This document shows, one piece after another, positions 1-64,000 of a DNA stretch of 64,000 nt. Made by a program: the position numbers and the translations under genes. The notes under the pieces were generated by a model, which saw nothing but the letters and a program-made list of their open reading frames with translations, did no database searches and was not told the origin of the DNA. Source of the DNA: the human T2T-CHM13v2.0 reference genome, Homo sapiens. The stretch's first letter is position 1. The number at the start of each line of letters is the position of its first letter. The stretch lies in the NCBI RefSeq assembly GCF_009914755.1, contig NC_060934.1; one strand, written 5' to 3'.

Positions 1-403
1 ACTAAAAACTACACATACTTCTGAAAGCACTTGCTTGAGTGTCTTCAGAATGATGGAACTGGGAGTTCTTATTTGTATACCACCTCTTCTGAAAAGTGCT
101 TTACTTTCTCTTTGCCCTTTAGCATTATTCAAATAACTGTGCCTCAAAGAAGTAAAACAGTTTCCACAAAGGCAGAATGTAAATAATAAATAAATAACCT
201 CCCACAGCAGTCTTCGTGGTAGCCTGCCAGCTAGCACTTCAAATAGCATGTGTGAATTTCTAGTGATGCAGCCCGAGGGAAGGCAGATCACTAGTCAAAG
301 CTACCAGGCTTTCATAAAAGATCAAAAATCAGACACTTTGATAATAGTAGCAAGCGATCCCATATCCAGTTCCCTCCCCAAACAATACCCATGCAAATGA
401 CAG

Positions 404-768
404 TGTATTAGTTCATTTTCACACTGCTGATAAAGACATACCTGAGACTGGGTAATTTACTTAAAAAAAAAGTTTAATGGACTCACAGTTCCACATGGCT
501 GAGGAGGCCTCACAATCATGGTGGAAGGTGAAAGGCACGTCTTAAATGGCGGCAGGCAACGAGAGAATGAGAACCAAGTGAAAGGGGTTTCCCTTTATAA
601 AACCATCAGATCTCCTGAGACTTACCCCAAGAATAGTATGGGGGAAACCACCCTCATGATTCAGTTATCTCCCATGGTGGGGTGGGGGGTCTCTCCCACA
701 ACACATGGGAATTATGGGAGCTACAATTCAAGATGAGATTTGGGTGGGGACACAGCCAAACCATATCA
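404..768 (-). mobile_element. THE1B-type MaLR solo LTR
   Basis: TGTATTAG...CCATATCA termini match the reverse complement of THE1. Perfect 5-bp TSD GACAG at 399-403 and 769-773. Confidence 0.9.
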
Positions 769-3354
769 GACAGAGAGACGAAATGGAAGACATAGCCTGC
801 TCCTCTGACCTGGACCCTGTGCTCTGAGAGGACTTCCATCTGAGTCTGCCTTTGTGAGCTCATCATGTCCCCACTCTTTAATGTGTATCCATAAGCTCTG
901 AGGTAGCTGAGTTTTGCCAGAGTTCTGTCACCCCATGGGAAACTGAAAACTTAAATGTATATGCCAGAGAGAGAACAGTATAGTCTCCCTACCCTTTTTA
1001 CTTAAGATGCAATGGAAAATAAGGAAAAAATATCTTGGTCCCCATTCTAGCGAAGTGTGAACAGAAGCAATGAAGAAAAGCCAGCCTGTAAATGTGTGGC
1101 CATTCCGACAGTTCTGGCCTCAGAGAGCCCCCAGCTCCTAGGGAGTGGTAAGAGAATAAAGTAATCAAGTCACTGTGTGACTTCATACTGTTGGTATGAT
1201 TGACTGTGTTACTCCCCATTATTCCCAACAGTATTTCTGACCCAAGCTTGACATCTCAGCATTCAAAATTGTTACTCCTGCCTTTTTAAAGGAGTTACAA
1301 GTTCTACAATAAAACCTTCACAAAGGTAGATAATCTACAAAATACATTTAGCACAGTGCCCGGGTCCATTCAACAGATGTCAGGTATGAAATCAGATTAA
1401 TTGAGGGGACAAAAATTACTTCTGAGGAGAGCTCCTTTAATTACCACAGGCTATTCGATTCTAATTAATGTATCAGCTGTTCTAAATACAAACAATTGCT
1501 GCCTGGAAAAATATTTGTTTTCTTCAGTAGGATAAAAATATTTCCAGGGGTTAAGAAAATCTCAGCCAAGAATGTAATTTAGGGAGCACTGGTCAGGAAC
1601 TAAGAGACTCGGATTCTAGGCTCCAATCTGCTGCTCACAGGGCGAGTGCAGCTGGAGAACGGAGGTTCTCTGCAGACATATCCTATAGCCCATCCCGGGG
1701 CTCTGTGCTTCCAGAGAGCTGGAAAGGGAACACATACCCAGCCTCCATTGTCCTAGTTGTGAAATGCACTGTAACTTGCAACGTCTTCTGTATCCTTCTC
1801 TATCTCGGAGCTGAATCAACTGACTTTAAGGCCAGCAGAATAACAGCAGCTCACCAACTACCTGCTTCCCAGCAGCACAGACACTCAAAAATGTACCTGT
1901 TCACTATATGGTCTAATAAAGTCACTTGTAACTTAACAATTCTAACAGAAGAGACATTCTCATTGTTTTAATCAGTGTAACTCATAATTGGCTTTATTTT
2001 AGCCAAAGAAGAACCAGATAACCACCCAGAATATCTAGGGCTTATAATATAAATACTTATTTATATTCAAGCTTCTTTATACTAGCTGAAGCCTAGAATC
2101 CTGGAATTGAAGGTATTCAAGAATTATTGAAGTTGTTTGATTTAACACTTAGTGATAACCTCTGTGCCACCAACTCTGTCATTAGAAAGAAAACAAAATG
2201 AGTTATCCTGGGTAGAATTGTAAATATTTTTTTTTTACTTTAACCATGAATTTTTTAAGTGGATAGGATATAGAGAAAAATAGAAGAGGACATTAAAAGA
2301 GACACTTGAGAAATAAAACCTAAACGTTTTATCATTTATATACTTATTTATGCTGTGTAAAGGTAATTTTTAATGCGGCAAAGCAGGGTAAAGTGTTATT
2401 AATACAAAACGCCTTTGCAACAGGGTAAATCAGAGTACCACAGCTTGAGTGGCATTTGCACTTTGAAGTTGTTTTTCTCTCAGCTTTTGTGGGTAGTCTA
2501 GGATCACAGAACTGGAGCACCTTCAGTGTCAAAGAACTTATACTAATTTTCATTTCCTTGCTTGGCCCAGCCGTTTGAAAAAATAACTTGAAAATACTCT
2601 CCTTATAGTATATTAATTTTTCAAAGGCTATGGTAGTTAACTTTTAAACTGAGTGTTATTCCATACAGATTAAAAAGACTTCAGTTTCTGAAAGGATCTC
2701 GAAATATAAATGCAGTCCTTTTTGTAACTGTACTCATGCCTTTCATCAAAATTATTTAACACCAGAAATTATTTTCTAAAGAAGAAGCACAACACGTATT
2801 TCAACTCCCACGTAATAACACCGCAAATTTGGTAACATCTGCATATTTTCTTTACTAATTGCAGTGCTAGTCTGAAGTTAATTATACGAAACTGATTTTT
2901 TTCCTAAGCACAACTTTTATATATCACATTTAGTTTAATTGGTACTTTGAATAATAAATTGTTTTTCAGCTACAGCATATTGTTTGGTATTGCTAATGAA
3001 ATGATTTTAATGTTCAACCGAGCTGTTATGAGAAATCTTATTTTGTCTTATATTTTTAAATATAATTCTCCATTGTAGCACACTAATTAACCTGATAACT
3101 ACTTTTCTTTTTTTGAATCTTCAGTATAACATTATGTAAAAACTGTGTGGTAAGTAGCAGGAGATACTGTTTTCATAATGCAGCTACGTGTGAATCCTTC
3201 AACTACAGCATATTTTTGTGCTAGTGGTACTTAATAATACTTATGCATTCACCATTCTTTTGTGCCAGGCACAGTACCACAAACTCAGTAGTGCATCAGT
3301 TTCAGATTAACACAGTTAATGATGCCAGTATGATCTTTAGATCACTTATAAGCC

Positions 3355-3769
3355 TGTTTAAGGAAAAACTGGAGACAAAATGAAAATCTAACAGTTTATC
3401 TGAGCGAAGATCAATTCATGAATCAGGAAGCACCAAAACCAAAGGGAGGTTGTGGGTTTTGCTGTGGCGGCCTGAGCATTCAACTTTTATAGGCTGGAGA
3501 TGGAAGCAAAATTTAAAAAACAAACAAAACAAAACAAACTACTTGATTGGCTAGAGCTAGGTGTTTGCCTTATTTGGATATTGTCCAGTGGGAGGTCCCA
3601 GGTTACAAAACCAATCAGCTATTTGGCTGTCTATGATTGGCTGAAGCTTCCTTCACAATTAATCAGTTACAAAGAATGCTTCTACCTTTAGTTTCTGTTT
3701 GTATGCCTGGAACCCTTATGCAAGCAAATAGAAACTAAAGGCTAATGGCTTGCTTATTTTCCTTTAACA
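3355..3769. mobile_element. ERV1/MER4-group-like solo LTR (subfamily not assigned)
   Basis: Imperfect inverted ends TGTTTAAGGAAAA / TTTTCCTTTAACA. Near-match 4-bp TSD AGCC/GGCC. Confidence 0.55.
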
Positions 3770-3849
3770 GGCCCTGCAATGTTAGATGGAGGGGCAAGGT
3801 AACAGAGTCTCCATCTCTAATGACTTAAACATGAAACTGACATCATTTA

Positions 3850-4250
3850 GACTTATTCAACAATTATTTACTAAATCTTATCTACATTGTCCCAGTACTG
3901 TTGCTACCACCTATGTGGGCAAAGGGAGAAAAAAACTGAAAAACTCAGTTCCTGCCCCGTAGTTCATAACTAGTTGGGATGGGTGTCAACTAACAAGACC
4001 CCATGAACAATTTTCTTCTAATTATATGTTGGGTGGTATTCTCTGCATTGTGCTGTATACGTAAAAACTATAAAGATACTAGAGGGAAGAAAATTCAATG
4101 TAGGTTATAATCATTTCAGGAGGCTTTGTGATAGAAATAGGACTTCAACTGGACATTGAAACATTGATTACGATTTTTCCACCTGAAATTCTAGCTCCCA
4201 CTAGAAATGAGAGCAATAGTGTGAGCAAGACCAATAGCTCAGAAGCAAGA
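3850..4250 (-). mobile_element. L2 fragment
   Basis: TTATTCAACAATTATTTACTAAAT resembles the L2 3' end, followed by degenerate L2-like sequence. Boundaries approximate. Confidence 0.45.
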
Positions 4251-4265
4251 CCAAGATTTGGAACG

Positions 4266-4567
4266 GGCCAGGAGTGGTGGCTCACGCCTGTAATCCCAGC
4301 ACTTTGGTAGGCCAAGGTGAGTGGATTGCTTGAGGCCAGAAGTTTGAGACAAGCCCAGCCAACATGCCAAAACCCCATCTCTACTAAAATTACAAAAATT
4401 AGCCAGGCATGGTGGCTCATGCCTGTAATCTCTGCTGCTCAGATGGCTGAGGCACAGGAATCAGTTGAACCCTGGAGGCAGAGGTTGCAGTGTGCCAAGA
4501 TCGTGCCACAACACTCCAGCCTGGGTGACAGACCAAGACCCTGTCTCAAAAAAAATAAAAATATAAA
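4266..4567 (+). mobile_element. Alu (AluS/J)
   Basis: Dimeric Alu with A tail. TSD core AAGATTTGGA on both sides. Confidence 0.95.
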
Positions 4568-4958
4568 AAGATTTGGAGTGTTCAGAGGACAAAGAGACCT
4601 TCTAGGTCTGCTCAAAGAGTTTATGCTGGGGAGTACTGAGACGTCGTGTTACATATATATTATGAAGTCATATTGTAGAGGGCTAGGAATGCCGGGATAA
4701 CAGGATTTGTGAAATAATAGTGAGCCACTGAGCATTTCTGAATGAAGACACGTTGACGCCTCACAGAAGGCTGACCCGAAGGCCAGAGACCACAGTAGAA
4801 GTCAAGGTCTAGAAACCACAAGCAAGAATAAATAAATAAAGTCAAGCAACATGGGCAGCTAATGTGAAGGCTGTGCAGTAAGATAGTGTTGAAAGTAAGG
4901 CCATAAGGTCTTCCTTTGGGACAGGAATTATTTCCAGGGTTGTAAGTAGGTATGTGTG

Positions 4959-4959
<1 letters not shown>

Positions 4960-4990
<31 letters not shown>

Positions 4991-5277
4991 CAGAGTCTCA
5001 CTCTGTCACCCAGGCTGGAGTGCAGTGGCATGACCTCAGCTCACTGAGGCCTCCACCTCCTGTTTCAAGCAATTCGCCTGCCTCAGCCTCCTGAGTAGCT
5101 GGGACCACAGGCAAGTGCCACCACACCAGGCTAATTTTTTAAATTTTTTTAATTTTTAGTAGAGACAGGGTTTCACCAATGTTAGCCAGGCTTGTCTTGA
5201 ACTACTGACCAGCCTGATCCACCTGCCTCAGCCTCTCAAAGTGCTGGGATTACAGGTGTGAGCCACCGTGCCCGGCC
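4960..5277 (-). mobile_element. Alu (AluS)
   Basis: Poly-T followed by reverse-complement Alu. Degenerate TSD GGTATGYRTGAA. Confidence 0.95.
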
Positions 5278-5425
5278 CGGTATGCATGAACCTTCTAATG
5301 GAGATGTGACTGGGTTAACCCAAATGCAGTGGCACAGATGTGGACAAGTCCTGATATGATCAAAATGGAGTTTCAGAAAAATGAACCTGTTACTGTTATG
5401 AAGAGTGTGTTAACACAGATGAAAC

Positions 5426-5919
5426 TGTTACTGAAATGCCAGGGTTTCGGTCTAGGTCCTACTGATCACTGTACAGAAGGCCAATCCCTGAGACAACAAT
5501 ATTGCCAGGGAAGAAGGCTTTAATCAGGTACTATAGCCAAGGAGCTGGGAGATCAGTCTCAATTCCGTCTTGCTGACCGACTAAAATTAGAGGTTTATAT
5601 AGCAGGGAAGAAATGTAACCATATGTGGAAAACAGGAATTAGGGAGGGGTAACAAAGAGAAGTTGGTCAACAGGAAGCAGGTGGTTGGTTAGGCAATCAT
5701 GATGGGTGAGGGATCTGGTGTCTCATTGTCCAGATGCAGTGATCTGGTAAGTTTCAGCTCCTTGATTCTATCTGGAGGACTGATGGTTGGTTTCCTGAAA
5801 AAGGAACTCAGATATGACAAATGTAACCTTTTCAGATTTTAAGACTGGGAGGATCAATTTCTATTTTTATTCAAAGAAACCACAAATATCAGTTCTGTGG
5901 GACAATTAGACCAGTTTCC
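5426..5919 (-). mobile_element. ERV1-class solo LTR (LTR26/MER66-like, tentative)
   Basis: TGTTACTGAAATGCCAGGGTTTCGGTCTAGGTCC...GACCAGTTTC resembles MER4-group LTRs. No clean TSD. Confidence 0.65.
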
Positions 5920-6682
5920 AAGTCAGGTTTAGATGAGCCCTTGAAAAATAATTTCAGCAAATAAGGAGTAAACTGATAGCGGCTTAGGCAAAGATTGTTA
6001 TTGTGGGCATTGAGAGAATTAATACATCTGAGAAATGACTCAAAGAAAGAAATGTAGAAATGAAAGTTGGAGATTTCAAACCTGGGTAAAGAAGGCAACG
6101 GTAATTCCATGGACAGAAATACAAGAGTTGGGAAAGGAAATTATACATGAAAATCTCAGAGTTACCCGATTCCCTTTGCTCGATCCAATACAACTTGGCT
6201 GGAAACATTCATAGCATGGCCAAGGTCCACCATGCTGAATAAGACAGACCTACACTAGATCTCATGGAGAGTTTGGAGTGACATTAATTTTTTTGTCTTC
6301 TGGCTACATCAGGGTTTTAGAGTAGCTCCTGAGACATTTGTTTCTTTAAGGGATTTTAAATAATTAAGGCCCTACCTACCATTTAAATGCCGATTGAAAT
6401 ATACTGAAACTTTGGCAAGGAAAACACCTTGGTTTTTGGATGGATGATCCATGTTTTGAGTGGACATCAATGTTTCTGTTTACAAGAAAGTTCCATCTAG
6501 ATAATGCATTTGATGAAATGTTTTCTCCAAATTAGAACTTTCTTATTAGACACTATCTTCCAGAAAGGTCATGCCACTAAGATAGATAAAATGGGTTGTA
6601 TAGATTATCACTCAAAATGAGATAAAATAGCAATATTTAGTTTGGGGAAAAAAGTCAAATGAAATGTTTAATAATAAAAACC

Positions 6683-6930
6683 ATTTATTTAACAATTACT
6701 ATGTGTCAGAAACTATGTTAAGTGCTTTCTATGCATTATTTTATTTAATTAGCACATAATCACATGAAATACATACTTTTATTATCCTCATTTTCCAAAT
6801 GAAGAAATTGACCAGAGAGGTTAAGTAAATTGCCTAAGATTATGCAAAGTTATTTAGGGATAGAGCCAGAGTCAGAATCAGAATTATATCTAACACGGTG
6901 CTGAAGTCCTCGTTCTTAGCTGCTACACTG
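6683..6930 (-). mobile_element. MIR
   Basis: Reverse-complement MIR core: ATTATCCTCATTTT...AGAGAGGTTAAGTAAATTGCCTAAG. Confidence 0.75.
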
Positions 6931-7571
6931 TGCTCGTCTCTTCTGGCTTCAGTGATCAAACAAGGTGACTGTGAATTTTCCTAAACCTTTCCACACTCAA
7001 CCCACAGAAGACATGATTTCTGTCATGTGTGACAAAACAAGGTTTTATTTATAAAATATGCCACTGAATGTTTAGCAACCTGTGTTCTCACATAGCTGGC
7101 AATGTTATCTTTACTTATTGTACTGGGCTTAGTGCAGTTAGAACTTAAATTTCTAGAAGCTGCATATAAACATGTTCTAAACTTTTGTTGTTGTTGTTGC
7201 CTTGGTAACTTTATTGTGACCTGAGTGTTCCACGAGCATCCTAAACTTAGGTTAGGGATATGGAAAATTAGTTTACAGTGGTTTTCGGAAAAAGCAAGGT
7301 ATTATCAAAAAATTAGAAAATTCTGAATGCTATTACAACAAAGTGTACCTTTAAATTAAATGCAATAACAACAAAGTGTACCCTTTGAAAAATATTCCAT
7401 AAACTGAATGAAATTTAAAAATATATGGCATTTGTATTTGTATGTGAATAAGACTTTCTAACCCATCTATTTATAAAAAACTTATGTTGAATAATAAACA
7501 AAATGCATGCTAAAGAAGAATTTTATTTCTTCACCTATAAAACTCATGAAAATGGTTTGTTATTTTCACAG

Positions 7572-7710
7572 CTGAATTTTTATTCCTCTTGTGGGGTGTT
7601 TATCTCTGCTATGCAGTGCGGACAGTCCCATCGGCATTCCATGAGCCCCGCTATATGGCTGTTGCAGTTCACAATGAGCTCATCATCTCTGCTATATTCC
7701 ATACAATTAG
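7572..7710 (+). CDS. GPR158: GPR158 coding exon (exon 8 of 11 from memory), transmembrane region (A)EFLFLLWGVYLCYAVRTVPSAFHEPRYMAVAVHNELIISAIFHTI(R)
   Basis: Acceptor TTTTCACAG. 139 nt open in the frame carrying the class C GPCR motif RTVPSAFHEPRYM. GC donor AG/GCAAGT keeps frame with the next exon. Confidence 0.95.
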
Positions 7711-10700
7711 GCAAGTGATCTGTAGAGCTAGTAAATAACTATTTTATTTTTCTGATGTGTTGCTGTTTAAATAACAAAATTAGATAAGATGCATAATAGA
7801 AAGACTTAGCAAAGATAGCATTTTATAAGTGGACTAATTTCTTTTACAGATTTGGAAAATGAATAGTTTGTTTTTAAAGCTGTTGTTCTTAGTTCCTTCG
7901 GCTGTGTTGTTTATTGCCTTCTTCTATTTTGAAGGTTAATTCAGTGTTATTGTATTATCTTAAGCCACTTATGGAAATGTAATGGAATATTGTTTGTAAT
8001 ATGTAGCTTCATTATGAAGATATAATGCAATACGTGCATACATTGTAAAGCAGATACAGTTAACTTATCTATATTTTCATTCATGTTTAATGGGCTGGTT
8101 TATATTTTCAAAATCTCAATAGACATATAGACAACTTGTATGTATGAATTCTGTGGAATTCAAAACACAAAAACTACTTCAATCTGATGACTAGATTATC
8201 ATGTGCAATGGGCTTTGGTGCTATCACACATTCTGGTAATGAATTTCTGGGATAAGAATGTATAGCTTGGTCCTCTATTGTGTGATCATCCCAGGTTTCT
8301 CTCTAGCAGATGAGAACACAGGAGGAAGACAGTGGCTTATCATGAAGTGAACAAAATGAAATATATATGACTTATCTTCTGAAAATGTATCCCTGATTCA
8401 TATTTGAAAATGAAATGAAACTCTCAGGGCAGAACTAAAAGAAGGAATTCTATCATTTAAAAAGCAACAAAAAGATGTCATTCAATTGCTTGACAGATAT
8501 GGAAAGTTAGGACACACTTAAGAAAATTAGAGATGTTGAGTATTTGTCTCTGGCCTCAGTGGAAAGAGTGGATCCCCTTTCTTTAGTTTCAATTCCTTTT
8601 TTGGCCTTCAGACTCTCCTGGAGATCAGTGAGAATGGAAGAGCGGGTGGGAGAAGGCAGTTGTGGGTCTGGGGGAATTTTGTAGGATGCCTATCCTCTCT
8701 GACTTTAGTCAGCAGTCAGAAGATGTGATCTTGCATCTTTAGAAAGAGACGTTGCCAGACAGCAGTGGGCCTCAGTTACAGCCTACACTTTTAAAACTTT
8801 TAAATAAGAAGAGGAGGTATCTATGGTCTGAGAACCCTGGAGACTCCATCAAGCGGCCAGGAATCTAGAGAACTGGGCTCTTTGCTTTGTCTTGCCCTCT
8901 CTGAGAGAGGAGAGAAAGACATTAGAAGAGGAAGGAAAGATAAGAATGGAAATATAAGATTATAAATACGCAAAGGAAGAAATGCTTTTTCAGCTACTCA
9001 GACTGGAGTTTCAGGACCTAAGAGGGGATGCCCTCAGTCAACAATATCTTGAGCACCATAGAATGTCTCCTCCTGTTGCCAGAGCTCAAACAGCCTTGAC
9101 ATATTCCCCAGACTTTCTTCCAAGAAAAGCTACTTTTTTGCTTATTTGCAGAATATCAAGCATATTCCAAGATATAACAAACATGCTTTTCTACAACCAG
9201 TTACAAGTTAAATGTTAACAAATCGACTAACAAATCAACTAAAGTTAACAAATCAACTAAAGAGTTGTAAACCAGTAAGAAGGCTTCTCAGAGTTGAGTT
9301 TAAATGTCTTCTATGGTCAAAATGTGCTTATGTAGTGCAGAAGGTTGTGCACTTTAGCCTTATAATAAACTGCTAGATTTTTTTAGAAAAAAATTAATTG
9401 TCCAAGTACTTAAATCTGTTTAGAAGTTTAATAAATATCTAAATATCCTTTAATTCCTTAAAGTTTACTCTGTTCAGTTTTCATCATTAAATTTCATTTC
9501 TCAATATATGTCAAACTTTAAACTGGCCTAGGTTCTTTCAGGAGTAGGCATGGTAAACTATTCTTAAATGAATCTTTTAAAAGTTTAATAAGGCAATAGA
9601 TGGTTGTTACAGAAAAATCCTAAAGAAAAAAGTAAATAAACTCCCCAATCATGCTACCCAAAGATAAGCACTGTTAACACCTTAGTATATCACTTTTAGG
9701 TGTTTATGTGTGTTTGTATATTTATGATACATTGCACTTTATAGTCTCCTTTTCAGAGTGTCACAATGCAAGTTAGCATGCTGAGAAGTCCTGCTGCAAG
9801 GAAACCTACTTAATTTTATTTAACCAGCATTTTGCAAACTTAATTGACCATGGAATCCCCCCAAACCTCACTTGACATTTGATAACAGCATCCACACTTC
9901 AGAAAATACTGTTTTTCTACTGATTCAAGGTGACGGGAAGTACATGTTAAATACTGATTGAAAACAGCCTTACTACTTTGCTGTAAATCTTTCCTACAGA
10001 GCCCCAAGCAACTCATTGGCCCAACCAGAATAATCACATGAACATGAGCTTGGTTCTTATAGACACACACTCTGATTGAATGCTCCATGTTGAACCTAGT
10101 AAATTTGGTGTTGAATAGACATGATGTACTTGCAAGATCAATTTTCTTCCAGACAACTGTGTGGACCTCTATTACTTCTGAAAAGGGAGAACTTCCATTG
10201 GTAGCAAGTGTGACACAGAAAGACTAACTAGCTTGGTAGGCTTTGATTTTTTAGCAAGCTTAAATAAACCTGAAGAAGCCCTATGTTTTAAATTCCAAAT
10301 TTGACCCACTATATCTTTCTGCCTAGATTGGATCAGACTGTGGTATATTGACTTTAAGGAATCACAGCATATATTAGCTACTCTCAGAAATATAATTTAT
10401 ATGGCTATAAAGGATGAAGGAATGGAATTGTAGTTTAATACAGTAAATCTGCATAACACTGATTTTGGGGGAATTGATAGGGAGAAAGCAATAGGCAATA
10501 ATAAACCAATCAAGTATGTACAATGTCTTATTTACATATGGCCTGAACTTATACATGTGATGGTTCAAATATTTATAAAGTCCAAGAATAAGAAGCAATA
10601 ACATAATAATTTAAATCAGCTATATCCATCTTGGTAATTTTTTCCTTGAATGAAACAATATAAAATAAGGCTTCCAACAGTGAAAAATATATTCTCTATC

Positions 10701-12857
10701 AATATAGCATGTGTTCTTTCTTATATGCTTAAAAAAATTATGTCTATGTATGTATATATACATATATAAATTAAAAACTATGACTATACATTATATACAG
10801 ATTTACCTTTATTCATACCAAATTGTCAAATTGCACAAAAATAAACTAACAGCAAAGAATTAAGTCTAGAAGGATAAATAACACAGAGGCGTTTTTCCCA
10901 GCCTGTTATAATCCCTTATCCTTTATTATTTTTAGTGCTAAGCATAAAGCAAATCTTTGGGAAAGCACAAGACTTTTAAGTGTGTTTATTTTTAACCTCA
11001 ATTTTCAAATATTTTATGCTCCTGGCTTTTAGACCTATGTTTTAAAAGATGAAACACTCTTGAAAATACGAAGCTTTAAAACTACTGCAAACCCAGTTTT
11101 TCTCAAAATATTTCTAGTCAGAATTGCAACCTTAAAAACCTGGCAGTAATTTAAAACTGATTGAGAGTGATGTCTGTATATTTCACAGTTGGTGGTTTTT
11201 TAAAGTTTCACTATTTTAAATTATGTGCAAGCATTATTCCTTCTAGATACTGCCATGCTACTTTAAAGTTTATTTGGTTTGCATTTAAGGTGGAATTCTC
11301 AATACATGAGGATCCTTTTATGAATGTCTCCTTTAATGTAACTTTCTGCTCCAATACTGGAATGACCCTCAACAGACTGGATTTGTATTATTTTCCCAGA
11401 GTGTTATATCCCTTATATGCCTCAGAGACTGTTACTTGTTACTGAGTGTAATGATCCTATTTCAATGCAAAAAAAAAAAAAAAAAAAAGCCTGACCCAGG
11501 AAAACAGACTGCGTCAAAAGTCTGTTTTCACAATCTTTTGTCAAAACTGGTTCAGTTTTGCAGTCATATTCAAGGTATGTGTTTTTCTCACAAAGAAGTT
11601 AGAGAAGATGGTTAGCCAGAAAGCCCTATCCCTGTTTAATGAAACGTGAGCTATTGTGATGAGTGCCCTGTATTTTATGTATGTTACAAGCCTATTTGGT
11701 TTGCATCTCTAGACACAAGGGAAAATAATTCTCCATTTTGGGTAACTGCTGAGCTTCCATTTTAGCTTGATATCCTTAGGGGAGCAGCATGGAGGTGAAA
11801 ATGAGAAAGAAATCATCTTGATGACAATTTTAAACATTAATGATCATTTACTTAGTAAATTTGTCATTAATATGGTAGAATGAAGATATAAAAATTAGTT
11901 TCTTCCTATTTTAGCCATTAATATATGTTTGTTTTGTGATTATAATATCATGAGCATTTTCTTAGGATGTTAACTTTGCACATTTGATGATGTGAAACAA
12001 AATTGTAATTCTCTAATTTCAAGTGGCAAAATGTCATATTTTGCTTTCACGGATAAACAATGGATAAGACCTTTATGAAAGCAACCCCTGGTTTCTGCGT
12101 AAGGATGCATCCTTAAAACATGAACTGTGTACATACACCTATTAATTTCTGAAAATATTCCCAAATTACTAGAGTAGACCTTAGTATTGAATTTCTCCTC
12201 ACCATTTTTCCTGCAGAGGCATACTGGAACACAACTTCATAAATTTCTCCATCAGATAAGATTTTTAAATACTGCATTTTAAATTATTTTAGACAATTTG
12301 ATAATTTAGAACAATTTATTTTAAAGAGTACATTTTATAAACCATTAGTATGTTTCATTAAATTGTTTTATCCATTAAATTGTTTTATTTCAATGCTTGG
12401 ATCATTCACAAAGATAAATAATTGTCCACTTTTTCTTAATTATAACTGTTTTTAAACATTGATGCTTTGTAGGCAAATTATGAGTACTAAGAATATTACA
12501 ACTGATAACTCTACAAATTTGTATTGTAAGTTTGTAACCTACTCCTCTTGAATTTACATATATTTACCACTTCGATTTTTAGAGGCCACTTTACATACAA
12601 AATAATAATCTTGGGAATTATTATGCTGCCTTTCTTACTATTGTTAATCTAAAATCATAATAAAGGGTTCATATATTATGCATCAAATTAAGCTTAGACT
12701 TTATTCTTTTGAGATGAAAATATATGCCATAGAAATAGTAATACAATTTCCTTTTTCTTATTTTAATACAATGAGGAAAAAAGAGTTCCCAAGTAATCCT
12801 AGTGTTCTAAGTAGAATCTTAATCTTGGATTGTTAACTCAATGAATTCTCATTTCAG

Positions 12858-12963
12858 ATTTGTTCTTGCCTCAAGACTTCAGTCTGATTGGATGTTGATG
12901 CTGTATTTTGCACATACTCATTTGACTGTGACAGTCACCATTGGGTTGCTTTTGATTCCAAAG
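12858..12963 (+). CDS. GPR158: GPR158 coding exon (exon 9), TM7: FVLASRLQSDWMLMLYFAHTHLTVTVTIGLLLIPK
   Basis: Acceptor ATTTCAG and donor AAG/GTATTC. 106 nt. Ends in the class C TM7 motif LLLIPK. Confidence 0.95.
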
Positions 12964-14003
12964 GTATTCTTCTAATATTACTTTTTTTTTTGCAAAACTT
13001 ATTTTTAATGAACATGGAGTTGTTTATCCTATAGGCAAAAGGAGGTATGGAAATTTGCTTAATATTTAAAAGAGTTTTAAAGCTCCCTCCTCAGGAAACT
13101 GGCTGTTTTCTTTTTGAATTTTGGAAACTTCTTAAATAATTTTTAAATGCCTTTGTTTGTACAAAAACCCATCATCTGTTTCAGTCTTTTTCCAAATATA
13201 TTGATGTCTAGTATGTTTTAATTATTATGGGTTCATTCTAGCTGTAACAGCAAGATCATTTTTTAAAAGAACTCTCCTATTCTAAGAATCCTCTTGTTTG
13301 GATTCATATTCAGAGAAATCTTATGTTTGGAACATTCAAATAATTTTTTATGTATATAGAAATAAATTATTACATATAGAGGAATCTCCATAATGATAGA
13401 TACTGACAAAGACTTGTCCAGGCAGCACCATGAAATGAGGAAAAATGAGCCAGGACTCAGAATACAGGGATTCTAGACTCGTGGACCTTCCAGAAACTGG
13501 CTGTGTGTTATGACACTAGCCAGGACTTTTGATTTTTTGTGTGTGATATAATAGTAAGGCTTCCTGAAATAAAATAAAATGATATTGGAGTTTTTTTTCT
13601 CTGGGGGGAAGGTATTATACAAATTATATCATTGTTATTATTTTCCTCTTTTATACATAAACACAATATTAGAACACTGTGTATCTTTTCAGTGCCACAA
13701 AATACAGTGTTAGCACAGCTGAAACCAGAATTATGATTTCTTGTCTTCACTCCAGGCTTTTCCTCAAGTCTCACAGTTAACCAGAACATTGAGATTCAGC
13801 CTGATTGAAAAGTCTAAACCATTGTAAACAGAACAAGATACCTATTTTATTCCCTACTTGAATTACATCAACTAGACACAAGTATTTGTATAGATTATCT
13901 TAACTATTTTGATACTTTGCATAATATGATTACACTTTTATTAGATAGATGGAGCTATACTGAGATTATTTAATAAATTTTTACTGAGTTCCAAAGAGGA
14001 TTG

Positions 14004-14478
14004 AAACTTGTACATGAATGTTCATAGCAGTGTTATTCATAATACCCAAAAAGTAGAAACAACCCAAATGTTTACCAACTGACAAATGTATAAACAACAT
14101 GTGGTATATCCATACGATGGATTATTATTTGTCAGTAAAAATGAATGAAGTTCTGGCACATGTTACAACAATAAGAAGTGCAAAAGCCAGACACAAAATG
14201 CCACACATTGCATGATTCCATTTATGTGAAATGTCCAGAATGGGCAAATCTATAGAAACATAAAGTAGATTAGTGTTTGTCACAGGCTGGAGGAAGGATG
14301 AATAGAAGTGATTGCTTAATGGATTCAAGGTTTCTTTTTGAGATGAATATTCCAAAACTATTCTGGAATTAAATAGTGGTGATGGTTGCACAACCTCATG
14401 AATGTACCAAGAACTGACATATACACTTTAAAGTTATAAATTTTATAGTATGTGTGTGAATTCTATCTCAATAAAAAG
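14004..14478 (+). mobile_element. Old L1M (L1MB/MC-type) 3' fragment
   Basis: GAATGTTCATAGCAG...AAACAACCCAAATGT...TATCTCAATAAA. Confidence 0.8.
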
Positions 14479-14916
14479 AGAATGTTAAAATATTATAGAG
14501 GGGCATTGCTAGGCATTGTTATATATCCTTAGAATAAGAGAAATGAACAGATAAAATCCTGTATTCTCATGGTACTTATAATCTGGGGAAGGGGAAACAG
14601 ACAAGATAAATAAATAAGGTAAGTATTTTAAATAGTATTTTAGATAGAGGTAAGTGCCAAGGAAAAATAAAAAAGCAGGAAATGGACAATATATGACAAA
14701 TGACATTATTTCTTAAACTCATAATTGTCTCCAAGACTTTAAAAACAAGAAAAACAATTTCATTTTTATAAATGACCTCCAGGTGGTGTAACCAGTGGCG
14801 TATGATATTTTGGAGGGCAGGAACTCTATGATATTCACGATTTGTGGCCTTTAGTTCATGGCATCTGTGGGTCTCACAAACATATGTGGAAGAGTAAAGT
14901 AAAGATTCCGTTTACC

Positions 14917-15033
14917 AGGGAGGCTGGAGCAGGAGGATGGCTTCAGCTCGGGAGTTTGAGGCTGCTGCGTGCTATGACCATGCCTGTGAATAGCTGCTGC
15001 TCTCCTGGCTGAGCAACATAGCAAGACCCTGTC
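14917..15033 (+). mobile_element. FAM/7SL-derived Alu monomer fragment
   Basis: Alu-monomer sequence retaining the 7SL-type GCCTGTGAATAGC segment that dimeric Alus lack. Confidence 0.7.
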
Positions 15034-15156
15034 TGTTTGTCTGTCTGTGTCTCTCTCTCTCTATCTATCTATCTATATATATAGATAGATAGATAGATCT
15101 AGGTATAGATATAGATACCTATATAGATATAGGTATAGATATAGATATAGATATAT
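15034..15156. repeat. Compound microsatellite (GTCT/CT/CTAT/TA/GATA) containing palindromes
   Basis: Read directly from the sequence. Confidence 0.9.
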
Positions 15157-15208
15157 GCAATGCGTTACAGTGAGCTAATGTCTACTGCTCATACTGAATT
15201 TGTTTCAG

Positions 15209-15355
15209 TTTTCACATTCAAGCAATAACCCACGAGATGATATTGCTACAGAAGCATATGAGGATGAGCTAGACATGGGCCGATCTGGATCCTACCTGAA
15301 CAGCAGTATCAATTCAGCCTGGAGTGAGCACAGCTTGGATCCAGAGGACATTCGG
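15209..15355 (+). CDS. GPR158: GPR158 coding exon (exon 10): FSHSSNNPRDDIATEAYEDELDMGRSGSYLNSSINSAWSEHSLDPEDIR
   Basis: Branch-point-like GCTAAT at 15174-15179, acceptor TGTTTCAG, donor CGG/GTAATG. 147 nt, phase 0/0. Confidence 0.95.
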
Positions 15356-15964
15356 GTAATGCCAGTACTCTATCTTTCTTCCTATTTCAGATTAGCCTTA
15401 TTTATACAGGCAGGCGTGTGTGGGTTGGGGTGCGTGTGTGCATGCATGTACACTCATGTTTGTGCATGTATGTCTCAGAAAGAGGGAATGTGTTTGGGTA
15501 TGAACTGAAGATGTCAAATGCAGAGTTAATCCAGTTCTAAAATATATGAACCATAGTATAAATTAGAATGCACAGGCCATTTCAACTTTTATAGTAACCT
15601 GGTCAACCTCAGTAGTCTTAACTGACTTACTGGTATTCATAGTGTTGAACTGATTAAACGTGTTCCATAATACATGTTTATAACATCTTGCTTAGGGAAA
15701 GGTAGGATAGATCTGTGGAGCAGAGAGGAGAGCCTGGATTATTTAAAATAATCTATGATGACATATCAGCATCTGAAGGAAGCAGATGTTTTTAGTAGTC
15801 AACGGACTATTACCCTCTAAGCCTAATCTAACATCACATGTAACTTTATCAATGGCTGCATGATTCTTCCAATACTACTCAGGGATATGGTTCACCTATA
15901 AACAATATGCTGTGTTTTGTTCTGGTCCAGGCTCAGTCTGGTCCTCACAACTTGAATGTACAAA

Positions 15965-16181
15965 GTGCTTGCTCCTTGATGCAAGGTTAGAATACATGAG
16001 TTCGTGTCTTAAAGTCCACACTTTATGTGAAACAAAACACAAAAGAATCAGAAAATACAAATCAGAAAAGTACAAATCAGAAGGTGCTTGCTCCTTGAAG
16101 CAAGGTTAGAATACGTGAGTTCATGTCTTAAGGTCCACACTTTATGTGAAACAAAACACAAAAGAATCAGAAAGTACAAAT
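15965..16181. repeat. Direct duplication of a ~98-bp unit (15965-16062 and 16084-16181)
   Basis: GTGCTTGCTCCTTGA...AGAATCAGAAARTACAAAT occurs twice with 5 substitutions. Confidence 0.95.
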
Positions 16182-16337
16182 GGTGAGAAAATCGACAAGT
16201 ACATATGTCAGAGAAAGCTGTAGAGCAGTTGCCCCAAATTAGAGCCCAAGTTTACTGAATTCCAATACCATGTAGTGATCTTCTATGACTGGAACACTAA
16301 ATTCTACACTTCTTTGAATTTGCTTTTGTTCTGGCAG

Positions 16338-17840
16338 GACGAGCTGAAAAAACTCTATGCCCAACTGGAAATATATAAAAGAAAGAAGATGATCACAAAC
16401 AACCCCCACCTCCAGAAAAAGCGGTGCTCGAAGAAGGGCCTAGGTCGTTCCATCATGAGACGCATTACGGAGATCCCAGAGACAGTCAGCCGGCAGTGCT
16501 CTAAAGAGGACAAGGAGGGCGCCGACCATGGCACAGCCAAAGGCACTGCCCTCATCAGGAAGAACCCCCCAGAGTCTTCAGGGAACACAGGGAAATCCAA
16601 GGAGGAGACCCTGAAAAACCGAGTCTTCTCACTCAAGAAATCCCACAGCACTTATGACCACGTGAGAGACCAAACGGAAGAGTCCAGTAGCCTACCCACA
16701 GAAAGCCAAGAGGAGGAGACAACAGAAAATTCCACACTGGAATCCCTGTCGGGTAAAAAACTAACACAAAAACTAAAAGAAGACAGCGAGGCTGAGTCCA
16801 CGGAGTCGGTGCCGTTGGTGTGCAAGTCAGCAAGCGCTCACAACCTCAGCTCAGAGAAGAAAACTGGGCACCCACGAACATCGATGTTACAGAAGTCTCT
16901 CAGTGTCATAGCAAGCGCCAAGGAGAAGACTCTTGGATTAGCTGGGAAAACCCAAACAGCAGGTGTGGAAGAACGCACTAAATCCCAGAAACCTTTGCCA
17001 AAAGATAAAGAGACAAACAGAAATCACTCAAATTCTGATAACACAGAGACTAAAGATCCTGCCCCCCAAAACTCAAATCCTGCGGAGGAGCCAAGAAAGC
17101 CTCAGAAATCTGGGATTATGAAACAACAAAGGGTCAACCCCACCACTGCCAATTCTGACCTGAACCCAGGCACCACCCAGATGAAGGACAACTTTGACAT
17201 TGGGGAGGTGTGTCCTTGGGAGGTTTATGACCTGACCCCTGGTCCTGTGCCTTCAGAATCAAAAGTTCAAAAGCACGTATCTATTGTGGCTTCTGAAATG
17301 GAGAAAAACCCCACTTTTTCCTTAAAGGAGAAATCTCACCACAAGCCTAAGGCAGCTGAGGTTTGTCAGCAATCCAATCAGAAGCGCATAGATAAGGCTG
17401 AAGTATGCCTTTGGGAGAGCCAAGGCCAGTCCATTTTGGAAGATGAGAAGCTTTTGATTTCCAAGACTCCAGTTCTCCCAGAGAGGGCAAAAGAGGAGAA
17501 CGGAGGTCAGCCTCGTGCAGCCAATGTGTGTGCTGGGCAGAGCGAAGAACTGCCCCCCAAAGCTGTAGCATCAAAAACAGAGAATGAAAATCTCAACCAA
17601 ATAGGACACCAGGAAAAAAAGACATCTTCTTCTGAGGAGAATGTGCGTGGCTCCTATAACTCAAGTAATAACTTCCAGCAACCTTTAACATCACGAGCAG
17701 AGGTTTGTCCTTGGGAGTTTGAGACCCCAGCTCAACCAAATGCTGGAAGAAGTGTAGCTTTACCTGCCTCTTCTGCTCTAAGTGCAAATAAGATAGCAGG
17801 GCCTAGGAAAGAAGAGGTCTGGGATAGTTTTAAAGTGTAG
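16338..17840 (+). CDS. GPR158: GPR158 terminal coding exon (exon 11), 500-aa cytoplasmic tail DELKKLYAQLEIYKRKK...WDSFKV*
   Basis: Acceptor TTTTGTTCTGGCAG, long ORF and TAG at 17838-17840. Signature motifs VCPWE (17208-17222), VCLWE (17403-17417) and VCPWE (17703-17717). Confidence 0.98.
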   Translation, partial: DELKKLYAQLEIYKRKKMITNNPHLQKKRCSKKGLGRSIMRRITEIPETVSRQCSKEDKEGADHGTAKGTALIRKNPPESSGNTGKSKEETLKNRVFSLKKSHSTYDHVRDQTEESSSLPTESQEEETTENSTLESLSGKKLTQKLKEDSEAESTESVPLVCKSASAHNLSSEKKTGHPRTSMLQKSLSVIASAKEKTLGLAGKTQTAGVEERTKSQKPLPKDKETNRNHSNSDNTETKDPAPQNSNPAEEPRKPQKSGIMKQQRVNPTTANSDLNPGTTQMKDNFDIGEVCPWEVYDLTPGPVPSESKVQKHVSIVASEMEKNPTFSLKEKSHHKPKAAEVCQQSNQKRIDKAEVCLWESQGQSILEDEKLLISKTPVLPERAKEENGGQPRAANVCAGQSEELPPKAVASKTENENLNQIGHQEKKTSSSEENVRGSYNSSNNFQQPLTSRAEVCPWEFETPAQPNAGRSVALPASSALSANKIAGPRKEEVWDSFKV

Positions 17841-20794
17841 CATCTCCAGGAAGAAGAGGAAAAGGAGGGAACCCCGGATTGGATATGAGACAGAAGATAT
17901 AAGAATCAAATATTCCCAAGGAGGATTTGTCAATCAAGGAAAACATGACAGATGGTGAGGTAAAGTCAAAGGCATGGGTAGAAGAGGACCAGGGGGGCAA
18001 GAGCAACAACGTCATAATGGAGAAGTCAGACTTTGGTCAAGAAAGTCCTTCCCTTGGTAACACTAGGAAAATCTTTCCATTTCAGCATGTTTAAGGAAAA
18101 TAGCCCACAATGTCTGCCCTGATCAATATGTATCCATGGGACTTTGAAGATCCTAAGCCAGGTAAACCAGGAGACACAGAAGACGTACCAGATTTGCAAA
18201 GAAAGAAAAGGTATAAGACATATATAACTGAAATTCTAAGTAGCTGACCGAGAAGAACTTACTTTACCTATTTAACCTTGATAGCACTGCTAACTTAATG
18301 CATCCCAAAAATATCTTTTATATTAATGATTGCTCTCATTTTCTTATAAATGTATGTTTCAGTATATCGTTGTGTCTCATATTCAAGCATTCCAGATTGT
18401 ATAATTTTTGCAAATAACTTTGGTATTATGTGACACAACACATTTATGCAATCTGCAGCTATTCAATTGTTATTGCACCTTACAGAATACCTGCTATCTA
18501 TCAACTTTAGTTGATTCTTGAAGTACAGTAAGCTTTCTCTGGCTTGGGAAGCCATAACTGTTACTATAAAAACTTTTAGTTTTGGCTGTGGTTTATATAT
18601 TGTGACTTTGAATTTGACTCTATTATTTCACATCATGGTTTGTTATACTGTCTTAATCAGGGTTTTTTATACAAGTTGAGTTACTTGTTTTGCACTTCTT
18701 GTTAGGACTCAGAAGCTTTATTAATATTGGAGATCAAGTGGTCCTACTTAGTCATATGTCTCAATAAGTTAAGGACAACTTATCCGTTGTTTATTCAAAG
18801 TCAGAGATAGATAACGCCTTCATTCCAATTAATTGTCCCTTTTAACTCTTTCAGTATTTCCTACTTAGCAGCATTTCCAAAGGAAGAAGCTAAGAGTGAG
18901 AAAAATATACCGTGCATTATTATTACTATTGGAAAGGGAAGACTCTAGGGATGACATAAGAATTATAGCAGTACTATAAACCCAGGAAGTTTGCCTTTCA
19001 AAAAAAAACACAGGTAGCTCCTGATAGCACTTTCAAGGGATTATTTTTTTAAAGAGAAAAATTATGGTAGCATCAAGATCATTGTATGGATATATTTTTA
19101 TTATGTGTACTGAAAATACAGTATTTTAAAATACCTTAAAGTATTTATTCTCATAAACTCTTATTCATTGCTTCAGCTACAGGTAGAACTTGCTGGGCTC
19201 AAATCCCAAAGAGGTTTTATAACCTTATTTATTCAAAACCTATAAGGTGGTATGGAATCTTCATTCTCCCAAGCACTGGAAAATGTCTAAGTCCTGCAAA
19301 TTGCCATTGTGAGCCACTTGCTCGACATGTAACATGTAAGGTCCATTTGCAAAGCAAAGCAGCCCCCAAAGCATATTTTATAAAGCTTATTGCATTCCAC
19401 ACTGATCTCTTGGCATGGGAATCCTAAGCTGCCGACTAAGCCCTACCGACATGATCATGCAGTGAGATTCCAAAGCTCAGTCTCATTTCATTTAAAGAAG
19501 AATCACTCAGAAATAGAACCGAGACTTCCCTTTTTCTCCCTGTAAACACCCAAGTATCAACTGCTTATTTGGCCAGGACACTCCCAGCACAAATAACTAT
19601 TTTTTATGTCACAAGCAGCAAGGAGGACATGCTAGGGTGATAAAAGATGGAGAAACAGGATCAGAGGGTGGATATAGGGCTGTTCTTAGAGAGTATTTTC
19701 AGTGGAAGGTAAAAACAGAATTCTCCATATTCATCATCAAATTTTTCTCAGTGATTTTTTTATTCAGGAGTAAGCAAGCACTTCACTGTTTCACAAAGCT
19801 GTGCGCAAATCTTCCTCACCCATTTGCTGACTTTATGCATTACTCAGGTTGGTGGGGTCGGTTTGAGAAGATATAGAAATTCTATTTTTGTGTCTTTACA
19901 CCATTTATTTCTTTTATCTCTTCCTTTTCAATGAAGGCCTATATGCTTGGTGACCTCCTTTAAGGAATCTTTGTGAATTGGGTTGGAAGTTCCTAGACCC
20001 ACATATTTGTTTCATTTATGTCTGAAATCTGTTAGCACTTGATTCCTTTCTTGAGAATTATGCAGTCAAGCATCAGTGACTTTCTATTGCACTTCAGGAT
20101 TGATCCTGCTAGAGATGTGAGTTAAAAAGACTTGCCAAATTATATCTTAGCGACATTCTATAGTTCATAGATTATTCTCCACCAGCATAAATCAGTGAGA
20201 GTGCCTAGAGTCTTTCTGAGAGTTTCATTGCCATTATCAACAAGAGAAGTTGAAATTTACAAGTCAGGAGGTTATTTTTCCAGATTGATAACCATAGAAA
20301 GTGAATAAACACTTTTAAGGTCGCAAACATTTGCTAGGTTGTCCTTCTCAATGCATGTGCAGGCTGCATCCTGTCCTTGTTTTTAAGCCAGGGTTTATAA
20401 ATAAGTAGATTTATACCAATCTTAATAGAATTGTATATTTTATGCAAGAATTAAATGCTTTACAACATGAAGTATAACTCAACCCATTGTAAACTTTGGT
20501 GGCAATATGGATTTGAAACTCGACAGTTCTCTTGTATTTGCTTCCTAGGTTTCTGCATGCAAGTTATGACAGGTAGGACTGAAAAAACACTGCCTTTTGA
20601 CTTCTAGCATTTAGCAACCGAGAGTCGTAGAGTCAATAAGCTGTAAGTGTCTTCACTTAATCTGTGGTTCTCCTAAAACTATTATCTGAAACCTACAGCA
20701 TCCCACCATGAAATATTTGGTAAATTTATGTTGTGACGTGTTGCAGCATGTAAATAATTATAACTTCTCTGCAATAAAACATATTTATATGAAA
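17841..20794 (+). other. GPR158: GPR158 3' UTR (~2.95 kb, AU-rich, no interspersed repeats recognised)
   Basis: Runs from the stop codon to a strong poly(A) signal context. 3' end approximate. Confidence 0.75.
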
Positions 20795-20820
20795 GTGATT
20801 TGTGGGGATTTGTGTGTTCA
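20773..20820 (+). terminator. GPR158: Polyadenylation signal AATAAA (20773-20778) with downstream GU-rich element
   Basis: TGTA at 20749, then AATAAA, then GTGATTTGTGGGGATTTGTGTGTT from 20795. Confidence 0.8.
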
Positions 20821-22752
20821 TCTATAGAAAACTGAATTTATTTTGTCCAACTTTAAAAGAAATTCCATATATTTGTTTGGCTCTGGTATCCTTGTGCACA
20901 TACATCCTCATATTGCCAGTCTATAGGAATATGTGATTAGCCAAATGTGGCCTCAAACACACAGGTAATCATTTGGAGGCAATCAAAACTATTTGTGGTT
21001 TTCATTTAAGAAGTCTCTTCCCAAATGGGAACTAACTCAGCTACCTTTTTTCTTTGCTTGTTTACTCCACACACAGTACCAGGAAATCTGCTAAGGAGTG
21101 ATGATACAAAGATAAACAACCCCTTCAGGAACACTCAGGCCCATGAGAGTATCCAGTCACTGGTATAACAATATGCAGATGAGCATAACTAAGGTCAGGG
21201 AAGTCTCACTAGAGAGTTCAGGGTCACCAGGCCGAAAATCTGCAAAGGCAACAAACAGGTATCAAAGGGAAACTGTTGTAAGGCTGGAGAAGTAACTGAG
21301 CACAGACTGCACGCCACGCTTCAGGTTAACTGCAGCTTCATCCTGGAGCACTGGAAGCTATTGGGAAGCTTTTAAAAGTGGCATAATGAAGTCAAAAATT
21401 AGATCATTTTGGAAGCAGCCCTGAAATGAACTGAAACGGGAAGGGACTAGAGGCAGCTAAAAACGATTAGTGTGAGAGGCATGATGAGAGGAGATGAGAG
21501 CCTAAAGAGGAGATGGAAAGATTCGTGTTTATTTCATCAAAATCACATCTCCAATTGGGTTTACTATTTTATTATAAGCATGTGAAATGGGAAAAATCAG
21601 GTTACTTTAGATAACTGTCAAATACAAATTTTTTTCTGAGTTTATTGACATTTTGGCTAATTTCAAAAGCCTCGAAAGCCCTTTCTGAAGACTGGTAGAC
21701 CTCATATCATCTGTTCACGAGAAAAGCTGATGAACAGGATCCCAGGTTCCTGCTATGGGAAAGCTTGGTACTAAACTGGGCTGGGAAAGATGGCGCTTGG
21801 GGCATGTGCAATGTGGACTGAAGTTTCTACCAGCTCAGAAGAGCTCTAGAAAGACAACCAGGCCTGAAAAGAGGGAAGGGGAGAGAGCTGGTCCCCCACC
21901 TTATCCCTGCACCCCTCTTTCTTTGGATGAAGCACAGCAACTACCTTTTCCCATCTGCTCATACCATTGCCACTTACAGAATTTTCAGTTATTGCTGGAC
22001 TTGCCTCGTTGACCTGTGTCTGGCTATATTATTTTTTCATATATATTGTTTCTTTGTTCTAAATTTAGAATCTTTCTGCTAAAAAAATACCTAAGGGAAA
22101 TCAGAAATAGGCTTTATCACATAAAAACTAATAATGAAAATCTGGTGTCCTAAAACAATGCAAGTTAGTTAAGATTTTCTTATATCAGCATATTCCATCT
22201 TTTCCCCCTGAATAGTTGTAAAGACAGCAATCAAGTCTTTCTAATTTGGGTTGTTTTCTCTTTAAACATTTTGATTCTTAGAAAGTACAAGGGCAAAGTT
22301 CAAGCATCTTGTGTGTTCTAATTCAGCGTTAACTGGCTAGAAGGCAGTTAATGAAATGTATGAATTGGTTTTTAATTTCCCTCTCTTTCCCTGTGATGTG
22401 AAAATTGCCAGAAATAAAACTGTCTGATCAAATGAACATGGAAAATAAGGGATAAATATAGGAAGAGGCCTGTGCTGCACAGCAGTCACATTCCTAGAAA
22501 GAAAAATAATTTAAATATGCAAATAGAAAGTCCATGCCAGTTCTTGTAGAACATACTCCCATTTCAGTTCCATCAGCAATAGAAAAGAAAAAAATGCCCT
22601 CAGTTGTGCACACAAGAGAAAGATTCATGCAGTTTTTTCTCCAGATACACCAAGAGGTTTGATTCTTCCATGCCTTTTGTGTTTGCTTGTTGGTCCAACT
22701 CAAATTTCCTCCCCTTCTTCTCCCTGCCAACATGTAATATACACTTTAATGC

Positions 22753-23184
<432 letters not shown>

Positions 23185-24718
23185 CTAATTCAAGGAGCAG
23201 CACAAAGGCCCCTGTTACCTCCGTGAAACATTTCCTAATTCCTCAAGTCAGAATGAATTCCTTCTTCTTAGCTCCCCTTAGGAATTTACTTAAGTCTCTT
23301 ACTGCACTGAGTTACAATTTAGTTACATGCTCCACTGAGTCATCTACTAAATTAGGAGCTCTATTCACGCATAGATCCCCAATCTCAAGCAGTGTGCTTT
23401 GCCCCGAGTTCAATAAATATTTGCCCAACTGGAATTTTTGATTACTAATCACTGCTTAAAATACACCTGAAGAGAAAGAAATTCAGAAGTTGGTGAGAAC
23501 TTGCTGCAGCATTTCTAAAATGTTGTTTAACTGGACTTCCACGTAAATTCTGGCAGTTCCTGGAAAACCCACAGAGTATGATTGAATCATGTTAATTCTA
23601 ACTCTCCAGCTTTGTAACGTTAAGTATTGATTTGCCACCATAAGGAAAGAGAAGCCTAAGGTTGCGGCCATGGCCCGGTTTGTTAGAGCTATAAAAGAGA
23701 TTTCCATATGTCATAAAAAGTAAGAAATATTGCATTAGGCTGTAGGAACTTGAACTTGCTTTTAGTTATTTGAACTCCTTCTGAAAAATAAAGCATGGCT
23801 GAGTCTATATAAAACATCCACATAAAAACAGATTCTGATGCTCGGCTTTCAGATGCTTCTGAGAAGTGAGATACTGAGTTTGAACAAACTATTTGGACAT
23901 TTGGTTGACTTGAGAATTTCTTATCCATATGTTTCATGTTATATAGAAGTAGTCATAATATGCTTGCATATAACCCTAAGTGTTTTGTGAACAGAAATAT
24001 ATATGTTACATGTAAATACATACACACATATCACTTGTTGGAAATTGGGAAAATATATAAAAAGCATCTAAATTTGCCACATAGTACAGATATTAAAAGA
24101 TCATGAAAAATATTTTTTCTTTTTACATCTCAAAGACTAATAGCAATATGCACATATGGTGAATAATTTACAAATTCGTCCACCTGCCTTTCATATTACA
24201 TGCTGCTTATAATAAGTTGAGGAACTTTGATTTATTATTGTAGTCCTTAGACAAAATTTGATGATGGAACCATGTAAATAAATAGGGATTAAACCAGAGT
24301 CAAGAGGCAGCCAATAGGGGGTCCACTTTCTGACACATGAGAAAACTGGATATAAAGTTGTTTAAGAGCACCCAGGCACAAACTCAGTTTCGAGACCACT
24401 TGAATGAAAGGGTCCGCAGGTTGACTGCCCTGTAAACATTTGCTGGACCATGGGAAAGCTAGAAAGGCTATCATTCAAATATATAATAGACACTCATCCT
24501 CTTTACAGCAGCCTGTAAAGAAGGAGAGGAGTCATCTATTTTCTCAACTCTGATGGTATCCTACCTGTGCGGTCACCTGCCTCCATACACCTCCTCCTCC
24601 AGTGGTGAGGGTCACAGAAGGCATGGAAAAGCCAAGGCAAAGCATACCTCTCCTCTTGCTTTGTGTACCCACTTACTTTCATTAAATTTCTATGTCTTTG
24701 ACTAAGTTTAAAAACATG

Positions 24719-25009
<291 letters not shown>

Positions 25010-25167
25010 TATATATATATGTGTAATAGAAAGCATGAATTAAAAACACATTGAAACAAAAATCCTAAAACACATTTTAAAAAACCATGTGTAAGTTGGG
25101 AGATATTTGATAGATATTTTATAACACGCACAAATAGTGGTAAATACCGCTGATAAAGAACAGTAGG

Positions 25168-25474
<307 letters not shown>

Positions 25475-25649
25475 AACAGGATGGAAAAAAAATCAGGAGT
25501 ACAAGAACTTGTTTTAAAACTTGGTTCCACTACCAGATATGTCTGGTTTGGAAAAGTCTCTTCAATTTTCTGTATTTACATTTCTTCGCCTGAACAAAGG
25601 AAGTTTTGAATGAGATGACATCTCAGGACCTTTCTCATCCTATGACTAA

Positions 25650-25652
<3 letters not shown>

Positions 25653-25685
<33 letters not shown>

Positions 25686-25706
25686 ATGTACACGCACATG
25701 CACACG
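25653..25706. repeat. (TG)15 followed by an alternating purine-pyrimidine tract
   Basis: Read directly from the sequence. Confidence 0.95.
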
Positions 25707-26932
25707 TTTGTCTGACTGTAAAATTTCATTTTGCATTAAATTGCTTTGCTAGAATGGATATAGCCACACAACTACGCGACTTAACATCTATTCAAACATT
25801 TGGCAATTTTAGAATCAGCTAGAGAAAGAAGACACACACATGAAAGGGAGCAGAAGTGTGATAAATAACCTCCAATCCCCCTTGATTATATATATATAAA
25901 ATACTAAGATATATGAAGTTCTGGGGAAAAACAAAGTCATAGGAAATTTGCTTCAAAAAGCAAAATGAAGCCAGAGTGAAGTCCTGAATGAGAAGAGGCC
26001 GGAAAGCGGTGTGCTTTCTGGGTCCCGTTTTCTTGCTCTGTCTCACTATGATTCAGTCTTTGCTGGGAATGGATAGTTCTACTTCTTCACACAGAAGTGG
26101 CTCTTAGTGTCCTTCATGTAGCATAAGAAGCTGGGCCAAAACATTTTTGTAAGACTAAGTTTTAAATGAAGTTCTTTACTATCCTAAAGGTTAATAGAAT
26201 CAAATGTAACTACGTAGTAAAGTTTCTGGATGATTAATCCAGGAAGCGTCAATTTTGTATGACAAATGTCTATCCTTCCAAAATGACCCCAGGAATACAA
26301 ACCATATTCTCCCCTAGGGATCCCTTTAATGCCAATTTGGAGAATAGACTAGTATCGCTCATCAGAAATAGCATAAGTAATACAAATAATGCTCTACATT
26401 TTGCTTTCTTCACATAATTGTTTGAAACTTTATTACTTGATTTAAACATGAAATTGATGTAGTTTTTCTGAGATTTGGCTCATTTTACATATATTTATTC
26501 CATTTCATTTCTTATCTATACGTTAAAGGAGAACTCTTTCCCCAAGTCCAAAAATCACACACATACAACATGATCCCCTTGCATTCTGCTTCTACAGCGG
26601 TTATTCCCTGCTGTTTCATAAAGCTGTATTTAACTTAAGAAATTATTGTTATTCTTTGATCACAAAGAATAGGTAAAATACTAGGAACAGAGCAAACATG
26701 CCTCCCCCAAAAGCCTGCATTATGTAAGCAACGAGTTTAGTTCTCCATAAAGATAAGAAAATACTATTTCAGGCAGCAAATTTAACAAGGAGGTTAAATT
26801 TAGAATGAAATTTTTATTATTTTGAAATTCCTTTTTAGTTTCCAATACAAATTCATGAAACTCAAGCTGCTGGACTATTTGGCCTGGGACAAGAACACAC
26901 TGAGCAGCAGCCATAGCATGGGCCTGAATTTT

Positions 26933-27715
26933 ATTTATTTTTATTTATATATTTATTTTTATTACACTTTAGGTTCTGGGATACATGTGCAGAACGTGCA
27001 GGTTTGTTACATAGGTATACATGTGTCATGATGGTTTGCTGCACCCATCAACCCATTATCTACATTAGGTATTTCTCCTAATGCTATCCCTTCCCTTGCC
27101 CCTCACCCCATGACAGGCCCGGGTGTGTGATATTCCCCTCCCCGTAAAACCATAAAACCCTAGAAGAAAACCTAGGCAATACCATTCAGGACCTAGGCAT
27201 GGGCAAAGGCTTTATGACTAAAACACCAAAAGCAATTGCAACAAAAGCCAAAATTGACAAATGGGATCTAATTAAACAAAAGAGTTTCTGCATAGCAAAA
27301 GAAACTATCATCAGACTGAACAGGCAATCTACAGAATGTGAGAAAATTTTTGCAATCTATTCATCTGACAAAGGGCTAATATCCAGAATATACAAGGAAC
27401 TTAAACAAATTTACAAGGAAAACAACCCCATCAAAAAGTGGATGAAGGATATGAACAGACGCTTTTCAAAAGAAGACATTTATGTGGCCAACACACATGA
27501 AAAAAAGATCATCATCACTGGTCATCAGAGAAATGTAAATCAAAACCACCATGAGATACCATTCTCATGCCAGTTAGAATGAAAATCATTAAAAAGTCAG
27601 GAAACAGATGCTGGAGAGGATGTGGAGAAAGAGGAACACTTTTACATTGTTAGTGGGAGTGTAAATTAGTTCAACGATTGTAGAAGACAGTGTGGTGATT
27701 TCTCAAGGATCTAGA
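26933..27715 (-). mobile_element. 5'-truncated L1PA with 5' inversion
   Basis: 26933-27144 is the L1PA 3' UTR and tail on the - strand. 27145-27715 is ORF2 C-terminal sequence on the + strand ([26 protein letters not shown]). Confidence 0.88.
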
Positions 27716-30700
27716 TTTTTTTTTTTAAGTGTTTTAGTTTTTCTTTTTGTGGGTATATAGTAGGTGTATGTATTTATGGTTTACATGAGATATTTTGATA
27801 CAGGCATGCAATAATAAAAACATCAAAGTATATGGAGTATCCATCACCTCAAGCATTTATTCTTTGTGTTACAAAGAATGCAATCATGCTCTTTTAGTTA
27901 TTTTAAAATGTACATTTTTTTTCTTTACTATGGTCACCCTTTTGTGCTAGGAAATAGGTCTTAATAATTCTAATTATTTCTTGTACCCATTAACCATCCC
28001 CCCACTCCCCTCCCCATCCCCCCTGCCATCCACTACCCTTCCCAGCCTCTGGTATCCATTCATTTACTCTCTATCTTCATGAGTTCAATGGTTTTAACTT
28101 TTAGCTCGCACAAATAAGTGGGGACATGCAAAGTTTCTCTTTCTGTGCCTGGCTTATTTCACCTAACATAATGACCTCCAGCTCCATCCATGTTGTTGCA
28201 AATGACAGGATTTTATTATTTTTAATGGCTGAATAATACTTCATTGTTGATATGTATCACAATTTCTTTATCCATTCATCGTTGATGGATGTGTAGGTTG
28301 TTTCAAAGTTTTGGCTACTGTGAACAGCAATAAACATGGGAGTGCATGTATCTCTTCAACATACAGATTTCCTTTCTTTTATGTATATATTTAGCAGTGT
28401 GATTGCTGGATCATATGGTAGTTCTATTTTTAGTTTTTTGAGGCACCTCCAAACTGTTCTCCATAGTGTTTGTACTAATTTACATTTCCACCAATAGTTT
28501 ATAAGGGTTTCCTTTTCTCTACATTCTCACCAGCATTTGTTATTACCTGTCTTTTGGATATAAGTCATTTTAACTGAAGTGAGATGATATTTCATTGTCG
28601 TTTTGACTTGCATTTCTCTGATGATCAATAATGTTGAACACAATTTCATATACCTGTTTGCCTGTGTATGTCTTCTTTTGAGAAATGTATATTCAGATAT
28701 TTTGTCCATTTTTAATAGTAATATTAGATTTTTTTCCTATAGAGTTGTTTGAGCTTCCTATATGTTCTAGTGATTAATCCCTTGTCAAGTGGGTAGTTTG
28801 CAAATATTTTCTTCCATTCTGTGAGTTGTGTCTTCACTTTGTTGATTGTTTTCTTTGCTGTGCAAAAATTTTTTAAATTGATGTGATCTCATTTGTCCAT
28901 TTTTGCTTTGGATGTCTGTCACTGTGGGGTATTACTCAAGGAATATTTTGCCCACTCCAATATCCTGAATTTCCCCCAGTGTTTTCTTGCAGTAGTGTTA
29001 TAGTTTTAGGTCTTAGATTTAAGTCTTTAATCAAATTTTATTTGACTTTTATATATGGTGAGAGATAGGGGTCTAATTTCATTTTTCTGCATATGGATAT
29101 CTGGTTTTCCCAGTGCTATTTCTTGAAGACATTAGATTGTCCTTTCCCCAGTGTAATGTTCTTGGCACCTTTGTCAAAAATCAGATCACTGTATATGTAT
29201 GGATTTATTTCCGGGTTCTCTATTGTATTCCACTGGTCTATACTTCTCTATTTATGCTGGTACCATGCCATTTTGGTTACTATAGCTCTAGAGTATAATT
29301 TGAAATCAGGTAATGTGATTCCCTCCAGTTTTGTTCTTTTTTCTGAGTCTTTTGTGGTTGGCACATAGCTTTAGGACTATTTCTTTTATTTATGTGAAGA
29401 TTATCTTGGTATTTTGATAGAGATTGCACTGAATCTGTAGATTGCTTTGGATAGTATGGATATTTTAACAATGTTGATTCTTCTAATCCATGCACAAGGA
29501 ATATCTTTCCTTTTTTTTGTTTCCTCTTCAGTTTCTTTCATCAGTGTTTTATAGTTTTCCTTGTAGAGGTCTTTCACTTCTTTGGTTAATTTAATTCCAT
29601 GTATTTTATTTGTAGCTATTCTAAATGGGACCACTTTCTTCATTTCTTTTTCAGATTATTCACTGTTGGCATATAGAAAAACTACTGATTTTTTTATGTT
29701 GATTTTGTATCTTGAAACTTTATGCAATTTGTTTATCAGTTCTAACACTTTTTTGGTAGTCTTTAGGTTTTTCCAAATATATTATCCATAAACAAGAATA
29801 ATTTATTTATTTCCAATTTAAGTGCCCTTTTTTCCTCTTGTCTGATTGCTCTAGCTAGGACTTCCAGTGTTACGCTGAATAACAGTGATGAAAGTGGGCA
29901 TCCTTGTCATGTTCCAGATATTAGGGGAAAGGATTTCAGATTTCAGTTTTTCTCTATTTAGTATAATACTAGCTATAGGTCTGTCATATATGGCTTTGAT
30001 TATCTTGGGGTATATTCCTTCTATATCCAGGATTGTTAAGGTTTTTATCATGAAAGAATTTTATCAAATGCTTTTTCAGCATCAATTGAAATGATCATAT
30101 ATGGTTTTTGTCCCTCATTCCATTGATATGATGTATCACATTAATTGATTTGCATATGTTGAATCATCCTTGCATCCCTGAGATAAATCCCATTTAGTCA
30201 TGATGAATGATCTTTTTAATATGTTGTCGAATTCTGTTTGCTAGTGTTTAGGTAAGGATTTTTCTATCAATATTCATCAGTGATATTGGCTTGTAGTTTT
30301 TATTTTTTGATGTGTCTTTGGTTTTGGTATCACAGTAATACTGACCTTGTAGAATGAGTTTGGAAGTATTCCTTCATCCTCTATTTCTCAGAATAGTATG
30401 AGTAGAATTGGTATGAGTTGTTCTTTAGATATTTGGTAGAATTCAGCAGTGCAGCCATTGGGTTCTGGGCTTTTCTTTGCTGGAGGACTTTTTATTATGG
30501 CTTTGATCTCATTACTTCTTATTGGTCTATTCAGGTTTTCGATTTCTTCCTAGTTCAATTTTGGCAGGTTGTATGTGTTTAGGAACTCATTCATTTCTTC
30601 TGAATGTCCCAATTTATTGGCATATAGTTGTTCATAGTAGCCATTAATGATTCTTTGAATTTCTGCAGTATCAGTAGTAATGTCTCCTTTATCATCTCCA

Positions 30701-33700
30701 ATTTTATTTGGATCTTCTCTCTTTTTCTTAGCTTGGCTAAAAGCATGTCAATTATGTCTATCTTTTCAAAAAACCAACTTTTTGTTTTGATCTTTTGTAT
30801 TTTTTTATTCATTTTAATTTCGTTTGTCTCTGCTCTGATCTGTATTTCTTTTCTTCTACTAGTTTTGGGTTTGGTTTGCTCTTTTCTATTTATTCAAGGT
30901 GCACCATTAGATTAAAGTTTTTCTTCTTTTTGGATGTAGGTGCTATAGCTTAAAAACTTTCCTATTAGTACAACTTTTGCTGTATCCCGTGAGTTTTGGT
31001 ATGTTGTGTTTCCATTATCATTATTTCAAGAATTTTTCAATTTCCTTCTTAATTTCTCATTTACCCACTGGTCATTCAGGAGCATATTGTTTAATTTCCA
31101 TGTGCTTGCACAGTCTCCAGAATTCCTCATTGATTTCCAGTTTTTATACCATTGTGGTCAGAGAAGATGCTTGATATTATTTTAGGTTTTTTTATGAATG
31201 CTTTAAGACTTGTTATGTGACCTAACATATGGTCTATCCTTGAGATTGATCCATGTGCTGAGGAAAAGAATGTATATTTTGCAGCTGTTGGATAAAATAT
31301 TTTGTAAATATTCTGTAAATATTAAGTATTCTGTACATGTAGATCCATTTGGTCTATAGTGTACATTAAGTCCAGTGTTCCTTTGTTAATTTTCTGTCTC
31401 AACGATCTGTTAAATGCTAAAGGTGGGGTGTTGAAGTCTCCACCTATTATTGTATTGCAGTCTCTTTCTTTAACTCTAATATTTGGTTTATATATCTGGT
31501 GCTCCAGTGTTGGGTGTATATATATTTACAACTGATATATTCTCTTGCTGAATTGACCCCTTTACTATTATGTAATGACCTTTTTGTCTCTTCTTACAGT
31601 TTTGGTCTTGAAATCTACTTTTTCTGATATAAGTATGGCTACTCCTGCTTTTTGGTTTTGACTGACATGAAATTTTTTTCATTCCTCCGTTTTTAGTCTA
31701 TGTGTGCCTTTATAGGTAAAGTGTGTTTCTTGTAGGCAAGAGATCATTGGATCTTGTGTTTTAATCCATTCAGCCACTCCATGTCTTCTGATTAGAGAAT
31801 TTAGTCCATTTACATTCAGTGTTATTATTGATAAGTAAGGAATTACTCCTGCCATTTTGTTGTATGTTTTCTGGTTGTTTTGTGGTCTTCTCTTCTTTCT
31901 TTCCTTCCTGTCTTCCTTTTAGTGAAAGTGACTTTCTTTGTTGATGTAATTTAGTTTCTTGCTTTTTATTTTTTGTGTATCTGTTGTATTTTTTTGGTTG
32001 AGGTTACCATGAGGCTTGTGACTACTATCTTATAACCCATTATTTTAGGCTGATGACAATTTAACACTGCTCGCATAAACAAACTAATAAGCAAAAAGGG
32101 GAACTAATAAAAACTCTACAGTTTAACTTTGTTTCCCTACCCTTTAACTTCTTGTTTCTGTTTATATCTTATTGTATTGTGTATGTCTTGAAAGTTATTA
32201 TTTTTGATTGGTTAATCTTTTAGTCTACTTGAGTAGTTTATACACCACAGTTACAATATTTATAATATTCTATGTTTTTGTGTATTGCTAGTGAGTTTTG
32301 TATCTTTAAATGATGTCTTATAGCTCATTGACATCCTTTGTGATTGAAGTACATCCTGTAGCATTTCTCGTAGGACAGGTCTGGTGTTGACAAAATCCTT
32401 CAGCTTTTGTCTGAAAAAGTCTTAATTTGTCCTTCACGTTTGAAGAATATTTTTATCAGATGTACAATTCTAGGGTAGAAGGTTTTTTTTTTTTCCTTCA
32501 GCACTTTAAGTATATTATGTCACTCTCTCCTGTCCTGTAAGGTTTCCATTGAAAAGTCTGCTGCCAGACATGTTGGATCACCACTGTATGTTGTTTCTTT
32601 TCCCTTGCTGCTTTTAGGATCTTTTATCTTTGACCTTTGGGAGCTTGATTATTAAATGCCTTGAAGTAGTCTTCTTTGAGTTAAATGTGCTTGGTGTTCT
32701 ATAACCTCCTTGTACTTGGATATTAATATCTTTAAGCTCGAGAAGTTCTGTGATATTATCCCTTTGAATAAACTTGCTACACCATCTTTTTCTTTACCTC
32801 CTCTTTAAGGCCAATAATAACTCTTAGATTTGCCCTTTGGAGGCTATTTTCTAGATCTTGTAGGTGTGCCTCATTGTTTTTTACTCTTTCTTCTTTTGTC
32901 TCCTCTGTGTATTTTCAAACAACCTGTCCTCAAGATCAATAATTCTGTCTTCTGCTTGATCAGTTGTGCTATTAAGATCCTCTAATGAATTCCTCAGTAT
33001 GTCACTTGCATTTTTCAACTGTAGAATTTCTGCCTGATTCTTTTTAATTATTTCAATCCATTTGTTACATTTATTTGTCTGAATTCTTTTTCTGTGTTAT
33101 TTTGAATTTCTTTGCATATCCACAAAACAGATATTTTGAATTCTGTGTCTGAAAGGTGACATATTTTTGTTTCTCTAGGATTTGTCTCTGGTGCCTTATT
33201 TAGTCCATTTGGTGATATTTTCCTGAATGGTCTTGATGCTTGTTGATGTTCTTCAGTGTCTAGGCATTGAAGAGTTGGGAATTTATAGTAGTCTAACCAG
33301 TCTGGGCTTGTTTGTACCCATCCCTCTTGGGAAGGCTTTCTAGGTATTTGAAAGGACTTGGGTGTCGTCATCTAAGTCATATCTCCATTAGGGGCCACCC
33401 CAAGCCTAGTAATGCTGTGCTTCTTGCAGACTCATAGTGGTACCACCCTCGTAGTCTGGGATAAGATCCAAAAGAATTATCTGGATTACCAGGGTTCAGG
33501 AAGTTCTCTTTTGTTATTCCTTTGAATAAACTTTCTGCCCCTATTTCTTTCTCTACCTCCTCTTTAAGGCCAATAAGTCTTAAGATCTGCCCTTATGAGG
33601 CTTGTTCTCTTCCCTTACTTTCTCTCAAACAAATGAAGTCTCAGTCTCTCTCTAAGCTTGCCCTCAAATGACAAGACATGGTTCTTCTCACTCTCCCCTT

Positions 33701-35039
33701 TCCATAGGCAGAGGAGCCTCACCTCATGGTCACCACCACTACGGGCCCACTGGGGAATACTATCAGGCTCCTGCCAATGTTCCCTTAAGGTCTTAGGGCT
33801 CTTCAGTCAGCTTCTGGTGAATACTGCTAGGTCTGGGATTCATCTTTCAAGGCAATGGGCTCTCCTCTGTCTTAACACAGGTCCAGAAATGCTGTCCGTG
33901 AGCCAAGGTCTGGAATCAGGGACCTCAAGAGCCTGTTTAGCACTCTACCCACTGTGCCCGAAGTGACACCTAAGGTGCAAGACAAAGTCTTTACTTCTCC
34001 CTCTGCTTTTCTCAAGCAGATGGAGTCTCTCATTGTAGTCACCCCAACTGAGAATTTGCTAGGTCTCATTTGAAGCCTGCACATCTCAGAGTCTCACCCC
34101 AAGGCCCATGGTATACTACCTGAGTATTACTGCTTGCTATTCAGGGCTCAAGGACTCTTCAGTTGGCAGATGATGGATCCTGCCAGTACTATGTCCTTGT
34201 CTTAAAGGCAGCGGGCTCCCTTCTGGCCCAGAGTGTGTCCAGAAATATTGTCTGGGAGCTAGAGGCGGGAATGGGGGCCTCATGACTTTGCCCTGTGCCC
34301 TATCCTATTGTGGTTGTGATGATAATCAAGATGCAAGAACAAAGTCCTCTTTACTCTTCCCTCTCCTCAGGAGGAAGGAAAGGGTCTTCTTTGGAGGCAC
34401 AAGATGTGTTGCCTGGGGTTGGGGGAGGGGTGGTATAAGCATGCCCCACCTGGTGTCTCAGTAGTCTGTGTACACCCAAATTCCACTATCTCCAAGCCCA
34501 GCTCAGTATTTGGACTTGTGGTCCTTATGGCCTAGGCTGCCTTTCAAGTTTATTTAGAGCTCCAGAGCACATCAGCCTGTGATGGCAAGGCTTGCCAGAA
34601 CTCAAGTTCTGACCACGGGGATAGGCGACTTCTCTCCGGCTAGGGCTGGTTTGAATGCTCCCTTTATGGGCGGGTGTCAGCTGAGTTCAGCCTGGTTTTG
34701 CTTTCTGCTGTGTTAAGGCAGCACTGAGGTCAATACAAAGTGTCACAACTGTTGCACTCCCTCTCCCAAACACAGATTTCTATTCACCACATGGCTACTG
34801 TGAGGGGATGGGGGAGGAATGACATCAGCAATTCAATTCAAGACAAATCTGTCGTTCCTACACTCTTCAGTGCTTTTTTCAGTGATGTGAATTTAAAACC
34901 AGGTACTGTAAGTGCTCACCAATTTTTGATTCTTATGAAGGTGGTTTTTTGTATCTAGATAGTTGTTGAATTTGATGTTCCTGCCAGAGGAATGATTGGT
35001 ACGGCCTTCTACTCTACCACCTTTCTCCACCCCTCTTCT
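27716..35039 (-). mobile_element. Near full-length L1MA1-3-type LINE-1, ORFs disrupted
   Basis: L1MA-type 3' end, ORF2 fragments on the - strand (e.g. [26 protein letters not shown]), ORF1 and a long 5' UTR. TSD GGC(C/A)TGAATTTT at 26921-26932 and 35040-35051. Confidence 0.88.
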
Positions 35040-35051
35040 GGCATGAATTTT

Positions 35052-35442
<391 letters not shown>

Positions 35443-35989
35443 TAGGTAGCTTTCCCTTTTTCTTAAATGAAATGGGTCTCTAAAGATAGCATAGCAGATA
35501 GTGGAAGTATAGCTAATGGCAGGAATGGAAGGAGGGCAGGCCAAATACTAGGCAAAAAGTTAATGTTAACAAAAATATGAATGGACCAAACTTGAGCCCA
35601 TGTACTGTGCACCATAGTCCAGGAGGCCAGTAAGCATTCAGTCTATCTCAGACAGTGGTGTGATGTTACCAAATATGATGTGAGCTCTGCTGCCTTCTGC
35701 CAGAGGAACAGTCCTGCATTCCTAGTTGCAAGCAGCTGAGGCAATTTTGGTAACACAAAGTTCTAATTTCAGCCTTGAATATAGTCTCCATCAACACGGA
35801 GAAACCATAAAATGAAAACTTAACAAAGGCCTCTTAATTTTGAATGATTTGAGGTTTTAAATTCTATTTCCTATTTTGCCATCTGACTACATTGGCAAGG
35901 ACTGGTGGTTATGCTCATTATTATTTTTAACTTCTTGGTAATTTAATCCTGGGTTTTTAGCTGGACACAGAGTGCCCTGGAATAAACTC

Positions 35990-36400
35990 TAAATTTCACA
36001 GGCTCTCTTTCTGATAGGTATGGCCAATGACTAAGTCAATTGATACATTTTGGCCAGTAAATGACTGGTCAATAAGATGTAAGTAGAAATGAGACATGTG
36101 ACTTCCAAGAGGTGTCCAGAAATGTGAGGAAACATGCCTCTTATTCTGCCTTTTTTTGTTCCTCACAACTGGATGTCTAATAGCCATCTTGGAACCTGAG
36201 GCAAAATCTGCATATTGAATATGACAGGAAACAAAATAGAAGAATCCTTGACACTTTATTATTGTGCCACCCCTGAACTATCCTGGAGATTTTGAATCCA
36301 TGAGAGAAAAAATAAACTTTTATTTTTTTAAGCCATTCCCTTTACTTTGTCTCCTGAAATAGAATTTAATCATAACTACTGCATGTACATATATACAGTA
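35990..36400 (+). mobile_element. Old MLT1-type MaLR LTR fragment, followed by MLT-internal-like sequence
   Basis: GCCATCTTG...TGAGAGAAAAATAAACTTTTATTTTTTAAGCCA resembles an MLT1 3' part. Boundaries approximate. Confidence 0.5.
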
Positions 36401-36643
36401 TTTACTGGGCCTTCAGCCACAAATCCTTTCTTTTGGAACTTGGCTCTCAATACCTTGCCTCAGTGGGTGTCAAGAAAAATATATCTAGAGGTTGGCATAT
36501 TTACTGGCAAAATATTTAGTAAAACAGTTGCTTGCAATAAACTCCCTGATAAACTTGTGACTTTAGACAAAAACTGTGTAAACAGAATGTTGCAATTATG
36601 AGTTAGTAAGTCATTGGCTGAATTTGACTAGGTTAAATACTAC

Positions 36644-37394
36644 TATAATTGCCCAATGAGTTTTTCTTGCTCACTGCACAGATAAAGCTAATGCACTGAG
36701 ACAGCAGGCTTATTGCAGCAGAGACTCTAATTATCACAAGGCAGCTAAGGAAAAGGACAGGGGACAGTTCTCAAATCCACCTCTCTGAGAATTTGGAGGC
36801 TAGGGTTTCTAAGGATTGTTTTTCAGACAGAGGGACTAAGAAATGAGAAATGCTGATTGGCTGGGTTGGGGATGAAATCACAAGGGTGTTGAAAACTGTC
36901 TTTGTGGGCTAATTTTCTGGGTTGGGGTCACCAGTCCAAATGGCATCAGTTGTTCTACCAGAATGCAAAATCTGAAAAATATCTCAAACGCCAGTCTTAG
37001 ATTTTACAATAGTGATGTTGGGGAAGTTTCAAGTCTTGTGACCATTGGCTGTATGACTTCTGAGCAGGAAGAAAGTTAGTAGATAATGACTATTTATCAT
37101 TTAACTATGCATAGGTCTTAGCACAATGCAGGCTTCTCTCATAATTCTAATCTTGTGGCCCTTCATTGGTTTCTACAAAGGTAGTTTCAGTCCCCAAACA
37201 AGGAGGGGTAGTTTGAGGAAGGGGCTATTACTATCTTTGCTTAAAGGTTAAACTAGACACTAAATTCTTCCCATAGTTAGCTTGGCCTATGCCCAGGAAT
37301 GGGCAAGGGCTGTTGGCTTGTGAGGTTAGAGACAAGATGAAGCCAGTTATGTTAGATTTCTCTCCCTGTCATAATTTTTGCAAAGGCGGTTTTA
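36644..37394 (-). mobile_element. LTR8-family solo LTR
   Basis: Ends ...TTTTGCAAAGGCGGTTTTA, the reverse complement of the LTR8 start. Perfect 4-bp TSD CTAC at 36640-36643 and 37395-37398. Confidence 0.85.
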
Positions 37395-37733
37395 CTACCA
37401 AAAAAGAGATAAGCTCAGAAAAGAATTGGCTGCTTTGTAAGCAGAGTTAAAAGGGATATAGGCTATCCAGAAATTCTAAGAATTGCAGGGCTGGGATGTG
37501 TAATGACTTCTCAACTGAAACTGGTGAAAGTTAAAACCTAAAAACTTTTGAGCCAAAAAACCAATTCAGCCTCAGCTTTGGGTAAAGATCTAAGACTAAA
37601 CTGAGTTGGAGTTGGCCCCAGTAAATCCTTTCAAAATGGTTCATGAAAAAGTAAATAAGGGCATGTCTCTCTCACAGAAGCCTGATAAGATCAATGTACC
37701 AGTCAATTACTATAGAGAAAAAAACCTATCTCA

Positions 37734-44656
<6,923 letters not shown>

Positions 44657-44768
44657 GAAAAAAGCTTATCTCAAAAAGAATTGCATGTATGCTTATTGGC
44701 ACATGGTGATGATAGACATAAAATGAATAAAGAGTTAACTTTTTCTTCAAAAAATTACAGGATAAAAG

Positions 44769-44895
44769 CAGAATAATTGTATAATTCATCAACCAAACTG
44801 GAGCATTTTTAGAGATAAAGGGGCATTATTCATTATACTGAGACAGTAGCCATAAACTAGAGCTTCTGGACAAATTAGAATATATGATTATTCTA
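44769..44895. mobile_element. MER81-like MITE
   Basis: Degenerate similarity to the element at 22753 (ATAATTCATCAACCAAACTGG...TTTTAGAGATAAAGGGGC). Confidence 0.5.
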
Positions 44896-45182
44896 ACAAA
44901 AAGAATAAGTTGCCTTGAGATGTAAAATTGCCTTTTGGCACCTAGCTTTTGATAGGCAGTAGGAAGCCTGCCCCACCTCCGAGGAGTCATATATTCTCCA
45001 AGGTCATATTCAGATGTGGCTAAGAAAATTATGGAAATGGAAGTACTGCCCAGACAATGGAGACAAAGACAACAAAACACATTTTACTGGGGAGCTAATT
45101 GTGGGAAATGAACTAGTTTCTATTCAAGAGACATCTCCTCCCAGGATAGGAAGGTGCTCTTAATATCTGCCCAATGGGAATG

Positions 45183-45808
45183 TTTATACTCTTAGTAGGA
45201 ATGTAAATTAGTACAACCTCTCTGGAAAACAGTATGGAGATTTCTCAAAGAACTAGAAATAAAACTTCCCTTTGATCTAGCAATCCCCTGACTGTGCATC
45301 TACCCAAAGGAAATAAATCATTTTATCAAAAAGGCATCTGCACTTATATGTTTGTTGCAGCACTATTCATAATAGCAAAGTCGTAGAATCAACCTAAGTG
45401 TCCATCAAGGAATGATTGGAGTAAAAATGTGGTTCATATATGTACACCACAGACTACTACTCAGCCATAAAAAATAAAAGAATGGAATCATGTCTTTATC
45501 AGCAACATGGATAGAACTGGAGTTTATTATCCTAAGTGAAATGATTCAGGAACAAAAAGTAAAAAACTCCATGTTCTCACTTATAAGTGAGAGCTAAGCA
45601 GTGGGTACACCTGGACATAAAGATGGACTCATAGACACTGGAGACTCTAAAAGGTGGGAAGGTGAGGTGGAGTGGGTGAGGAATGAGATATGACCTATTG
45701 GGTACAACGTATACTGTTTGGGTGATGGGGCACCCTGAAAGTCCAGAACACTACTACTATGTAATATATCCATATAATATGCTTATACCCCTAAATCCAT
45801 TAAAAAAA
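45183..45808 (+). mobile_element. 5'-truncated older L1 (L1PA16/L1PB-like) 3' end
   Basis: GGAATGTAAATTAGTACAACCTC...ATGTTCTCACTTATAAGTG...CCCCTAAATCC plus an A run. Confidence 0.85.
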
Positions 45809-46124
45809 TTTGCTCAATGAGATTTTATGACTCCCCCAACCTACCTGACATTCCTTCCTCTTCAGGACAGCCATACTTACTGTGGCCATCCTCTTTCCAC
45901 CCCACCCTGTTTCTTGGGTACATAGGGAGCAGAGGGAACAATAATTTGCCTTTTAGTTAAGAGAACCCCAGATCAAGAAAAGCTTTATCTGGACCTGATA
46001 AGATGACTGTCATGAGATGATGGGCTTTGAGCTTAATTCAATACCTGAGTAAAACTCTTACAACATCTTCTTTGGAGGAGAGGTGAATATATTTTTCTTA
46101 GTAAAGGCAGAAAGCAAGAGGCTG

Positions 46125-46547
46125 GACCGTTGTGGACTGCATTCTTGTTCCTGCTCATATGCAGCTTTCCCTGTGAGAGGGAGATGCAGCCGTTCTTACC
46201 CAGGGGCACATGACTTGTGGGCCCTCCTGGGGAGAATATTCCCATCCCCATGGGTTTCAGGCTTGGACACATTGAAGCAGAGCATTCAGAATCTTCATGT
46301 GGTCCTGGCTTAGTTGTTCTCTCTCTGCCACAAGAACAGCATATGTTCTAAATTGAGACTTCTCCTTTGGCCTAGATTTCAGAATAAAAAAGGCACATGG
46401 AGCACAGCCAAGCAGAGCCCAGCAAAAGCACAGCAGTTCCACAGCCAACATGTAACAGGAGCAAAATATAAGACTTGACTTTGTGCGCCAGTAAGAATAT
46501 AGAGTTGTTTGTTACCACAGCACAACCCGGGAAAAGCTGACTGATAC
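46125..46547 (+). mobile_element. MLT1-type MaLR LTR
   Basis: Ends GTTGTTTGTTACCACAGCACAAC...GCTGACTGATAC, typical of old MLT1. 5' end approximate. Confidence 0.6.
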
Positions 46548-46754
46548 TGAAAGTCTAGTCAATAGATTGGCCAAACTATAGCCTAAACGCCATCACTTTA
46601 GCCCTTACTTTGGGCCTGTTGGTGTGTGAGGGGGAGAAAATTGTTGAGGAAATCAACGGCTTTTGATAGAATTGGAAACCATCCTTTTCATGAAGAATCT
46701 TTCTTTCAGGGTCTATATTATAATTTCATTCTACCTGCTGCTTGAGGGTGATAA

Positions 46755-47079
<325 letters not shown>

Positions 47080-47080
47080 C

Positions 47081-47400
47081 ATTTTATTTTGTTATATAGG
47101 TAAATTGAGCGTCATGGACGTTTGGTGTATGGATTACCTTGCCACCCAGGTAATAAGCAGAGTACTAAATAAGTAGTATTTTGATCCTTACCCCCCTTCT
47201 CCCTCCACCCTCAAGTAGCCTTGTGTCTGTTGTTCCCTTCTTTGTGTCCACGTGTTCCCAGTATTTAGCTCCCACTTATAAGTAAGAACATGCAGTATTT
47301 GGTTTCCTGTTGCTGTGGTGAGTTCACCGAGGATGATGGCCTCCACCTCCATCTGTGTTGCTGCAAAGGACATGGCCTTGTTTTGTTTTATGGCTGCATA
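47081..47400 (-). mobile_element. L1P (old L1PA/L1PREC-type) 3' fragment
   Basis: TTTAGCTCCCACTTATAAGTAAGAACATGCAGTATTTGGTTT...GCTGCAAAGGACATG. Confidence 0.85.
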
Positions 47401-48738
47401 ATACGGTCCATCTTAAATTTAAATTTTGCACCTACTCTTGGAATGTACCAGCTGTTTCAGGCTCTATGAGGATCAGTGATACCATAGATCTTTCTGCGTA
47501 AACCTCCTAATTATGGGTTGCGGGTACAGAAAACATTCTAATCTTACAAGGGCACTTCAGAAAGAGCAGAATTACAAACTGAAGAAATCTGCCACTCATG
47601 ATGACGTTTATGTTACTATGAAACCCAGATTGTTGCACTTTGAGGGACAGAATTAAATTTTCTGACTCCCTTTAACCAATGTACCCTCGTGGCCACCCTC
47701 TCTTGAAACTGAGAGTACAGAAGATGGTGCACTGGAAAGTAACAGCAAGTAAGTAATTCTGAAGCCTAGGTTTCTGTGCTTCTATATGTTTTATCCCCTA
47801 GGTCAAAGATGGTTACTGCATTTTAAAAGTGTTTTTAGGATATTAAATCGAAGTACATTATTCAGTGTCTAGTACCATTTATTCAGTGTCTAGTACCATT
47901 TAGCAACTCACACTTTGATTTTCTTAAGTTCTCCTTTAAGCTTCATCTGACAGATGCTTTTATTTCATCTTCTTGATTCTTTTCAGCATTATAATATCTG
48001 TATTTTTCACATGTGGGAGCACTAACAGTCTGAGTTCAGAAACAGCCCCAGATCTGGAAATGGATTAGGACTTGACAATGACCAGCAGTCAAAACAGCTG
48101 GGAAACACTAAAAACACTGAAAGCACAGAAGGCCCAGTGAAAAAGAAAAGGCCTGAGGTGACCAGATGATGTTGATAAGTCTAGTTCCAGTAGCAACAAA
48201 CTGAGAAGTATCATTAAAGAAGCAATGAAAGGAAAAAATAAGAGGCAGTGAGGAAGAAAAAACAGTTAATAGGAACAACTGAAACTATGGCTTGCGCAAA
48301 TCATAGCTGAGATTAGAAGAAATAGGGTCAGCAAAGTGCATTCCGCTGACTGCGGCACCAAGTGGCCTCGATACACGGGGTACTCTGGGGTCCTAAAGTA
48401 TAGAGACAAAAAGGAAATCAGAAACCTCAACAAACTCGTGAAAGTCATGATGCAATGGCACAATAACTGTGCATATAATCAGATACCCAGCACAGTTTGC
48501 TGTGCTTTAAGACCCGCCCATTGTCTCCCTGGTGAAGAAAATGGGACTCTAACCACCAAATTTACATTACGATCACTATAAAAAGTGTCATACTCACTAA
48601 AAGAAAATGTATTCACTTCCCTTGAGGAATTTACAATCCAGCAAGCATGAAACAAGTCCAGCAGAGATGTAGTTCATAAAAAGACGGATACAAGGTGCTT
48701 TAGTATTTTCCCAAGTCAAATCCCACGGCCAGGGGTTC

Positions 48739-49078
48739 TGAGGCAGGAAAATAGGGTCTGAAGGCAGGGAACCCAAGGCTAATTCACACTTAAGCTATGA
48801 CAGGAAATATCCTCTCCATGACTTTGTAACTTTACTTCATCCTCCTCATTTACATAGGGTATACCCCAAGTAACCAATGGGATCCTCTAGAGGGTATTTA
48901 AACTCCCCAAAATTTTGGAATGGGGCGTTTCAGCCCCTATGCTCAGCCTGCTCCCACACTGTGGGGAGTGTACTTCCATTTTCAATAAATCCCTTCATTC
49001 CTTCCTTGCTTGCTTTGTGCATTTTGTCCAATTCTTTGTTCAAGACGCCAAGAACCTGGACACCCTCCACTGTTAACA
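48739..49078 (+). mobile_element. ERV1 solo LTR (MER61-like)
   Basis: TG...CA ends, CCAAT, TATTTAA and AATAAA. Perfect 4-bp TSD GTTC at 48735-48738 and 49079-49082. Confidence 0.85.
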
Positions 49079-49363
49079 GTTCTAAAGGAATAATTAAAGC
49101 AGTTGTCTAGAAAATGTCCTTTATAAGATTTAAAAAACCCAGTTCCAATCCCTAATAACTTTACATTTTTCATTTTTCATTTAGAATGTTTGGTTTGTTT
49201 AATGGGCTTGAAGGCCAAGTTTTAAGAATTAACAACTTTACAAACTGAAGCAGAGTTACCCTATACTTAGGCCCACAGAAAAAAATCTAGTTTCCAATTC
49301 TCTGATATTGTCCTCATCTTCTTTCCAGACTCCTACCCCTCTGGGAGATAGGGAAAACTTTGA

Positions 49364-49620
<257 letters not shown>

Positions 49621-50569
49621 TATTTTTGTTTCTTCTAATTTAAGCAGTTTCCTTTCTGTCTATAAACATTCACTCCTTTCACTCTCTTTGGGATCACCTT
49701 TGGTATGATGAAATTTATGCAAATAATGTCATATTCTACCCTTTCCTTTCCCTCCTACACTTCTGGCTTGGGGTGTAGGAGGAGTTTTGGGCTCTCATAG
49801 TGGTGGAAAGAAACAGAGTCCTTGGGTCTATTTGGTATATCCTGGGGCTTTGGATTCACTGCTCCAAATGATGGGATTGGTTTGCTCACTGGTCTGGTGA
49901 CGGCTGCTGAGATCCTCTCTTGGGATCTGTGTTGCTGCCATCCCTAGAGCTTGTACTCCCAGGAACTTTCCCCCTGTTTAGAAATTCCTAGCTCTGTAGC
50001 CTTTTGGTCCTGACCCCAGAGCTCTGCAGTCCGGGGGTGCTCTTAGCACCTCCACATCTCATAGCCAGGGCATGCAGAGTCATCTGGTTCTCTTGCATAC
50101 CAAATATAGGCCATAGGGATCAACCATCTGTGGTCTGCTCCCACCTTCATGCCATCACCCCGGGCTTGTTGGAACTGTCTCTATGTAGTTTCTCCCAATG
50201 GCTGGCAGCCTCCTCTGCTCCCCGTGCCAGGAGAATTACGCCATGAACCTAAATATGCTTGGTCTCCCTCATGCCTCTCTGAGTTTTCTAAAGCCACTCC
50301 TCCACACCAGATGGTCAAGCACAGAAGCTGGAATGGATAGAGGGATGAAAGCCCCTGTATCTGACCTCCTTGTTCTCCATCTCTTTCCCACAATTCTAAC
50401 AGGCTAGAAAGAGCAGTTTCCCCCTCTTCTACATGAAAAGAATATCTTCTCCACCTCCAAAAAAATAAACTCTTATCCAAGTCTGCAAGGCCTAAAGCCA
50501 TTTAGAAACTCCTCTTCCTTTGTATAAAGCCATGCATGCAACTTTTATCTTTTATATAAAAGATATAGA

Positions 50570-50880
<311 letters not shown>

Positions 50881-51807
50881 TAATCTTATTTGGTATGACA
50901 GAAATTCAGCATTAGCTTTTTCTCTTTAGATCCCAGCTGCACAGTCCTTATCCAGACCCCCCATTTTATGCAGATAGCTGTATCAGACTTGCTGGGAGGA
51001 TGGTAATTTTCAAAGTACAAAAAAGAAATAATATTCATTTGGAAAAAACAAAACTCCATGACCTAAATATTGAAAGTAGGTTACAGAAATAAAAATTATA
51101 AAGAACTCAGTGAGTTTTGGGTTTACTATTTAGAGCTAGGAATTAGCAATGCTTGTTTGGGTATCACTGAAAAGGAAATAATTCTTGCATCAAAGTGCTT
51201 GCGAATCCTCCGGAGACCCTGTCTGCTCCCTTGATTTCCAACTCTTCCCACTGCTGTGTTGTCCCGGGGCCTCTGCCCTCCTTCCCTTTCTCTGACATAA
51301 TCCCTGTAACCTTTATCTAGAGGATGACTCTTTCTGACACATTCAAGACTCTGCTAATCTTTCCCTACATATTTTTTTTTTCTGGAGAAGACATTGCCGT
51401 CTCCTCACTGCCACTCCATTACCTGGCTTTTCCTCTTCTAAATGTTAGTAATTTCTCCTTGTATCTTGGCATAAGTGAATTATGTCCACAGAAGCGAATT
51501 CTTGTATGGCTTGACATATTTCAGTATCTTAGCACGTGCACGCACGCATGCGCACACACACACCTCAATTCCCAAGAATGTTTCATTTTAATTCCTTGTA
51601 GTTCAACCATGATTTGTGCATAAAATAATTCTTAAAAGAATTTCTTTTATGAGTTAGGTTGGGTATTTAGCCATTTTGTCCTAGTTCCCCTGATATTGTA
51701 GCCATTTTTATTAATAAAGTACAAAAAATGCATCATAAACCTTTGGGCCAAGAGCTTTGTTCGCAGAGATGTCAGTGGTTAGTCAAGGTCAGATTTAACA
51801 CCCCTAG

Positions 51808-52118
<311 letters not shown>

Positions 52119-52282
52119 TCCTCCCCACCTTCTTAATAGCTTCTAGAAATCTGCTGAGTACAATGGAGGGCATACAAGCTTGGATATGAGAGTCTAGACC
52201 CAAGAGAAAAAAATCACAGAACTATAAAATTGACATGTTGCATCTCACATTACCTCTCCATTAACCTCATAATAAAACTGAC

Positions 52283-52445
52283 AAACATTTATAGTTACTG
52301 ACTAGTGTGTCAGGCGCTGTACTAAGCACTTTACGTGCATTAAACACACTTAAATTCTCAATAACCCTTGAGATAGGTAAATGTATATCTCCCTTTCCCA
52401 GAGGAGGAACCAGAAGCCCAGAGAGGTTAAGTCAATTATCCTCAG
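52283..52445 (-). mobile_element. MIR
   Basis: CTGTACTAAGCACTTTAC...CCCAGAGAGGTTAAGT core. Confidence 0.75.
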
Positions 52446-52730
52446 CCTTTAGCTAAGTTCCATCTCTGTTCCTCCTCTCACTCTTCTGGAGAGTAGCAAT
52501 AACATATCCAATCCCAACCTCCAAACCCCCAAACACACAACTGAATGGTATAAAGACAGTGTCCTGACCTCTCTAAGCATCGGTGCTCCCCTCTGAGATT
52601 TGCAGAAATCTCAGTCTGCAAATCCCCCGCCCCATCACAGTTTTCTTAGCTCTCTCAGCTTTCATTTATTTATCTGAAAATGTGAATGCTTAAACTCGTG
52701 TGTTCCTTACCCCTTCAGAAAGCAGTTGGG

Positions 52731-53220
52731 TGGAGTAGACAGAGTAATGAGCCCCTTCCCCAAAGATGTCCACGTACGCCTCCTCCAAGTCTGTGAATAA
52801 GTTAGATTCCATGGCAAAGGAGAATTAAAGTTTCCAATCAGCTGACTATAATATAGTGAGAGAGTAGCCTAGATTATCCAGGTGGAGCCAGCATAATCCC
52901 AAATACACTGAAAAGTGTAAGAGGAAGGCTAAAGAGGAGGTTGGAGTGACTCAAAGTAAGAAGGACTCCACCTGCCGTTGCTGGCTCCAAAGATGACCAG
53001 GAGCTGAGGAATGCAGGTTCCTCTAGAAGCTGGAGAAGGCAAGAAAACAATTCCATGCCAGAGCTCCAGACAGGAGTACAGCCCTGCCAACACTTTGGTT
53101 CCAGGCTAGTGAGACCAATGTTGGACTCTGACCTAGGGAACTGCAGGGTAATACATTTGTATTGTTTGAAGCCATTCAGTGCACGATAATCTGTTACAGC
53201 ACGTATAGAAGACAAATACA
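52731..53220 (+). mobile_element. MLT1D-like MaLR solo LTR
   Basis: CCCCAAAGATGTCCAC...GGCAAAGGAGAATTAA...CTCTAGAAGCTGGA...GTTACAGCA...AATACA. Confidence 0.8.
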
Positions 53221-53289
53221 CTGGGTGACATGGGAAACATCCCTTAATCTCTCTGCAATTCTATTTTCTCATTAGAAAATAGAGTTCAT

Positions 53290-53398
53290 ATACATATGTA
53301 ACAAACCTGCACGTTGTGTACATGTACCCTAAAACTTAAAGTATAATAAAAAAAGACAAAAAAAAGATTAAATGGTTGATATTAAAAAAAAAAAAAAA
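53290..53398 (+). mobile_element. Extremely 5'-truncated young L1PA (L1PA3/4-like) with two A tails
   Basis: L1 3' terminal ~60 nt. Perfect 16-bp TSD AGAAAATAGAGTTCAT at 53274-53289 and 53399-53414. Confidence 0.92.
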
Positions 53399-54554
53399 AG
53401 AAAATAGAGTTCATTCTGACCCTGAGTCCCTGGCCTTAAACTGAATCCTAACCATAACTTTAACTCTATTTAGAGTCAAACTCTACAGCTAAGCGAGTAA
53501 CAAACCAGTTAGTACAAGAAAAAATGCACTCACAGATTTCTTTGCTCATAAACTTTCTTTATATTATGGAGCCAACATGAGATCCAATGGACTAATGAAG
53601 ATAAGGAGTGTAGCACATGACTCACCCTCAAGAAACTTCAGCTCCCTTCTTCCACTGGACACTGCCATGCTGATTTCAAATCCCACCTTATTCACCTGCT
53701 GCAAGAACAAAAGAAGAAACAATGTTCACACCTGATGTATATCAAATATTGTTCAAGTAGAAATGCAAGCCAAGTTGAAGTCATGAACAGTTAAAAGAAA
53801 TGAATCTCATTTATCTGGAGTTTATTTGCCTATTACAAGCTTCACTTTGTGCAGGTCAGTACCTGGACTTGCCCAAAGGGCCTTTCACTGTTTATTCCAG
53901 AAACAAACAAACAAACAAAAACCAAAGAGAGGCAAAGAAAAAGTAAAAGTTACTGGGATGATTTGAAGTCACCGAGAGAGTGGTGACAGATAAAATTAAA
54001 CTTGAAAGTTGTTAAGAATGTTGTCCAGAGGGGTCATGCTGTTGAAAATAATAAGTGGGTCATAATTAAATGCTTATTCTGTGATTTCTTGGTATATTTC
54101 ATTTCTCTCCTTTGCTTTCAACCCCCACTCTTAGTTTCTGGTCACTGCAGGAATTAACCTGTATATGAAAGACAGTTTGGAAAAAAAAATGCAACTTTCT
54201 CACATCTGAACTAGCAGTTTGACATTTTATATGAATGCCAGCCAAATCATAAATCGAAAAGGAGAGAATTCTAGATCATCCATATTATCAAGAAGTCACA
54301 GGGGTTGCTGATAGGGAGGTTGGAGGGAGGAGTTTGGCCTTAGGATCCAGATAGGACAAATATAATGCTATAGGGGATCACGCTTTAAGCAAACTTGATA
54401 CATGAAAGTCTAGATTTCCTTTACATAATTCAGGTATTATTCACTTTGCAGAAGAATTTAGGCAGTGATTCTTGAAAATGGGCCATTCTCCTAATGCATA
54501 TTTTTAAAAAAATATATTCTTGAAAAATGTGATTAATAACGTGATTCTCTAAGC

Positions 54555-55147
<593 letters not shown>

Positions 55148-55637
55148 TTATTCCTAACACCCATGGTTTTTATATATTTTCTATTACCTTGATCCTTTTC
55201 TATGTTGTCTTCATGTGAAACTCGTGAAAGCTAAGTATAAAACTAAATTTTGTTATATGGCTCTAAAGATGCCCAGCACCTGAAATCCAATGATCTTTAA
55301 TAAATCAATCCAAGCAAATACTCAAAGGAGCAAGGGAAATGTTCAGACCAAAGGTTTTTGGCCAGATTCTGGCCATGGCTTTGAAACAGCTCTTAACCAG
55401 ATTCAATGGCTAGTTGATAATGAGATGCTTGTTTTGGCTTTATAGCTTGTCGTCTAAGGTTTATTATGCTATGGATTCTCACTCGTTTGAAAAGAACAGG
55501 TGGGACTCAACTCAGTTCTAATGGTGACTCCTAAAGCAAACCTCTCCTACAGCTAAGGTCTGTTCCTAGGGAAGTAGCAGTGCTGCCTGTTAGGCAGGGA
55601 AGAGATTCAAGTGAAGGTCTTAAAATCTAGGGCTCTA

Positions 55638-55739
55638 TGCCAGGCATGGTGGGTATGCCTGTAATCCCTACACTTTGGGAGGCTGTGGTACACTCCAGTC
55701 TGGGTAACAGAAGACCTGTCAAAAAAAAAAAAAAAAAAA
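55638..55739 (+). mobile_element. Internally deleted Alu remnant
   Basis: Alu 5' end joined directly to an Alu 3' end and A tail. Confidence 0.75.
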
Positions 55740-56467
55740 GCGGGGGTGCTCTGGAAACGACAAACCTAAGAAAAAATGTTATCTCCACCTCTTACTGATT
55801 GGATGCATTTGAGCATATTGCTCGATCTCTGAGTTTCACTTGGCTCACAGTAAGCCTTCAATAAATGCTGATAACAATGGTAATTACCATTCTGTAATCT
55901 CACACACATGTTCTAAGCGTCTTTTAGCTGCACAGCCTCTATGCACCAAAGCAGCAACAGGATGCTTCCAAGAACCATTTCAATTGCATCCCTTCAAACA
56001 GCAGTGATGAGTCAACAGGTACTTTATACTTCTGCAGTTCATACAGCTTTGTAGACAGATCATCTTATTTGTACTTTTTGAACTTGACTCATCACTCTTC
56101 CTGGACACGCAGGGGTGAGGGATAGAGATGGGGAAGGTAGATGCTGCTACCAAGATGATGGTCTTGCACGTAGCTATGAAACCTGCTTAAACCAATTCAG
56201 GGGGAATTTTAAGGCATAGCGTTAATTCTTTATCAATGCCAAGGAGCAAAGTCCAAAGACAAATTAAGACAAGGTCCAAACAGAATAGTTGAAGCCGGCC
56301 TGGACCAAAGGGCAAGGATGATCTACTCATGAAGCAGCAGCTACAAAAGCTGGGGTCCTGCCATAAAACAGACACCACACAAGTAATTTTTACTGGGACA
56401 ATTTAACATCAAAGTTATTAACTACTAATGAAGGATTACCTTCTAAGAGAGGTAAAGATAACTCTTA

Positions 56468-56785
<318 letters not shown>

Positions 56786-57052
56786 ACAGAAATAGCAGCT
56801 CTAGAGTACAACCACTCCACGAAGGGGCTGAAAGAGTGCTCGAGGAAGGAACAAACTTGGAAAAAGCTCCACTCCATGGCTGAGACTTACTTTGTTGGAG
56901 ACAACGGATCGATGGCCCACTGGATGGAGAAGTTTGCTGAGATGCCACAGGCCAGGACGGGCTGGCAGGAAACTGCCCATGGTGGGTGCTATTGGGGCTT
57001 ACCACCTTGGGTTGCAGTATCCCTAGCCCCACTGGCAGGAAAGCTGCCCGCT

Positions 57053-57127
57053 TTGTTCCCTAAATAGGGACTTGTATGAATGGCCCCACGAAGGTTCAGC
57101 TGTCTCTTACTTCTAATCAGTGAAATT
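57053..57127 (+). pseudogene. NUMT: fragment of mitochondrial 16S rRNA (MT-RNR2), humanin region
   Basis: TTGTTCCCTAAATAGGGACTTGTATGAATGGCCCCACGAAGGTTCAGCTGTCTCTTACTTCTAATCAGTGAAATT matches human mt 16S as I recall it, with about 6 substitutions in 75 nt. Confidence 0.92.
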
Positions 57128-57187
57128 CCTAAACAAGGAAGCCACCTGCTGGCAGCCATGGCTATGCCGAAAGAGCAAGAAAAATAA
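57080..57187 (+). CDS. Putative humanin-like smORF MAPRRFSCLLLLISEIPKQGSHLLAAMAMPKEQEK (35 aa). The ORF is open, but there is no evidence of expression.
   Basis: Manual translation from ATG 57080 to TAA 57185-57187. First 16 aa are 14/16 identical to humanin. Confidence 0.25.
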   Translation: MAPRRFSCLLLLISEIPKQGSHLLAAMAMPKEQEK

Positions 57188-57524
57188 GGTACCAGAAAGG
57201 GAAAAACAAGCCCTGTCCTCTTTTAATATCTCTCCCACTCTCTCACCTCTATCAAGGACCAGTTGCACTGGCCGAGGAGACATATTCCAGGGTCCATCTC
57301 CAGTAGCACAAAGTAGGACAAAGAAGAGTGGATTTGGAGATGAGGCACTGATAACTGGCATAGATTCAAAGTAGGTAAAATGAAGGTGCAGGTTTGGAGA
57401 AATGGCCGGCGTCCACCAAGACGATTTTCAACGTCATGCTCAGAACCTCCGACAAGGGAATATTAGGACTAACCAGTGGCATATTATGGGCATAATGGCT
57501 CTCACAATTAATCTGCTTCTGTGA

Positions 57525-57902
<378 letters not shown>

Positions 57903-58528
57903 TAATAACCTGGGTTCCTATTTGGCTCAGCAGGTCCGTCTAAGACCTAATGAGATGTCTGCAGCATGCTCTGTTACAGCTCTGTGCCTATTACTAGAAA
58001 CTTCCCAGAGCGGAAGTTGGAACTGAACAAAGGGAGACTTAAAGTAAGCATTGGCCACAGGAGCATATAAACCCAATTTGAATATTTTAAAATTTAATTA
58101 ACCATGATTATGGATTGCATGACTGAATTCACCAACTGATTCAGTCAAAATAAACTAGTTGCTATTGCAATTTTACTTCCTAATGATTGTAATGAATTAG
58201 TTGAGAGACGCTGGGAAATATTTTCCAGTATAATATTTAAGAATTTTATCAACCAGGGTCTCAAAGGACTTAATTTAGGTATAATAACTTTTTTCTCTTT
58301 CTGCTGCTGAAATGTGGTGAATCTATGTGTGACTAATTGAAGTTGCACACAGTGATCTATCCACATGACCAGAAGAGGGCTCTGAAGTAGGCTAAGTGCT
58401 AGAGGTGTCTCATTTAATTCCAGGAAAGGGGCTATCCTTCCTCTCTATCCTGAAAGCTTATTTTCCTGAACTAAACTAGTGAATCTACTATGGACCCAGC
58501 TCTGTGCACAGTGAGGAGAAAGGTTTTT

Positions 58529-58839
58529 GTTTTTTGTTTTTTGTTTTTTCTTCTTTTTTTGAGACGGAGTCTCACTCTATCGCCAGTCTAGAGTGCAGTG
58601 GCACGATCCCAGCTCACTACAACTTCCGCCTCCCGGGTTCAAGTTGTTCTCCTGCCTCAGGCACCCGAGTAGCTTGGACTGCAGGCTCCCACCACCACAC
58701 CCAGCTAATTTTCGTATTTTTAGTAGAGACAGGGTTTCACCATGTTGGCCAGGATAGTCTCAATCTCTTGACCTCGTGATCCACCCGCCTCAGCCTCCCA
58801 AAGTGCTGGGATTATAGGTGCGAGTCACCGCAGCCAGCA
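58529..58839 (-). mobile_element. AluSc-like
   Basis: Reverse-complement Alu. TSD GAGAAAGGTTTTT at 58516-58528 and 58840-58852. Confidence 0.95.
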
Positions 58840-59098
58840 GAGAAAGGTTTTTATAAAATAAATAGACATTCTGGCCTGGACATATGATTATGAGAACACT
58901 ACAAAGAGCTAAGGAAGGGGCCTCAATTATGTGGCACAAACATTAGCTACAAGAGATACTCAGAGACAGGGACCATCCGTGGGTCTATGTGCACTTGAAC
59001 ACCTGGGCAGGGCTCATGGAGAAGGTAGCACTGACTTTGCCTAATATTTTGTGGGGTTTGTCTGTGTTTGTGTTAAGGGGAATGGTGCATTGTGTACT

Positions 59099-59756
59099 TG
59101 TGGCAGGCCAGGTCTCACTAACCCAGGCCTCCATAACAGCTGTTTCAGCACTGACTGAGTGGTTAAGTTAAATATTAAAAGCAGATAGAGCCAGTGCCCT
59201 TATACAAAAGCTAGAATGTAATAAAAACCCACCAAGAGTTTTGCCTAGGCCATTCCAGGGCCTTGAAGTATGAAATGATAATAAGGGAATTCTTAACAGG
59301 AATCGTTTAGAATTAAACAAGTTTTATTGGGGGTCTAAAGAAACTCCTCAGACCGCCACAAACAAGTTTATTGGGGGTCTGAAGGAACTCCCCAGACCTC
59401 CGTGATTTAGCAGGAGACAAGATAAGGGTAATCACCCCAGCACCTGGACCCATTTAGATTAAGTAAATGTACTGAGGCTCCAGAGGAAGGTCTTCAGAAC
59501 TCGGATATTAGTTATAGATTAGAAGAAGTTAATCACTTATGTCTTTAGATGAATGCAAACTTAAACATAGACATATAGCTTAGAAGGTATATAAGCTCTG
59601 GAAAACTTCGTAATTTTGAGTTGGTCTGGTGACATTTTCCGGGCCTTCTCCTTGTACACAGGTATGGAAATAAACTCCCTTCTTTCCCAGATCATCTGCA
59701 TCTTGTTATTGGGCCATGAGAATAAGCAGCCCCACCCTCAATTTGGTCCAGGAACA
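59099..59756 (+). mobile_element. ERV1 solo LTR (LTR15-like, tentative)
   Basis: TG...CA ends, TATATAA and AATAAA, and an internal ~45-bp tandem repeat near 59315-59405. Perfect TSD TACT at 59095-59098 and 59757-59760. Confidence 0.85.
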
Positions 59757-60600
59757 TACTGGCAGTGGAAAGACATGAAGTATAATATAAATCCTGGATA
59801 ATATAAATCCTGGATTCCAGTTCTAGCTCATCTACTCCATAGTCGTGAGACTTTAAGCAAAGCACTCACTAAACCCCAACTGGGTTATTCCTGAAGTGAG
59901 AATGGTAACGGATGGTTATCGTCCACATAAAATGAGACTATGTAAAGCATAAAGTTCCATCAGCCTTTATTATTACTAAGAAGGTAGACTTAACAAGACT
60001 ATGTCATTAGACAGAGGATCTCTTTTCCTGGCCAAACCTGATTATGGTCACCTTGAAACGAATTGGACTCAAATGAATTTGAAAGGCAAACTGCCTTCAG
60101 CTGCATAATTCCCCCAGCACAAAGGCAACAGCAAATGAAACAACATAAACAACATTCCAGGTTCATACCTTATATGTGTTTGTTCTTTATTTTAAACTAC
60201 AGAACATGGTGATTCTTTTAAAGCTACAAGCAATCATGCCAAGTGTCCAGGTTTATTCGGCATGACAGCTGAGAGTCCAGGATGAATTGAAGGCTCTATT
60301 TTTAGATTTCAGTCAAAGGATAAAAATCAGACCTTCCTGTGGGAATCATCTATTCTGAGTCATGCAACACCATCAGGCCAGAATAAAATAGCTCCACAAC
60401 CCAAAGCATTCATCACCTGTGAAATAAGAAACAGAGCAATTTGCAAGATTCCTCTTTCTGCAACCTTGGAGCTTTGGTGGCATTCTGTGAGATGAGCATA
60501 GTGCCCTTCCTCAGTGCAAATGGGCCAACCAGCAGACTTAGCTGTTAAAGAGGCAGGAGCCTTTACAAATTCGGCATGAATCAGAAATAAAAGGTTATTT

Positions 60601-60745
60601 AGTTCAGGTGCAGTGGCTCATGCCTATAATCCCAGGACTGTGGGAGGCTGAGTCTTGAGGATCATTTGAGGCTGGGAATTAGAGACCAGCCTGGACAACA
60701 TAGTGAGACCTCATCTCTATAAAAAAAAATAAAGAAAAAATATAA
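60601..60745 (+). mobile_element. FLAM / Alu left monomer
   Basis: Single Alu arm plus A-rich tail. Confidence 0.85.
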
Positions 60746-61398
60746 GAAGATAATTTAAATTTAAGTCAAGAAGGAAAGTAACTGGCCGTTCTAAATATTA
60801 TTCAATAAATTGTTTGACTGATAATGGCTAACCTTTCTGCCCAACTTAGACTGATAAGTCTATGTTTCTATGCTCAAGAATCAAACACACAACACTTGGT
60901 TATTCTAAGAATGTATAGAATGTGATCACAGAAACAATATCCAATATAGCTAGGTCATTAGAGACTCAGATTCAGAAACTTAGGTATCATCTGATTTAAA
61001 CTCCTTCATTTTTAAAGTGAAGTGAAGTAACTGACACCCATGGAATTTAAACAACCTGCTCCAGAGTTAATTAACAAATTAGTGGCAGAGCAGGATCTAG
61101 AAGACACAGAGCAGAAACATTCAAAGACTATAAATGGTTAAGGTCCTGATTTTCTAATCACAGGAAATAGTAGACTCCAAAAACTACAGACGAATGAAAT
61201 GAAGGAATCGTAGATTCACATCTGGAAGGAGTGATGAAGATCATCTATTCTGACCCACTCATTTTTGAGGTGAAACAGGATGAGCTCGACTAAGGTGTTT
61301 GCCTAGCAGCTGGTTAATGACAGAGCACAGCTAGAACCTGGGTCTCCTGGACTTTGCCTGGGGATCTTTTCACTTCACTAGCGTTGAGATTCTTCTCA

Positions 61399-61540
61399 GG
61401 CAAAATTCTAGAATAGATTATTAAACAGATGGCTTGGGAGCATTTAAAAAGAAAGCAATCATTAGCAGCCAGCATGGGTTCAGTTAGAACAAGTAAGTCA
61501 TGCCAGACTAATCTCATTTCCTTTTTGATGCAGTTACAAA
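61399..61540 (+). mobile_element. L3/CR1 LINE reverse-transcriptase fragment
   Basis: Degenerate translation GKILE*IIK...EHL / SQHGF / SCQTNLISF, characteristic of CR1 ORF2. Confidence 0.75.
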
Positions 61541-63544
61541 CAAATGTACACATCATTATAGTATGCTAAAATGAGGGATAGTCCAACAGAATTGAGGTGA
61601 GCTATATTTACGCAGCTTAAAGTCATCGCCAATCTTTCCTGGTCCATATTTTTCTTCTCTTTGTTTCCCTGGCCTGTGTTCTTTTCAGAACTCTACAATC
61701 CTCTACTTCCCTACCTAGGTCTGGGGCCATCCAGTGAGCATCCACATTCCTTCTTTTATAACCTGTGTACATCTGGGATCCTTTAGGTTTTTCCAAACTG
61801 AAGATATAGAATTTACGTAATTGTAGAATTTGTTTTGATTGTGAATACTAGAGTTTGAGAAGACACATAGACATAGTATCCTTAGTGGGAAGACAATGAG
61901 AGTTTTAGATTCACCTGGTGATTTTTCTAGTGCTATTGGAGAGGTACTGTGCATCCACAAATACCAAGATTCCAAGGGAAAAAGGAAGATACCATTATCA
62001 GGCGGTGTGTGCAGAGATGAACAGCTCTCAATTGGCAATAAAATCAAATTATCAGGTTCTTCCACTGGTTATCATGGTATGTATTATCATGGAAGTGAGA
62101 GGTGGATGAGCTTTAAGGAGATTTTGAAAATTATGCAATGGGAGAAGGAGTTTTAATGTATTAATATATAAATCTTTCTCAAATCTTTACCTGGAGTTGA
62201 GCTTACTTAATAACGTTGCCTATTATCAGGATGCCAGAGGGCAACATGAGGTTACCAAAGCTTCTTAGACCAAGGAATGTTCATGGAATACACAGCATGT
62301 CTTGACCTCTGTAAGACATTGCCAAAGGCTTCCATGGTCTCCTCAATGAGCACTGTGGCCAGATTTTTAGGATATAGCATGTCTTGATTAATGGCTCTAG
62401 AGTTCTCTAGAAGTTGACCACAGTGCACTGTTCTTGGATTTTTAGTGTTCAACTGATGACCTAAATAAAAACATATGCTATTCCCTGATCAAACTAACAC
62501 CCCCAAATTTAGGCTTGACTTAAATTTGTAACAGTTAATGCTCTGCAAAGATGGTGCAGTCCCAGGAGAGAGTCAGTTCCCATTGCTGGACATCTTAAAA
62601 GAGAGGCTGAATGAGGCGCCTGGTGGAGACACAGCCAAGGAGACTTAATGTATCTATGAGATTATGGGGCAAAACAATCTTTTAATTTTTTTTCTATTGT
62701 GTGATTCAATTATTCTAAAATCTAAGACCATGAAAATCTGAAATGCAAATGCATATCACTTATTAATGGTTAAGAAAAGTAATGTTTGTTTGTTTATTAT
62801 CCTTCCTTGGTTTTGCCTGTCCAAGGTGACACATGCCATATGTGTTCAATATGCTCAAAACCTGGATGAATAACTCAGAGGAGACAAGCTGACATTGGGG
62901 GCGAGCCTCTAGGTTAAAAAGGTGAGAATGAGTCACAAATAGATGCCAAAATTGTATTTGCATGACAATGCTTAGATGAAGAAAATAGTCCAGAGGAAAA
63001 ATGACCTGTTTATTCTGATAGTTTAGAGAAAATATGACTTAGAAGGGCAGAAACTGGGCCTAAAATATACTTCCATTTTATTTTAAAGAACTCATAATGA
63101 GATGTTTTCTGGTATTTTTTTAAATGGAAATCTCCATGTCCTTTCAGACAAATAGAGAGCAAGGAGAGCTGTCTCTCTACAGACTTTAAAAAGGGACTCA
63201 CGTGCACATGTTTCTGTGGAAGCTGGTAAGCACACATCTGTGTGGGTTCTCAGATGGTCAAAATCCTTCCTGCCAGAATCAGTCTCAACCACTCAGAAAT
63301 TATTTAACATCTGCAATACTCTCCCCATTTTCCCTGCAAAATAATGCAAGCAAACAAACATAAAAGACATTGTCCCTATAATTTATCATCTCCCTAGTTC
63401 ATGACAGAAGAAATGCACCTAAATCACAGGTTGGCATACATCATGGCAGGCGTCATGGATGAGGAGTTGGAAGAACTAGGTTCTGTACAGGCTCCATGCT
63501 TTCATAGTTGTACATCCTTATCTGAGTCCCACATTCTTCATGAA

Positions 63545-64000
63545 GTCCCATTTGTAGAGGAAGGATTCTTGAAGGCTGAGATACTTGAGCTAAAGCCTGA
63601 AGGATGAGAAGGATTTAGCTATACAAAGAGGTTTTCAGGCAGACACATCAGCAGGTGCAAGGATCCTCAAGGAAGACAGTTTTGGGTTACACTCAAGGAA
63701 CTTAGAAAAGGCCGATGTGGCCATGGGTGAGACAAAGAGAAGGATGGGCTGGGTAAGTCAGAAGGAGCCAGATCAGGCAGAGCCTTCGTGCCACAGTAAG
63801 GAGGTTGGATTTTTCCCAAGCCATTTAGAAAGCAACAAAGGATTTAAGCAAGCAGAAATATGTCATGAGATATAATTTTTAAAGCTTTCTCAAGCTGTTA
63901 TATGGAGAAGAGGTTGTCATAGCATCAGGCAGTATAATAAGTAGGACAACCAGTTCAGTGGCAATTGAAGCTGTACAAGCAAGAATAAAGATTTCGGCTA
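63545..64000 (-). mobile_element. L2 fragment
   Basis: TTGAGCTAAAGCCTGAAGGATGAG...AGCCAGATCAGGCAGAGCCTT...GGATTTAAGCA. Confidence 0.7.

What the first reader, a model, noticed from the sequence alone, without database searches (positions are those of the whole stretch)
57053..57187. Tiny mitochondrial insertion that captures the humanin start and creates an open chimeric humanin-like ORF
Seen: 75 nt of mt-16S-like sequence in otherwise non-repetitive DNA, without a TSD. It includes an ATG at 57080 that stays open to TAA at 57187 and gives MAPRRFSCLLLLISEI-PKQGSHLLAAMAMPKEQEK. The ORF is absent from the supplied ORF track, which lists nothing under 60 aa. Known: humanin ([24 protein letters not shown]) is encoded in MT-RNR2 and has nuclear copies (the MTRNR2L family). 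Here P3, S7, C8, the Leu run and S14 are kept, G5R and T13I are changed, and the DLPVKRRA tail (including P19) is replaced by 19 nuclear-derived residues. Inference: this is a candidate de novo microprotein locus ~36 kb downstream of GPR158, and I do not recognise it as a named MTRNR2L gene. Caveats: weak Kozak context (T at -3), an overlapping out-of-frame ATG at 57076, and no visible promoter, so a silent NUMT is the default explanation.
Basis: partly seen in the sequence, partly recalled or inferred. Interest (0 to 1): 0.8.

Follow-up and report, generated by a model that had tools for sequence, protein, structure and literature searches.

The report
Short old mitochondrial fragment, chance ORF
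A 75-base scrap of mitochondrial 16S rRNA DNA sits in an old repeat downstream of GPR158; it holds the first 16 codons of humanin, and its reading frame runs on into the neighbouring DNA about as far as chance would allow, so it is most likely an ordinary silent fragment.

Summary
Window 57053-57127 (+) is a 75-nt piece of mitochondrial 16S-rRNA-type sequence. It matches 38 other nuclear copies in the same genome at 79-95% identity, and the match is always confined to these 75 nt. Its first 16 residues pass Pfam's Humanin cut-off (30.6 vs 27 bits) and align to PDB humanin.

The interpretation as a candidate microprotein gene has no support. The fragment was cut before humanin's own stop, so the frame reads on until the first stop in the flank. 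A 19-codon run has a chance probability of 0.35-0.39. Open humanin-type frames are common among the other copies (14 of 29). Arg5 and Ile13 are not special to this locus. The essential Pro19-Val20 are missing. RefSeq annotates no gene here, and I found no CpG island, TATA box or poly(A) signal.

The flanks are not unique DNA but an old interspersed repeat. The source lineage is old: a recent-type origin is rejected (AU p 0.005-0.02). Primate orthologues, expression data and NUMT catalogue tables could not be consulted.

Verdict: an ordinary short, old, silent NUMT.

The parts
57053..57127 (+). 75-nt nuclear fragment of mitochondrial 16S rRNA sequence (NUMT), in rRNA sense. It is inferred to correspond to about m.2606-2680 of the human reference mtDNA.
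   Evidence: There are 38 other nuclear matches, confined to these bases except for one extra base at an end in 3 of them. blastn against 29 fetched copies gave the same limits. The mtDNA numbering is inferred from PMC5571476: C2639T = P3S, so the ATG is at m.2633.
57080..57187 (+). 35-codon ORF plus TAA. Codons 1-16 come from the NUMT (the humanin N-terminus) and codons 17-35 from flanking nuclear DNA.
   Evidence: Pfam PF15040 Humanin scores 30.6 bits (cut-off 27), with residues 1-16 on profile positions 1-16 of 24. PDB 1y32_A humanin matches at E 0.0027 over residues 1-17.
57128..57187 (+). Read-through part of the ORF (19 codons and the stop) in old repeat-derived flank.
   Evidence: The probability of at least 19 stop-free codons is 0.35 over all window positions, 0.39 locally and 0.35 in shuffles of 57128-57427.
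57076..57123 (+). Overlapping out-of-frame upstream ATG frame (15 codons and a stop), itself inherited from the mitochondrial sequence.
   Evidence: The same ATGAATGG context is present in the other copies.
56825..57052 (.). Upstream flank: part of an old interspersed repeat (family not named, as no repeat library is held).
   Evidence: 56825-56869 matches L036 at 83% and 56843-56995 matches L032 at 69%. The flank is colinear with L036, L032, L064 and L065. Only one weak hit was found genome-wide.
57128..57365 (.). Downstream flank: continuation of the same old repeat. Its 57267-57364 module has many copies.
   Evidence: 11 other genomic matches at 76-89%. 40 further matches were found with the L036 copy as query. 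L036 and L032 match both flanks in the same order and orientation.

Best explanation
This is a short, old, fixed NUMT. A 75-nt piece of mitochondrial 16S rRNA sequence was captured into a chromosomal break inside an ancient interspersed repeat, about 36 kb downstream of GPR158. End-joining repair is the probable mechanism; this step is inferred from the lack of a TSD and from what is known of NUMT insertion.

The piece happens to begin 27 nt before the humanin ATG and to end after codon 16. That removed humanin's own stop codon, so the frame simply continues into the flank until the first in-frame stop, 19 codons later. The resulting 35-codon ORF is a by-product of where the fragment was cut. 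It is most likely neither transcribed from its own promoter nor translated.

Shown:
- the identity and limits of the fragment;
- the ORF;
- the chance expectation for its length;
- the repeat nature of the flanks;
- the old source lineage.

Inferred:
- the insertion mechanism;
- fixation;
- silence.
For: - Limits and origin. 38 other nuclear copies match 57053-57127 only (57052-57128 at the widest), at 79-95% identity. This was confirmed against 29 fetched copies. Those copies continue to match each other on both sides, and the window does not. Flank scores are within the shuffle range: 81 to 477 of 500 shuffles reach the observed score over 14 comparisons.
- Humanin identity. Pfam Humanin is passed at 30.6 bits against a 27-bit cut-off, but only over positions 1-16 of 24. 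PDB humanin aligns to residues 1-17.
- Chance ORF. P(at least 19 open codons) is 0.35 to 0.39. Among the 29 other copies, 26 keep the ATG, 17 keep the ATG and at least 16 codons, and 14 keep the ATG and at least 24 codons.
- No private 'design'. The 75 nt differ from the majority base of the 29 copies at only 3 sites, and each of those is shared with other copies: 57086 C with 8 of 29, 57092 A with 2 of 29, 57113 C with 4 of 29.
- No signs of a gene. RefSeq annotates nothing at this place (hub table). CpG o/e is 0.31 over 56053-58127. There is no TATAAA or TATATA in 56501-57100 and no AATAAA or ATTAAA in 57001-58000 on the + strand. Position -3 is T, and there is an overlapping upstream ATG.
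- Typical NUMT anatomy. There is no TSD. The length lies within the reported range for T2T-CHM13 NUMTs: 958 NUMTs, minimum 28 bp, median 194 bp (PMC10671835, passages and Table 1). Two of the 29 other copies are also short fragments of this region (L022 about 210 nt, L029 about 95-110 nt).
- Age. The best placement is on the backbone between the large old cluster and the younger clade. Origin from the youngest lineage is rejected (AU p 0.005 and 0.02).
Against: - Nothing I could run measures transcription, ribosome occupancy or peptides, so silence is inferred, not shown.
- The ORF is intact, with a G at +4.
- The CGA codon 4, which is TGA in 9 of 29 other copies, is still open here.
- Ser7, Cys8, Leu9-11 and Ser14, the residues reported as conserved among nuclear isoforms (PMC8965846 passage), are all kept.
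- At least 10 MTRNR2L loci are reported to be transcribed (PMC13591426 passage), so nuclear humanin copies are not always silent.
- The placement in the tree rests on 75 nt and is weak: support is 54 and 84, and several placements are not rejected.
- A direct comparison with mtDNA was not possible.
Confidence: 0.9

Rival explanations
1. The chimeric ORF is a real, translated, humanin-like microprotein: a de novo gene born from a NUMT start and a repeat-derived tail, expressed from some unannotated transcript.
For: - The 35-codon ORF is intact, with ATG and +4 G.
- Its N-terminal 16 residues pass the Pfam Humanin cut-off.
- Ser7, Cys8, Leu9-11 and Ser14 are kept (conserved set per PMC8965846).
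- Some nuclear humanin copies are reported to be transcribed.
Against: - The ORF length is what chance gives, and open frames are common among silent copies.
- Pro19-Val20, reported as essential for secretion, and the basic tail are missing.
- Position -3 is T, and an overlapping upstream ATG precedes the start.
- No gene is annotated, and no CpG island, TATA box or poly(A) signal was found (hub table).
- Even for the 13 named MTRNR2L genes, a 2026 review states that no direct evidence of translation exists (PMC13591426 passage).
- The peptide strings occur in 0 papers of the searched library.
Confidence: 0.04
2. The 75 nt did not come straight from the organelle. It is a secondary copy of an existing nuclear copy, or a patch templated by 16S rRNA or an MTRNR2L transcript during break repair. 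It is still silent.
For: - The best nuclear match, L002, is 95% identical.
- Placement as sister of L002 is as likely as the backbone placement (AU p 0.62 vs 0.75).
- 57092 A is shared only with L002 and L006.
- Duplication of pre-integrated NUMTs is described as a major route of NUMT expansion (PMC13179385 passage).
Against: - The window shares none of L002's other departures from the majority in these 75 nt (57087 T and 57089 T). It carries 57086 C where L002 has A.
- No flanking sequence is shared with any other copy, so it is not a segmental duplicate.
- 75 nt cannot separate DNA-borne from RNA-templated origin.
Confidence: 0.05
3. The similarity is a chance or low-complexity match and no mitochondrial fragment is present.
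For: None beyond the shortness of the match.
Against: - 38 matches reach E values down to 1.1e-24, with sharp common limits.
- The Pfam Humanin gathering score is passed.
Confidence: 0.01

Closest known systems
Short fixed NUMTs of the human reference genome
   Same: It is nuclear and flanked by non-mitochondrial DNA, with no TSD. It has high identity to other 16S-derived copies. Its length lies within the reported range for T2T-CHM13 (minimum 28, median 194 bp; PMC10671835).
   Different: Nothing of substance differs. It lies in the short tail of the length distribution.
MTRNR2L1-13, the nuclear humanin-like genes (Bodzioch et al. 2009, seen only as cited in PMC8965846 and PMC13591426)
   Same: It has the same mitochondrial source region and the same N-terminal peptide type. 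Arg5 also occurs in the copy L006 and Ile13 in many copies.
   Different: - The named genes lie in long 16S copies (homology of about 1.3 kb or more) and keep a 24-28-codon frame with the native tail and stop.
- This locus has only 75 nt, lacks codons 17-24, and is not annotated.
- The assignment of my loci to gene names is from recall of their peptides and places, not from a tool.
Mitochondrial humanin (24 aa; PDB 1Y32)
   Same: 14 of the first 16 residues are identical.
   Different: The tail DLPVKRRA is replaced by 19 unrelated residues. Pro19-Val20, reported as needed for secretion, are absent.

Membership tests
NUMT (nuclear sequence of mitochondrial origin) | Significant sequence similarity to mitochondrial DNA | tested here: met
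   The evidence is indirect. The stretch matches 38 nuclear 16S-type copies at E down to 1.1e-24, and its translation passes Pfam Humanin and aligns to PDB humanin. A direct alignment to mtDNA was not possible, as the held genome has no mitochondrial contig.
NUMT (nuclear sequence of mitochondrial origin) | Lies in a chromosome and is bounded by non-mitochondrial DNA | tested here: met
   The place is C10:25663053-25663127. The flanks show no similarity to the adjoining 16S sequence and belong to an old interspersed repeat.
NUMT (nuclear sequence of mitochondrial origin) | End-joining type junctions (no target-site duplication) | tested here: met
   No direct repeat brackets 57053-57127. This is typical of NUMTs but not strictly defining.
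NUMT (nuclear sequence of mitochondrial origin) | Empty orthologous site in an outgroup, which would date the insertion | not testable with these tools
   No primate genomes are held. Four other copies of the flanking repeat lack the 75 nt, but they align too poorly at the junction to serve as an exact empty site.
Humanin / MTRNR2L peptide family (Pfam PF15040) | Score above Pfam's gathering cut-off | tested here: met
   30.6 bits against 27, E 2.2e-7, covering only profile positions 1-16 of 24.
Humanin / MTRNR2L peptide family (Pfam PF15040) | Full-length 24-28-residue frame with the native C-terminal part (DLP/DLS..KRR type) and native stop | tested here: not met
   The homology ends after codon 16, and residues 17-35 come from the flank.
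Humanin / MTRNR2L peptide family (Pfam PF15040) | Residues reported as essential for secretion: Leu9-Leu11 and Pro19-Val20 (Yamagishi 2003, as cited in PMC8965846) | tested here: not met
   Leu9-11 are present. Positions 19-20 are Gln-Gly.
Humanin / MTRNR2L peptide family (Pfam PF15040) | Annotated or transcribed gene | tested here: not met
   The hub's RefSeq table for the window has no gene between 20794 and 65611. Transcription itself is not testable with these tools.
De novo microprotein gene | ORF longer than chance allows | tested here: not met
   P(at least 19 further open codons) is 0.35-0.39. 17 of 29 other copies keep the ATG and 16 codons.
De novo microprotein gene | Transcript, ribosome footprints, peptide evidence, purifying selection | not testable with these tools
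   No expression, Ribo-seq, proteomic or primate data are held. The peptide strings were found in 0 papers.

The most novel reading that the evidence does not exclude
The 35-codon frame is translated in some tissue from an unannotated transcript. That would give a humanin-headed peptide with a new repeat-derived tail, and it would be an example of a NUMT donating a ready-made start codon and hydrophobic N-terminus to a de novo microprotein.
Probability: 0.03. Interest if true: 0.55.

Novelty: new member of a known kind. Interest (0 to 1): 0.1.

Why it matters
It matters little as biology: it is one more short NUMT. Two practical points follow.

- The fragment shares 75 nt with MT-RNR2 and all MTRNR2L loci. 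Short reads, primers or probes aimed at the humanin start can therefore cross-map here, while any read that spans 57127/57128 is unique to this locus.
- It is a clear worked case that an open 'humanin-like' frame in a NUMT is not evidence of a gene. Fourteen of 29 other copies have such a frame, and truncation before the stop codon lengthens the frame automatically.

If the peptide were nevertheless found, it would show that NUMTs can seed new microproteins.

Tried and rejected
- Direct comparison with mtDNA: the held genome has 24 contigs and no mitochondrial one, so nuclear copies, Pfam and PDB served as stand-ins.
- Rfam scan of 56500-57700 at E up to 10: it found only Alu-type matches (SRP RNA and Alu-derived miRNA families) and one chance snoRNA match. 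No rRNA family matched.
- A longer, more diverged NUMT: a 9-nt identity about 35 nt upstream (57011-57019) looked suggestive, but flank alignments score within the shuffles, so this was rejected.
- Flanks from another part of mtDNA: rejected. The upstream flank has a single weak genomic match. The downstream matches belong to a repeat family with 40 or more matches whose members are colinear with both flanks.
- Exact empty site from other copies of the flanking repeat: the copies are about 70% alike and vary in length around the junction. Only the absence of the 75 nt could be shown, not the exact target.
- Fine dating: 75 nt allow only the exclusion of the youngest lineage. An absolute date was not attempted beyond 'old'.
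One list of files was returned but no file was opened. Whether this fragment is in published NUMT tables therefore stays open.
- The bacterial promoter/terminator scan, structure prediction, complex prediction and the large protein searches were not used. They do not bear on a 35-codon human ORF.

Full report
**What is there**

Under the standard code, the ATG at 57080 opens a 35-codon frame that ends with TAA at 57185-57187. It gives MAPRRFSCLLLLISEIPKQGSHLLAAMAMPKEQEK. An out-of-frame ATG at 57076 opens a 15-codon frame that stops at 57121-57123. Position -3 of the main ATG is T and +4 is G.

**Is it mitochondrial-type sequence, and how long is it?**

The genome held for this window has 24 contigs and no mitochondrial one, so I could not align to mtDNA itself. 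Three independent stand-ins agree.

- Searching 57030-57150 against the whole genome gave 38 other places at 79-95% identity, with E down to 1.1e-24. Every match stays within query 23-99, that is window 57052-57128.
- A blastn of 56053-58127 against the 29 fetched copies found only 57053-57127 (57052-57128 at the widest) plus two Alus, at 56476-56790 and 57565-57885.
- The translated N-terminus passes Pfam's Humanin family (PF15040, 30.6 bits against a cut-off of 27, residues 1-16 on profile positions 1-16 of 24). It also aligns to PDB humanin 1Y32 over residues 1-17 (E 0.0027).

In the multiple alignment, the other copies remain homologous to one another for hundreds of bases on both sides, and the window does not. 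A 9-nt identity about 35 nt upstream (57011-57019) made me test for a longer, decayed insert. Local alignment scores of both 100-nt flanks against seven copies lie inside the shuffle distributions: 81 to 477 of 500 shuffles reach the observed score. The insert is therefore 75 nt, give or take a base.

A passage in PMC5571476 states that C2639T gives P3S and that T2638C is silent. From this the humanin ATG is at m.2633, so the fragment corresponds to about m.2606-2680. This numbering is an inference.

**The surroundings**

No direct repeat brackets the insert, as expected for end-joining capture of mtDNA. The flanks, however, are not unique DNA.

- The stretch 57267-57364 has 11 other matches at 76-89%.
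- Two loci, L036 and L032, match both the upstream flank (56825-56869 and 56843-56995) and the downstream flank, in the same order and orientation.
- With the L036 copy as query, 40 further matches appear, and a chromosome-12 pair (L064 and L065) again carries both modules.
- In the five-way alignment, homology runs from about 56825 to 57052 and resumes near 57140. None of the four other copies holds the 75 nt.

The fragment therefore lies inside an old interspersed repeat. I cannot name the repeat, because no repeat library is held. The copies are too diverged around the junction to give an exact empty site.

**Age and source**

Over the 75 nt, the window differs from the majority base of the 29 copies at three sites only, and each variant is shared with other copies.

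| Site | Base | Effect | Shared with |
|---|---|---|---|
| 57086 | C | Pro3 | 8 of 29 |
| 57092 | A | Arg5 | 2 of 29 (L002, L006) |
| 57113 | C | silent | 4 of 29 |
| 57117 | T | Ile13 | 17 of 29 |

'G5R' and 'T13I' are therefore states that circulate among the older copies, not changes made at this locus.

A maximum-likelihood tree of 27 longer copies (1573 columns) shows two groups. One is a large cluster of old copies with short inner branches. The other is a ladder leading to a young clade of L012, L009 and L010. With that tree as constraint, the window attaches to the backbone between the old cluster and the younger clade, with support of 54 and 84.

An AU test of ten placements gave the following:

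- Rejected: a position beside the L009/L010/L012 clade (p 0.005), beside L009 (p 0.02) and beside L022 (p 0.029).
- Not rejected: the backbone (p 0.75), beside L002 (p 0.62), and five others.

So the fragment does not descend from a recent, modern-type mtDNA. Beyond 'old', 75 nt cannot date it. I expect it to be fixed and present in other apes, but this was not tested.

**Is the ORF more than chance?**

The cut after codon 16 removed humanin's own stop codon, so the frame must run on to the first stop in the flank.

- The chance that 19 or more codons follow without a stop is 0.35 over all positions of the window, 0.39 in 55001-59500, and 0.35 in 20,000 shuffles of 57128-57427.
- Reading from the homologous ATG in the 29 other copies:

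| State of the copy | Copies of 29 |
|---|---|
| ATG kept | 26 |
| ATG and at least 16 open codons | 17 |
| ATG and at least 24 open codons | 14 |
| Stop at codon 4 (CGA to TGA) | 9 |

An intact head joined to a 19-codon tail is therefore roughly a one-in-five outcome for a fragment cut like this one.

**Signs of a gene**

- The hub's RefSeq table has nothing between the end of GPR158 (20794) and GPN3P1 (65611).
- CpG observed/expected is 0.31 over 56053-58127.
- There is no TATAAA or TATATA in the 600 nt upstream, and no AATAAA or ATTAAA in the 1 kb from 57001 on the + strand. These are weak tests.
- Nothing here measures RNA or protein.

**Comparison with what is known**

- Passages in PMC8965846 list Ser7, Cys8, Leu9 and Ser14 as conserved among the nuclear isoforms, and all are kept here. 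They list Leu9-Leu11 and Pro19-Val20 as essential for secretion, and the second pair is lost here (residues 19-20 are Gln-Gly).
- A passage in PMC13591426 reports Bodzioch et al. 2009 as finding 28 nuclear copies. Thirteen are full length, and at least ten are transcribed at levels 100 to 250,000-fold below MT-RNR2. The same review states that no direct evidence shows translation of any MTRNR2L gene.
- The peptides I read from 13 of the fetched loci look to me, from recall, like the named MTRNR2L1-13. No tool checked this naming.
- PMC10671835 (passages and Table 1) counts 958 NUMTs in T2T-CHM13, with a minimum of 28 bp and a median of 194 bp, using blastn at E below 1e-4. A 75-nt match of this quality should pass such a screen.
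- The strings MAPRRFSC, MAPRRFSCLLLLISEI and QGSHLLAAMAMPK occur in none of the papers searched.

**Verdict**

The object is a 75-nt, old NUMT fragment inside an ancient repeat. The chimeric ORF is the expected by-product of cutting the humanin frame before its stop. It belongs to the NUMT class. It fails the tests for a full humanin/MTRNR2L member: the tail is absent, Pro19-Val20 are absent, it is not set in a long 16S copy, and it is not annotated.

I put 0.9 on a silent NUMT and 0.04 on a translated peptide. Another 0.05 goes to a secondary (nuclear-copy or RNA-templated) origin, which would not change the functional verdict. Interest is low.

Noticed in passing
window 56876-57067 (+): A 63-codon chance ORF lies in the same frame as the humanin-like ORF. 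It is closed by a TAG at 57065-57067 that lies inside the NUMT, and a second in-frame stop (TGA, 57077-57079) directly precedes the ATG.
   Followed up: partly
window 56476-56790 and 57565-57885: Two Alu elements in opposite orientation bracket the 775-nt interval that holds the NUMT. The first matches Rfam SRP RNA and Alu-derived miRNA families below their cut-offs.
   Followed up: partly
L021 (G000:C8:104212869-104212944): This is a very diverged 16S copy (end branch 0.41). It still has an ATG and a 27-codon humanin-type frame. By my recall it is not one of the 13 named MTRNR2L genes, so it is another example of an open frame in an old copy.
   Followed up: no
L020 (G000:C17:19549054) and L030 (G000:C10:26895282): In both of these 16S copies an Alu is inserted inside the humanin frame, after codon 12 in L020 and near codon 9 in L030. 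The insertion truncates or alters the frame.
   Followed up: no
L064 and L065 (G000:C12:30213388-30213504 minus strand; C12:30127370-30127763 plus strand): These are two nearly identical copies of the old flanking repeat with their surroundings, about 86 kb apart in inverted orientation on chromosome 12. They look like an inverted segmental duplication.
   Followed up: no
L005 (G000:C7:144022897) and L015 (G000:C9:33677149): These two 16S copies are sisters with a shared stem of 0.027 and short end branches of 0.025 and 0.028. This fits either duplication of one inserted copy or two insertions from one mitochondrial lineage.
   Followed up: no
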